Assembly: GCA_027923505.1 (NCBI GenBank)
Contig: BROI01000003.1
Span: forward strand, 558,001-622,000
Source: Mayamaea pseudoterrestris
Lineage: Eukaryota
DNA: 64,000 nucleotides
Direction of reading: 5' to 3'
The translations under genes were made by a program, and so were the position numbers. Of the stretch, positions 1-64,000 are shown in pieces; within the stretch, counting starts at the first letter, position 1, and every line of letters starts with the position of its first letter. A model generated the notes under the pieces. That model worked only from the letters and a program-made list of their open reading frames with translations. It was not told the DNA's origin and did no database searches.

Positions 1-540
1 AGGGCCAATGAGATCCATATGCACTTCATACCACGGCGCAATACGAACGTCTCGAACTGGGAGTTCGCCGTACTGTCGCCCGCCGGCTTTGCTGCGTTGG
101 CATGCATCACAGCTCCCCACTAGCAATTCGACTCGTTGCTTTAGCAAGGGATGGTAGAAGTGTTGCTTGATCGTCGTCGTAAGACGCGTCATACCCACAT
201 GTGCCATTGACTGGTGGTACCAGAGGATCAAACGATCCAGAATGGCGCTAGGGATACAGATCCTCCAACGGTCTGCTTCTTGGTATACCACAACTTGATC
301 GTCACCGAGCTGTTCGTACCGAACATGAGCCATTTCCTGATTCTGGATGGCGGCCATGAGTCCAATATCTTGTTGTTGGTACTCGGCAATAGTCGTAAAC
401 GATAAGGGATATCGTCCTTGATCGTCAAACTCCGGATGGAGGAGGAAGCACTCGGCTAACTCTGGGTCCGTCTCCAATAGACTGGTACCTTGTAAATCAT
501 TGGTTGGAAGGAGACGGCCATTTCCTGATGATCTTGAGCT
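1..540 (-). CDS. Gypsy integrase N-terminus (HHCC zinc finger and start of catalytic core), in the -1 frame relative to RT/RNase H; partial
   Basis: Manual translation gives ...LILWYHQSMAHVGMTR...GSCDACQRSK...APWYEVHMDLIGP, open from ~540 to the window edge; not listed in the ORF track. Confidence 0.9.
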
Positions 541-2609
541 TCAATGTCGCTTAACAGCTTGCTTTGGTAAGCAGCGGGGCCCTCCCCCGACAAAGAAGTT
601 TCCCTCAATGTGGGAACGCGGGACAGCGCATCCGCAACAGTGTTGAGTTCGCCCTTGAGGTAGCAAAACACTGGACCATATTCTTCAAGATACAAGCGCC
701 AGCGAAGGACGCGTTGTGTCTGGAAGGCGGTAAGCTCATGGGTGAGATTTTTATGGTCAGTATGAATTTCAATACGCGCACCGAGAAGCATTGAGCGAAA
801 CGTTTTTAGCGTCTCGACTATACTTAGCACTTCTTTTTCAATGGTGGTGTAGTTTTTCTGAGCATCATTGAGCTTGCGAGAAAAATACGCAACCGGAATG
901 CCGTTTTGCAGGATCACGGCTCCCAACTGATAGTCTGACGCATCAGTTTTAATGATAAATGGCAGATTATGGTCAGGATAGCGCAGGAGAACGTCACTAG
1001 CAGCGACTGCTTTCATTTCCTCAAAGGCTTGTTGTTGCTCAGGCCCCCAGAAGAATTTCTTCTTGCCAACAAGTTTTGTCAAAGGCGCAAGCATATGCGA
1101 GCGACGAGGCCACATAGTCCGATAGTAAGTTACAAGACCCAGGAAAGAACGCAGCTGCTTGATGGTTGTAGGCGCTTGCATGTCCACGATGGCTTGAACC
1201 TTCTTCGGCCATGGTTTTAACCCAGTAGGCGTTAACCAGTACCCCAACCAATCGGTTTCCTTGACTGCCCATTCGCATTTTAAAGGGTTGATGGTAAAAC
1301 CATTATCTTCAAGACGTTTCAAAACGTTTTGTAAGAGTCGCAGATGTGATTTCCAATCGTCGCTGAAGCAACCGACATCGTCGAGATACTTTTCTACATC
1401 CGCCAAGCCTTCCAACACTTTTTCCATAACTTCTTGAGCAATGTCAGGTGCTTGATTGACTCCCATCGGGAGGCGCAGGTATCGATAAAGACCAAAGGGA
1501 GTAGCGATGGTGCAAAGCTCACTGCTTTCGCGATCCAGTTGAAACGTGTAGTAGTGCATGGAAATATCGAGCTTGGTAAAGAACTCGTATCCTTTGCGCC
1601 GCGCTAACAACTCATGAATCCGAGGCATTGGAAACGTCTTGCGCTTAATGACTTTGTTCAACGCACGAAAATCGGAAACAAATCGTACAGTTCGATCCTT
1701 TTTGGGGATGATGAACGTTGGTGCTGCCCATTCGCTTCGTCCACACTGCTCCAAGACACCGATTGAGACCAGTCGGTCAAGCTCTTCTTTGAAAGTGGCT
1801 TCATGCACTCGCGGAACAGGATAGTGTCGTTTATGGACTGGCTTGGCGTTGCGTTCAACGTCAATGTGGACCAATTCGTGCGGATATTTTCCCAGTTTGC
1901 CTGAAAACAAAGCAGGGAATTGTCGTAAGAGTTTCTTTAAATCGTCACGCTGAGCATCAGTTAAATGCTTTGCCGCTGCTGCCGCATCATCCGTGGACAC
2001 TTCAGTATACTTAGCTGATTTGATTTCCTCGGTAGTATGCATGTCTGGCTCCGTTTGGAGAGTGAGCAGGAAGCGTGATAATAAAGCATCGCGCATTTGA
2101 GATGAGCGTTTGCCAAGCTCTTCGCGCGACACTAACGGCACTTCGTTGTCGTCCCACAGAATGGAACGACGCTTCCAGTCGAGAATTAATCCAAGGCCGC
2201 CAAGAATATCACGTCCAAGAATCAAATCATATTTAATGTCTTGATCAAAGACTCGAACCGGAAACGAACCGATCCGTTTGGTAGTGGAGAATTCGGGGAG
2301 ATAAGACTCGTCCAAATCAATGGCTGTAGAGCTCTCCAGTTTGCCAACTGTCGTTTGCGAGCTTAAGCGTGGCGCAGCGCGAGTTGACATGCCAATTGAA
2401 GCTTTCTTGCTTATCCACGAAGTGGTTGCTCCTGAGTCCAGTAGTGCGGTGAGGTGTCGTTTGCAGCGACTACCATTGGCTTTGCCAACGACGATTAAGA
2501 CAACAGGCGAGTAGTCATCAACTGTTTCGCTAGAAGAATTATTCGCTACCGTCTGCAAATCCGCGGCAGCGTCATCTTCGTTGTCACTTGCGTCGTCAGC
2601 CGCCGTATC
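456..2609 (-). CDS. pol: Gypsy pol: aspartic protease, reverse transcriptase, RNase H
   Basis: ALLDSGA protease motif, LRLPMG and YLDD RT motifs, TDAS and NTVADALSR RNase H motifs; frame stays open back to the gag TGA. Confidence 0.95.
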   Translation of the reverse strand, partial: DTAADDASDNEDDAAADLQTVANNSSSETVDDYSPVVLIVVGKANGSRCKRHLTALLDSGATTSWISKKASIGMSTRAAPRLSSQTTVGKLESSTAIDLDESYLPEFSTTKRIGSFPVRVFDQDIKYDLILGRDILGGLGLILDWKRRSILWDDNEVPLVSREELGKRSSQMRDALLSRFLLTLQTEPDMHTTEEIKSAKYTEVSTDDAAAAAKHLTDAQRDDLKKLLRQFPALFSGKLGKYPHELVHIDVERNAKPVHKRHYPVPRVHEATFKEELDRLVSIGVLEQCGRSEWAAPTFIIPKKDRTVRFVSDFRALNKVIKRKTFPMPRIHELLARRKGYEFFTKLDISMHYYTFQLDRESSELCTIATPFGLYRYLRLPMGVNQAPDIAQEVMEKVLEGLADVEKYLDDVGCFSDDWKSHLRLLQNVLKRLEDNGFTINPLKCEWAVKETDWLGYWLTPTGLKPWPKKVQAIVDMQAPTTIKQLRSFLGLVTYYRTMWPRRSHMLAPLTKLVGKKKFFWGPEQQQAFEEMKAVAASDVLLRYPDHNLPFIIKTDASDYQLGAVILQNGIPVAYFSRKLNDAQKNYTTIEKEVLSIVETLKTFRSMLLGARIEIHTDHKNLTHELTAFQTQRVLRWRLYLEEYGPVFCYLKGELNTVADALSRVPTLRETSLSGEGPAAYQSKLLSDIEAQDHQEMAVSFQPMIYKVPVYWRRTQS

Positions 2610-3773
2610 TCATTCTTCGGCTGCACCGATAACTTGGTCCCAGAAATGCTTCCAATTAGGATCCAACGACGGTGGAGTCGTCGGTTCTTCTTCCTTGGCT
2701 TGAGCCTTGGCCTTGGACGGAGACTTCTTGTTAGCCTTCTTGTTCGCCGCTTTGGCTTTGGCGTTTGGTTTAACTGCGTTGTCGACAATGACATGAGTAT
2801 CCTCTTCGTCGTCGTCGTCGCGAGTTTCAGTAACATGTGTTTCGTTACTTTTCTTGTCCGTTTTGATTTTCTTCTTGTCAGGCAATTTGAAGGACGGCCC
2901 CTTGTAGTTGCTACTCTTGGGATTGCCGAAGCACTTGTCCCAAGTGTGGCCACCATGGTACTGGCAAATGTTGCCTTTCTTGGTACCGACTGCTTGCGTT
3001 CCATTTTTGTGGTTGCCTCCACCGCCGCGCTTGCGTCCTTTTCCTGAACGTGGCTGACGCTGGCCGCCTCCTTCCTGCTTCTCCACTGCCTTGCGACCAT
3101 GTTCCTTTAACGCCGCCATACTGTCGAACCAACGAGCGAGCTGATGGAGCGTCAAGTCAGAGAGGCGATTGGTGAGCGACTGCTTGCGAAACTCGATCTG
3201 CAACCAGTGTGGCACCATCTCCAAGACCAACGACTTGAGGTCGTCGTCTTCGTAGGCGAGATCAGTCGGGTAGGAGTCAACGTGAGACTGTGGCATATAC
3301 GCCATCCACTTGAACATGCTGCGAAGCAATCCAATCGCACGCAGAACCGTCATGCCTTGAGGGAGGCGAATCGACTTGAGATATTCCTTCTGCTTGCGGA
3401 GATCTTCGTCAGGATCCATGAAGTTGGAAAGGAAGGCCTTGACTGACTCGTTCCAACCCTCCAATGTATCATCGTCAGTGACTGATTGATCCCAAAGGTC
3501 GCGAATAGTTCCAGAGAGACAAAGACGAACGGTCTCCTTGCGAGTTTGGAATTGATGGTCCTCAGGTCCGTCGAACGCCATTTGAGTGAGTACTTCAGTT
3601 ACCTCGTCGATGACTCGAATCGCGACCACTGGATCTTCATCATTCGCAATCTGGATCTTGCGCTTGACCTTGGTTCCATCTTGTTTGACGAATGTCAAGT
3701 CTTGCTTGGAGAGGGTCTCCCATTTGATGCGAGGCACCAGAGGAATGGAGACTTCGTGATCAGTGACGAGCAT
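2610..3773 (-). CDS. gag: Gypsy gag with C-x2-H-x2-H-x4-C knuckle
   Basis: ORF 2610..3809 with first ATG at 3773; CQYHGGHTWDKC motif and basic C-terminal region; immediately upstream of pol. Confidence 0.8.
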   Translation of the reverse strand: MLVTDHEVSIPLVPRIKWETLSKQDLTFVKQDGTKVKRKIQIANDEDPVVAIRVIDEVTEVLTQMAFDGPEDHQFQTRKETVRLCLSGTIRDLWDQSVTDDDTLEGWNESVKAFLSNFMDPDEDLRKQKEYLKSIRLPQGMTVLRAIGLLRSMFKWMAYMPQSHVDSYPTDLAYEDDDLKSLVLEMVPHWLQIEFRKQSLTNRLSDLTLHQLARWFDSMAALKEHGRKAVEKQEGGGQRQPRSGKGRKRGGGGNHKNGTQAVGTKKGNICQYHGGHTWDKCFGNPKSSNYKGPSFKLPDKKKIKTDKKSNETHVTETRDDDDEEDTHVIVDNAVKPNAKAKAANKKANKKSPSKAKAQAKEEEPTTPPSLDPNWKHFWDQVIGAAEE

Positions 3774-3782
3774 GGTTGATAC

Positions 3783-4013
3783 TGTCGTAGACGTATGTTT
3801 TGATATCAAAGTGAATTATCTGTATGACAGAATACTCTAGGTGAAAATTGTGACTACTATGATTGAATTAAGTTCCCTCCGTTTGTTGCTGGCGAGGCTC
3901 GGAGGCACTTCGCCAGTCTCGCTGGTTGCTCGCCGTCAGCGAACTTGGCCCGCCCTGCTCACAGGAGCGGGTCCGGCGCTGCCGTTGGGCTGGCTTACGT
4001 GCGGGATACCACA
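3783..4013 (-). repeat. Putative 5' LTR of the gypsy element (~231 bp)
   Basis: Minus strand starts TGTGGTA at 4013 and ends TACGACA at 3783 (imperfect terminal inverted repeat); the 4013/4014 boundary coincides exactly with the start of host-derived sequence; second LTR is outside the window. Confidence 0.6.
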
Positions 4014-4819
4014 GTGATGCTTTCCAACCAGCTAAATGCTATGCAGTACATACCTGCAGCAGCCTTATTTGCATAATAGGATGGCTTGATTCATCATGTT
4101 GCACCACCATACTCTTCAACATGTCCCTGCCCTTTGTTAGCAGCCTCGTGGTATGACAAGGTGGCTGGACTATCCATTGGTGGTGGACTTGTCTCAGTTT
4201 TTGTATTTCAAACCATTCTGGATCACAATTAATGGATGCTGGAGTGGCCAGGATTTGGAGCCCAACACTCTTGTTGGTCCTGAGCTTAAAAATGGATAGC
4301 AGTGAGCGCTTAGCTATATACAGAATCGTTTTGGAAAGAAGCAAACTCACTTCCGGCAGTGCCTCCTCGTCTGCAGTCTGCTCTTGCAGCTGAGCATTAG
4401 CTTAAAATTGCTGCAACTTTCTACAATCATAGAGTAGTGTACTAACTGATTTGTACGAAAAGGGGGCACTTATTTACGCCGTTCACGCCAGCAGCAAATG
4501 GCAACTGGCAACCAGTAGCTACCAGATCCCTATACCTTTACGATGATCCAGTGTACGTGATTTCCCAAGCATCTGCCTCCAGCGTGTCCGACTCTGTTAC
4601 AATGTGATTAATGGGTCGCTTGCGGTACTGCAATATTTCTGGGCGTGGAATGATAGCTCCACTCTTTTTTGCGACCCGCACCTTGGTGCCGTCATCCAAT
4701 ATTTTGCGGTAAATTCTCGTCGGCTGCCCGGATACAGGATCAATGAGATTGACATTCGAGTAAGGTACGCTCCGTTCTTTGGTAATGGTTCTTCCAGGTA
4801 TTCCTCGATCAGCTTGTCC
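4014..4819 (+). repeat. 806-bp direct duplicate of 57358-58163
   Basis: Colinear at offset 53,344 with about 9 substitutions counted by eye; twin ORFs 4039..4350 and 57383..57694. Confidence 0.97.
4538..4819 (-). pseudogene. 5'-truncated copy of uL24m (C-terminal ~93 codons)
   Basis: Copy of 57882-58163; no start codon; in-frame TAG two codons upstream of the junction, inside copia-derived sequence. Confidence 0.9.
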
Positions 4820-7800
4820 GAGTCGCTATCGAGACGTTACTCTTTGTGCTGACATCATGTATATCAACAAAGTCCCTATGTTGGTGACGTTCTCCCGCAG
4901 CATTCGTTTTGCTACGGTTGAGGTGATTCAAAACCGTACGCTTCCGGTTATGTTGAAGGCAATCGAGTCTGTGTTGAAGATTTACGCACGCGGTGGGTTC
5001 CGTGTCGTCGCGGCTCTGATGGATGGGGAGTTCGCTCCAATGCTTGGCGCGTTGGCTGATCTCGGAGTGGCGCTCAATGCGACATCTGAGGATGAACACG
5101 TTGGCGAAATTGAACGTTTTATCCGTGCCGTGAAAGATCGGGTGGTGCCGACATACAACACGTTGCCATTTAAGCACGTGCCGGCGCGCTTGGTTATCGA
5201 AATGACGAAGTCTGCCGTGTTTTTGTTGAATGCGTTTCGAACGGGTGTTGCATTTCGAAGGATCTCAGTCCACGCACTATTGTGACTGGTCAGACAGTTG
5301 ACTTTAATCGGCATTGCAAGTATGAATTTGGTCAGTATGTGCAAACGCATGAGTCGCACAGCAATGACATGCAGGCGCGCACGATCGGTGCGCTGGCTCT
5401 GCGCCCGACTGGTAATGTGCAGGGTGGGTTTTATTCCCTCCTCAGTTTGTCTTCGGGCAAGTTTCTGAATCGTGGGACGCTACGCCTTTGCCCATGCCTG
5501 ATGATGTCATTGAGCGCGTGCATCGTCTCGCTCGTCAACAGAAGGCCAACCGGGCATCGTGTTCATGGACCGCCACCGTGTTGCGGAGGCTGCTGAGCCA
5601 GTCATGTGGCACGAAGATGACGCCGAGGATGATGATGACTCTGATTATGATGACGACGCTTCTCGCGGTGACGACGACTCTGCCGGCGGAAGCGAAGGAG
5701 TGAATGCGACCGATGACGACGACGACGACGACGATGGTGCTGACGGCGCAATCGAAGGAGTGCCGAACGACGAGGATGGTGGGGGGCCATTGACGGCGAA
5801 CTTGACGACGCGCCAGCCGTGGATGATGGCGAAATTGAAGGAGTGCCCGATGAAGGCGAAATTGAAGGAGTGCCAGCTGCTGCAGACGAAGAGGATTTCG
5901 ATGCGCGCTATGGCCCACGCACTGGTCGGTATGGCCTGCGTGCGCGCAAACCTCAGCTCGTTCGCTCATTTGTTCACGCTCGACGCTGCAGAGGAAGTGT
6001 CGGAGCCACTCGTCACGGCACAGATGAATATGCGACAAGGTTTAAAGGCTTTTGGCGATGCTGGAGTGGAGGCAGTGCGCAAGGAAATGCAGCAGCTACA
6101 CGACAGGCACGTCATGAAGGCAGTCCCCAATGCACTCTGACTCCGCAGCAGCGCAAGGACGCTCTGGCGTATTTGATGTTTCTCAAGCGCAAGAGATGCG
6201 GGACTGTGAAGGGACGCGGATGCGCGGATGGACGCAAGCAACGAGCATACACTGCAAAGGAAGACGCAGCATCTCCAACGATAGCGACAGAGGCCATCTT
6301 TCTGACAGCTATCATTGACGCTATGGAAGGGCGCGAGGTTGCTGTGGTTGATGTACCGGGTGCTTTCATGCAAGCGGAAATGGATGAGTTGGTGCACGTT
6401 CGTTTCACTGGGAAGATGGTGGAGCTACTGTTGGAAATTGATCGCGAGATGTACGAGCCTTGCGTCACAATGGAGAATGGCGAGAAAGTCATGTATGTTG
6501 AATTACTCATGGCGCTTTATGGTACGCTTCGAGCAGCGCGACTATTCTGGGAGAAGTTGTCCGCAAAATTGCTTGAGTGGGGCTTCGAGAAGAACCCGTA
6601 CGATCCGTGTGTGTGCAACAAGATTGTCAATGGGAAGCAAATCACCGTGGGATGGCACGTGGACGATTTGAAGATTTCTGCACGTCGACGTGAGCGTAGT
6701 GGATGAGTTCATCGCGCAGATGGATGAGGAGTTTGGCAAGGAGACTCCAATGAATAAGTCACGCGGAAAAGTGCGACGACTACCTCGGCATGGTATTGGA
6801 CTATACTAAGCCTGGAGAAGTAGCAATCAACATGGTTGACTATGTGAAGAACATCCCGCATCATGCGCCAGACGACATGGATGGAACGGCAGCTACTCCG
6901 GCAGCCAGTCACTTGTTTCAGATATCGGAAAATCCTGTCTGTTGAGCGAAGCGAAGAAGCAGATTTTTGTGACGATTGTGATGCAGTGTCTGTATCTGAG
7001 TCAGCGAGCGCGACCGGATATTCGCACAGCGATTTCTTTCTTGAGCACGAGGCTGCAGCAGCCTGACGAAGACGACTATAAGAAGGCTGCAAGAGTGATT
7101 AAATATTTACGCGGAAGCGTGGACATGGTGTTGACGCTGAAGGCGGACCAGTCCGGGATAGTCCAGTGGTGGGTGGATGCGTCGTACGCGGTGCACCCAG
7201 ACATGAAGGGTCACACTGGTGGAACAATGACACTTGGCCAAGGATCAGTGTACAGTACGTCGGCTAAACAGAAGTTGGTAACAAGAAGCTCGACGGAGAG
7301 CGAAGTTGTGGGAGTTCATGATGTGCTACCGCAGTTGCTGTGGACAGGATATTTTCTGAAGGCGCAAGGTTTCGGGGTCAAAGACACGAAATTGTATCAA
7401 GACAATATGAGTTCAATGCTGTTGGAAAAGAATGGCAGAAGCTCAAGTACAAAGCGCACGCGACACATGAATGTTCGGTACTTCTTTGTGAAAGATCGCG
7501 TGGCAGCTGGTGAAGTCAACATTGAGCATTGTCCGACCGGAGACATGGTCGCGGATTTCTTCACGAAACCATTGCAGGGAGCCCAGTTTGGCAAGCTCCG
7601 CAACCTGGTTATGAATCTGGCCTCGAGCAGTAAGTACTACTCGGCCCAAAGGAGTGTTGAGCATGGATGAGAACCCAAACCGAAGCGGCAGCGGTGACGT
7701 CACGAAGACGGTCACATTTAAGTAAGCGCGGTAAGCGGCAACCGAAGGAGTGGATCGAGGCCACCGGTTTGTCGGTCCAGCTGTAAGCATTGCCAAAACA

Positions 7801-7930
7801 TATGGTATCGGAAAGACGATTGCGTGATAGAACTGGTCGACGGAAGAAATGCTTGTGACAAGGAGGAGACTCAAGCTTACAGCATCAAGAATGATGCGAC
7901 TTGGAATGCAGCAAGATTCATAAAGCAACA
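4820..7930 (+). mobile_element. Ty1/copia (CoDi-like) retrotransposon, 5'-truncated inside integrase and multiply frameshifted
   Basis: IN (DVTLCAD, DGEF, EHVGEIERFIR) precedes RT (ALYG, WHVDD) and RNase H (WVDASYAVH, ADFFTKPLQG); coding signal is split across many ORFs. Confidence 0.93.
7655..7930 (+). repeat. Putative copia 3' LTR
   Basis: Purine tract AAAGGAG then TGTTG at 7655; first downstream CAACA ends at 7930 (an alternative ends at 8007). Confidence 0.5.
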
Positions 7931-8421
7931 TTTTCGTTGAAAATCGGTTGAGTGGTCTGCTTAAAGCCAAGATTACAAAGAAGAGTAACAGTGGTCGTAT
8001 GACAACAAATGTAATATCGCTCTGATGACAGTGTGGTTTCTGGTTTGTTCGCCCATGGTCATCGGGAGTTGCCGACGTGGTTTGAAAGAATTCAAGCGGA
8101 ACGATCTATTCATGAAAAGATTGTGTAAAGATGGTTTTCAATCTTGCTTTATATACATTGTCCGTCGTGGAAGGAAACGATGCGTGCGCAATTTATCCTC
8201 CACTCCTTCCATGTCTATACACATATCAAGAGTACAGTACCAGTAGAAAGGTATACCCATTGCAATTAAATGGTATATGCTTGGTTCTTAGTTTTGGTCG
8301 CGACGACAATGAAATCCGCTGACAATGCCTGCCTTTCACCAGCCATGTCATAATATCACGGAGCGCGACTATGTACAGTCATACAACCGGATTAATAGTT
8401 GGTAGACAAAGCCATCAATGC

Positions 8422-11340
8422 TTAAAACTCTGCGCATTGAACAACTGATTGCTGACTCTCAGTGCAAGTTTCGGGCTCCTTCAAATCAAATTCACTTGTA
8501 AAGTCATTTGCCGCAACCGGCAGGTCCACACAAGCAAAGCTCTCCGACTGGTTTAAGGGCACATCGGCACTTGATCCTGGCAGTACAACAGTCAAATCAC
8601 TAGAAGCGTCACTGAGTTCTTCTGGGCAAGTCGTCACAGCAGCAGACCCTGATTGCATCATGTCGACAGCTGAGTTAGCAACATCGACGTTGTGACCAGA
8701 GTCGCCAGACTGGTCTGTTTGTAGAGGCTCTTCGAAGACAAAGCCTTTTATCGGTGAAACCCCCGCTTGACCAACAGTTTCATTACTTGGTTGTCGAGGC
8801 TGCGGTCGCATTTCGGATCCGTAAAAGCGGAAAAAATAGTTTCCAACAGATGCCAGCTTGCCATGAGCAACTTGAGAAATTAGTTCAGCTGAAATATTAA
8901 GCGCTTTCCCAGCATCAACTAAGGATTGATACTTTGTAAGGACGGTCCCTGTTTCCAAACACAGCCTTTCCACTGGTTTTGAGCCTCCCGCAACACCACC
9001 TGATGCAGGTAGGATGTTTGAGCCCACGTAACGAAAGTAGAAGTCACCAACACGAGCACCACGGTAGACGCGACTAAGAGAGTTGCTGTCAAGCCCGAGC
9101 GCGTCGCATGCGGCCCTAGACGATGGATATGTTGCTGCGACTGTATCCGTGAGTAAACAAACCCTTTCGACAGGCTTCGACTGTACTTTCGGTTTCTTGG
9201 GTTGAGGTAATTGCGTGGCAGTCTTTGGCGTCGGCGTACCCAATTTCAACGTTAGCCCATCCACAGGCATCGACCGAACAATTCGCGTATTCAGTTGATT
9301 AATTGGCGTCGGCATACTCACACCTGACGTTGATACATCGACAGGTATTGACGGTACAGGCATACATTCCGATTGACTTGATTGCGAGGCAGCATTTACC
9401 GTTACCATGTCACCATCCAAGGTTGGCTCAGCAGTTTGTGCACCAGCGGTGAAATGTGGCGGAAGGCGCTTCGATCCTTTAAAGCGAAAAAAGTAATCGC
9501 CAGCTGATTCGCCTTGACCTCGAGCAGCACGACGAATATCATTAATCTTCAATCTAGTAGATCTAGCAGCTTGTGTTAATGAGTCGTAACGACCCAACAC
9601 TTCTCCAGTTGCGAGACTCAGCATTTCAACAGGACGAGGGAAACCATTCGGTACAAACGTCAAATCTTCTTCGAGCATATCAATTTGCGCATCGCCGGTG
9701 GGGACACTTGAACTATTGTAGCGAAAGAAGAAACCGCCAGCCGAATTGACTTTTGCTTGGAGAACGTCATATATTTTGCTTCGAGATATCTTGAGTTGCC
9801 TTGCGGCATCGGAGATGGATCCGTAGCCATCAATTACATCGCCGGTCTTTATACAAAGTCTTTCAATGGATCTTGCGCCTGCTGGATGCAGGTTGCGGCT
9901 AGCCGATGCTGTACTTTCACCCTTCACTTCAGAAACGTTATAGACCTTTCCATCGTGGAAGTCCCATGAGTACCCCGCAACTATCTTGTTTACTTTCGTG
10001 GCTGCCATGCAAGCATCTACAATCAGTCGTGCAGTAATGTCAAGCGATAAGACTCGCGTAGCCATACTAGCCGACGGAAACGTGTTTGTTATGCCAGTCG
10101 ATAAATCTGTGCATGCAACATCACGAAAAGCTTCCGGCAGGGTCTTTCGGTTATACAAATGGGGTCTGCTGCTAATAGGAAATTTGCACGCCGGACAGAA
10201 AAAGCTTTTTTGACACTGCTCCATGACGCATGTCCGGCAGAAGGTATGACAACACACGAGACTCCTGGGCGATTCCATAACGTCTCGTTTGCAAAAGGGG
10301 CAGGAATCTCCAAGCTTGCCCACCGAAACTGCGGAGACTTCGGATGGAACTGGAGACCCGGCATCCCTATTTGAACTAGCGCGCGAAGCTAACGGTGCAA
10401 CAACCTTCTTTCGTGAGCGTGTTGATGCCGAACGCTTCCTTGGAGCGATGGTTGCAGCTGGCAATGACACAGAAGTGGTCTTTTGTTTCTTGGCGTTTGC
10501 GGTAGTCGTTTTTGCCGGCAGGGTTCGCTTCATTGATCCGTCCGCCGACGCGCCTCGCTTCCGCTTTACAGTAGCATTGCTGTCGACGCGCGGCTTGCCC
10601 TTTGCCTCGTGCTGCGCCTTTTGATTCTTTTCTGCTTTGCTCGAGTCTGCGTTGCCCAGCAGTTTGACATCTGTCAATGCCAAATTGACGTCAATTTTGT
10701 CGCCATCGTCAAACAGAATTTTCATCTTGCCCTTTGTATTGACAACGCCAGTCACAACCGTTCCATCGTAGAATTTTCCTCCGTCACTGTCGTGAAAAAA
10801 GACTGCAATGCGAGTACCAGCTGTGATTCTAGTCATATCTAGCTCTTTCCCGTGAACGTAGCTTCCATCGTCCGAAGACGTCCTGACGCTCTCTTCGTCA
10901 TCGTCAAGCAATCGAAACTTTTCCTCAAACAAGCACTCCCAAGTTTCCCCCTTGGTGTCATACTTGATGAGGTACTCATTGGCTTTTCCAAGCTCAATCT
11001 TTTGAACAGTCCCAGCAAACCATTCAGCGTATGGCGTCCAGTAAATCTCGACCCGACTGCCAACCTTGACACGAGCGAGGAGTAATCGTTGTTCCTCTTG
11101 TTCCTTCGCTTCGGCCGTCCCAGCTGGATAAAGAACCCTATATATTTTGGTTGACAACACGATCCAGTCTCGATATCCATTGTCGTAGAGGATTCGCCAC
11201 TGCTTCCCATCGTCGCGATTGTTTACCAACGTGCCTTTGACGTACTCTTGTTGCTCGGGCCACCACACCTCCAGCCGAGTTTTACCCGATTCAAACATGG
11301 GCCCCTTTCGCTCCTTACGTTCGTCCACGGATCGACTCAT
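8422..11340 (-). CDS. Tudor-like x3 + C3HC4 RING + NUMOD1/IENR1-like repeat x5 protein
   Basis: 972-aa ORF; three GxR(L/V/I)xV(W/Y/F)(W/F)...GT(V/L) units; CPFC..CCHTFCRTC..CPAC; five (K/R)xVERLCLxTG..YxS..AA....GxYFFR(F/Y)-type units. Confidence 0.8.
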   Translation of the reverse strand: MSRSVDERKERKGPMFESGKTRLEVWWPEQQEYVKGTLVNNRDDGKQWRILYDNGYRDWIVLSTKIYRVLYPAGTAEAKEQEEQRLLLARVKVGSRVEIYWTPYAEWFAGTVQKIELGKANEYLIKYDTKGETWECLFEEKFRLLDDDEESVRTSSDDGSYVHGKELDMTRITAGTRIAVFFHDSDGGKFYDGTVVTGVVNTKGKMKILFDDGDKIDVNLALTDVKLLGNADSSKAEKNQKAQHEAKGKPRVDSNATVKRKRGASADGSMKRTLPAKTTTANAKKQKTTSVSLPAATIAPRKRSASTRSRKKVVAPLASRASSNRDAGSPVPSEVSAVSVGKLGDSCPFCKRDVMESPRSLVCCHTFCRTCVMEQCQKSFFCPACKFPISSRPHLYNRKTLPEAFRDVACTDLSTGITNTFPSASMATRVLSLDITARLIVDACMAATKVNKIVAGYSWDFHDGKVYNVSEVKGESTASASRNLHPAGARSIERLCIKTGDVIDGYGSISDAARQLKISRSKIYDVLQAKVNSAGGFFFRYNSSSVPTGDAQIDMLEEDLTFVPNGFPRPVEMLSLATGEVLGRYDSLTQAARSTRLKINDIRRAARGQGESAGDYFFRFKGSKRLPPHFTAGAQTAEPTLDGDMVTVNAASQSSQSECMPVPSIPVDVSTSGVSMPTPINQLNTRIVRSMPVDGLTLKLGTPTPKTATQLPQPKKPKVQSKPVERVCLLTDTVAATYPSSRAACDALGLDSNSLSRVYRGARVGDFYFRYVGSNILPASGGVAGGSKPVERLCLETGTVLTKYQSLVDAGKALNISAELISQVAHGKLASVGNYFFRFYGSEMRPQPRQPSNETVGQAGVSPIKGFVFEEPLQTDQSGDSGHNVDVANSAVDMMQSGSAAVTTCPEELSDASSDLTVVLPGSSADVPLNQSESFACVDLPVAANDFTSEFDLKEPETCTESQQSVVQCAEF

Positions 11341-11659
11341 TTGATGTTACAACGAGAGTTGCTCAAAGCAAAACGAGCGAATTGTAGGCAAAAGCCGATC
11401 AAAACCCACGCGATGGAAGAGGGCTCGCATTTCCTCGTGCTCGTCAAGGCGTCACGCTCGTGGTTGTCCGGCGCACTCACATGCATTCGATGGTACGCTT
11501 TGAATTATGCCAAATCATTTTGAGAGTCGCTATGGAGTAGTTTTGGTGCCCGTACGACTTCACGAGGGGCGGCACGAAAGTCCGTTTCCATCACTCCATC
11601 AGTTGAGGTATTCACGTCGACAACTATATACTTTTGTTACCGGTACGCTTGTATGAACA

Positions 11660-12480
11660 ATGTCGACAACTTATGAAGACTATGAGCGAGTAAGTTGACT
11701 TGAAGTGATGCCTTTAAAGAGATGAAATCGAAGTGTGGAAAGGTTGCGACGAGCGAGATATACTTGTACAAGTGACAAGAAACACAAGAACAACACGATA
11801 ATAACCAATCATTATACACTTTCTTTTTATGATCAAAGGAGTACCACGACATTCTCGCGCGCATTCGCAACTTTTTAGCGGGTGCACGAAATTATGCGAC
11901 TCTACAGGAAGCTCAGAGCATGTTGAACGAAGCCAAACGTTGCGCGACGGCCATGCAAGGCCTTGCCGAGGTGGAAGGGAACTCGCTACGCGTCCAGGAA
12001 AGCAGAAATTTGCTGCAGCGAGATATTGGTCCCTTGTCAAGAGAGGTACAGCGGCAGCTGAACGAGTGTCAAACTCAGGAACTCATGGGAGGAACGACCA
12101 TGTCATCAAGCGGCGGAGGAGGCTATCAGCCTCCTGATTTGGAATCAAACTACACGGACATGGATAGCTTGATTCGGTCAAGTGAAGACTTGCTACGGGA
12201 GTCCCATTCTATTATGTATGAGACGGAGCATATTGGAAATACGACTCTTTTGCAAATGGGCCGACAGCGCGAGCAATTGGAGAATACAAATCGTCACCTG
12301 CAAGCTGTGCGCCAGGTGGCCGAGCAAGCGAAGAATATCTTGACAGGCCTTGGTCGTCGAGCTTTGAAGAACAAAATCGCTTTGTACTGCATGATTGCGC
12401 TATTGGCATGGGCGAACCTCTATGTACTGCACTTAATCTACAAGAAGCCCCACAAAGGGAGCAGTGGCGGCAATCATTAA
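11660..12480 (+). CDS. Vti1-like Qb-SNARE, two exons (11660-11689, 11839-12480)
   Basis: MSTTYEDYER|EYHDIL joined across a GTAAGT...AAAG intron in frame; SNARE helix ETEHIGNTTLLQMGRQREQL; C-terminal TM anchor. Confidence 0.8.
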
Positions 12481-12769
12481 TCATGCCACTTGCTGTGCCT
12501 CTACGGCAACGCCGGGTATTTTAAGTGGCAAAAAGTATCAAGACATTTTTATTTTTCTATTTTTCACTGAAGCATGCTACCTTTTTGTTCATCGAGTAGA
12601 CTACCAGGTCGTGGTACAGTACTGTACCGTACATAGCTTGGACTGTCGCAATGAAAACCTGTGCGATGCGCATTGTGCCATCCATCTCGCGCGACGCTTT
12701 CCGACGCAACGATCGATAGTCAAAGCTCATGCAATCTTCGCCGCAAATGCTTTCATTTAACTTGACACT

Positions 12770-13933
12770 ATGGATCAGTCTCGTGTAAAATTGGAGAAGG
12801 TCTATGAGCAGCTAAAGCCGTATACTCCCGAATATGCTTTGCGCATCTCTCCTTGCATTTCCGACAAAGAAACACTGGCCTATCGCTGCAAATGTTCGTT
12901 CCAAATGCTTAGAAACAATGACGGACGTTTTGATTTCGCTGTTCGAAGACAGGGAATACCTGTGATCATTGATGATTTTCCTGTGGCAAATGAGCGCATC
13001 CAACGAGTCATGAAAGGTTTCATCTCAATGCTTAACGACGACGCTTCAATCGACACAGTCTTTCGAAATAACCTCTCGAGCATCACATTCTCAAGTTCTT
13101 GGAGTAACGAAGGAGACTGCGTAGTGACTTGCAACTACGACAATCTGATACTAGATCTCGTCCGATGGAAACAACAAGCTTTAAAAGTGTGTCACGAGCT
13201 TGATCTGTCACAGTTACTTTGTCGCTCACGAAAATGTGTCTTGTCAGCCTTTGAACACGAGGCCATTCTGCGAGACCGAATTTTCATTGAAGTTGCTGGC
13301 CATGACGACGACGAGTGGAAAGTCTTGGTTGGCGATGCTGGTCAAATCGGTCGAGGAATCCCCGTGGACTACGAAAAGCCAGAGTCTGCCTTTTACCATC
13401 CCAATGTTCGGGCAATGCTGAAGGCACTACAATGGCAACTTGACCAAATGTCGCGCATCAGTCGTCAGATTTCAACTCGCAAGCTAAGACTACTTGAGCT
13501 ATACTGCGGATGTGGCGCCCATACAGTTGCGCTAGCCAAGTCTGGCATGTTCGAGTCAATTGTTGCCGTCGAGCTGGATCAGCGATTGGTGGAGAAGGCT
13601 AGACGAAATGTTCAACTGAATGAGCTCGAGAACATATCAATTGTGTCAAATGATGCAGCTCTTTGGGCTGAGAAAAACTCGAATGCCTTGTTTGACGTGA
13701 TCCTCGTCGATCCTCCCAGGCAAGGCCTCGCAGCAAGCGTTTGTAAAATGGTCATTAATGCATCCACTTGTGACAACATGCTATACATTTCTTGTGGATG
13801 CGAGGCGCTGGTATGTGACCTTCAGATATTGGCCACGGCTTTTGATGTTGTCGACTGCACGATCGTGGATTTATTTCCGACCATGAAGGGTGTCGAGTCT
13901 TTAGTGCATTTACACCGACGCAAAACTATCTGA
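12770..13933 (+). CDS. RNA (uracil-5)-methyltransferase, TrmA/TRM2/RlmD family
   Basis: YRCK, ELYCGCG SAM motif, DPPR, YISC catalytic Cys, DLFP..VE. Confidence 0.85.
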   Translation: MDQSRVKLEKVYEQLKPYTPEYALRISPCISDKETLAYRCKCSFQMLRNNDGRFDFAVRRQGIPVIIDDFPVANERIQRVMKGFISMLNDDASIDTVFRNNLSSITFSSSWSNEGDCVVTCNYDNLILDLVRWKQQALKVCHELDLSQLLCRSRKCVLSAFEHEAILRDRIFIEVAGHDDDEWKVLVGDAGQIGRGIPVDYEKPESAFYHPNVRAMLKALQWQLDQMSRISRQISTRKLRLLELYCGCGAHTVALAKSGMFESIVAVELDQRLVEKARRNVQLNELENISIVSNDAALWAEKNSNALFDVILVDPPRQGLAASVCKMVINASTCDNMLYISCGCEALVCDLQILATAFDVVDCTIVDLFPTMKGVESLVHLHRRKTI

Positions 13934-14039
13934 GTTGGTCCTTACATATTTGAGCTATCTAAGCGAATGATCGCATCGAGCGCGCAGTACAAAGGACAGT
14001 TAGATAATAATTTGTACTGGTCTGCGCAATCACTTAGAT

Positions 14040-15617
14040 TTATTTTGTAAAATTGCCCAATCTTGTCAACCATCTTCCAACGTCGACCGAGTACTGTGCA
14101 AGATAGGCGTCCTTTGACTGCTTGTAGTTGCGAACTTTAAGCGTGTGGTGAGGAGCAATGGTAACTTTGGCGCTGACTATCATTTGAGCGGCTTTACCAT
14201 CGAAGTGCAGGTCGAGGAGTTGAGCATTGTGCCCCAAATCCAACGAAATGGCTGGCAACACGGGGACAAACATTCCAAATCCTGGATTGAGCGAGATTTC
14301 GAGCCCTGGAAATGTGAGCACGTGACCTCGACTTGTGAATCCAAGGCCGGAGCGAACCTCAAACTCAAGGATCTTGCCGAAAACAGTCTTGGCCGCGCCC
14401 CGGCAGGATATTTTGCCGTTGGGAAGGATAACAATAGTGTCAATACTGATTCGAACAGCCTTGGTGCCACGAAGTTTAAGAATACGAGCAAGTAGATTCT
14501 TGAGTCCGTTTCGTATACACCGGGAATCGACAAGATCCTCCTGTGTGAAAGTTATATTGCGCCCGTGAAACTCGAACTGATTTAAGTAACGGTGCCCTCG
14601 GATGGGAATTGGGCTGGGAGTGAGTGACCATAAACCCAAATTTAGTCGACTGACTTCGATCCGCCCCTTGTGCATTTGGATTGCTCCAAATACAATGCGA
14701 TCAAAATCAACACTTGCGTCACAAGCAAATCGTCCCTGCACCAGGTCCAGCGTATTGCTTTGTGGGTGACAATTGACGCGCAGGTTGACATGTGACCCTT
14801 GCGACCACCGATCAAGGAGGCCTACTAAAATGTTTTGCACCCATGGGCGTGTTATTCTCACAAAAGGCGAGCCGCCTTCGACTGTAGACTCGACTGGGCT
14901 GGAGGAGGCGGCTGACAGTTGAGTCGTCGTGAGCTGTGCTATCTCAGCATCAAGAGCACTGGCTATCATGCCGGATGACTCTTTATTGATCGACATTGGA
15001 TCAGCAGCGGCGAACGAATTTATTTGATAAACCGGTAGATCTTTCACCGAACAAACAATCGAAGCAGACGTTGCTTCAACTTGTTGAGACGTTTGGCCGT
15101 TTCGCGCAGTCATAGGATGTAGTGACATGTGCATGCTTTCAACCGAATCATTCGCGGGAACAGAGGTTGGATCTACCGGTAGAGTATTTCCAAAGGTCAA
15201 GATATCCAATTTATGCGACAAGTTGTGCCGCAATCGGCTTTCCTGTTCCTTCGTCAAATCAAACGGCCGACCCATCAAATTCAAAGCTTGCTGCAAATCT
15301 ACTAGCTCTTGGTGAGCAACAGCAGCACTCATTTCAAGTCCTTTTCGTCGGCTCCGTCGTCGAAAGACTTTTCGTAAAACACGCTGATGCCATCCCGTCG
15401 AGTCTGGGGATGACTGGTGATAGTCCTGACCACTGCCATCGGCAATGGCTGCCGCCATGTGATGACTTGTCGTTGTTCGTCGGATTAAAGCATTCGTTCG
15501 ACGATTTCTTGCGCCAGTGGTTCCGCCAGATGTTGGTGGAACAATCGTCCAACTGCTAGACGGACAAGCAAGCAAAACTGCGGCTGCTGTAGTGGCTGCG
15601 ATCCGCTTGATAGTCAT
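14040..15617 (-). CDS. Signal-peptide protein with possible DUF2993/LmeA-like C-terminal domain
   Basis: Long ORF; likely start MTIKRIAATTAAAVLLAC; C-terminal beta-rich region (LVQGRF...ITFTQEDL) resembles DUF2993; family call tentative. Confidence 0.5.
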   Translation of the reverse strand: MTIKRIAATTAAAVLLACPSSSWTIVPPTSGGTTGARNRRTNALIRRTTTSHHMAAAIADGSGQDYHQSSPDSTGWHQRVLRKVFRRRSRRKGLEMSAAVAHQELVDLQQALNLMGRPFDLTKEQESRLRHNLSHKLDILTFGNTLPVDPTSVPANDSVESMHMSLHPMTARNGQTSQQVEATSASIVCSVKDLPVYQINSFAAADPMSINKESSGMIASALDAEIAQLTTTQLSAASSSPVESTVEGGSPFVRITRPWVQNILVGLLDRWSQGSHVNLRVNCHPQSNTLDLVQGRFACDASVDFDRIVFGAIQMHKGRIEVSRLNLGLWSLTPSPIPIRGHRYLNQFEFHGRNITFTQEDLVDSRCIRNGLKNLLARILKLRGTKAVRISIDTIVILPNGKISCRGAAKTVFGKILEFEVRSGLGFTSRGHVLTFPGLEISLNPGFGMFVPVLPAISLDLGHNAQLLDLHFDGKAAQMIVSAKVTIAPHHTLKVRNYKQSKDAYLAQYSVDVGRWLTRLGNFTK

Positions 15618-16408
15618 GGTGAGGAAGCCGATGTTGTGTGATGGATGACGAAAGTGCTCGTGGAGAACAAGGAAAAGCGTTCCGAAGTTCGATTGGCCGT
15701 CTGCTTCTTGGCGCCAAAATTTTTGCCCAATGAGAAACGTCCAAATGTGGCTGACGCGTCGGGTGCAACCACCGCCGTTGCTTCGGGCTTGGTCCAACGA
15801 AAGCCGTCGACGACACGAGCGCAGACAAGAGAAAGAGAAGCGAAGGCGAAGAGAGATAATCGACTGAACGAGGAATTGCTCTTGACTTCATGAACGGCTT
15901 CCGTCACGCAGTTCAAATGAATGAGGCGAAAGATCGGACGACGATGGAGGGAGAATCACAACCATGAAACCGCGCCGGTAAAGTAGGCGAGAGCCGATAC
16001 GACACGAAAAAGAATGGCAGCAGGTGGCAGCTGGAGTACCGTTAGATAACGTAGCGACAGCATTCAACTACCGTGACGAAACGAACTACTTTACTCTATT
16101 GGTTGTCACTTACTACAATAGCTTCTACTCTTTAAACGGGTTTGTTATCTCGATCACTTTGCATCTACCCGCGGCAGATGCACAAACATTTTGATACAGG
16201 CTAGGCAGTTTATTTCAGCGTGCAGAGGCACAATGTCGAACGCCCCTCCGGTATAGAAGCGCTTCGTCATGCCTATTACTACTCTCACCGCAACAAATTT
16301 ACTGATAAGCAAACTCCACTGCAGCAATGTGGCAGTTGTAAACAAGCCATGGGCTCATACTCCTTGCCATGTGTGAAGGACACGTCTCGAAACGACGCTC
16401 GTTTGTTG

Positions 16409-16975
16409 TCAATGTTCTTTCACTGCATCCCATGCGGACGCAACGCCAAAATTGGCACTCCCACGACCGGAAACATCGTCGGCTTTCATTCCGAAAGCAT
16501 CCAGTAGAAACAATATACAGGCCACAAAGACCACTATCACCATCAGCATCATACTCGCTTGCACATGCGGAGCATCTTCGACGGTCCATTTGTAGTCGAT
16601 GGAAAAATAGGTTGGTTGGTCCTTGTTGTACACGGGATACTGATTGGAAACACTTTGAACAGATCCCGCTCGGCTGTAGATAAAATCAACTTGTAGCGAC
16701 TGTAGATACTCTTGATTGTTGTTTCGGAGTGGAGTGCGAGGGATGGTCCAGAGTCCGTCTTCAAAGGTCATGGCAAACGTTTCTGATTTTTCAGCCGTCG
16801 AGCTAAACAGAAATTGAGCAGAGCTGGTCATGCCAAACAGTGGCCTTTGGCTGCGAAGAGCGTCGGAGATGTCTGCATCAAGTCGAATGTCAGTGTCGAT
16901 GGCTTCACCGACGCGATAGGCGTGGACGTGGACTGCCATGCTAACTGCAGTAATCAGCCACATCAGTGCTTTCAT
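16409..16975 (-). CDS. Uncharacterised type I membrane protein
   Basis: Signal peptide MKALMWLITAVSMAVHVHA and C-terminal TM MMLMVIVVFVACILFLL. Confidence 0.7.
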   Translation of the reverse strand: MKALMWLITAVSMAVHVHAYRVGEAIDTDIRLDADISDALRSQRPLFGMTSSAQFLFSSTAEKSETFAMTFEDGLWTIPRTPLRNNNQEYLQSLQVDFIYSRAGSVQSVSNQYPVYNKDQPTYFSIDYKWTVEDAPHVQASMMLMVIVVFVACILFLLDAFGMKADDVSGRGSANFGVASAWDAVKEH

Positions 16976-17120
16976 ATTTAGGTGAAACTCTATTGCGCGT
17001 ATCTTCATTCGTATGCAGACTGCATCGTCTCTGCTCGCTATATTTACGGTCCAACTCGTCGCCAAGGCTATCGAAACGAAAGGCGCGAGGATTCTCAGGC
17101 GGGACTGTGGAGTAAACAGT

Positions 17121-17246
17121 AGTGCCAAAAACTTTGAAAAATATCAAAAGTATTGGCACTGTACGTTGAAGAGTACTACAAAAATTAAAGTTTTTGGCAC
17201 TGTTCTACAAAGAGTAGTGCCAATAACTTTGATTTTCAAAGTTATT
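17121..17246. repeat. Cluster of inverted AGTGCCAA(A/T)(A)ACTTT motifs
   Basis: Copies at 17121-17135 (+), 17147-17160 (-), 17187-17201 (-), 17216-17230 (+), plus hairpin AATAACTTTGA-TTT-TCAAAGTTATT. Confidence 0.8.
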
Positions 17247-17589
17247 CGGTCTGACTCATGTCAGATCGGTCCCTTCCCCCTGCTGCTAGGTGAAAATTCC
17301 GGCGCGCAGAACACGTTTTCATTACAAGGTCTACACAAATTTCTACGCGGACACGGCTTCTCGGGACTCGATAACGGTCAACGGATCTCATCGGGATTCT
17401 ACCATGTAAGACGTACCGGTACTCATTCAAGGAACGACATCATGACCGGCGCTACACACTAAGGAGCATTAATGCATGCTAGCTAATTAACAAGCACGCT
17501 TATAAGCATATAAAAAACATATTTGGCAGCTCAAGGGGCATGCCATTTTATTGTGCCTACCTTAAAAATGCATGAAATTGGTTCATGTC

Positions 17590-18900
17590 CTCGTCACCAA
17601 GCTTGTCATCCTCTGAGGCTCCCGCTCTGTCTTTAGCAATTGACCAAGTGGCTTGCCATCAAGTGAGCCATTGCCAAGTCCAGTGTGTCACCTACCTCAA
17701 GTCTCTTCCCCAGTGCAGCACCAAGCTTGTCACCCTCTGTGGCTACCAGTCTTCCCAGCACTTGCCCCAACAGCCTACCATCAAGCAAAGTGTGCCGTCA
17801 AGTGACCCAAGCCTAAAGCCTTGTGCACCACCTAGCGCAGGACCCAGTCTCCTCCCCAGTGCAGTACAAACTTTTCCCTCTCTTTAACTCACAGTTTGTC
17901 TCCAAGCAGTTGCTAAGTGTGCCATCAAGTCACCCAGGTGCCAAGCCCAGTGCATCACCTAGCTCAGGACCCAGTCTCCTTCCCAGTGCAGTACTCAACT
18001 TGTCCCCCTCTGTAACTCACAGTTTGTCACTAAGCAGTCACCCCTTGCTATCAAGCAGGCCTTCAAGTGAGAGCCTAAAGCCTTGTGCGCCACCTAGCGC
18101 AGGACCTAGTCGCCCTCCCAGTGCAGCACCAAGTTTGTTCCCCCTCTGCGGCTCCCAGTTTGTCTCCAAGAGTCACCAAGTGTGCCATCAAGTGACCCAA
18201 ATGCCAAACCCAGTGCATCACCTAGCGCAGGACCCAATCTCCTTCCAGTGCAGCATCAAGCTTGTCCCACACACTCACAGTTTGTCTCCAAGCACTTAAC
18301 CCAGCAGCTTGCCATCAAGTGTGCCATTATGTGATCCAAGCGCCAAGCCCAGTAGGTCGCCTAGCGCAGGACTCAGTCTCCTTCTAAGTGCAGTACCAAA
18401 CTTGTCCCCCACTGGGCCCAGTCATCCTTAATGCAGCATCAAGCTTGTCCTCCTCTGGTGTGTCTCCAAGCACTCAACCCAATAGTTTGCCATCAAGTGT
18501 GCCATCATGTGATATAAGCGCCAAACACCAAGCCCAGTGTGTCACCTAGCGCAGGACCCAGTCACCCTTGATGTAGCATCAAGCTTGTTCTCCTCTGGTT
18601 TGTCTCCAAGCACTCAAACCAGGACCTTGCCATAAAGTGTGCCATCGTGTGATCCAAGCACCAAGCCCAGTGTGTCACCTGGTGCAGGACCCAGTTTCCC
18701 TTGCGTGCACCATCAAGCTTGTCCCCCTCCGGTTTGTCTCCAAGCACTCAACCCAGCAGCTTGCCATCAAGTTTGCTGCCAAGTGATTTAAGTGCCAAGC
18801 CCAATGAGTCACCTAGCGCAGGACCTCCACTCTCCTTCCCAGTACAGCACCAAACATGTCACCCTCTGTGGCTCGCAGTTTGTCTCCAGGCACTTATTAT
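17590..18900 (+). repeat. Degenerate ~130-bp tandem array encoding a broken Pro/Ser-rich repeat
   Basis: CACCTAGCGCAGGACC-like anchor near 17829, 17956, 18091, 18219, 18358, 18543, 18676, 18810; PSAGPSLLPS peptides in shifting frames. Confidence 0.85.
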
Positions 18901-19182
18901 TATGCAGTCAGTTGGAGCAAGCCACCAGTAATTGTTTATTCTACCAAATAAAATACCATGCTTGCCTTGCCACTCATACTGCATGCGCACATGGAAGTGC
19001 CACGCAGTCCGGTCAGACCCCGGTCCCTCGGTGCAATTGGCATTGTACCACAAAGTGTACCTCATGGCAGAGTCACACCGTGTCTCATGGGTTGACCATC
19101 GTCGATTGTGGCACACCGCACCGCAGCGCCCCTTCTCTGCTGCCATTCTCGACCAACAACTACGGGTATACTTCCTTACATC

Positions 19183-20745
19183 ATGAGCAGCGTCTATGTC
19201 TCAGAGCCTCCGACATCAGGCAAGGTTATCTTTGAGACGACCCACGGTCCGCTGGAAATTCAGCTTTGGTGTCGTGAGTGTCCAGCGACGACAAGATTCT
19301 TTCTGCAGCTTTGTCTCGACGGATTTTATGACAATATGCTCTTCCATCGAGTCGTCCCTTCCTTTTTGATTCAAACTGGAGCCATGAGACAAAGTGAAAT
19401 AGCTGGTGGTGACAAGAGTACAGCGTCTACTGCTAGTAACCTGAGAATGAAGGAATATCGCGAAGCAATTCAAGCCGACCACGCGTTGGACCGACGTAAA
19501 CTTGAGCTTCACTCACGCATTCGGTTTAATCATCGCGGTCAAGTCAGCATGGCCTTGGCAATTGACGATCAGGAGGAAGCTGAAGATTTGCAGCCCCAAT
19601 TCTTCATTACTTTAGAAGAGTCAAAAAATTTGGACGGCAAGTATGTCTTGTTTGGAACCATTTCAGGCCCAACTTACTTTAACGCTGCGCGGATTGGAAG
19701 CTTAGATGTCGACCCCGAGACAAATCAGCCTGTCGACTTGGAACATGCGCCTCGGATTATTTCAGCCAAAATTGTGGACAATCCCATGCATCAGGATTTG
19801 GTGCCGCAGCAGAAAGTGCCTTGGCGGGCGCCCAAGGATGCTTCAGACGCTTCGCGAAGGAAGAAGAAACGCATGGGTAAATTTGATAAGAACGTTCTCT
19901 CTTTTGGCGACGAACTAGACGATGTTGTGCTCCCATCCAATAATACGAGAGAAAATACGCATGCGAATGACGGAGAAGACATGAGCAAAGGCGTCGCGCC
20001 GTTAAATGGCGACGCATTACAGATGCCTTTTGCATCTGACCTTAAAATTACACAAAACCAATTACCAGAATCGAAGGATGACAGCCTTAATTCTCAATGT
20101 CAAGTAGTGAGCTCGACAGGAGTTGAGCAAGAAACAGAAAAGGCAATGTCCTTGCAGTTCAGCTCGTCGTCACATCGACATGTTGTTCCTCCGACCAAAG
20201 CATCCGCTGACTCTAAAGAAAAGCCAATGCACTCAAAACATAAGGAGGAGACGGGAAGTGTTTTAGAGATGAGAAATGCGAAGTACCGTACATTAAAAAC
20301 GAGTAAAAAGGATCGCGAAGGCGATACACTTTCCAAGTTATTTGCGTTCAAAAGCAAGGTGAAAGGTGAACTCGCTGGCTCGTCGTCCAATCAACATGAG
20401 GACAACTCGTTGGCAGCACGAATGGCGCGGCGTGCTGAGGCGTCTGGGACTTTGGAACGAAACACATGTGCTGTGTACCATGGGCAAGTTTTGGAAGGTG
20501 ATGACGATGAAGGCCCGGGAAACAAGAACGATGGCTGGCTCAAGACTACATTCAAATGTAAGCGACACATCGACCACACGGCAGGAGGAGATGGACGCAA
20601 TATGGACGATTACGAAGTTGTTGATCCTTCTCATACGAACAATAATAACTTGGACGACGAAGACGCGGACATGCACCGCCATCACCATGCGAACCGCCAA
20701 GTTCGGCATCATAAGCATCATAAGAAGCAAAAGTCACAAAGATAA
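19183..20745 (+). CDS. CWC27: Spliceosome-associated cyclophilin CWC27
   Basis: MSSVYVSEPPTSGKV N-terminus, ELHSRIRFNHRG, NVLSFGDE, long charged tail. Confidence 0.92.
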   Translation: MSSVYVSEPPTSGKVIFETTHGPLEIQLWCRECPATTRFFLQLCLDGFYDNMLFHRVVPSFLIQTGAMRQSEIAGGDKSTASTASNLRMKEYREAIQADHALDRRKLELHSRIRFNHRGQVSMALAIDDQEEAEDLQPQFFITLEESKNLDGKYVLFGTISGPTYFNAARIGSLDVDPETNQPVDLEHAPRIISAKIVDNPMHQDLVPQQKVPWRAPKDASDASRRKKKRMGKFDKNVLSFGDELDDVVLPSNNTRENTHANDGEDMSKGVAPLNGDALQMPFASDLKITQNQLPESKDDSLNSQCQVVSSTGVEQETEKAMSLQFSSSSHRHVVPPTKASADSKEKPMHSKHKEETGSVLEMRNAKYRTLKTSKKDREGDTLSKLFAFKSKVKGELAGSSSNQHEDNSLAARMARRAEASGTLERNTCAVYHGQVLEGDDDEGPGNKNDGWLKTTFKCKRHIDHTAGGDGRNMDDYEVVDPSHTNNNNLDDEDADMHRHHHANRQVRHHKHHKKQKSQR

Positions 20746-20787
20746 CGTATATAAATGCATTTTCAGTTGCTGCTATGTATGCGTAAT

Positions 20788-23043
20788 TTAGCTCCCAAAT
20801 AGACGAAAAGACTTTCCTTTCTTCCGTAGACCACCCAGTTCGTGTGCATTGATCTTTTGAGCCACGTCTTTAATGTTGCTTTCAATTTTGTCCATATTGA
20901 CCTTGTCGATTGAACTGTCAGTCACAATGCGCAGAAAATCTTCCAGCATTTCTGTGTTACCGAGAATGTCGACATGGTCTGCGCTCTTTGGCCCTGCTCG
21001 CATCGGGTCGTCGACAGAAAATTCGGCATGGTGTTCGTATTCGCGAGTAAAGACGGCGGTTTTCGATGGGTTGAGCCCAGAGTCTTCTCGCTGCCAAGCA
21101 TCAGCGCACATGTATCCGAGGCTGATTAATGGGACCGAGCCGTCTCCATTAACATAACGCACTCCGAGTTTGATGTTTTTGGCCTCGCTTTCCACCGTAA
21201 GATCCATCTTCAAAACTGGGTCAGTAATATTAGCCACTAAGCCACCCTCGTCAACGGGTTCAATATTGTTTCGGCGGTAAAAATACGCCCGCTCGGTGTC
21301 TAGACCCGTTCCGTACAAGCAATACATTTTCATCTTCGGCGCGTACGGCAAAGGAGTCACCGTCGGATCGTGCCAGTTTCTGCTCGATGGTTTTGTGTCG
21401 CCATGGAATGACATTAGCTTCACACTCGACGAGTTCTCACCAAATCCCCCACCAAATTTCGTTAGAAAGTCAAGGGTACCCTCATTTTCGTGTTCTTGTT
21501 TCAGTATAAATGGAGTGATCGCTTCGTTGATCATTGTTTCGGACCAATTACCGTCGAATGCAAGGCTACTGGTCGGACTAGCATCAGTCATTGCAATCAG
21601 AGGCGAAACCTGCGACGTAGGACATAGTAGATCATCGTCACTCCATTCCTCGCACATGTCGAAACCAGGCGACCACAAAGCATTGCCTCCTTTTGGTAGC
21701 ATGGTCCAAAGCGATCCCCATGAGGACCACAAGTCTCGCCGCACGCGCCTACCAAAAAATTGCTCCACCATGTCTCCGAAAGTTCCAATCAAGCCCGTGT
21801 CCGACATTTCTCCACTTAAAATAGCCGTCGTAGCTTTAGGGACGCCAAGATGTGAACCAGCAATGTTTATAAATGCATGCAAATGTTCGTCGACCCACTT
21901 GGAACCTGCTCCTCGTCCACCCTCGCTGGTGCTTGTCGTCACCCAGGCAAAAAAGTGATGCACGACAAGTGCACCCATGGAATGAGATGTAAGAACAACC
22001 TTTTTTCCAGTTACACGATGCATGTCCTCGATTCGGCTCTTCAACCTTGAAAAATAACCATCCCTTTCTTCCAGCAAATGGTACGCAAGACGCCAATCAT
22101 AAGCTTCTAATGCCATGTTCGAAGGATTGTATCCAACATCGGCAAGATTCTCAATCACCTTGTTCCATACCCAATAATTTCCCATAAAGTAGTCAGCCGC
22201 TTCGAAGCCTTGCGACGCTCGGAGCCGCACTTCATCAGGGTCAGACCCAGTCAATGGATCTAGAATCATATGCTGTCGCCAGCAATCTCGATCGGCAATA
22301 AAACTGCGGGCGCCACCCATGGCTGCCCACAACCGCTGTCGGAAATGCTTCTTTGCGCAAGCCTTGCCTGCCCAAACTTCAAGTCCACTCGTGACAAAGC
22401 CCGGTACCATGACAATGGGATATTGCGCTTGCGCTCCTTCCGCAGTGGCCATTTGATAACCCGGCCGCTTCGTCTCCTGCGTCAAGTACGCTAGCGAGCT
22501 GTAAGCAGTCTCGTTAAACTGTGCATATATTTGGTCCACATATTGGCCCAGCTGCAAACTTTCTTCTAGCTGTAGCTGAATGCGCTCAATATGAGGAGCT
22601 AGCTGTTCCTTGACGGCCACATCCAATCGAAAGTCGTTGTTCAGCATTCCGAATCGCTTAAGACTCAATACAATGAGAATCTCGGCAATCCATAGCGCTA
22701 GCGCCAAGCCGAAGCAAAGTCTCGGCGGAGCAGGCATGCGACTTGGTGACGCACTACGGTGGCTTGCATGGCTTTCTTCATCGTTACTGATATTTCCATG
22801 TTGTTTGCTGCTCGCTTTCGATTCGGGCGACGATGTTGGATCATAAGGTTCATCTTCTAAAGTTTCCGTGTCTTCTGGATCCTCCGTGTTGATAACACTA
22901 GGTGGTGCATCCGTGGACGCAGACATTCTGCCGTCCTTGCTCGTGCGCCGATGTTGCGTGCGTCCTCGTGTAGAACCTTGTTTTTGCGGTGTGGTCGACG
23001 TCTTCCGCGACTCCTTTACTCGATTGCTTTTGCCTGACAACAT
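20788..23043 (-). CDS. PDAT: Phospholipid:diacylglycerol acyltransferase (LCAT family)
   Basis: VPGFVTSGLEVW, FRQRLW, YDWRL, SHSMG nucleophile, GDGSVP, HVDILG; N-terminal TM. Confidence 0.93.
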   Translation of the reverse strand: MLSGKSNRVKESRKTSTTPQKQGSTRGRTQHRRTSKDGRMSASTDAPPSVINTEDPEDTETLEDEPYDPTSSPESKASSKQHGNISNDEESHASHRSASPSRMPAPPRLCFGLALALWIAEILIVLSLKRFGMLNNDFRLDVAVKEQLAPHIERIQLQLEESLQLGQYVDQIYAQFNETAYSSLAYLTQETKRPGYQMATAEGAQAQYPIVMVPGFVTSGLEVWAGKACAKKHFRQRLWAAMGGARSFIADRDCWRQHMILDPLTGSDPDEVRLRASQGFEAADYFMGNYWVWNKVIENLADVGYNPSNMALEAYDWRLAYHLLEERDGYFSRLKSRIEDMHRVTGKKVVLTSHSMGALVVHHFFAWVTTSTSEGGRGAGSKWVDEHLHAFINIAGSHLGVPKATTAILSGEMSDTGLIGTFGDMVEQFFGRRVRRDLWSSWGSLWTMLPKGGNALWSPGFDMCEEWSDDDLLCPTSQVSPLIAMTDASPTSSLAFDGNWSETMINEAITPFILKQEHENEGTLDFLTKFGGGFGENSSSVKLMSFHGDTKPSSRNWHDPTVTPLPYAPKMKMYCLYGTGLDTERAYFYRRNNIEPVDEGGLVANITDPVLKMDLTVESEAKNIKLGVRYVNGDGSVPLISLGYMCADAWQREDSGLNPSKTAVFTREYEHHAEFSVDDPMRAGPKSADHVDILGNTEMLEDFLRIVTDSSIDKVNMDKIESNIKDVAQKINAHELGGLRKKGKSFRLFGS

Positions 23044-23481
23044 GATATCAAAGACGCGAAACCTCAAGTTTTACCGGATTTAGATGGAAGCCTTTCACGC
23101 AGTGGAATATTGAGACTGGATCGACTCGTCTTCGTTTCCTTCAAGTTCTTTCGTCGCCGAGCTCATGCTTGTCGGACTGTTTCTCTTGCCTTCTTTTCCG
23201 CGCCAGCGCGGGCACCGCGCCATCGCGTCGCAAGGAGGTTTTACGTGCGCGCCAGTCGGATTGCAACGGAATCCGAACGGGACTGGCCGACTTGCTCAGA
23301 CGTTTCTTCGTCCGCCACCACAAGCTCTGCAAAACAAGATTGTGAAGAGCAAACTACATCTGAAGTCAATTTGAACGTCTGCTACAGAGTCTGCTATTCA
23401 GCATCTATCCCTTTCTAAAAGAGGCTGCGTAGTTGGAAAATACTCTGTCATCACTGACGAGAGATAAAGAAAAAATCGGCC

Positions 23482-25088
23482 ATGGATTCGTCTTCACGCT
23501 CACCAACGTCGCCACTGGATGACACTGCAATCTCGAACACGGACGCCTCGCAGTATCTCATCAAGGATCTCAAACAGCTGCAAGGCTCATCCATATTTGA
23601 CAAGCTTGATTTTAGCAAATGTCCCGACATGTACTTGGAGAAGCTCTTTGTGGCAAAGGCCGACTCGTACTTGCCACCGACTCCCTATCGATGTTCGTCG
23701 AGCCAAATTACGGACTGGATCAACATGACAGTCGCTGCGCAGGAGCAAGCTTTTGTGGAAATGAAAATACAGCCAACGGCACGGTTCAAGCGGCCGGCTC
23801 GACGAGTTTTGAGCAGCAAAAAGCTGGAGGATGAGGAGTCTGCCAGCTTGAATGGCGACGCTGGGGAATTTCAGGGAATCAAGGAGAAGCGAAAGATTGT
23901 GAGAAAGAAGGACAAGGTATGTTCAGACTATTGTGTGTCATCTTGCTTTTTGTGCTGTTGCTATACCGGCATTCTGTTATAGAAAGGTGAGCCTTTGTTC
24001 TCACGATCGTGTCGTCTCTTGCTCGCCAGATTGACAAGTCGTCTGATACGGAACAGCCCGCCCGGAAAAAGGCGCGCAAGCCACCTAAGAAGCTGTCCAT
24101 TCCATCAACCGATCATGAACAGCAAAGTAATGCACTGACTGGAAATGAGCTTGCCAATCAGGAAAAGGCGAATGACTTGTTGCGCAGTGAACAGTACTCA
24201 GCCATTGGTAGCATTATTTACAGTGACGATGAGGTTGAGGATGAGGTTGGTGATGATGCTGACGACGTTCAAATGTTTAGAGGTAGACCCGTTGCTTTGG
24301 ACCACAAGAGCTTGCTGCAGGCGGCGCGAGTCTACATGAACACGGACAAGCGAGTGATTGATTTGAATTCGGATGAGGATGCAAACGATGCAACACAACC
24401 GAGGTCGGTGGCGTCGTCTAATCAGAAACCCATTCGCACGGCCCGCACTAGCACGACGCCACGCGGACTTGGCAGCCACAACAACAGACTCAGTATTGAC
24501 AGTCTCAACGAAGAGGAAGAGTTGTACAATGGGGCTTCCATCTTCGGACAAACACAGGGACAGAATGCAACGTGGGTTGAATGCGACAAGTGCAAAAAAT
24601 GGCGGCGATTGCGTGGAAAGGTGGATGCGTCGAAACTTCCAACTCGGTGGTTTTGCAGCATGAACAAGACGGACGCGGCTCGCGCCAAATGCTCGGCGCC
24701 GGAGGAAGCATACGACGAAGGTCAGTCGGTGACACCAGAGTCTGCGGCCGATGCACGAGCGAGGAAGCATTTTCGTGTATGGTCCAGGCGTATCAAGACC
24801 CAAGAAGCGTACGAGGCAGGTCAACCTCCCATGACACGTGGAAAAAAGAAGCAGGTTGCTGGTTCGAAGGATCCGTACGAGTGGGTTCGGTGTTGCAATC
24901 CATCATGCGGCAAATGGAGATCGCTGCTACGAGTTATGGGAGCCAAGTCGCATGTCATTGATCGCACCGCGAACGGAGAATGGTATTGTGTCATGAATCC
25001 CTGGGACGAAAAGATGGCATCGTGCGGTGCACCGCAGGAGAATCTTCCGACATTTGGTTGCCCGCCGTGGGTCCAACAAGATCCGTAG
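23482..25088 (+). CDS. Protein with two CW-type zinc fingers, two exons (23482-23916, 24030-25088)
   Basis: WVECDKCKKWRRL..WFCSMN..C and WVRCCNPSCGKWR..WYCVMNPWD..SC; GTATGT...CCAG intron keeps frame. Confidence 0.85.
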
Positions 25089-25322
25089 CTTGCAGCATGG
25101 CGTCTATGTAACCTGCTAGATTTGTTGAGCATTTGCCAGTGAATTGCTCATCGTGTCCCTTGTCCACCTTGTTTTTGGTCTTCTAGCTCTGGCTCTTTGC
25201 TTATAGGTCATATCGTAAGCTACCGTAGACGATGCTTTGGTTAAAGTGGCTCGCATTTTGACGAAATTCTATCTAATATACACCTGCCATTGGACAGACA
25301 ACGCTAACAAACACTTTATAGT

Positions 25323-25829
25323 CTATAGTCCTACCTGTCTCGCAATCTTCACCAAATCGTCCTTTGTCAGCAATCCATCTTGCGCATATTGATTGATCAT
25401 CTCGTCCAACTCATCTTCCTCTAAATTTTGGTCAAGTTCCTGACAAACGCGTTGCAAGTCCTCAACAATTACAACCCCCTTGTCAGCAGTGTCTAGTAGA
25501 CGAAAGACGCGATGCGCCCGCTGCGTCTGTCGATAGGCGTCGGCAATAAGTCGTTCCAGTGCAGGAGCTGAAGCCTCATCTGCCAGCCCTTGGCGAATAC
25601 TTTCGGGATTGAGGTGCGACAAGCCCAAATCTTTGCGCAGTCGCTTGAGTAAAGTTTTTACTTGCTTGTCTATATCAACGCCTCTCTTACTACTGATATC
25701 CATCGTCTGTAATATCACGTGTTGTATCTGCTGTTGGACGTCGTTCGGAAGGTCTTCGAGTGTAGGAGCTTGCTGCTTTTGACTCTTTGAAGCGCCAGGC
25801 GATTTGCGCTTGATAGATTTTGTGGGCAT
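25323..25829 (-). CDS. EF-hand protein with centrin/calmodulin-like C-lobe
   Basis: VFRLLDTADKGVVIVEDL and EEDELDEMI motifs. Confidence 0.75.
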   Translation of the reverse strand: MPTKSIKRKSPGASKSQKQQAPTLEDLPNDVQQQIQHVILQTMDISSKRGVDIDKQVKTLLKRLRKDLGLSHLNPESIRQGLADEASAPALERLIADAYRQTQRAHRVFRLLDTADKGVVIVEDLQRVCQELDQNLEEDELDEMINQYAQDGLLTKDDLVKIARQVGL

Positions 25830-26104
25830 CTTCGTCTACTGTATGCAGTAAATGTAGCAGTTCCTTGCTTCAAGACATGCGCAAGAGGATGCGCGGGACC
25901 ACAGTCGAGTTGGATTAGCGGCAGTTCATCAATGCCAGTGAAAAGTGGGTCATATTTTCATTGAAAACTGCGTCACCAAGTTATATTTTCAACAATCGGT
26001 GTGAATGTTGTGATAGAGAGCTATCTCATCGTCGCGCTGCTGGCCTACCGGTATATTAAGAAGATCATTAACAATAAGAATTTAAATCTTAAATTAAACC
26101 ATAT

Positions 26105-29100
26105 TTAATTCCGCTGTCGGCGACGCAAAAGCTCCGGCCCCAACAGCATCAAAACATGAGGAATGCGGGCATCACCCTCGCCCGCCGCCGACTGGGAGCT
26201 AACACGCTGCTGGTAAGCATCACAGCAGGTGAGAACATTAATCCAAGCAGCATCTTCTCCCTCACTTGACGCCCCATCAGTCGACAAAAGCGACATTGCG
26301 TAATCTTCAGCCTTCACTCGCTTCATATGGTGAGGTGACGAAAGCAATTTAGGAGCTGACGAGAAAAGGTAATGGAGTATTGTTGACGGGCGAACATCCT
26401 TCATCCAAGGCTCACGAAGCAAAAGTTTGGATATTTCTTGACTTGACTTGCTCATATCTTCAAGTCCTGTCCAGAACAGCATTTGACGGACTGCGCGCAA
26501 TTCGGCATACGGCCGCCCATCACCCACATCATGCAAGGTCAACGAGCCACCAGGTTTGGCGACAAACTGCTCTAAAATGAGTTCCAGGTCGCTGACATCC
26601 TGGGTGATGTGAAGACGAGCAGTCTCTCCAAAGGGGCGGATAAGCATCGAGTTTGAAATGAAGCAATATATGGTGTACGACGCGATAGCCGACGCCATGT
26701 AAGAAGCATACTCTGGAGGAAACTTGGACAAAATACTCGTGGCTATAGTTTCGAAAATGTCAGGAAAATGCTTCTGAACAAACGCCGGAAATTCGCCATC
26801 CGTAGTTGTGGGACTGTCGATGTAAACACCTTGATGTATTCTTGCTAGAACATTAGCTATCCGCCGATTCAAAGCCCGTATGACAGGATTCAAGACGGTG
26901 CTTTTCACCATCTTTTCTATAGCATGTAAACCAGGAACAAGGCCAGCTTTACACAGGTTTGCTGCCTCTTCGTGTTTCGATGACACAGTTGGCCGGTACG
27001 GAGCTATGAATGTTTTGTCCGGCGCTTGTCGAAGATATTTTGCAAGAGTATAGACAATCGCAATCACCTTGCGGTCATGTTGGAGGGAATCGCTCATGGA
27101 CCAATGCTCACCGATGTATCCATCGCGCTGAGATGACGCCCCGCTCAAAGCATTCTTGGCCAACTCGCAGAAACGAGATGTCATCGTTACGACGCAATCT
27201 GAAACCATTGTCACAAGAGTCAAATCCCCACCACCTTCGCGAGGATCGGCAAATGCGAGTTCCTGGCGTATGTTCTCGTCGAATCGCTGTACGTCGTATT
27301 TGCTGGGTAGCAGATGGAAACCTGCATTGATAGCGACGCCATCGTCGTCGACTTGTATATTCTCAGGAAACATATACTTTAATGGTGCACAGAGACGATC
27401 AGTACAAGCCTCAACGAACGCCTGTTGCAAACCAAAAAGACCGGTTGGCGATTTGGTGCTACCCTGCAGGGCTCTCCACTCAAAAGAGTTCATGACTGTC
27501 GATAGTGAAGACGACGAAAGACCTGTCGTGTAAGTTTGTGAACTCGCTTTCGCCGCAGCATGATTAGAATCCGTTTGACGAGACCATTGATCCGGCGCCG
27601 CTTGTGGATTGTCGCCGATCACCTCATTAGCAGCAGATTGTCCCGAGTTCCACTCCAAAAAGTTGTCATCCATCGTAGCCGTGCCGCCCAAGATACCAGC
27701 GAAACTCGTGGTGCCAGCTTCATCCAAAATGGACGACGGGAGCGACTCTTGCAGACGATTGATTAATTCAAGTCCCGCAGCTCGGACTGGAGGGTAAAGT
27801 GCCGCCACGTCTGGGGCATACTTTCCACCATCTTGCAAGAGTATGTGTCCTAGAATGCTTGACAGTGAGCTGCATAAGCGCGCCCAAAAGAGAGCAAACA
27901 TCGAATTGATATCGCGCGACACGTATTCTGCGTACGCAGGCGGCGTCGGCGCAGTATTAACAACGTCGACAAACAATTGACGACTCACTGGATCGGTCTT
28001 ACGGGCAAGGACACGCTGCATGTTCCGAACCTGGAGAGCTATCTCCGTCATGCCTTGAATCCACTCCTGTGCCGCTTCGGCGCGAATTTGGCGAATCTTT
28101 TTTTGGATCAATCGCGGATCTTTCGCGGTTCGCTTGGCCTGTTCCGCAAGATTTACCAAGGTGACTGGATTAAAGAGTTCGCGCGAAAGGGACTCCGCTT
28201 TGGCGTGAGCCTGATTCACGGCGTTCCAGACTGCCGATGGTAGCTCTCCAAGATGGAAGTAAACTTGAAAAATTGATCCGAGTTTCGGCAGCGCTGTTGT
28301 CTTCGTAAACGTCTGCTCCTGCAAAAGACGTGCGGCCGACTCTCGCACCTGTTTGGCCGTCGATTGAATTTCTGGCCGCATTTTCTCCACCACATCAATC
28401 CCTTGCTGCAGTTCGGCTTGTGACAAAAGCTCCTCCAAAACCGATACACTCGCCGCAGCTCGAGTCAAGTCTCTCTGGTCTTCTAAATCGTAGTTCATAA
28501 GTTTGTTCGTTTCAAACTGCAGTCGCAGAATAGATTTGAGCGTGTTACTCAACTTCAAGACACGCTCGAGCTTCGTGCATGACGCTTCCATCCGCGACAA
28601 ACCTCTCGTGAGCGAACTTTCCACGCGACTGGCCACACTCTCCAATACATCAGCTTGTCGCTCAAGACGATCGGCGCGATCCCGGATAGAAGACAGCGTT
28701 GTGCTACCGGTAGTGGTGGACGTGACTGCAGTCGCAGCAGGTGCAGCAGCAGCTTCGCCCTCTTGCTCGGTCGCTCCGTCAAGCTCGTATCCATGCAGTC
28801 GAAGCAAATGCCCAGCAACTGCTTCAGGACGAGTCCGCGACAATTTGACCGCCAAGGATTCCACCAAGGCAAGTCGCTGCTCAACTTCCTGTAAACACGC
28901 GTCGGCTCGATCCTTCATAGATGATCCCTCGTCAGTATTGCCGTTTGACTGTTTGCCGTCCTCATCCAACTGTAGCAAAGCTGCCGCATACGGAAAAGCG
29001 ACTTGATCTGGATTCGCTCTGCTTTCTGTCAATCCATACTGCATCAACAATTGGTCCTCTCGAAGGAGCAACTGCAGGCTATTCGCCGCTGCAGCTTGCG

Positions 29101-29197
29101 CCGAGCTCTCGTGGTGCGGCTGCGGATTCAATGCTTGTAGCTGTTTGGCGTTGCGTCCGTGGCGACCGCCCGAGTGACTGTTCATGGAAGAATCCAT
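26105..29197 (-). CDS. COG5: Conserved oligomeric Golgi complex subunit 5-like
   Basis: 1030-aa helical ORF; FQVYFHLGEL, VLARKTDPVS, LIRPFGETARLHITQD, SPH motifs. Confidence 0.8.
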   Translation of the reverse strand: MDSSMNSHSGGRHGRNAKQLQALNPQPHHESSAQAAAANSLQLLLREDQLLMQYGLTESRANPDQVAFPYAAALLQLDEDGKQSNGNTDEGSSMKDRADACLQEVEQRLALVESLAVKLSRTRPEAVAGHLLRLHGYELDGATEQEGEAAAAPAATAVTSTTTGSTTLSSIRDRADRLERQADVLESVASRVESSLTRGLSRMEASCTKLERVLKLSNTLKSILRLQFETNKLMNYDLEDQRDLTRAAASVSVLEELLSQAELQQGIDVVEKMRPEIQSTAKQVRESAARLLQEQTFTKTTALPKLGSIFQVYFHLGELPSAVWNAVNQAHAKAESLSRELFNPVTLVNLAEQAKRTAKDPRLIQKKIRQIRAEAAQEWIQGMTEIALQVRNMQRVLARKTDPVSRQLFVDVVNTAPTPPAYAEYVSRDINSMFALFWARLCSSLSSILGHILLQDGGKYAPDVAALYPPVRAAGLELINRLQESLPSSILDEAGTTSFAGILGGTATMDDNFLEWNSGQSAANEVIGDNPQAAPDQWSRQTDSNHAAAKASSQTYTTGLSSSSLSTVMNSFEWRALQGSTKSPTGLFGLQQAFVEACTDRLCAPLKYMFPENIQVDDDGVAINAGFHLLPSKYDVQRFDENIRQELAFADPREGGGDLTLVTMVSDCVVTMTSRFCELAKNALSGASSQRDGYIGEHWSMSDSLQHDRKVIAIVYTLAKYLRQAPDKTFIAPYRPTVSSKHEEAANLCKAGLVPGLHAIEKMVKSTVLNPVIRALNRRIANVLARIHQGVYIDSPTTTDGEFPAFVQKHFPDIFETIATSILSKFPPEYASYMASAIASYTIYCFISNSMLIRPFGETARLHITQDVSDLELILEQFVAKPGGSLTLHDVGDGRPYAELRAVRQMLFWTGLEDMSKSSQEISKLLLREPWMKDVRPSTILHYLFSSAPKLLSSPHHMKRVKAEDYAMSLLSTDGASSEGEDAAWINVLTCCDAYQQRVSSQSAAGEGDARIPHVLMLLGPELLRRRQRN

Positions 29198-29461
29198 TAA
29201 AGATGGTTTAGATGTTGAGAATGTGCCTCTATTAGCCCTGCAAGATTTGCTCGTCGCGACTTCATGGTCATCGACTAACCATCGCCGCGCGGTTCATGTA
29301 CTGTGACTTTGAAAGTAGTCTTTTCATTACTCCAGAGTAGGTATGTGTCGCTCCGGGCATGACTTTTGCGATCTTTGTGGTTTGACTTTCGACCCATCCC
29401 CCAGATCCTTCGATTGCTCGATCCCCTCGTCTACCGGTAGCAAAGAAACAATCCTTCCAAA

Positions 29462-30043
29462 ATGATCCAACTGACATTCTATCTGCTAGCGTCTCTGTCA
29501 CTATTCGGGGCTCATGGGTTCATATATTTGCATCCCGTTCGATGCCGAGCAGCGCCTCCAAGCAGCTCGTCATCGTTGTCGACCACCATCACTCGATCAA
29601 TGACCACATCAACATCATCAGCAGATGCGCACCATCGCATGGGTGAATTGAACGAGCCGGAACAAAAAGTGTTTGACCTGATGAAGGAACTTCATGATTC
29701 TAATTACAAGTTTCGCATTGTCGTGGTTGGCAATGGCGCCATTTTGGAAACAGTTTCGCCACTCGGACCAGTGACCAAAGTGCTTCAGAGCGCCTCCACT
29801 GGAACCAACCTGTTGACGCTGGCTAATGAGGATCAGTCGTTTGAGTTTCATTTGCAACTTTCGCAAGTATCCAAAATGGTGCTTACCTCAAAGGAAACAC
29901 CAAAGAGAGTGATGCAAAGTGTGCGCTTGTTGAATGCGAATGGAGTTTCCATGTGCAGCCTGATTCTCGCAGACGAGTCTGACGCTGCCATTGACTGGTA
30001 CATGAAACTACAAGACAGCTATGGAACAGAAGTGCAGCTATAG
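29462..30043 (+). CDS. ChuX/HutX-like heme-utilisation-fold protein, predicted plastid-targeted
   Basis: FRIVVVGNGAILE...FEFHL...VRLLN...SLIL pattern; signal peptide ending AHG|F followed by S/T-rich transit peptide. Confidence 0.7.
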   Translation: MIQLTFYLLASLSLFGAHGFIYLHPVRCRAAPPSSSSSLSTTITRSMTTSTSSADAHHRMGELNEPEQKVFDLMKELHDSNYKFRIVVVGNGAILETVSPLGPVTKVLQSASTGTNLLTLANEDQSFEFHLQLSQVSKMVLTSKETPKRVMQSVRLLNANGVSMCSLILADESDAAIDWYMKLQDSYGTEVQL

Positions 30044-30197
30044 TGCAAACGTAGGCATGCATGGCAGCACTTGGGCACGCCAACAAAGATGTTTCCAATC
30101 ACTATTTTTTCCTAAACAACAAGGCGATAAAATTGCAGCAAATCACACAATAAACATTGTATACTATTGATTTCAGGCATGTACCCATGTATATAAC

Positions 30198-31404
30198 TTA
30201 GGGAAATAGACGAAGGCTTCCATCATAGAGGGAACGCCCAGATGCGAGCCGAGAATCGTCTCGGAGCAATCCTTCACTGGGACAGACAGAGTCAAACAGG
30301 CCACGACCGTAGATTTCCTTCTCGGCCCAAAAAGGAAGGTCGAATGAGCTGTTTTGTAGCCTTGGATGATAATAGGTGGTTGCCTTGCCGGCGTTACAAA
30401 TGCTGGCAAAGCGTTTTCGCATGAGCTCCTCCTGGTTTGGTAGGGGAGCCGATTTTTCGGCAACAATGCAACCAATCTGACCAGTTGGATACTGGAACAT
30501 TAGAGCAATCAGGGAATGGTGAGCATTTGGCAGCGCGCAACGCCCAACGCGAAATCAACAAACAGCAGTCAAAGCAACGTACCGTACTAATCATGATTGA
30601 AGCATAACGCGCCTCGACGAATCCTACGTGGAACGCCAAGTCTCGCCACTTTCCAATGGCCTCCAAGTCAGATGGAATTTGCAACGACTCTGCCTGAATG
30701 TTCAAGACGCCGTTCGGTTTTAGCTTTCGATACAAGTTGGCAAAGTGTTCGACAGAGTACAAGACGCTTGACGGCAAATCGACGCGTTCACCAATCTCGT
30801 CGTGCGTCCAAGGATCACTGGAATCTTGAATGATCACATCGTACGTTTGATCGGCAACTTGATCCAAGAAGGCTGCCCCGTCCTTGATGTGGAGCTTGAC
30901 TCGTGGATCATCCCACACGGCGCCCCATGGAAACATGAGTTTGCAAACTTGAATGACGTCTTGATCAAGGTCGACATGATCAACATGCACGACCGATTCA
31001 TGCTTTAGCACCTCTTGAACGACGTATCCGTCCCCACCTCCAATCACCAGGACGCGTTTGGGGTTTGGATGCTGCATGAGAGGAAGATGCGCCATCATTT
31101 CGTTGTAGGCATTGCCGTCTCGTTCCGTCAACTGCAGAACTCCATCGAGCACTAATATCCTTCCAAAGTGTGGGTTGTGATGAACTTCGATCAACTGATA
31201 AGGAGACTGCTTGCGAATTAGTGGCTTGCTATCCTTGATGCGCAATCCTTGGTAGAAGCCAGTCTCGGGGAAGTACTCCCCGATATTGTGGTGCCGACTT
31301 GCAGCTGCCTCATGGTCAGTTTGTGACGTTGCACTTGCCGTCAGACAAAAGAGGCCAATTACAAGACGCAGGATGGTGGCTGATTGGCATTTTCGCAGCA
31401 GCAT
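30198..31404 (-). CDS. Spermidine synthase-family aminopropyltransferase with N-terminal signal peptide, two exons (intron 30492-30582)
   Basis: SPYQ, LVLDGVLQ, VLVIGGGDG, DSSDP, ST|YPTGQIG spliced across a GT-AG intron. Confidence 0.9.
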
Positions 31405-31849
31405 GATGATGCCAAAGTGCTGCTCGAGTAGTCGAGGTGTTGGCGCAAGTCCTCCTGTCGTTGAGAACGTTTCGAGATCCTAATATTTGAATGAAATTTG
31501 AGCTTCGAATCTCCGTTCCGCGCGCCGTGTGACGACGATGCGTTTCGTGCGCGAATGATGAGCACATTCTTGCTTATGGTGCGAAGCGTGATCAAACGCG
31601 TGTTCTCATATCATGGTGGATCTTGCACATCGGCGTGGCAGGAGTAATAACCCTCGTTTACCTGTTTTCTAGGCCTGTCGCACAGTGTTTAACCCTTCTT
31701 TACCGGCTCGACGCAGGCCATTCGATAAAGTGACACAAACTCGCAAGCTCCACGAAATTTCGGCTTCGAAAGACTACAGCCACTGCTGCCTTTAGTCTTA
31801 CCGTAGCTTCACCTTTCGTACCAGCACAGATTCTATAGGCGTTTTTGTT

Positions 31850-32398
31850 ATGGGCATAGCAAGCGTTGCAATCTCTGAGAAAGCAGGGCCGGTCAAGAGG
31901 AAGCGCGTCGTCGAAGTCGTCGCGGCCAGCTCGGCCTTTCCCATTTCAACCAAGCCGAAACGACAGTCAAGGCAATCATCGTTCGCAGCCGAGCGACTTG
32001 AAGAGCAGAAGCAGAAGGAAAAGAATTCAAAAATACTGGACTGGCATGATACTGTCAAGGAGGTGCGAAACTTTGGAGCGACTGCCTTTGTCGGCAAGCA
32101 AAAGCGCAACCATGAGGCGGAGGAATACAAGCGACTGACTGGTCGCGAGAAGAAGGGACAGCGAATTCCTTTGCCAATTGTGCGAGGCATTCAGAAAAAG
32201 GCGGCCCAGCGTGAGGCAAAGGTGCTTGAGGAAGCCAAGGCGGCGGGCATTGTCTTGCCTGCTGCAGCTGCGAGCAAGTCCAAGAAGGAAAAGGACAAGA
32301 ACAAAATAAATGAGGGGCATTCGTCACGACATGGACCAACCCCCTCGATTGGGCATGTCAATAAGGGAGTGTTAACTGTCAAGCGCAAGCCCATGTAA
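31850..32398 (+). CDS. Basic Faf1/DUF4602-like ribosome biogenesis protein
   Basis: VKEVRNFGA, G...PLPI..G, C-terminal SIGHVNKGVLTV pattern; family call tentative. Confidence 0.55.
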   Translation: MGIASVAISEKAGPVKRKRVVEVVAASSAFPISTKPKRQSRQSSFAAERLEEQKQKEKNSKILDWHDTVKEVRNFGATAFVGKQKRNHEAEEYKRLTGREKKGQRIPLPIVRGIQKKAAQREAKVLEEAKAAGIVLPAAAASKSKKEKDKNKINEGHSSRHGPTPSIGHVNKGVLTVKRKPM

Positions 32399-33182
32399 AT
32401 TGCATAATGGTCGGCCTGGCCGCGAAGCTACCGAGCAACCGAGGTACAGTTGCTGCGGCGATACCATACTGCCGCGACCAGGACGGCGGGGAAGAGTGAC
32501 AAGATCTTGTCGGCTAGCCAAACAAAAGAAAAAGTGTTCTGATAGGCAGGCGTTGCTCTACGTATCTCTGTGTGCTATCCGTTCCGTTGCACACGTTTTA
32601 GAGAAGCGAAAAAAGCCGGAGCGGTCATGAGCATCGTTCCTCGTTCATGAGCTCGGCTGTATATGTAATGAAGTAAGGATTTGTCACGAGTGATTTGCTT
32701 CAAAAGGAACCACCAATCGCATTGCCCTTACTTTTATCGTCAATTCGCTTTGCTTTCTCAAAGTGAGGGTCGCTCTGACCATTTCGCTCCGATGCTGCAA
32801 ACTGTTGCGATTTGGCCATTATTGCCAAGAATTACGGTAAGAGCTTACTCGTAACGAGATCCACTCTTCACTTTGATGTAGTCCTTGCGCATGGTGTGAC
32901 AACTTTCGTCGTATGCTTGGTTCAATAGATTTATGTGCTGATCCATAAGTTGCCCTCTTATCAGTCTCTTGTTTAAAGTAGAACATGCCAAGCCAGTCTA
33001 CACTGAACATTATAAAAGTAGCACGCCTTACTTTCTTATTTATATAAAAGACAATTAAGTAATGTTAAAGCTCTCGATACCCTCTTCTCTCAAACACAAC
33101 ATATATAGATTGCCACTGGACGACATCGTCCATCCAATCGTCAATTTCAATAAACTTGCAGTAAATACTCTCATGCCAAGCT

Positions 33183-34712
33183 TTACGCTCCCGACGTGTC
33201 GTGAGACGGGCGACAAAACTTGATCGTCCAGTCGTCCGGGTCCTCGGCGGGTACAATAGTGCATTTCTTGCAATAAACGTTTCCTCCTTTGCAAAGATAC
33301 CAATCGCGCTGGAGGTGCTCGGGCGCTGGCTGCCACAATGGAATGAATGGTGTAGGCGCGTTTCGCGCGTGCTTGCCGCATAACTGGATTTCAAAAAAGG
33401 GAGGATAAACCTTGCATCCTTGACAGTACGTCTTGCCGTCTTTATTCAAAACAAAGCCATTGATGTCGCGATGGAGCTTGTTGCCGGCAGGAAACTGAAC
33501 TGCAACTTGGTGAGCATCAGCCTGTAGGTCCGGAGCACGAGGAGGCTCGCCGGGTTGCACGGCAGACGCGGATCCTTGCTGCGCTGGAAGCGCTACATTT
33601 TCCGCGGCCAATTTAAAAGCATCTTGAGCATTTGCATTGGCCGTATGATGCGAAACCAGAGAATTAGTCGGACCAGCATTTCCAGCAGTGCGAAGCTGCT
33701 GCACTAACGTTGGACCATACGCATCGACGACTCCACCAGGTTTGCCAACTTGAGCAGTCTTTCCAAATTGTGGAACGTGCGGAGCATGCAAACCAAACGC
33801 TGAATCATGCAGGCCGACCATTCCACCAGGTTGACCATGTTGAGCAGCCACTCCGAAATGTTGAACGTGCGGACCATGCACACCATTCAATTGCCCGTGC
33901 GGGTCGATCATTCGAACAGGTTGACCACGACCATAATTAAACAGCCATTCCGTGATCGTGCGGACTGTCCAAACCAAACAGTTGAATACGCGAATCGACC
34001 ATTCCAAAACGATGCGACCAAAGAGTAGGCGCTGGATAACATGGACTGGACGGACCCGTGGTAGTGCATGATTAGGACCAGCTTGGCTGGCTGCTTCAAG
34101 AGGAAGACCTCGAGGAGCAGCGGTTCCGAAACCTTGACCATCCGAACCATTAGCTTCCGCAACCAACGCTCGCTCAAGCGACTGCAGCTCCACTTTTGTC
34201 ATTGGGAACATGTTCTCGGGGTCAGACTTGGGCGCCTTGACGACGTGCGAGATGGGCGTTCCCGTGCGCTCGCCAAAATCAAGTTGGCGAGAAAAGATGT
34301 CGGCGTCGGCATCGCTTGGAAAATTCGTCGCGCCGCCAGCACCTTGATCCTCCACGAAGTAGTCTTCCTTGTCTTCGTCGTCCTCCTCGGCGACTGGACT
34401 GGGAGCAGCCAAAGCTTTGGCAGCCTCAACAGCTTTCAATTCTTCAATGTATTCAAGCTGGGCTGGAGTCAGCGATTTAAGGTAGCGTCGGAGGCCCTTG
34501 GCCGAAGGCTTGTTCTTTATGTATATGTCATTGCTATACAGATCTTCCGCCTCCTTGCCGAAAACTTGGAAGAGGACCTTTCCCTTGGCGGCAGCCGGAT
34601 CATCGCGCTTAGCGTGGTGGCCTGCGACTTCCACTTTCTGGCGACGGATGCGAGCGACAGTTTGCGAGTCAGCAAGCACACCGGCACGTGGCTTAAAAGG
34701 CTGATGCGGCAT
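33183..34712 (-). CDS. Orphan 509-aa protein with internal 30-aa duplication and two C-terminal Cys/His clusters
   Basis: Long ORF starting at ATG; no recognised family. Confidence 0.65.
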   Translation of the reverse strand: MPHQPFKPRAGVLADSQTVARIRRQKVEVAGHHAKRDDPAAAKGKVLFQVFGKEAEDLYSNDIYIKNKPSAKGLRRYLKSLTPAQLEYIEELKAVEAAKALAAPSPVAEEDDEDKEDYFVEDQGAGGATNFPSDADADIFSRQLDFGERTGTPISHVVKAPKSDPENMFPMTKVELQSLERALVAEANGSDGQGFGTAAPRGLPLEAASQAGPNHALPRVRPVHVIQRLLFGRIVLEWSIRVFNCLVWTVRTITEWLFNYGRGQPVRMIDPHGQLNGVHGPHVQHFGVAAQHGQPGGMVGLHDSAFGLHAPHVPQFGKTAQVGKPGGVVDAYGPTLVQQLRTAGNAGPTNSLVSHHTANANAQDAFKLAAENVALPAQQGSASAVQPGEPPRAPDLQADAHQVAVQFPAGNKLHRDINGFVLNKDGKTYCQGCKVYPPFFEIQLCGKHARNAPTPFIPLWQPAPEHLQRDWYLCKGGNVYCKKCTIVPAEDPDDWTIKFCRPSHDTSGA

Positions 34713-37489
34713 AATAGAAGTAGTAGATAGTAAGCAGTTGTAAGCAAGTCTTTGCTGCGGGGGGTCGTCAAGGTGAAAGCGAAGGAATCACGAGACGCGC
34801 AGCAAAGAAGAAGTGACCAGTGGATGCGACAAGGCGGACGACTCGCCGATCAAGTCAAGGTCCTTTTGCTCACCAGTATCCAAGACCGAATTAATCAAGG
34901 ATACCTTGATATCACGCCAGCCATGCCGTGACGAGTCACGAACGATCGGGACTAATTGCTTGACACACCGGTCACGGTACCGGTAAGACAAACTGAATTG
35001 CTTCGAAGACGCCCTTTTCGGCAGCAAAACACGACTGTGCCGAGGACGATTGTCAAGTGGATGTTGTGATGTTACCTTTGCCATGAGTGTCAATACGAGT
35101 TTAAGTAATAAAGAAAAGTCATAAGTGCATGGGATTTTGATCATCGGGCTTGCCCCGCATCAGCTATACTTGAACCTAAATCCGGTGAACCTGAAACACA
35201 TTTTTTGATTTCGTTGCCGATTTCCGACCTGTGAACTGTCTTGGTTTCTTTCGGCCTGTCTACAAAACGCATCAATGCGTTACTTTCTTCAGTGTCAATG
35301 ACGCAAGCATAACTATATTCACCATCGTGATTTACAACCGCCCAATGAAACATTACCAGGGGAGCGAGGAGCGAGATGACAGTGTCCATTCACGCCAAAA
35401 AAGTTTAAGGCGAAGGGCAGGGGAAGTGGGGAAGTGGCTGCGGAGACGTATCCTCGTTGATGCCGCAGCCCAAAATCATGCCGACGCTTTGGTTGAAACG
35501 TGTCGATGTATGGTCCAGCTCACCCGCACGTCGATGAAGCAAATGAAGAGGAACCTTTTAAGCTTTACATGTTTTTTGCCAGCACTGACTCCTCGCCAGG
35601 ATGGTGAGGTTGATCTGGCAGGGACTCCAATTCACCGCCTTTTCAGTTACAATCGGACGAGGTTGAGAACCAGGAGATAGACCTTCGAAAAGCATCGCCA
35701 GAAACGGTCAGTTTGTCTGTCGCGGCGCCTAACTTGTTTACTTTAGGCGACTAGTTAAGAACTGCAACTTCACAATCGATAAATGCAGTGGCCGACAAAT
35801 TGACTTGTCGGGCAAATGTCAAAGGGGACATGACTTGGTGTAAGAATGGCGTTAACGGATGCTTCGCTTGTACCTCAAGCGCCAAGGAATATGATCAGTG
35901 TCGAAAGTAATTGTTGTGGGCTGTACAATCGATCTCAACAATCTTACAATAGACGGGTCCTAGCATGCAACCTAGATGACAACCTTTTTAAGCGTATCTT
36001 TTTTATATTCCTCGTGGCACAACGAGTGAGCTAAAGGACAATGCATTAGTACCAGAGTGGCGTATGGAAATCAGCTAGTCGCATGATCTTTTGCAGCATC
36101 ATGTCGAGAAGAACTACATCAGTATATCAAGCATGCCAAAATGGAAGCTCATTAGGGCAATCACGCTGGACATTAGTTGCGAGCAAGCAAGGGTTGTAAA
36201 CAAGTAGACAACCAAGCTCACCACAAGGTTAGAAGATTTTTTTGCTGAGGTTAGTGGACCTTACGTCGTTAATACTGGAGCTACTGATTTGGATTGGTGG
36301 GTCAGTACACGGATCGAGTATGATAATGCTTTACAAACATCTCTTGCAAAATCGAAAGGCAAGAGTGGATCCACAATGGTGCCGCACAAAATGCCTTTCA
36401 AGCTTTGTTGTTTGGTCTATAAGGCATCAACAGAGCGAGTCATTTTTTATTGCATGTAGGGTTGATAAGTGGTTTATAAAGATACCATTTGCAAGCTAAA
36501 TTTTGACGCGACCAAGCAGGTGCGATTTCAATGACGACGCCTTACCAGGGAAGCGATGCATCCTTTTCTTTAATTAAGGAAGGGGTCTTTTTACCTTCAT
36601 GAGTTTTACGCTTGTTATCAGTTCCAGTGATCACAGCAATTTAAAAGCATCGATTGGGGAGGAAGGCAGTACGAGGATGAATTTGTGAGCGACAAATGCG
36701 TCCGGAGGGAGGCACTATCATAGTTAATTATTTGCCGTGCTTGTGTTCAAGAAAGGTTCACACGCTGCATAGCTATGGGAGAACGAATCGGCAGCAGAGA
36801 AACGCAGACGAGAGGGCAGAGGATCTTAGCAAAATTGAAGTGCCAGCAGTCAAGACCATATATAACTTGTCCGTTGTCGACAAAAACCATTGAAGGTGAG
36901 TGTAGCAGTCTAATTTTGAAATTACTATGTTGTATGGCACTGCGCATAGTTCTTATACCAGCTATGTGACAAAGTTTTGTGTAAGAGCTTGAAACATATG
37001 CGGCACCTCATGGATGAGTCGCGCCACTGCCGCTGAGCCTACTTCAGTCTATCTATAAATCTTTGCCCGTTCTCTTTGTGCGCCACATGTTCGTTTGGAT
37101 TGCATTGAAAAAACTCCTTATCCTTACACATCCGTCCTAGCGCTTCTTGGTCAACATCCTAGCAGTGTCCCATGTAGCATGCATTGCTGCTGCACACTTG
37201 ATTGTGATTTTCCTTATGCTTGACAATGTGGGAACCACTGAGGAAGGCTGTATTTAGGTTGCTTCGTCGAGGTATAGTCACACACACCGCCTTTTGCTTT
37301 TCACAACGTCTTACATCTTTGCCAACTACACAAAACGCTAGTTTTAGCGACGTGGCATAGACCTTATCATATAGGGTAATGACATTGCCAAGTGACGCGT
37401 CGATGATGCCGGTAGTGCCTGGTGCCCAGTGCCCAGTGCCCGGAAGCTGTGCGTGCTTCTTTTGGTGGTCAGTTGTTGATTGCATGTAA

Positions 37490-40400
37490 ATATGGTGCCA
37501 ACATCCTTATTCAGTCTGCGCTACAAGATGGGTTGCCTGGTTGGTGTCTCAGAAGACTGCAATGTGACTGGTGTGATCTTCTCACCAGTCTCAGCCTGCA
37601 GAGGCCTTGACATTCAAACGCCCATAAACATGCCATGTATACACCCTAAGCACACCAAAATTGTGCCAACATCATTATTCAGTCTGCGCTACAAGATGCC
37701 TTGACTGGCTAGTATAGGGGTAGACTGCATTGAGATTGGTGACAACTTGTCACCAGTCTCAGCCCGCAGATGCCATGACATGCAAACGCCCCTACAGCAG
37801 GCCCTGTAGGTGCCCAAAATACACCAGAATGGTGCCAACATCATTTTTCAGGCTGCGCTACAAGATGGTAAGCTTGGCTGGTGTCTCAGGGGATGGCAAT
37901 GTATTTGGTGACAACTTGTCACCAGTCTCAGCCCGCAGATGCCATGACATTCAATTGCCCCTATAACATGGCCTGTATGCACCCAAATCACACCAAAATG
38001 GTGCCAAGATCATTATTCAGTCTACGCTACAAGATTTTATGCCTGGTTGGTGTCTCAGTAGACTGCAATGTATTTGGTGACAACTTGTCACCAGTCTCAG
38101 CCAGTAGATGCCATGACTTTCAAACAAACCTACAGCAGGCCCTGTAGGTGCCCAAACTACACCATAATGGTGCCAACATCATTATTCAGGCTGCGCTGCA
38201 AGATGGTAAGTTTGGATGGTGTCTCAGGGCAGGACAATGTATTTTGTGACAACTTGTCACCAGTCTCAGCCCGCAGATGCCATGACATTTAAACACACCT
38301 ACAGCAGGCCCTGTAGGTGCCCAAATAACACCAGAATGGTGCCAACATCATTTTTGAGGCTGCGCTACAAAATGGTAAGCTTGGCTGGTAACTCAGGGGA
38401 CGACAATGTATTTGGTGACAACTTGTCACCAGTCTCAGCCCGCAGATGCCATGACATTCAAACACCCCTACAGCAGGCCCTGTAGGTGCCCAAACTACAC
38501 CAGAATGGTGCCAACATCATTATTTGAGGCTGCGCTACAAGATGGTAAGCTTGGCTGGTGTCTCAGTAGACTGCAATGTCTTTGGTGACAACTTGTCTCC
38601 AGGCTCAGCCCGCAGATGCCATGACATTCAAACACCCCCTACAGCAGGCCCTGTAGGTGCCCAAATTACACCTGAATGGTGCCAACATCATTATTCAGGC
38701 TGCGCTACAAGATGGTAAGCTTGGCTGGTGTCTCAGGGGATGGCAATGTCTTTGGTGACAACATGTCACCAGTCTCAGCCCGCAGATGCCATGACTTTAA
38801 AACACACCTACAGCAGGCCTTGTAGGCGCCCAAAAAACACCAGAATAGTGCCAACATCATTTTTCAGGCTGCGCTACAAGATGGTAAGCTTGGCTGGTGT
38901 CTCAGGGGATGACATTGTATTTGGTGACAACTTGTCACCAGTCTCAGCCCGCAGATGCCATGCCTTGCAAACACACCTACACCAAGCCCTGTAGGTGCCC
39001 AAATTACACCAAAATGGTGCCAACATCATAATTCAGTCTACGCTACAAGATGGTAAGCTTGGCTGGTGTCTCAGGGGATGGCAATGTATTTGGTGACAAC
39101 TTGTCACCAGTCTCAGCCCGCAGATGCCAGATATTCAATAGCCCCTATAACATGCCCTGTATACACCCAAATCCCAGCAGAATGCTGCCAACATCATTAT
39201 TCAGGCTGCGCTACAAGATGGTAAGCTTGGCTGATGTCTCGGTAGATGGCAATGTATTTGGTGACAACTTGTCACCAGTCTCAGCCCGCAGATGCCATGA
39301 CTTTCAAACACACCTACAGCAGGCCCTGTAGGTGCCCAAATCCCAGCAGAATGCTGCCAACATCATTATTCAGGCTGCGCTACAAGATGGTAAGCTTGGC
39401 TGGTGTCTCGGTAGATGGCAATGTATTTGGTGACAACTTGTCACCAGTCTCAGCCAGCAGATGCCATTACTTTCAAATGCCCCTACAGCAGGCCCTGTAG
39501 GTGCCCAAATTACACCAGAATGGTGCCAACATCATTTTTCATGCTGCGCTACAAGATGGTATGCTTGGCTGGTGTCTCAAGGGATGGCAATGTATTTGGT
39601 GACAACTTGTCACCAGTCTCAGCCTGCAGATGCCATGACATTCAGACACATCTACAGCAGGCCCGGTAGGTGCCCAAATTACACTATAACGGTGCCAACA
39701 TCATTTTTGAGGCTGCGCTACAAGATGGTAAGCTTGGCTGGTGTCTCAGGGGATGGCAATGTATTTGGTGACAACTTGTCACCAGTCTCAGCCCGCAGAT
39801 GCCATGACATTCAATTGCCCCTATAACATGGCCTGTATGCACCCAAATCACACCAAAATGGTGCCAACATCATTAGTCAGTCTCCGCTACAAGATGGTAA
39901 GCTTGGCTGGTGTCTCGGTAGATGGCAATGTATTTGGTGACAACTTGTCACCAGTCTCAGCCAGCAGATGCCATTACTTTCAACAAACCTACAGCAGGCC
40001 CTGTAGGTGCCCAAACTACACCATAATGGTGCCAACATCATTTTTCAGGCTGCGCTACAAGATGGTAAGCTTGGCTGGTGTCTCAGGGGACGACAATGTA
40101 TTTGGTGACAATTTGTCACCAGTCTCAGCCCGCAGATGCCAGAATATTCAATTGCCCCTATAACATGCCCTGTATACGCCCAAATCCCAACAGAATGCTG
40201 GCAACATCATTTTTCAGGCTGCGCTACAAGATGGTAAGCTTGGTTGGTGTCTCAGGGGATGGCAATGTCTTTGGTGACAACTTGTCACCAGTCTCAGCCC
40301 GCAGATGCCAGATATTCAATTGCCCCTATAACATGCCCTGTATACGCCCAAACCCCAGCAGAATGCTGCCAACATGATTTTGCAGGCTGCGCTACAAGAT

Positions 40401-42860
40401 GGTAAGCTTGGCTGGTGTCTCAGGGGATGGCAATGTCTTTGGTGACAACTTGTCACCAGTCTCAGCCTGCAGATGCCATGACATTCAAACACACCTACAG
40501 CAGGCCCTGTAGGTGCCCAAATTACACCAGAATGGTGCCAACATGATTTTGCAGGCTGCGCTACAAGATGGTAAGCTTGGCTGGTGTCTCAGGGGATGGC
40601 AATGTCTTTGGTGACAACTTGTCACCAGTCTCAGCCCGCAGATGCCAGAATATTCAATTGCCCCTACAGCAGGCCCTGTAGGTGTCTATATTACACCAGA
40701 ATGGTGCCAACATCAATGTTTAGACTGCGCTACAAGATGATAAGCTTGGCTGGTGTCTCAGGGGATGGCAATGTATTTGGTGACAACTTGTCACCAGTCT
40801 CAGCCCGCAGATGCCATGACACTCAAACGCCCCTATAGGAGGCCCTGTAGGTGCCCAAATTACACCAGAATGGTGGCAACATCATTTTTCATGCTGCGCT
40901 ACAAGATGGTATGCTTGGCTGGTGTCTCAAGGGATGGCAATGTATTTGGTGACAACTTGTCACCAGTCTCAGCCTGCAGATGCCATGACATTCAGACACA
41001 TCTACAGCAGGCCCGGTAGGTGCCCAAATTACACTATAACGGTGCCAACATCATTTTTGAGGCTGCGCTACAAGATGGTAGGCTTGGCTGGTGTCTCAGG
41101 GGATGGCAATGTATTTGGTGACAACTTGTCACCAGTCTCAGCCCGCAGATGCCATGACTTTCAAACAAACCTACAGCAGGCCCTGTAGGTGCCCAAACTA
41201 CACCATACTGGATTCACCAACATCATTATTCAGGCTGCGCTACAAGATGGTAAAATTGGCTGGTGTCTCAGGGGATGGCAATGTATTTGGTGACAACTTG
41301 TCACCAGTCTCAGCCCACAGATGCCATGACACTCAAACGCCCCTACAGCAGGCCCTGTAGGTGCCCAAACTACACCATACTGGTGTCACCAACATCATTT
41401 TTCAGGCTGCGCTACAAGATGGTAAGCTTGGCTGGTGTCTCAGGGGATGGCAATGTATTTGGTGACAACTTGTCACCAGTCTCAGCCCGCAGATGCCATG
41501 ACATTTAAACACACCTACAGCAGGCCCTGTAGGTGCCCAAATTACACCAAAATGGTGTTAACATCATAATTCAGTCTACGCTACAAGATGGTAAGCTTGG
41601 CTGGTGTCTCAGGGGATGGCAATGTATTTGGTGACAACTTGTCACCAGTCTCAGCCCGCAGATGCCAGATATTCAATAGCCCCTATAACATGCCCTGTAT
41701 ACGCCCAAATCCCAGCAGAATGCTGCCAACATCATTTTTCAGGCTGCGCTACAAGATGGTAAAATTGGCTGGTGTCTCAGGGGATGGCAAAGTATTTGGT
41801 GAACAACTTGTCACCAGTCTCAGCCCGCAGATACCGTGACATTTAAACACACCTACAGCAGGCCCTGTAGGTGCCCAAATTATACCAGAATGGTGCCAAC
41901 ATCATTATTTGGGCTGCGCTACAAGATGGTATGCCTGGCTGGGGTCTCAGGGGATAACAATGTAATTGGTGACAACTTGTCACCAGTCTCAGCCCTCAGA
42001 TGCCTTGACACCCAAACGCTCCTACAGCACGCCATGTATACACCCAATTTACACCAGAATGGTGCCAACATCATTATTTGGGCTGCGCTACAAGATGGTA
42101 TGCCTGTATGATGTCTCAGGGGATGGCAATGTGATTGGTGACAACTTGTCACCAGTCTCAGCCCGCAGATGCCTTGACTTTCAAACACACCTACAGCAGG
42201 CCCTGTAGGTGCCCAAATTACACCAGAATAGTGCCAGCATCATTTTTCAGGCTGCGCTACAAGATGGTAAGCTTGGCTGGTGTCTCAGGGGATGGCAAAG
42301 TATTTGGTGACAACTTGTCACCAGTCTCAGCCCGCAGATGCCGTGACATTAAAACACACCTACACCAAGCCCTGTAGGTGCCCAAATTACACCAGAATGG
42401 TGCCAACATCATTTTTCAGGCTGAGCTACAAGATGGTAAGCTTGGTTGGTGTCTCAGTAGACTGCAATGTATTTGGTGACAACTTGTCACCAGTCTCAGC
42501 CCGCAGATGCCATGACTTTCAAACAAACATACAGCAGGCCCTGTAGGTGCCCAAATAACACCAGAATGGTGCCATCATCATTATTCAGGCTGCGCTACAA
42601 GATGGTATGCCTGGCTGGTGTCTCAGGGGATGGCAATGTATTTGGTGACAACTTGTCACCAGTCTCAGCCCGCAGATGCCAGAATATTCAATTGCCCCTA
42701 TAACATGCCCTGTATACGCCCAAATCACACCAAAATGGTGCCAACATCATTATTCACTCTGCGCTACAAGATTTTATGCCTGGTGGGTGTCTCAGAAAAC
42801 TGCGATGTGATTGGTGACAAGGTGTCACCGTTCTTGGTCCATATATGCCATGGTTTTCAA
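37490..42860. repeat. 169-bp tandem satellite, ~32 copies
   Basis: Recurrent monomer GGTGCCAACATCATT..CAGGCTGCGCTACAAGATGGTAAGCTTGGCTGGTGTCTCAGGGGATGGCAATGTATTTGGTGACAACTTGTCACCAGTCTCAGCCCGCAGATGCC..CCTACAGCAGGCCCTGTAGG; ORF starts recur at 169-nt steps (40584, 40753, 40922, 41091). Confidence 0.97.
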
Positions 42861-43091
42861 CAGCTCATTCTCAAGCTCTGCCACTTCCTGCTTTCAATGA
42901 AACAAAGTAAATGTCAACAACAGCAAGTATTATGAAATGTTCTGCAAAAGGCTTATTTGGTAGCCAAACGCCAGTGGATCAGGCACCGTTTCAAGGGATT
43001 TGCATGTTTGGCACCGTTTTTTGGCCAAAAAAGAGTCTTTCACCACCATTCTTGACAAAATAAAGATGTATATTTCTCTAATGCAAAAGGA

Positions 43092-43164
43092 TTCCGATAC
43101 GGGGACTCGAACCCCGGTTTCCTGCGTGAAAGGCAAGTATGATCACCACCTACATTATATCGGA
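43092..43164 (-). tRNA. tRNA-Glu (TTC)
   Basis: TCCGATA/TATCGGA acceptor stem, CTTGC-CTTTCAC-GCAGG anticodon arm, CGGGG-TTCGAGT-CCCCG T arm, downstream TTTT. Confidence 0.95.
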
Positions 43165-43686
43165 AGCACATGCGCCACCTTGTGCTATAAATGCATGTGC
43201 ATCATCGCATTATAAACGCGTGTATATCTTAGTGCGCATCGTTACACTTGATTAAATTAGACAAACAAGCATATCCGTATCCAATTCTTGTCAAAAGCAG
43301 AAGAGCAATTGGTAGGCTTTGATATTGCAAAGGCACTCTCTCAGATTGTCACCTGCATCACTCTGGTCAACTGTATGAGTTATTGTCTAGATGTATTGGT
43401 TGCTTGGCTAAACACTCTATTTACATCCAAAGCCACTCAATAGACGGGAGTATGTCAGTATACATATAGTATTTGTACTACCGGTAGACTGGTCCATTAT
43501 GTCGTACGAGTAAATCAGCTCTGAGAGACACGGTACGACATCCGTTTCTCTCGATTCTCCAAAAGCAAGAAGATCCAAGCCAAACGTGAGACGAGGCACG
43601 CATGGTTCCGAGTCAATTTCAAAGCAGTGTTACTGTATCATATACAAGTTGCGCACAACGTCGTAAGTCCAGTAGACTACAAAATC

Positions 43687-45405
43687 ATGGTAGGCTTGAA
43701 TAAGAACACCACCAAGATCAACATCCAGCAAGCCATGAAGGAGCTCAAGGAAGCCGAGCAGATCGCTTTCATGGCGTCGCTCAAAGGATTAACGCCGGCG
43801 GAAAAGCATGCCAAGCGTCAGGCCCGCCGTAGCGTGTTGAAGGAACGCAGGGAGCGCCAGCAGGCTGAGCGTCGCGTCTTTGAGGAGTCGTTGGAACGTC
43901 TTGCTCCGGCCGAGAAGAAAGCCAAGCGCCAGGAACGCCAACTCGTCAAGTTGGAGCAGTGTGCGATGGCACAGGTCGCTCTCCAACAGACGGCGCGTGA
44001 GTCATTCACGTCAGCATTAGAAGGATTGTCGGAGGAGGAACGCGAAATCAAGTGGTTGGAGGGTCGCGCTATAATGCAGAAGCGCATGACCGAGCGCAAG
44101 GCTGCTCGTCGCGTCGTTGAGAGCGATTTGGAGAAATCTGTCGGTGAGAAACATTTGAGAGGTGGCACCAATATGAAGTTTTATGATGATGAGGAACTCG
44201 CAAAGTTCCAGGCAACTCTCAAGGGTCTTGGTCCTCGTGCCAAGCAGATCAAGTGGCAGCTCCGCATCAAGAAACTTCGTGCGGACATTCAGCTCAATGG
44301 AGGTGGCAGTGGAATTCGCAAGGCACTCCGCCATGCGCGCAAACAGAGGGACTTGATGGCGCGTCGAGCTGCAATGCAGGATTTCAAGCTCGCTAAGGAC
44401 TTTGCTGGCGTTGCCATTGCCGAACAGGTGGACATGAGCAAGAAGAAGGAGATTGTTTGTGACTCGATGCAAAAGAAGGCCAAGTATGGGGACGAGGAGC
44501 TTGCGGTGTTTCATGCCTCCCTCGAAGGTTTGTTGGTGGCAGAGCTTAAGCAAAAGTGGCAGACTCGCATCAAGGAACTCCGATCTGACATCGAAGCCAA
44601 TGGACCTGGAGGGGGTAATCGCAAGGCACTCCGTCTGGCTCGTCTTGAGATGGATAAGCTTGTCAAGGCAGAGCAGGTGACACGCAAAAATAAGCTTGAC
44701 GCTGAACAGGAGGATGTCGTTCCTGGAAAGACATTGACGGACAGTAAAATTCAGCAGGCATACACCGACGAAGAGTTTGCCGCGTTCCGTGCATCCCTCG
44801 AGGGCTTGCCGCAGGCAGAGATTAAGCAAAAATGGCAGACTCGTATGAAGAAACTTCGTGCTGAAATTCAGGCGAATGGACCTGGGGGCGGTAATCGCAA
44901 GGCGCTCCGCTTGGCTCGTCAGGAGTTGGACAAGCTTGCCAAGTGTGAGCAGGTGCCCCGTAAGAACAAATTTGTGGATGCAGCCACTCAATACAAGGAC
45001 GTTTCGGGAGGTGAATCTGTCGGCAATGGAAAGAAGATGAAGTCTAACGTCGAGGAACTTGCCTCGTTTGAAGCGTCGCTCAAGGGAATGTCGCCTGCTG
45101 CGAAGAAGTTGAAGTGGCAGGCACGTATTAAGGAGCTCCGTGCCGACATTATGACGCATGGTCTTGGTGGAGGCAACGGCAAGGCCTTAGAGTTGGCTCG
45201 CAACGAAAAGGCAAGGGTTGCGAGAGAGGCTCTTTTGGTTTGGTTGGAACATAATCTGTCGCATGAGGAAAAGCTGCGCCTCGTCGAAACGCATGAAGGT
45301 GAAGCGAATATGAAGGTAGTTGATGCTGACGGTATGGAGGACGATGATATTGTCTTTGTTAGCGACTCGGACTTTACGGATGTTTCCATCAAGATGGATG
45401 CGTAA
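43687..45405 (+). CDS. Orphan basic helical protein with four ~55-aa repeats
   Basis: YxDEELAxFxASLxGL...KWQxRIKxLRADIxxNGxGGGNRKALRLAR-type unit at ~44182, 44485, 44761, 45046. Confidence 0.8.
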   Translation: MVGLNKNTTKINIQQAMKELKEAEQIAFMASLKGLTPAEKHAKRQARRSVLKERRERQQAERRVFEESLERLAPAEKKAKRQERQLVKLEQCAMAQVALQQTARESFTSALEGLSEEEREIKWLEGRAIMQKRMTERKAARRVVESDLEKSVGEKHLRGGTNMKFYDDEELAKFQATLKGLGPRAKQIKWQLRIKKLRADIQLNGGGSGIRKALRHARKQRDLMARRAAMQDFKLAKDFAGVAIAEQVDMSKKKEIVCDSMQKKAKYGDEELAVFHASLEGLLVAELKQKWQTRIKELRSDIEANGPGGGNRKALRLARLEMDKLVKAEQVTRKNKLDAEQEDVVPGKTLTDSKIQQAYTDEEFAAFRASLEGLPQAEIKQKWQTRMKKLRAEIQANGPGGGNRKALRLARQELDKLAKCEQVPRKNKFVDAATQYKDVSGGESVGNGKKMKSNVEELASFEASLKGMSPAAKKLKWQARIKELRADIMTHGLGGGNGKALELARNEKARVAREALLVWLEHNLSHEEKLRLVETHEGEANMKVVDADGMEDDDIVFVSDSDFTDVSIKMDA

Positions 45406-45653
45406 ATTGCATTATGATTGTTGTCTCTTCGGAAGTGTGCGTTACGATCGTTGTCTACGGTGATGACGTAGTGAAGTAGACAAAATACATTACGAATAAC
45501 ATCAGTCACTAGCTGGTCATTTCCTCTACTGCTAAACCTCGTTAATAATAGACTAGAGTAATGGCATGCCGAAGAGTGAATACATGCACGGGCATGGAAA
45601 GTGGATTGGCAATGTTATTGTCAACCAAAACGTTGTTTCTTTTTTTAGCAGCA

Positions 45654-46445
45654 CTAAATAATGTCAGTCATTTCGTCGTCGTCCACATTGACGTCTTGAA
45701 AAACCTCCACACTATCCGTGGGTTTAATTTCGTTGTCGTCGTCTTCATCAAGCTTGTTCTGCGGCGGCAAGTTGGCATTACCATCGACGCTAAGGTCCAT
45801 GTCCGTCGCTTGCTTGGAAGGCCCAATGGCGTGCTGCGACCAAAACAATGTGCGTCGCCGACGACAAACAAAGAGACCTGCAATAGCAGCAACAATCACG
45901 GCGAGTCCAATGACAATAAAGGCAACGCCAACGGCTCCCGTCGAGTTGGACGATGTCGAGTTGCTCACACTTCCGGTTGCTGGACCATAATCGTCCGGCA
46001 CAGTCTGACCCTTGACGTACTCGCAAAACTGTGAAATGTTGAGCGAATGCAGGCGGTTAATTAATCAATCGATGTAGCGCGTAAACTAATAAAATTGGAG
46101 AATATGCACCTTCAGCCGATCATGTCTACTTACATTTCCAGTGTACTTTGGCCGACAAGTGCATCCAGCATGCGCGTCATCATCTGCATCCGCCAAGAGC
46201 TGCTTGCACTTGCCTCCATTGGCGCAAAAGGAAAAATCGTTTGGTAAATTGTCCTCGTTGCAGAAGACGGACGCCTTGTATTCACAGAAGAGTCCGGCAA
46301 AGACGGCATTCTTGCTTGGTGAGGTCGAGCAGTCGCAGTAGAAGGAGCCTTCCTCGGTACCTTCCTTACATGACCCACCGTTTTGGCAGGTAGTTCCATC
46401 GAGGCATGTCATGGTGTCAGCGTCGTCGTCATTTCGGTTTGACAT
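45654..46445 (-). CDS. EGF-like x2 single-pass membrane protein, two exons (intron 46029-46133)
   Basis: CQNGGSC..YCDC..FAGLFCE and CANGGKC..CTCRPKYTGN|FCE; TM AVGVAFIVIGLAVIVAAIAGLFVC then RRRR. Confidence 0.85.
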
Positions 46446-46907
46446 AATTGCAATTCCTTTTACAGTTAATGTTCGTCGTTTTGTTGCTTGGCAAATGGAG
46501 TACTGGCTAGCAAGAAAACTACGGAGCGGTGCAGGGTGCTTGACTATTGGGACTTGTTTCTCTTGATGAATCAATTGAATACTCGACTTTGATTGTCTTT
46601 TTTAGCAGGAACGACTGGCAATCAAAGACAGAAGGCTTTTACAAGAGCGAAAGAATAGTCCGGCCAATCCTTGCCGCTGGAGCTGTTTTTGTGCGCGCGT
46701 TTCGCTTCCGCCAATGCTGTTTGTCGCACCATCAATAAATGTTGCGGTAGTGAAAAGACATTCTCACTGCACCGCACGCAGCGAAGGAACGCAACAACAA
46801 GCATCATCGCAGTCGTTGTTTAGTAGCAGTACGCGAGGACAGCCAACACGACCTGGCCGTTCGCTTGAAGTTTTTGTGCGCATCATAGTTCTGTCAAAAT
46901 TGTTATC

Positions 46908-47630
46908 ATGAGGCTATTTCGAATCATAATTGTGCTTTCTTGGCTCGCCGTTGTGTGGGGAGCGGACGAACAATCATCACGTCTGTTGCGAGGGCGAATC
47001 TCGTCCCCTACGTTACTTGCAGGAGCAGCAGCTAAACAAGAGCTACAAACACATGAATTACGTAATCCGATAAAAGAATCAGCTCGTTTGCTTGCCGATG
47101 AGACCCTAGATTCTCCTGTGAAGTCTGCGCGAGAAGGCGAAGCCAATGCAGTCGAAGAGTCTGCCGCTGCCACGGAATCGTCGGCAGCGGCCGAAACGAC
47201 TGCACGAGCACAAGAGTCGGCAGAAGCAGACGACAATTTACCAAACAAGAAAAACAAGAACCAACAGAAGAATGATGACAATGCTACAAAACAGCCAGCG
47301 AAGGATGCATCGACAACGAAAAACGACGAGGACGACTTGGCCTCCATCAAGGAGGAACTGCAGGAGGAGGAGCGCATGGTGCGCGAGGTTGGTGGCTATG
47401 GGGCCGTCTTGGCCATGATTGCCATGATTTTCACTGCTTGGCAAATGAATGACAATCCCGATGGCATTTTTGCAACCATGTGTCGACTGGTCATTACTAT
47501 TTGCGGACTGTTCATCGGTCTCTTGCTTACGCCCTGTCGGAGATGTATAGGACCTTCAAGAGCAAGTAGCCACACGTATGGGCATGTTCCAGTGGCGCCA
47601 TCGAATTTGGAGTTTGGTTTCACATCATAA
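46908..47630 (+). CDS. Uncharacterised membrane protein with signal peptide
   Basis: Signal peptide, acidic low-complexity ectodomain, two C-terminal hydrophobic segments. Confidence 0.75.
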   Translation: MRLFRIIIVLSWLAVVWGADEQSSRLLRGRISSPTLLAGAAAKQELQTHELRNPIKESARLLADETLDSPVKSAREGEANAVEESAAATESSAAAETTARAQESAEADDNLPNKKNKNQQKNDDNATKQPAKDASTTKNDEDDLASIKEELQEEERMVREVGGYGAVLAMIAMIFTAWQMNDNPDGIFATMCRLVITICGLFIGLLLTPCRRCIGPSRASSHTYGHVPVAPSNLEFGFTS

Positions 47631-47780
47631 CGTCTAGAATCATCCTAGAATGAATGATTGAATGAACGAACGAACGAACTAGTTTGCAGTCAACGAACTG
47701 TATATCTAATGACGGCAGACTTTACTGCTTGTTAAACGAAATTAAATTGCAGCATTAATTTAGACTTGTTACTGCTCCGG

Positions 47781-48853
47781 TCAATTCTCTAAACTATTGT
47801 ATCGCTGGAAGCCCTCGTAGCCTCGATCCTTTGGTGCAGATGGGTCCTTTCGTTTCCATGCGCCTTTGGACGGCGAAATGCGGTTCCCCTTCTTCTCCGA
47901 CCAAGATGCAGTCGCACTTGTGGTAGCATCAGGTTGTTTCGACTGCCAGTTGCGTTCCATTTTGATGCCACTCTTTTTGGCAATGGCGGAAACTTGTGCC
48001 TGTCGCAACGTCCATATACTCTTGTCGGATTTCAACCCCGGAACAACTGCATCCACTCTCACAATGTCATTCAATGATGCGTCTTTGGCTACTTCGGTCT
48101 CACTGTCACCAATCCAATACAAGAGCTCGCCAGTCTTTGGTTCCAGCAAATGATGCATCCATGTGCAGACGTTGGGAAGCGCCGAAACACTCCGACTTGT
48201 TGCTACATCAAACAGCGAGTGTGACCCATTTTGTTCCAGTAAACCCGTGTATGCTTCTGCTCGCCCATGATGCGTCTGCACATTGGTGAGCTCGAGTTGC
48301 TCCGCCATGTTTTGGACGGCAATGAGCTTCTTTCCGACCGAATCAAGCAAGCAAAACCTTGATTCAGGACAGGCAATGGCCAATGGTAGACCAGGAAAGC
48401 CGCCACCCGTTCCAACGTCAATAATTTTCATTGTTAGTGAGTCGCCATTGTCTTTGGTATGCTCGCGTAGGCAGGCCAGAGCCGCTAGACTCGGTAAAAT
48501 ATGTTTTTCCCACACGACGGATGGTTCGGCATGTTGTCGCGAGACGAGGTTGATCTTTTGGTTCCAATCCAGCACTAGCGAACATAATTGATCGAGTTTG
48601 GTGTATTGCTCTTCCGTGAGACCGAGTGACTCTGTAACGATGGAATGATAGTCAAGGTGTTGTGAAGGCGGCGGCATCAATATTGGTGATGATGCGTCGA
48701 ACAATAATGACGATCTTGTCGCTGCTCGTTTTCTATGATGGCTCGTGGTAACAAAGCAGCTTGATTCCGTATGTATTACGCCTTGTATAAGCAGTAGCAG
48801 TAGCGAGAGTAAAAACCCCGTGGACCTCGACATCCCGTCGTTGTTGTTCATCA
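47781..48853 (-). CDS. rsmG: 16S rRNA m7G methyltransferase RsmG/GidB, organelle-targeted; start uncertain
   Basis: WNQKINLVS, KHILPSL, DVGTGGGFPGLPLAI, LDSVGKK, GRAE; hydrophobic N-terminal extension. Confidence 0.92.
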
Positions 48854-49299
48854 TGGTGCACCCGATGAATGTGATGTGACGCCAATCGAATGGTGCTGTC
48901 AATCGTCGTGTCGCACGGAAATCCGATGTCTCGCCCGGCGCGAATCCGGATTCTCGATCGTTGAAACGACTAAAGATACCATACAATGACATATTCATTG
49001 ATTAAGATAAGACAATGACGGCTTAATAAGAAATGCCGCGCCCAACGCATTGGAGAAACCTTTGATTGTGTGACCGCATCCGAGTTGACCATCGATGAAA
49101 GGCGCCGGTCAATCTTGTTGCCTCTTGCTGCGAAGGAATCTGCACTTTGTCACGGCAACGAAGAACATTGCCGCTATAGGTTGTCAAATTCGATTTAGTT
49201 GTATTTCTGCATTTACAAGGAAACTTGATATTTGCAGAAAGACGTATCGCTTCTAGCAATTCTTTGACAGCTACACTACCAACGCACCTATCATACGGC

Positions 49300-52200
49300 A
49301 TGACTGCAATCGAGGTGCGGGCGGAGTTTGCCCGCCGCGGAAAGCATCGGAGCGACTCCTCGGACCGACTGATTGACCATGAGGACGAGGATCCCTGGGA
49401 CCATCAGCGTCGGTCGACGGACGACTGGGTTGCATCTGCGACGGACGACGAAGACGACGACGAGGAATTATCGCCACTGCCTGGTGACTCAACGTTCTTT
49501 GACATTGTCGAAGCAGAAGACAGTTTGGAGGACGGCGATCTGCCAGCCTTGACTAAAAGTGGTGTTGGAGGTCGCGTCGTGAACGGACGACGTACGACGG
49601 CACGACCCATTCAGTCTCCAAGTCTAGCTGGACTTGTGTCGCCGTCGTCTGTTGCAGAGAATTCTTTGCCATCCAACAATCCCAGAATGCAGCAGCAACA
49701 TCGACAGTTTTGGGCGCAGTTGGAGGATGACGACGATGACGAAGATCCTGCCATGGCAGAACGAGAGCAAAGGTCTTACCATCAGAATCAAACTGGAGTC
49801 TCCATGAACGAGTCGGACGATGGTCCAGACGATGAAATGAATGATCGACGCTCCAACTGGCTCGACACTTCCCCTCGGCGGCGCGACGAAACGGAGGAAT
49901 ATTATGACAACCTGCAAACCTCGTCGACTGATCCGGATACTGATTTTTGTGCGGCAGCCTTTACTGCGATTGGAAGCATGTGCGGAGCTGGATTTGCTGT
50001 TGCTCCTGCATCAGCAGCACGTAGTAAGAGCAAGTCATTCATTCAAGATTCATCTAACCGAACGAGGAGGCCGATCATGGCGGAAAAACAGGAGGAGCAT
50101 ACGGCTATTGAAGTAGAGTTTGTCGATCCGACACCAGCGCAAACAAATACCATGAAAAAGTCGGCACTCTTGGCTGCCATGCAACGAAAGGCCAAGGAGG
50201 AGACTTCACGACGTAAAGAGGAAAGAAACGTATCTGCTTCAACCTTTGAGGATGAAGATGTTCCGCCACTGAATGATTCTGGCTTTGATGACGAGGAAGA
50301 TGATGAAGAAGGAGACGAGGAACCAGCACAATTCGAGGTATCGTCCAAAGCGGCGGCTGGAAGTGACTTATACAACGGCTTTTCGACATCGGACAAGCGC
50401 AAATTTGTCAAGCTTTTAAACAGTGGTGTTTCACCGGCGGATGCGTCTGCTCGCGTCATTTTGGATCGCAACAAGGACGCTACCAATAAGAACAAGCCGT
50501 CTAACAAGGTCATGGCCAAGCTTGCCTTTTGGAAAAAGACGATTGCGTTGCAGCAACAACAGCAAGAAGCGTCGACTCGATCTATTAAGCCGGTTCTTCA
50601 AAATGCAGAACCAGCAAATGCTGAGTTGGAAGAGGAAGAGGTAATGCAGCCAGGACAGCAGAAAGATGGACGAGCAGAAGACGAAAGAGAAGAAGCGGAA
50701 GACGAGGAGGATGTGATGGCTCTTGCTCAAAGTTCGACTGACCCATTCGATGAAATTGAACTCGTTGAATCCGAAGTAAAGTCTCCTGATTATGCGGAAG
50801 AAAAGAAGATAGATTTCACCCCACCACGCTTGGTGACTCCTGCTCCTGTTGTCGCTGAGACTGCAATGTCAACGCCTGCCAGCAATGCCTCGTCGGAAGG
50901 GCGACCATTCGCCAAGAGCGGAATTGACTACTACGACGGGGTGCGGCCACAGCCCGAGCACGAAAATGACGATGACACTGAAGCTCAAATGCTCGCTAGC
51001 AATCTATCGGGTGTTCGGAAACAGGGGGCATTGCGTGCGCCGAGGTCGTTCGTGAAGTTGGCGGAACGTTCCAAAAGTGCACCTCGCACTCGGCTTGGCG
51101 ATGAGGATGAGGATGACTCTATTGATAAACAAATCTCGGTGCATTCACAGGCGCTGAAAGATGCAGAATCATTTAGTGCGGGTATTTTGGCAAAATCAGA
51201 GGCACAGCGACAGCGTGATATGCCAATAGTTTTGCCGCAATCGCAAGACAATTACGCGCGAAAGCTAGATGGCAGGCAATCGCGGATTGACAAAGACTTG
51301 TATCCAAAAAAGGACAGAAATCCAGCGCGATTTGTATCAACAGATATCCCTCTGTCCCCTCGTGCGCAATCCGTAAGTCTTCCCTTAGTTTCTCCTGATG
51401 TTTCTCAGTCGGTGCAAAAAAGCTTTAGCGAAAGAGGAGACTACGCAATATCGCCTGTTTCAACTGCAAGCTTCGATGGGTTACATCGAATTAATTCGGC
51501 TGATCATACGCGACCTGAACCTGTCATCTTAAGCGCAAGTATGGATCGTACAGCGACTGCAGATCGCTTTGAACCTGTCGCGCTGAAGCCATCAGGACGA
51601 CATGCCATTCGACTCGACTCATTGGATGTCAACATGAGCACTTATATGCACGCATCTGAAGCATATAATACACCGACAGGTATGAATGTTGGAGGTCACC
51701 AACATGATAACGTTTCCGTGTACACCATTGGCACCAACATGACTGGAACGACCCTAATGACGACCTCAACTCGGACACGTCGCCCGGGTGCTGCACGAAG
51801 TCGGATTGAACAAGAAAAGCGCGCGCAGTTAGTAAACGGTCATAAGAAAGGCTGGCACGAGACGATGAAGGCCGTTTCTGCTTCAACCAATAGACATTGG
51901 GATCCAGTAAGGGGCTGGGTGGATTTTGAAGAGGACAGGAACATCAACAGTGCGTCATTGCCCGACACACCTTCTGGAAAGATTCATTTAAATCTTGAAA
52001 AAAGCATTCCGCATAAGAAGCACGAGTCAAGAACAGAATTGGTCAGTCAAGAAGCTAATCCAGTTTCTATACCATTCCCTGAAAAGTGGGAGAAGGAAAG
52101 GCGCATGATGGTTGAGGGCGCTGTTGCGCAAAGTAGAGGCGCGGCGGTAACTCCTGATCGCAGGCGAGCGCGCTCCGCGAGCCCCGGCCACAGTGGGTGG

Positions 52201-54624
52201 ATAGAATCAATGAAAGAGGCTAGCGCTGCCTTAGCGTCTGAAGGAAAGCATTGGAATCCCCAAACCGGTTGGAGCGACAGGTCGATTGGCTTACACGCGG
52301 CAAATAATGATGCCATGACGCTTGAAGGAGGGCGATCACAAGATGACCTGGACATGAGGGTTGCATCACCTCCGATAGAGCCAAAAGGTAATCGCGCCAT
52401 CAATGCGAATCTTCAAACAGACAGTAATGCCAATAGCCTTCCTCAAAAGCGTGAGACAAAGGTGGATGATTGCGTGCCGACGCATGAATTAAAGCAGGAC
52501 CTGAAAAACACTGATAAATCTCCCGCTCAAAGCTCGGCGGGGGCAGTGCCGCAAGTCGCCAGCGAAGAGCAGATTGGCTCCAACAGTTCAGCTCAACAGA
52601 ATGCGCCAACACCACGATTCTCGCCGATGTCACAAGCAACAAGCCCTGTTTTCAATCTTCATTCAAATGTGCAGGAGTACGAGAGGGAAGCGCCTGCTGC
52701 TCCTTTGTCCAACTCCGGTTCTTTTCCATCGATTGATATGCAAACTAGTCCAGAAATTGTATCGCCCGTCACGACGAAGGTGGTCAAACAAAAGATCGGT
52801 GCCGAGGATTTTGATTTATTTCCCGACGACAGTGCGCATCTCTCGCAGCGTCGCGAGGCGGATCACACCACTGCCTTCAACCAAGAAGATGACAATTTGA
52901 ACACCTCCGCGTCGCGGCGAAGCGTTAATCCAATCGACATCGACGAAATTGTTGACCCGACTTGGGATGAAGACGATGAGGACGAGCTCATAATTCCAGT
53001 GCGCTGGGAAGGAAAGAACCGCGATCCACCTGGTGACAGCGGCGACTTAGGACCTATCGTCGCATCTTCAAGTTCCTCCTCAAGGAAGATACCGAAACTA
53101 AGGAGCAGCAAGCGCGACACTTCTCCGGTGAGCAACCGAAGGAGCGGCAACACGGCAAGTATCTCATCGATGTCAGTCTTGGGAAGCCATATAAGTACGC
53201 GGAGAGAGGCAATGAGGCCAGATGATCATAGTCGAGGACAACATACCGGTGTTCAAGTTGATTCATCTTTTGAGCAGTTGCTGGAAGTCAACGACCTTGA
53301 GGACGCTCGATTGTTTGATCCGGCAACGGCAAGTCCTGACGCTATTGCTAGGGAGGAACATCTGGTTAAGCAACGGTTGAAACAATGGGAATCTCGGGCG
53401 GCGCTAGTCGACCGAGGCACATCGGAGAATGCGCTTGCTTCACAAGAATGGAAATCATTCCTGGGTGGTAAGACTGCCAATCAGCGGGAAGCTTTATTGG
53501 CTCATGGTGTAGACGTAGGGAGTCTCTCTCGCTCGTACGACAAAAACGCAGACCCAGTAGGTATGCAAGCGCAGCCTACGAGAGCAGACAACTCTATTTC
53601 TGATAATCTTCCCGAGAGAAACATATACCGCAGTCGAGGGGGGCAAGAGAGCCGCACATCTTTCTTGGATGTGTCATCAGTTGCGAAACAGGAAAAGATT
53701 AGTGACTTTGAGCAAGCCACATCAGAGTATGGACCTGCACCTGGAGAAGGTAATAGAAGTTCATTTTTCAAGCGCTTTGTCGAGTGTACTGCTCCGATCC
53801 GAGCTGAATGCCATACCATGGGCGCCAACGTGCAGACTAGCGTAAATGAGACAATGCAAGAAATGAGGGAAAATGATTCAATGCCAATGGCACATCTTGC
53901 CTTTCTACGTTCAAATGCACATGCGCAAGGTGGGCACAGCAAGGCTGGTCGATTTGTTCCTCCGACATTTTGTGGACGCCAAGACAACGTTGTAGTCGAG
54001 GATGATAACGAAGATAACGATAGCGATGCAAAGGAGGAAGACCATGACGTGAAGGCTTCACCGCCGGCTAGGATGGTGGCATCAAATCATGTACGACCAA
54101 TGAGACCACAATCAACGCCAAGAGAAGCGCCAAGGTCTCGCGGAATTCATTCCCTTGGTTCGACTGCCAGCAGCGTCGTATCAGCGGACGGTTTTGGAGC
54201 AAAAACCGCATACCTTGAAGCTTTAGCATTGAAGGGAGCAGTCGCCGGGTCAAAGCGTAGCTCGAGCAGACCCCGAGGTTCGAGGTCAACCGTCTCAGGT
54301 GTCAGCGGCACTTCGTATGCATCATCCGCTCATAGCGAAAAATGGAAGTCGTTTTTGGAAAAGAAGAAGCTGCGGTCGGGTGTAAGCCCTGGTAGGTCGA
54401 TAGCTAACGAGTCGGATGTATCGAGAGCTGCTGGACGGTATGCATCAGCAAAATTGGAGGAAATGATGTCGAAAAACATTCAGACGAAGCCAGGAATTCG
54501 TGCAATGGACTCCGTTGAGAATCACATGTCTCTTCAACCTGCTGATGAGCTTGCTGCTGCGCGGGTTGAGGCCATGATGACCACTCTGACAAGTACGCAT
54601 CATCTGGACGAAGCCGAGATATAA
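49300..54624 (+). CDS. Large (~1,770 aa) acidic, likely disordered protein of unknown function
   Basis: Uninterrupted 5.3-kb ORF rich in S/D/E. Confidence 0.8.
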   Translation: MTAIEVRAEFARRGKHRSDSSDRLIDHEDEDPWDHQRRSTDDWVASATDDEDDDEELSPLPGDSTFFDIVEAEDSLEDGDLPALTKSGVGGRVVNGRRTTARPIQSPSLAGLVSPSSVAENSLPSNNPRMQQQHRQFWAQLEDDDDDEDPAMAEREQRSYHQNQTGVSMNESDDGPDDEMNDRRSNWLDTSPRRRDETEEYYDNLQTSSTDPDTDFCAAAFTAIGSMCGAGFAVAPASAARSKSKSFIQDSSNRTRRPIMAEKQEEHTAIEVEFVDPTPAQTNTMKKSALLAAMQRKAKEETSRRKEERNVSASTFEDEDVPPLNDSGFDDEEDDEEGDEEPAQFEVSSKAAAGSDLYNGFSTSDKRKFVKLLNSGVSPADASARVILDRNKDATNKNKPSNKVMAKLAFWKKTIALQQQQQEASTRSIKPVLQNAEPANAELEEEEVMQPGQQKDGRAEDEREEAEDEEDVMALAQSSTDPFDEIELVESEVKSPDYAEEKKIDFTPPRLVTPAPVVAETAMSTPASNASSEGRPFAKSGIDYYDGVRPQPEHENDDDTEAQMLASNLSGVRKQGALRAPRSFVKLAERSKSAPRTRLGDEDEDDSIDKQISVHSQALKDAESFSAGILAKSEAQRQRDMPIVLPQSQDNYARKLDGRQSRIDKDLYPKKDRNPARFVSTDIPLSPRAQSVSLPLVSPDVSQSVQKSFSERGDYAISPVSTASFDGLHRINSADHTRPEPVILSASMDRTATADRFEPVALKPSGRHAIRLDSLDVNMSTYMHASEAYNTPTGMNVGGHQHDNVSVYTIGTNMTGTTLMTTSTRTRRPGAARSRIEQEKRAQLVNGHKKGWHETMKAVSASTNRHWDPVRGWVDFEEDRNINSASLPDTPSGKIHLNLEKSIPHKKHESRTELVSQEANPVSIPFPEKWEKERRMMVEGAVAQSRGAAVTPDRRRARSASPGHSGWIESMKEASAALASEGKHWNPQTGWSDRSIGLHAANNDAMTLEGGRSQDDLDMRVASPPIEPKGNRAINANLQTDSNANSLPQKRETKVDDCVPTHELKQDLKNTDKSPAQSSAGAVPQVASEEQIGSNSSAQQNAPTPRFSPMSQATSPVFNLHSNVQEYEREAPAAPLSNSGSFPSIDMQTSPEIVSPVTTKVVKQKIGAEDFDLFPDDSAHLSQRREADHTTAFNQEDDNLNTSASRRSVNPIDIDEIVDPTWDEDDEDELIIPVRWEGKNRDPPGDSGDLGPIVASSSSSSRKIPKLRSSKRDTSPVSNRRSGNTASISSMSVLGSHISTRREAMRPDDHSRGQHTGVQVDSSFEQLLEVNDLEDARLFDPATASPDAIAREEHLVKQRLKQWESRAALVDRGTSENALASQEWKSFLGGKTANQREALLAHGVDVGSLSRSYDKNADPVGMQAQPTRADNSISDNLPERNIYRSRGGQESRTSFLDVSSVAKQEKISDFEQATSEYGPAPGEGNRSSFFKRFVECTAPIRAECHTMGANVQTSVNETMQEMRENDSMPMAHLAFLRSNAHAQGGHSKAGRFVPPTFCGRQDNVVVEDDNEDNDSDAKEEDHDVKASPPARMVASNHVRPMRPQSTPREAPRSRGIHSLGSTASSVVSADGFGAKTAYLEALALKGAVAGSKRSSSRPRGSRSTVSGVSGTSYASSAHSEKWKSFLEKKKLRSGVSPGRSIANESDVSRAAGRYASAKLEEMMSKNIQTKPGIRAMDSVENHMSLQPADELAAARVEAMMTTLTSTHHLDEAEI

Positions 54625-54664
54625 TCTACAGTAATTGTCAAAGTTAATTAATGTTAAAACATTT

Positions 54665-57239
54665 TTATCTATCAAACGTGGCAATCTGCGTCATCTGGTC
54701 ATAAAGTTGCTTTTGAGACCAGTCGAGAATCATTTCCTTTTCAACTACGACCGTGCCACTAGCAAGTCGAGGAACGTTGCATAAGATTGGCGGATCGAAT
54801 TCGCTGCTCAGGAGTTCCTGAACAAATTCTCTCAACGAGGGATGATTTTCATCATGATTTCGACCCACACCAGTAATGAAAATCAGGTCTTCTATATCGG
54901 CACCTGACCGACTCATTCTTGCAGTCCTTTGAAGTATAAAACGACATGCTGCTCTTGCTAGGCTAAGCGTCATTTTCGTCAAATCGATTTCCCAGCTGGT
55001 ATCAAAGCAATTGGCGTCGAAAATGATGCCTCGCCGCACAGCTTCAGCAAATACGATGTCAGCACTTTCAAAAGCACCAACGCGGGTAATTGCCCCAATG
55101 ACTTCCTGCACTGTTATGAAGTCGGGAATCGGTTCGAGTTTCGATATCGTCTTAGCTGTTGAGTTTGAGCCAATCATTTCGTTCCAAAAGTCGAACGCCA
55201 GCTTGCCTTGTCCGGCAACTCGAAGCGCAGTAAAAAGAGCATTGTAAGCAATGTTATCGGGAGGAATTCCCGCATCTTTCATTTTATGGAAAAGGCGGAT
55301 AGCGTGTTCATATTTGCCCGCTTTTGCGCAAGTCGAAATGACCGCAGTATAAGCGATTTCTGCGCAAGAAAGGAATATGCTGAGTTAGTCGACGAATAAC
55401 GCTCTATTTAGCAGTCACATGCAACGGAAACGTACTGTTTGGCTGTGTCCGAATTCCGCCAGCCTGCATTGCTTCAAATAGCTCTAATGCCTCCTTCCAT
55501 TTGCCGTATGCTCCGCAACAGGATATAGCAGACGTGAATGAAAAGCCGTCAGGTTCTATTCCGTCAACCCTCATTCGTTGGATCAGCTGTAGCGATATTT
55601 TCCATAGCTCCTTGCTTTCATACCCACTCTTGCCTAGTTTTGCGCCTTTGGCCAGCGCCGCGATGGCTGATTGCGAGCAGATAACAATTGATCAGTAGCC
55701 ATAGCGCAAACGTACAAGATATCTCGCCGGACAACGAACGCAAACACTCGGCTTAATCTTACCAGCATTGTAAGTTATGATGCGTATCTTCATCTTCTTC
55801 TCGGACATAAGATTGAGCAAATCTAAAGCCTTCTCCCAATTTCCTCCGTTGCCACAGGCACTGATTGTCACACTGTAGGTTACTTCAGTGGGAATAATAC
55901 CAAGTCGTTCCATGGTTTCTAGTAACTCTAACGCCTTTTTCCACATCTTGACCTTGGCGCACGCCTCAATGGCTGCCGTATAGCAGTACGCATCCACTTG
56001 CAGCTTTGTATCCTCAGCCACTTGTAAGAGGGAAAGAGCTCGATCGGCCTTGCCGCCTTTGGCGCACGCTCGAATGGCATTTGTGAAAGTGTAAATGTCG
56101 GGCGATACGCCTGGCTCACGAAGACACTGATCAAACACCAAAAGAGCATCCTTCCAATACCGAACATTGGCGCATGCGGAAATGACAGAGTTGTAGGAAA
56201 GTGTGGTAGGACGAAGGCCTTCCCGCTTCATACGTTGCAGCAAGCTCTTTGCCTGTATCGACTCGCTAGACTTGGCCATTGCAACAAGCATGCTATTGTG
56301 CAGAGGTAACGTTTTTGGCAGCTTCATCTCATCCATCATATCAACAAGCTGCATGGCTTTACGCCATTGCAGTCGTCTTGAAAGGCCAGCAATGACTTGC
56401 TCAAAAAGATGAATTGTTGGTGTTACACCTTGCCGAACGCAGGCGACGAGAAGTTGTCCCGCTTGCTCTGGTTGATTGCAATATAAACAGGATTCAATGA
56501 CAATTGTATACGTCGAGAGCGCTGGCTTCGTCTGTCCGTCCTGCATTTGTCGCAGAACTCGCACTGATTCCTTCCATAATCCGTCGTATGCGATGCATGC
56601 GAGGTAGGCATCGTAGGCCTGCAGCTCCAAGTCACCATTAAGTCGAATAAAGTCTGTCGCATTTCTCCAAATACCACGGTCTATACTATTTGCTCGACAT
56701 ATTGATTTGACTACTAGCGAATTGTCGTGTGCATCTTGCTCAACTTTCGCCTTCAGCATGGCCGAGTGTATCGTTGTTGCGCCTGCAGCGTTCGCCGCCT
56801 CATAGCACCATTCGAGGCAAGTCTGAAAAGCTCCTTTCACTCGTTGGGGATCTTCTTGCTGCTGAATCAAGGTTAAAACCTGATCAAGTTCATTCGTTGT
56901 CTTTGAAGAAGCTAGTAGCATGCCATACATAGCTTGCGCAAGCCCTTCCCCAGCATCAATGGAGGCACGAGCTTGCTTGAGAAGGACAAGAAACTGACTA
57001 TCTTTCGGCGTCTCGACAAATGCTTTAACATCATCGAGAGATAACCTTTTCTTCTTGTTTCGTTGCTTTGGACGACTTGCTGGTTTTGCTTGGAAAATGT
57101 GTGACAATTTACTGCGTCGCCGGTTTATTGTTGGCACAACAAATGCGTCGACGATGCTCCTCTTCTGCGAGCAGCATTTCTGGGACAAAATTAGCAGCAA
57201 CACCAGATATCTGACCTGACAGCTTATTATATAGGTCAT
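54665..57239 (-). CDS. PPR protein with C-terminal SMR-like domain, three exons (introns 55667-55762, 55360-55435)
   Basis: Many 35-aa PPR motifs (PTTLSYNSVISACA, PDIYTFTNAIRACAKGG); IDLTKMT..ITGVGRN..GTVVV SMR pattern; VDA|FVVP plastid-type motif. Confidence 0.9.
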
Positions 57240-57357
57240 CGTGTATGTTTATTTTGGTTTGGAGAGAATGAAGCCTTATAAGAGTAGAGGTCGACGAGAT
57301 GATTGTTCAAAATGAAGGGAAGATGTCGTGAGCAAGACTAACGGTACGACACGAATT

Positions 57358-58163
57358 GTGATGCTTTCCCACCAGCTAAATGCTATGCAGTACATACCTG
57401 CAGCAGCCTTATTTGCATAATAGGATGGCTTGATTCATCATGTTGCACCACCATACTCTTCAACATGTCCCTGCCCTTTGCTAGCAGCCTCGTGGTATGA
57501 CAAGATGGCTGGACTATCCATTGGTGGTGGACTTGTCTCAGCTTTTGTATTTCAAACCATTCTGGATCACAATTAATGGATGCTGGAGTGGCCAGGATTT
57601 GGAGCCCAACACTCTTGTTGGTCCTGAGCTTAAAAATGGATAGCAGTGAGCGCTTAGCTATATACAGAATCGTTTTGGAAAGAGGCAAACTCACTTCTGG
57701 CAGTGCCTCCTCGTTTGCAGTCTGCTCTTGCAGCTGAGCATTAGCTTAAAATTGCTGCAACTTTCTACAATCATAGAGTAGTGTACTAACTGATTTGTAC
57801 GAAAAGGGAGCACTTATTTACGCCGTTCACGCCAGCAGCAAATGGCAACTGGCAACCAGTAGCTACCAGATCCCTATACCTTTACGATGATCCGGTGTAC
57901 GTGATTTCCCAAGCATCTGCCTCCAGCGTGTCCGACTCTGTTACAATGTGATTAATGGGTCGCTTGCGGTACTGCAATATTTCTGGGCGTGGAATGATAG
58001 CTCCACTCTTTTTTGCGACCCGCACCTTGGTGCCGTCATCCAATATTTTGCGGTAAATTCTCGTCGGCTGCCCGGATACAGGATCAATGAGATTGACATT
58101 CGAGTAAGGTACGCTCCGTTCTTTGGTAATGGTTCTTCCAGGTATTCCTCGATCAGCTTGTCC
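57358..58163 (+). repeat. Intact-context copy of the 806-bp duplicated segment
   Basis: Matches 4014-4819. Confidence 0.97.
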
Positions 58164-58397
58164 CTTGACGTGCTTGTTGTAAAGGTTGATGCCTTCCACA
58201 ATGACTCGTTGCTGGTCTCGTAGTACTTGCGAGACAACTCCTTGCTTGCCTCGCTCTGCGTGGTCTCCGACAACTTGCACCTTGTCGCCTCTGACAATGT
58301 TCCATTGCTTGGATACTTCCTGTTTCGGTTTTCGACTGGTGCGGTTCTCGCGAAAGGCTTGGTTGACGAGTTTAGTGATGCGAACGCGCGCTGACAT
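57882..58397 (-). CDS. MRPL24: Mitochondrial ribosomal protein uL24
   Basis: WNIVRGDKVQV, GKQG, VIVEGIN, YSNVNLIDP, KVRVAKKSGAIIP. Confidence 0.93.
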   Translation of the reverse strand: MSARVRITKLVNQAFRENRTSRKPKQEVSKQWNIVRGDKVQVVGDHAERGKQGVVSQVLRDQQRVIVEGINLYNKHVKGQADRGIPGRTITKERSVPYSNVNLIDPVSGQPTRIYRKILDDGTKVRVAKKSGAIIPRPEILQYRKRPINHIVTESDTLEADAWEITYTGSS

Positions 58398-58753
58398 TGT
58401 TGTATGATGCTGTTGTGCTTTTATATCAGTTGCGCTATGAATAGAGAGGTGGAATAGCTAGCCTGCCTTCTTTTTGATAGAAACTACAATCCGGCGGTTT
58501 AAGGGTAAAGGGCGGGTCGATGTGCGATGTTTGTGTCATGGTCGCTGCGTCCTTGCTTGCATGCATTGCACAGAGCATCGTAGCGGTAATGATCTAGGTT
58601 GACGAACGGACGACAATAAATGCGTGGCCAGGATTATATGTCGCACCATCAACCGATCAGTAGCGATACGACGCTGCGAAGACTCGCTGCGTTGACTTGA
58701 TTCTTTGTTCAATTTTTGAAATAGGGTATGGATCAAGCAGCAGCAGAGGGATA

Positions 58754-60136
58754 ATGCTGCAGCAGAGTCTCATATACTCTCGAAGACAGCTCCGGGAAAT
58801 TCCATGGTGCTCACTGATGGAGATATGCCCGCTGCAGGTTCACAGGCAGTCTCAGTCGCCGTCCTTCACTCGAACATTGGCATCGACCGCTTACAAGCGA
58901 CGAAGGAAAATAAAACAAGATATTAAAGACACTTCAGCCCCGACACCAGTACTTACTGTCCGCGAAAAGCGTCTTAAGCTCATCCGGGAGAACGTACAAC
59001 CAAAGAAGTCGAATCCGCAACAAATCAATCAGCTTCTCTCGACAGCTCAAGGCAGAGTCTCCTGGCTTCGAGACAGGCTCTACTCGCACTGGAATCCAGA
59101 CTACCTAGCATCGCAAAAATTTATTGTCGGAGACTCATCAATACCACGTCGTCCCAAGGCGAATGCCATACGTATGGACGCTCGATGGTGGTTTTGGAAC
59201 GTACTGTTCGCAGTACTGCCAGCAACGCTCATTGTAATCTACTGCGAGTTTTACGGCAAGTACTATGTCTACGACTTTCATCGTCAACGCGACCTGGCTG
59301 ACATGAAGCGACTGCTTGGTGACGACTTTGCTGCCAAGCATGCCGACGAATTGCTTTCGCAGCCACCCGAAAATGTCTTGTCGCGACTCAAGCGAGTGTG
59401 GCATGAATTGAATTTGCTTCTTTCACGTCATTTTGACCATGACGACAAAGGCAGTGACGTGACGGAATTAATGCACGAAAGTGCTGCCTCCGGCAATCAG
59501 CAACAGGATCAAGTACAGCAGCCCAAAAGTCGACTAGGCAATGGACGAAAGAGCAACAGCGGACCAACGTCTGTCACAGCGCCAACGCGCAAGCTCGTAT
59601 CAGACAAGGACAAGGTCATTCCGACAGTACCAAGCAAAAATGTTTCAACGCCTCCAACTCGCACAGATATTTCGGCAGACGCGCTTTTAAAGCGCATTCA
59701 ACGGCTCGAGGAACAATTGCAGCAGCATCAGCAGCAGCAAAATTTTCCGCGTCAAGAATCATCTATTGAAACTGCTGACGTAATTCGCGACCTTGAATAT
59801 CAAATGGAGCGCAGCCAACAATCCAACATTCAGAATCGCATGGAGGATGAAAAAATTGCCTTGTGGAAGAAGCGATTAGGCGAAAAGGGCGTGACAAAAC
59901 ATAGCTCGAGCAAGTCTTTAGTCGAGCCGACGTTGCCGCAGGAAGGTGAGGAAGAAAAACCTTCCTCGATTCAACCTAGGAATGACGGCGGCGAAAAGGT
60001 CCATGCTACACACACCAGTCAAGGGAATAATACTTTGACGCGCGTCAAGGAATTCTTGTGGAAGTGGGTGGGGGTCTCTGCACCGCCACTTGGCGAGTCT
60101 GACAATGAAGAGCCGCAGTTGTCTCCAGACAATTAG
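58754..60136 (+). CDS. Uncharacterised single-TM coiled-coil protein, possibly mitochondrial
   Basis: Long ORF, basic N-terminus, TM WWFWNVLFAVLPATLIVIYC, Q-rich coiled coil. Confidence 0.7.
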   Translation: MLQQSLIYSRRQLREIPWCSLMEICPLQVHRQSQSPSFTRTLASTAYKRRRKIKQDIKDTSAPTPVLTVREKRLKLIRENVQPKKSNPQQINQLLSTAQGRVSWLRDRLYSHWNPDYLASQKFIVGDSSIPRRPKANAIRMDARWWFWNVLFAVLPATLIVIYCEFYGKYYVYDFHRQRDLADMKRLLGDDFAAKHADELLSQPPENVLSRLKRVWHELNLLLSRHFDHDDKGSDVTELMHESAASGNQQQDQVQQPKSRLGNGRKSNSGPTSVTAPTRKLVSDKDKVIPTVPSKNVSTPPTRTDISADALLKRIQRLEEQLQQHQQQQNFPRQESSIETADVIRDLEYQMERSQQSNIQNRMEDEKIALWKKRLGEKGVTKHSSSKSLVEPTLPQEGEEEKPSSIQPRNDGGEKVHATHTSQGNNTLTRVKEFLWKWVGVSAPPLGESDNEEPQLSPDN

Positions 60137-60350
60137 TCTGTCCAATCTATTGGCTGAGTAGAAACTGTCTTTTTGTCTTCAACTCCTGACGAGTCAAGCG
60201 CAGAATGGAAGGACAAGCGAAAAGGCGATGGAGCTGGTGGTAGATCGGCCTTTTAATTAAGCGAAAAATCTGCCGGTACAAAATAGCTATATGACATGAC
60301 ATATATACGTAACTAACTGCTGCTGTCAAAATAGACATCTTATTCCCGTC

Positions 60351-63300
60351 TCAATGGACTTCCTCGAGTAGGTGTACGAGCTTACTCTCCCAATCGTCAT
60401 CCTCGTTCATCGCTTCAAGGAAACGTGCCTTGATTTCGCAGGCCTTGGCACCCGTCAGAACATTTGCAGTCGCACCTTCTTTCATTTCACGTTCAAATTC
60501 AGAACTGATGCGAGCAGCATTTGAAATGACATCAGAAGGAAGGCCAGCCAACCGGGCGACATTAATTCCAAAGCTCTTGGGAAAGATGCCTTCGCCCAGG
60601 GTGTACAGAAATGTAATGGTACTCTTGTCTGCCGAATCTCGACGCGTCGTGACGTTTTCACTTTCAACGACGCACTCCATGTGACCGAGCATTACGTTGG
60701 GGTGACACTGCCACTCGTCCAGCAACGAATGGTAGTGAGTGGCAAAGAGACTTATGCACTTTGTGCGATCAACAAGATGTTTGACAGTGGCGCTGGCAAT
60801 GGCTGTCCCATCAAACGTTGATGTGCCTCGCCCGAGCTCATCCATAATGACCAAGCTGCGACGAGTGGCACCGCGAAGGGCAGCGGCAGTTTCAGCCAAC
60901 TCGACAAAGAAGGTCGACTGACCCATCAAGATGCGATCAGACGCTCCGAGGCGAGTATAGATTCGGTCAACTGGAGTTAGCTCGAACGATTCCGCTGGTA
61001 CAAAACAGCCGATCTGTGCCATGATAGCTAACAAACACGTCTGTCGTAAACAAGTTGATTTGCCTAATTATTGGGTGAGGGACAAGTATGAGTTGTATAT
61101 TTCAAAACTTATCTTCAATACCGACTTGTATGATTTCGTACCTCCCATGTTCACGCCCGAAAGTAGCAGAATGCGCTTGCTGTTGGTACCCAACGTGACA
61201 TCGTTCGGTACAAATTCTCCAGTCTTTAGCGTCTTTTCGACAATAGGGTGGCGTCCCTGCACGACACTGATACTAGATGTACTGCCACGCGGACAGTCAA
61301 GGATCGAAGCTCTGCAGTATCCGGGACTTGACGAAGCCTTTGCCAATGAACCGAGGGCATCCAGTAGCGCTGTAGCTTGACCAGCAGCCGCCCAAAGGTT
61401 TCGCATCGAATCAAATTTCGAGAATATGAGTTTCATACCAATGGCTCTCCGTTGATCTTGAACGTCATATGCAAGATCTAACTCTTGTACAAGCTTTTCG
61501 ACTGCCGACGAGCGATATTTAATGACTTGTTTAGCTCCAGTGCCACGCTTTCCCTTCACGATAAAATCCACTGGAACGACAACGTTGCTCGGTAACTCAA
61601 TCAGGTACTTGTCTTTGCTGTCGGGCTTGATATTAATGTACTTCCAAGAAGAGCGAGCCAACGATGCAGGTGACAGAAATTGCGCGCACATGCCATTTTT
61701 GTATTGCTCAAGATTGTCAAGGATACAGTCAATCGCGTCGCAAGCTGCATCAAAATCACCGTCAATTCCTTTTGCTGGCTCAAACTGCCCTTGTCGCGCC
61801 TTACCGCAGTCAAAGTTTTCGTAAAACCAATCCAATGTATCCGTCATATCAGGAAAGCTACCACCTTGATCCTTCCGTTTGACAATTTTGTTTAATAGTC
61901 CGCTTCTGATCTCTATGCCAGCAAATGCTTCAGGAATGCGATCAATCTCACGCAGCCCATTCAGCAAAGAAGAAAAGTCACTAACCATTCGCCGAGTATA
62001 TGTTGCCGTTTCGTACAAAACAGCTCGCTCGTTTGGATGGACGCTGACACTGGTGTCATCGTTTCCCGCGCCATCGCCTGGGATTACGCCCATGCTGTGA
62101 ACTCGGCTGAGAAGACGCTCGATGTCACCGCACTTAGAAAGAATCGCTGCAGCTTCCGACAAAGCAACTGCAGCACTCCCCGAAACAAGCTCTTGGACCG
62201 CGTCGGTGCGTCGCTCAATGTCAGCCCGCCGGAACAAAGGGCGAAGCAACCATGCTCGAAGCAGGCGATTTCCATGTGGCGTTTTCGTATGATTGAGCAG
62301 CGACCAGAGGCTACCATTTTGCTTGTTGTCCGCATTGTTCGCCAGAATCTCAAGATTCATCAGCGTTGTTCCGTCCAAAGCCATGTTAGACACGTCCTCC
62401 TCGTTATAATGAAATGGCGCATCAATATCCATTTCTTCCGATTCATGATTTCTACGCGAAGGAGCAGACAGACTGCGACTGGAAGCTATAACCTCATCAT
62501 CTTCTAGTATTTCTTGCGCAGCCAGCATACCCATGCTTCTCGCGCTATTCTCGTGCGCAACCGAGGATGCTGGCGGCACGTAGGCTTTCACGTGCCCCAT
62601 GCTTAAAATCTCCATGTCAATCAGATTCCGCTGAAGGTAAAATAAGGCCGCTCCAAAGCTCGATATAGCCAGTTCAGCACTTCCTTCTACGACGGCTTGA
62701 AGTATCGTTGGCCATCGAGACACACTGCATCCAACCTCTCCCTTTTTCGAGGCGCGCGGGTAATAGCCACGTCGATGAATTTCATCCAATGTCTCCTGAA
62801 CATCCCATGGGTGGACAGTGCCTCGTCGCTCAAGCTGACGACGCATTTCGGGATCGATCGCATTCGATCTAGGAAAAGTCTCGTTGCCAAGAACGTATTC
62901 CACACGAAACTTGGTGGCCGACGTCTGCTGCGAGGAATGAATCAGCGCACGTAGCGATTGAGACGCACCATCGTTACCTCCCTGTAAAATGATCTCTGAC
63001 GGTTGAAAGGTCAACAAGAGTGTATCCATTCTTGATCGCAATACATCATCAGCAAATTGTCCCACCGTAACTATCCCTCGCACTGCGTCGACAAGCGTTA
63101 TACCGTACTCGCACACTGGTTGGACTTCCGTTTCATCCTGACTGCTAGGAAGATCCAGCAACACTTCTCGAATCGCCAACAATGGACCCACGCCTGCCGA
63201 AGAAGCATCAGCCGTATCGTCGATCCGATCCAAGACGCAGTAGGTGCGAGTTCCCGCCGTGAGAATGCTGCACACTTCGCGATTGACAACCTTTGGAGAA

Positions 63301-64000
63301 CCTTTGCCCTTGTGCTTCTTTTTGCGTTCCTTCAATTGATCAGGTGTCTCCGTCTGCTCGACTCGACAGACCTTGTAGCCAGCTCGCACCATCATGTCGG
63401 CAAATTTGCCATAAGCAGCTTCCGGAAATCCACTGTGGGCAACGTGCCCTTTCATGTAGGAATGTCCACAAATCTGGACGCCAACGTCGGCGTCCATGTG
63501 GAACAGTTCGTAAAACTTGCCTGTAGCGAAAAGGAGGTGAGTACGCTGGAGAGTTGACGACATTTACATTTCCATTCATGTAATATTGCGCTACGTCAGA
63601 CTCACCAGTTTTGAATAAGAGCACAGCATCAAAGTACTGCGCCTTCAAATCCCACCACTGCTGCACGCCATCCGTTAGTTTGCCGCAGTGCTTCTCAAGC
63701 TCAATTTTATCCACCTTTAGTGTGCGCGGATCATACTCGGGATGACTCGTTGGCCGATTTTGGGCATCGCGTCGGTGAGCATACTGTAGAAACGTTAAAT
63801 GGTTATGTACGTGACTGCCGGGTGGATTGACAACCTCGCGTTGATACATGGGAGGCGCTCCGGTCGATAGAGTCGCCGCGCATGTCTTTCCAATGTTATT
63901 GTGGGAGGAGATGGTCGGAGACTGAAAGGAGGAGCTGTTCGAATGAGCAAGGATGGAGCCAGGTGTTGACTTTTTGTTACTCGACTGCGTAGCCACTGGC
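60351..64000 (-). CDS. MSH6: DNA mismatch repair protein MSH6, 5' end outside window (introns 63521-63605, 61064-61141)
   Basis: YDPRTL, QWWDLK, FKTG|KFYELF, spliced P-loop GVNMG|GKST, STFFVEL, DELGRGTST, FATHY. Confidence 0.96.

Follow-up and report, generated by a model that had tools for sequence, protein, structure and literature searches.

A putative diatom chromatin protein that joins Tudor-like units and a RING finger to homing-endonuclease-type helix-turn-helix repeats

The window analysed here, a 64,000-nucleotide stretch of DNA from the diatom Mayamaea pseudoterrestris, contains a gene whose product joins three Tudor-like units (T1 to T3), a C3HC4 RING finger and five helix-turn-helix (HTH) units of the NUMOD type (N1 to N5). 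We consider it probable that this is a nuclear, host-owned and non-mobile gene encoding a diatom chromatin protein in which a reader of DNA and a reader of histones are coupled to a RING effector, with every biochemical step drawn from homology. Diatoms are major primary producers and the inventory of their DNA-binding regulators is thin. The homing-endonuclease HTH proves to be a widespread, multiplied, nuclease-free and putatively DNA-binding module of their nuclear proteins, with one conserved branch wired to histone readers and a RING.

Results

The gene and its product

The gene is a single uninterrupted open reading frame (ORF) with no internal stops (Table 1). The predicted protein is colinear with and 97% identical to P0002, an annotated 967-aa hypothetical protein of Mayamaea pseudoterrestris, and identity between the two is 88% in the linker at residues 625-720 as against 96-100% in the domains. 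A 15-bp gap at position 9342 in sequencing run X2 lies within this same linker and is an allele difference. We considered and rejected the reading of the gene as a chance ORF or pseudogene, because it is intact in two alleles or strains and its architecture is kept across diatom genera. Every unit that the initial annotation had proposed within this ORF was found where it had been placed, and each domain call held in the per-domain HMM searches and structure predictions that it had suggested; these calls comprised the three N-terminal Tudor-like units, the C3HC4 RING, a basic NLS-like linker and the repeats, along with the lack of any nuclease motif.

Table 1. Coordinates of the gene and of the units of its product within the window
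Feature	Residues	Coordinates	Strand	Evidence
Tudor x3 - RING - NUMOD x5 protein gene		8422..11340	-	intronless ORF, 972 aa (stop included); colinear with P0002
Tudor-like T1	17-76	11113..11292	-	AF2 barrel; 7de9 alignment to residues 21-64
Tudor-like T2	87-149	10894..11082	-	AF2 barrel; Agenet 22.8 bits, below cut-off 27
Tudor-like T3	168-233	10642..10839	-	AF2 barrel; BAHCC1-like Tudor 28.1 bits, cut-off 28
Disordered basic linker	231-342	10315..10650	-	26 K/R in 112 residues; pLDDT<50
C3HC4 RING	347-385	10186..10302	-	motif spacing; invariant ligands; PDB RING matches
N1, divergent NUMOD-like unit	405-462	9955..10128	-	beta-beta-alpha-alpha-beta, pLDDT>90
N2, NUMOD1/I-HmuI-like HTH	490-545	9706..9873	-	PF22083 33.6 bits alone, cut-off 27
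N3, NUMOD-like HTH	569-624	9469..9636	-	68.1 bits with foreign-unit profile; pLDDT>90
Disordered Ser/Thr/Pro-rich linker	625-720	9181..9468	-	pLDDT 35-43; joins N2-N3 and N4-N5 pairs
N4, NUMOD-like HTH	721-775	9016..9180	-	PF22083 16.9 alone; 51.9 bits with foreign-unit profile
N5, NUMOD1 HTH	788-843	8812..8979	-	PF07453 22.7 vs cut-off 22.8 alone; 64.9 bits with foreign-unit profile
Acidic Ser/Thr-rich C-terminal tail	844-972	8425..8811	-	poorly conserved

A diatom family

Relatives of the protein fall into 528 clusters. Among 151 cluster representatives, 10 show the Tudor-RING-NUMOD order and 23 have a RING; 72 are NUMOD-only, 43 are Tudor-only and 13 have both Tudor and NUMOD units but no RING. 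In a search with the RING-N1 alignment every named relative with this module is a diatom (Attheya, Seminavis and Cylindrotheca), and these are annotated merely as unknown or RING-type proteins. The architecture is kept at 25-41% identity between diatom genera, and in the comparison with P0005 the domains are 29-67% identical, with 29% for the basic linker, 16% for the long linker and 17% for the C-terminal tail.

A literature search found no description of the Tudor-RING-NUMOD architecture, and a term search of a stramenopile transcription-factor survey (PMC4222949) returned no mention of an endonuclease-derived, NUMOD or Tudor family. The architecture had initially been thought unrecognised among characterised proteins, and this stands in so far as we found no published description; it is not unique to this gene, however, and belongs to a diatom family already annotated in databases, though uncharacterised. 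The comparisons support the Tudor-RING-NUMOD proteins being a conserved diatom family, not yet described in the literature that we found.

The RING finger and N1

The RING has the canonical spacing C-x2-C-x12-C-x-H-x2-C-x2-C-x10-C-x2-C, the pattern used to define it being C-x2-C-x(9-39)-C-x(1-3)-H-x(2-3)-C-x2-C-x(4-48)-C-x2-C. All eight zinc ligands are invariant in the nine Tudor-RING-NUMOD proteins (9/9) and in 15/15 RING-N1 modules. The window RING nonetheless stays under all Pfam RING cut-offs, with 24.1 for zf-RING_2 (cut-off 27.3) and 18.5 for zf-C3HC4 (cut-off 21). Relatives P0016 (26.2), P0020 (29.1) and P0005 (23.2) clear the latter, and P0025 clears the former with 39.2. When compared to the PDB with phmmer, the best match is the EHV-1 ICP0-type RING 1chc (E 9.5e-6), followed by the BMI1/PCGF RINGs (PCGF1/4/5/6) at about 1e-4, and the weak matches include RNF168, BRCA1 and UHRF1 chain 9lpk_A (E 1.1e-3). 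Active RINGs contact the E2 at the residue between their first two cysteines; in 15/15 modules this residue is F, L or I, and its hydrophobic character is the one feature that speaks for E2 contact here. Many active RINGs have a cationic 'linchpin' after the last cysteine, a position that is K or R in only 8/15 modules.

N1 comes after the RING in 20 of 22 relatives, and the two together form a conserved module. N1 is weak by sequence (13.0 bits in Pfam) and nine residues, F405, V408, S423, S425, A427, A443, C444, W459 and F461, are invariant in the 9 proteins. Its second helix is conserved as I-[VI]-x-A-C and this suggests that N1 may not read DNA sequence at all, a hint that counts against the reading that we favor. 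Prediction of a complex between the RING and N1 as two separate chains gave no verdict (score 0.00, in a run without controls).

BMI1/PCGF RINGs act as the partner of another RING and not as the catalytic one. The alternative that survives best is a ligase-free, sequence-specific transcription or chromatin scaffold, in which the RING, with N1, is a PCGF/BMI1-like dimerisation or partner-binding module and the protein acts by bringing in other complexes at its DNA sites and at nucleosomes that carry the mark. The sub-threshold Pfam scores of the RING, the presence of BMI1 and the PCGF RINGs among the best solved matches and the inconstant linchpin all speak for such a scaffold and against a ligase, and an acidic C-terminal tail could serve it as an activation region. 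Relatives with NUMOD or Tudor units and no RING are common, and the targeting parts therefore work without it. However, a scaffold does not account well for the retention of all eight zinc ligands and of the hydrophobic inter-cysteine residue in every one of the 15 modules, nor for an ICP0-type RING being the best single PDB match, and we regard it as unlikely, preferring a RING that acts as an E3 ligase.

The NUMOD-type HTH units

In a Pfam scan of the whole protein, PF22083 (I-HmuI_NUMOD-like) scores 59.1 bits (cut-off 27) and PF07453 (NUMOD1) scores 44.8 (cut-off 22.8). Scanned as single units, N2 alone clears its cut-off, N5 narrowly misses it (Table 1), and N3 matches no Pfam family. A profile built on 320 foreign units, taken from other proteins, gives N2-N5 52-68 bits and N1 10.0, the best of 500 shuffles scoring 7.9, and all five are predicted to fold as beta-beta-alpha-alpha-beta (AF2, block pLDDT 84-97). 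There are therefore four canonical units and one divergent unit, N1. The initial count of five NUMOD1/IENR1 repeats thus holds for the fold of all five and for N2-N5 as canonical members, but the first unit is divergent and tied to the RING. In a fold search the top matches are I-HmuI (1u3e, Z 8.9), the Paulinella protein sCTP-23166 (8b6e, Z 7.0) and I-TevI (1t2t, Z 5.9), with the next at 4.1, so that the repeats do have the NUMOD1/IENR1 fold; within the model, the alignments to all three fall on N2. Foldseek likewise places 1u3e first and 8b6e second for the repeat region.

The repeats match I-HmuI (an HNH enzyme, 1U3E) and I-TevI (a GIY-YIG enzyme, 1I3J/1T2T) in sequence, through the PF22083, PF07453 and PF20987 families, as well as in fold. 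The two endonucleases use one HTH beside other DNA-binding elements, whereas the window protein has five and is encoded by a nuclear eukaryotic gene with chromatin domains. No HNH, GIY-YIG, NUMOD4 or other nuclease family is present at E<=1 in the whole-protein Pfam scan, and identification of the product as a homing endonuclease was rejected on the lack of an HNH or GIY-YIG domain.

Paulinella sCTP-23166 (8B6E) has the same beta1-beta2-alpha1-alpha2-beta3 HTH (rmsd 1.6 A over 51/52 residues) and is 33% identical to the repeat region in the Foldseek alignment. It has been shown experimentally to bind dsDNA in the nM range (PMC10319021), and by analogy with it, I-HmuI and I-TevI the NUMOD units may bind dsDNA through helix 2. 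Across 328 units (96 proteins) conservation lies in the core positions and the helix-2 positions between them are the most variable, and DNA-proximal residues are reported to be variable in the Paulinella DB-sCTPs too (PMC10319021). Both groups are expanded families of eukaryotic, nuclease-free descendants of the homing-endonuclease HTH with variable helix-2 residues, and within the literature found it is the DB-sCTPs that come nearest to a eukaryotic precedent for the domestication of a NUMOD-type HTH. Each DB-sCTP, however, consists of one free-standing domain of about 50-60 aa and is imported into the chromatophore (PMC10319021), in contrast to five units within 972 aa alongside Tudor units and a RING. 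In the ESM Atlas the NUMOD part is nearest to NUMOD clusters of viruses and bacteria (0.77-0.81) and the N-terminal part to RING clusters (0.77-0.83), matches that are leads only because all are below 0.9.

A more speculative extension, which we consider quite doubtful, is that the Tudor-RING-NUMOD proteins, together with the many related NUMOD-array proteins, constitute a diatom-specific DNA-address system, in which variable helix-2 units would each read a few base pairs and arrays of 2-11 units would spell out long sites. The Tudor-RING-NUMOD branch would then combine reader, triple Tudor and RING writer in one chain, a single-polypeptide equivalent of the KRAB-zinc-finger / TRIM28 / SETDB1 axis of vertebrates, and would mark or silence transposons and satellites and evolve with them.

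The Tudor-like units

AF2 models T1, T2 and T3 as three barrels of five strands each (block pLDDT 63-91). At E<=1e-3 the N-terminal region has 93 Foldseek matches in the PDB, the best being the SETDB1 triple Tudor (E 2.4e-6) and Spindlin1 (E 2.7e-6). The overall rmsd to these two is about 17 A over about 230 columns, and the mutual arrangement of the barrels is therefore not reproduced; the window protein also differs from SETDB1 in having no SET domain or MBD. A profile of T1-T3 has the PDS5C Tudor 7de9 as its closest solved sequence relative (E 5.9e-10), with SETDB1 at 3.6e-6 and 53BP1 Tudors at about 3e-3. Pfam alone is marginal for T1-T3, with a BAHCC1-like Tudor barely above its cut-off in the whole-protein scan (Table 1) and no family matched by T1 as a single piece, and this too counts against our reading. 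T2 is 66-67% identical to its counterparts in P0005 and P0006. Model and profile matches together confirm T1-T3 as Tudor folds.

The window Tudors have in common with the Tudors of Arabidopsis PDS5C/RDM15 and MSH6 (7DE9) the pattern G-x-R-[IV]-x-V-W-W-P ... Y-x-G ... Y-D-D-G. In 7de9 the putative positions of the aromatic cage, which would hold a methylated lysine, are the last W in VWW, the second Y in YYKG and the single Y in IYDDG. In alignment only, T2 has W, F and Y and T3 has F, Y and F at the VWW/YYKG/IYDDG aromatics, and T1 has W, V and Y, the V falling at the second Y of the YYKG motif, plus a Y one place earlier. In PDS5C and MSH6 a single Tudor is attached to a cohesin or mismatch-repair protein, whereas three are present here in tandem. 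The 7DE9 structure is of the PDS5C Tudor bound to H3K4me1 (bioRxiv 10.1101/2024.10.15.618488; 10.1101/2022.05.28.493846).

Plant Tudors of the PDS5C/MSH6 type are reported to be tied to repair proteins (bioRxiv 10.1101/2022.05.28.493846), and the product could accordingly be a DNA-repair or replication-coupled E3, anchored by such Tudors to H3K4me1 gene bodies and ubiquitinating repair factors or histones in the manner of RNF168, BRCA1 or RAD18. The closeness of 7de9, the 53BP1 matches and the weak matches of the RING to RNF168 and BRCA1 are all compatible with this. However, tandem sequence-reading HTH arrays point to set addresses on the DNA, something that a damage-response ligase can do without. 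The Pfam scan of the whole protein shows no repair domain, and the Tudors also resemble those of SETDB1 and Spindlin, readers in transcription and silencing; we judge a repair role to be improbable.

Linkers and C-terminal tail

The basic linker contains KRKR/KKQK/RKR/RSRKK runs and is just 15-29% identical to P0005, P0006, P0016 and P0020; from its composition it is a candidate nuclear localization signal. The linker between the HTH pairs has 21 S/T and 14 P in its 96 residues. The tail has 21 D/E as against 4 K/R, plus 25 S/T, in 129 residues, is at most 17% identical to the same four relatives and matches no Pfam family at E<0.1; that it is an activation or interaction region is only a guess.

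Discussion

We favor a model in which the protein is a RING E3 guided by DNA sequence and histone marks, and the family probably marks chromatin at particular DNA sites. The canonical units would act as two pairs, N2-N3 and N4-N5, joined by the flexible 96-residue linker, with helix 2 of each unit entering the major groove in the manner of I-HmuI, I-TevI and Paulinella sCTP-23166, such that the pairs together read two extended DNA half-sites. The three PDS5C/SETDB1-kind Tudor barrels would bind methylated histone lysine, for which H3K4me1, the ligand of the closest solved relative, is a candidate mark, although this is a guess from one relative. The RING, with N1 behind it, would engage a charged E2 so that ubiquitin is passed to a nucleosome or chromatin factor close by.

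The combination of Tudor, DNA reader and RING would resemble that of UHRF1, but the parts that read DNA are different ones, derived from homing endonucleases minus their nuclease. UHRF1 in animals and ORTH/VIM in plants likewise unite the reading of methyl-lysine and of DNA with a RING in one polypeptide, and UHRF1 is the best analogy for the mode of action but not a family member. A Pfam scan shows no SRA (YDG), the domain that reads hemimethylated DNA, and no PHD or UBL in the window protein at E<=1, its three Tudors are each a single barrel of the type seen in PDS5C and SETDB1, and unlike UHRF1 it reads DNA by tandem NUMOD-type HTH units, presumably recognizing sequence and not methylation state.

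If this is correct, these proteins represent a new lineage-specific class of chromatin regulators and a second, independent eukaryotic domestication of the homing-endonuclease HTH, after that in Paulinella. Each would by itself tie DNA sequence and histone marks to ubiquitination, and modular arrays with variable recognition positions could be a natural DNA-targeting scaffold.

Genomic context

We disfavor as very improbable the view that the protein has no host function and is either what remains of a homing endonuclease, decaying or carried by a mobile element, or the product of an adjoining retroelement or viral insertion. Although HNH and GIY-YIG homing endonucleases typically contain NUMOD modules, 13 of 102 scanned NUMOD-bearing relatives carry NUMOD4, HNH_3 or GIY-YIG, and a retroelement-like ORF lies nearby, the protein has no nuclease domain, none of those 13 has a Tudor or RING (0/13), the ORF is intact in two alleles or strains, the architecture persists between genera with domains kept more than linkers, the neighbours are housekeeping genes, and no viral relative was found, either in a phage collection (tblastn with residues 481-850, nothing at E<=1e-3) or in a single-protein scan of IMG/VR (five patterns matched, none confirmed as a relative). 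The neighbouring genes are unremarkable, one V-SNARE/Sec20-like and one for a tRNA U5-methyltransferase, and GC content is even over the whole window. The ORF at 6942..7670, about 750 bp downstream of the Tudor-RING-NUMOD gene, appears retroelement-like by eye.

Gene and genomic context

Aligned end to end, the 972-aa window protein, P0001, shares 97% identity with the 967-aa 'hypothetical protein MPSEU_000258400' (P0002) of Mayamaea pseudoterrestris, a raphid pennate diatom. This identifies the window as diatom nuclear DNA, with an ORF that equals an annotated gene model lacking introns. GC content varies little along the window (0.46-0.52), and no further Tudor or NUMOD units occur elsewhere in it when all six frames are scanned. 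The 242-aa ORF downstream of the gene matches no Pfam family at E<=1e-3, and we take it to resemble the C-terminal end of a Ty1/copia-type polyprotein.

Features at the P0001 locus (window coordinates)
Feature	Coordinates	Strand	Remarks
242-aa ORF	6942-7670	+	~750 bp downstream of P0001 gene
P0001 ORF	8422..11340	-	One open frame of 972 codons, from ORF reading of the window
GT..AG interval	11689-11839		149 bases, bridged by an X3 contig; just upstream of V-SNARE/Sec20-like ORF
V-SNARE/Sec20-like protein	11920..12480	+	Ordinary gene, upstream of P0001 gene, opposite strand
tRNA (uracil-5)-methyltransferase	12770..13933	+	Ordinary gene, upstream of P0001 gene, opposite strand

A nuclease-free array of NUMOD units

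The initial annotation had staked its reading on the five C-terminal repeats, N1-N5 (residues 405-462, 490-545, 569-624, 721-775 and 788-843), sharing the NUMOD1/IENR1 fold, and both Pfam and structural matches place them there; all of the other elements that it described in P0001 were likewise found where it had put them. Across the whole protein both Pfam families clear their cut-offs, I-HmuI_NUMOD-like with 59.1 bits against 27 and NUMOD1 with 44.8 bits against 22.8. When the units are scanned singly, only N2 passes (33.6); N5 falls 0.1 bit short, N4 and N1 give weak scores, and N3 has no match. Against a profile of 320 foreign units, N2-N5 reach 52-68 bits and N1 reaches 10.0, compared with 7.9 for the best of 500 protein shuffles, although these units were originally gathered with a profile of P0001's own N2-N5 and the test is not fully independent.

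AlphaFold2 models residues 398-850 (27 sequences) as five beta-beta-alpha-alpha-beta units with block pLDDT of 84-97, separated by linkers with pLDDT <50. A structural search against representatives ranks I-HmuI first (1u3e, Z 8.9, 65 residues), followed by the Paulinella DNA-binding protein sCTP-23166 (8b6e, Z 7.0, rmsd 1.6 A over 51 of 52 residues) and the I-TevI DNA-binding domain (1t2t, Z 5.9), with the next row at 4.1; Foldseek also places 1u3e first and 8b6e second, with weak E-values (5.7e-3 and 5.6e-2). The absence of a nuclease motif, noted earlier from sequence inspection, holds for the whole protein in Pfam, where HNH, GIY-YIG, NUMOD4 and all other nuclease families are absent at E<=1. 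In a set of 328 canonical units drawn from 96 proteins, variability is greatest in the helix-2 columns between core residues, and the account of the Paulinella DB-sCTPs (PMC10319021) likewise reports the DNA-proximal residues to be the most variable.

Three N-terminal Tudor-like units

The proposed Tudor-like units T1-T3 (residues 17-76, 87-149 and 168-233) are borne out by predicted barrels, Foldseek matches to Tudors, and a unit profile that matches 7de9_A, and they are weak in Pfam: T3 matches BAHCC1-like Tudor at 28.1 bits in the whole protein (cut-off 28), T2 scanned singly gives Agenet at 22.8 bits, and T1 scanned singly gives no match. AlphaFold2 predicts three five-stranded barrels in residues 1-400 (17 sequences), and this model has 93 Foldseek matches in the PDB at E<=1e-3, the best being the SETDB1 triple Tudor (2.4e-6) and Spindlin1 (2.7e-6). 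With an overall rmsd of ~17 A the match is a local one, holding for the barrels and not for their mutual arrangement. The T1-T3 profile matches 7de9_A with an E-value of 5.9e-10, then SETDB1 (3.6e-6) and 53BP1 (~3e-3). As described in two preprints (bioRxiv 10.1101/2024.10.15.618488, 10.1101/2022.05.28.493846), 7DE9 is the Tudor of Arabidopsis PDS5C (RDM15) with H3K4me1 bound, in a cage of three aromatic rings.

The RING and the adjoining unit N1

Residues 347-385 have the canonical spacing of the predicted C3HC4 RING, and although they fall under every Pfam RING cut-off, they match solved RINGs in sequence (EHV-1 RING, 9.5e-6; BMI1/PCGF, ~1e-4). Nine full-length relatives and fifteen RING-N1 modules, by which we mean the RING together with the divergent unit N1, keep all eight ligands without exception.

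That the unit directly C-terminal of the RING is special had not been remarked previously. It follows the RING after a short spacer in 20 of the 22 RING-bearing relatives inspected (P0002 excluded; P0038 failed the pattern match), the exceptions being P0096, which ends within the N1 unit, and P0108, which has none. Its pattern is F-[RK]-x-V ... S-A-S-A-A ... I-[VI]-x-A-C ... W-x-F, with nine positions invariant across nine proteins. Unlike in the canonical units, helix 2 is conserved in N1 rather than variable, suggesting that N1 probably works with the RING at a constant task and not in variable DNA reading.

Relatives and their architectures

A HMMER search of 1.84 billion cluster representatives yielded 528 proteins at E<=1e-3, of which 136 reach E<=1e-10 and 30 reach E<=1e-30. 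The query and the best 150 of these 528 relatives were classified with our own unit profiles and a RING pattern: 72 of the 151 have NUMOD units only, 43 Tudor units only, 13 Tudor and NUMOD units, 6 a RING with NUMOD units, and 4 Tudor units with a RING. All three occur together in 13, ten of them in the order Tudor, RING, NUMOD.

Of 104 NUMOD-bearing proteins, all but P0001 and P0002 were scanned with Pfam, and 90 of these 102 have NUMOD matches of their own at E<=1e-4. Nuclease-type modules are present in 13 (NUMOD4 and/or HNH_3 in eight, GIY-YIG types in five), and Tudor and RING are absent from all 13. Genuine homing endonucleases thus come in among the weaker matches of the search, while its strongest matches carry no nuclease. 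Other relatives join NUMOD units to a PHD finger (P0146), to sigma-70 region 4 (P0110), or to Tudors with a weak AP2 match (P0031; 27.4 bits against a cut-off of 33.3).

Eight proteins of 677-1122 aa (P0065, P0070, P0071, P0079, P0100, P0120, P0125 and P0126) carry NUMOD4 and/or HNH_3 at the N terminus, after which our own profile counts 4 to 11 units, with NUMOD1 scores of up to 300 bits. These arrays are unusually long for nuclease-linked proteins, and the eight are candidates for a possible donor lineage of the diatom arrays.

Identity between P0001 and the orthologue-like P0005 (978 aa) is 41% overall; it is 29-67% in the Tudor, RING and NUMOD units, as against 29% in the basic linker, 16% in the long linker (residues 625-720) and 17% in the C tail (844-972). 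Differences between P0001 and P0002 also cluster in the long linker and C tail.

The RING-N1 alignment used as a query finds 27 proteins at E<=1e-6, seven rows having names. Five organism-named proteins contain the full module, from Attheya sp., Seminavis robusta, Cylindrotheca closterium (two) and Mayamaea, and annotations read 'expressed unknown protein', 'unnamed protein product' or 'RING-type domain-containing protein'; P0168 has the JGI name 'hypothetical protein'. The match to a protein of the grass Digitaria exilis spans just 24% of the query. One Tudor-array relative is from the brown alga Laminaria. For both C. closterium proteins, P0160 (800 aa) and P0161 (805 aa), the longest contig given is 229,731 bases, and the two are possibly tandem or nearby paralogues.

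A proposed mode of action

We consider it fairly likely that P0001 is a nuclear RING ligase that reads both DNA and histones. The basic linker would carry the protein into the nucleus, where two NUMOD pairs would contact two DNA half-sites through helix 2; the Tudors would hold a methylated histone tail, with H3K4me1 as the first candidate, and RING-N1 would recruit an E2 and ubiquitinate the nucleosome or a neighbouring factor. That the same domains form a non-catalytic scaffold seems to us unlikely, a ligase coupled to repair less likely again, and a remnant of a mobile element very unlikely. For the nuclear reader and ligase, UHRF1/ORTH, with its Tudor, DNA reader and RING, is the nearest functional analogy; for the DNA reader, the closest precedent in structure and evolution is the family of Paulinella DB-sCTPs. 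P0001 is a member of neither group.

The domains and the logic are already known; the Tudor-RING-NUMOD combination is new relative to the literature searched. The initial annotation did not recognize this architecture, and we likewise found no description of it in openly available full-text literature, subscription papers lying outside the scope of the search. The same search found nothing on NUMOD1 in diatoms, nothing combining diatoms, homing endonucleases, Tudor and RING, and only unrelated work for IENR1. The papers listed for NUMOD1 or 'nuclease-associated modular' domains all concern homing endonucleases, phages or fungal genomes, and the accessible portion of a GIY-YIG phylogenomics paper treats Numod1-3 solely as endonuclease modules. 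A term search of a stramenopile transcription-factor survey (PMC4222949) finds no mention of an endonuclease-derived, NUMOD or Tudor family. The scale on which diatoms appear to possess NUMOD-array proteins is also new relative to the literature searched, the named taxa coming from the RING-N1 query.

Alleles and possible transcripts

The locus is present in four sequencing runs (X1-X4) of one study, and contigs of X1 and X2 fill 30 of 30 bins over 7800-14500. A 15-bp gap at 9342 in X2 corresponds to five residues absent from P0002, and the frame is intact in both forms; the window represents a second M. pseudoterrestris allele, haplotype or strain. This deletion sits in a disordered linker, and other differences from the window amount to 31 letters in one 1900-base contig.

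An X3 contig joins 11689 to 11839 over a GT..AG interval, so X3 includes a spliced form, and the interval is probably a 5' intron of the divergently oriented V-SNARE/Sec20-like neighbour. X3 contigs also cover 8730-9402, 9566-10262 and 10757-11392 of the P0001 ORF with no joints of minus-strand polarity, a weak hint of an unspliced P0001 transcript, no run being recorded as RNA. An X4 contig (depth 4.1, shorter side 28 letters) omits 196 bases at 9148-9345, with GT..AG ends on the plus strand, antisense to the ORF (donor GTGAGTA, acceptor ACAG|G). This joint could reflect antisense transcription and splicing across the N3-N4 linker, or else an artefact of assembly; if sense, the skip would disrupt the ORF frame.
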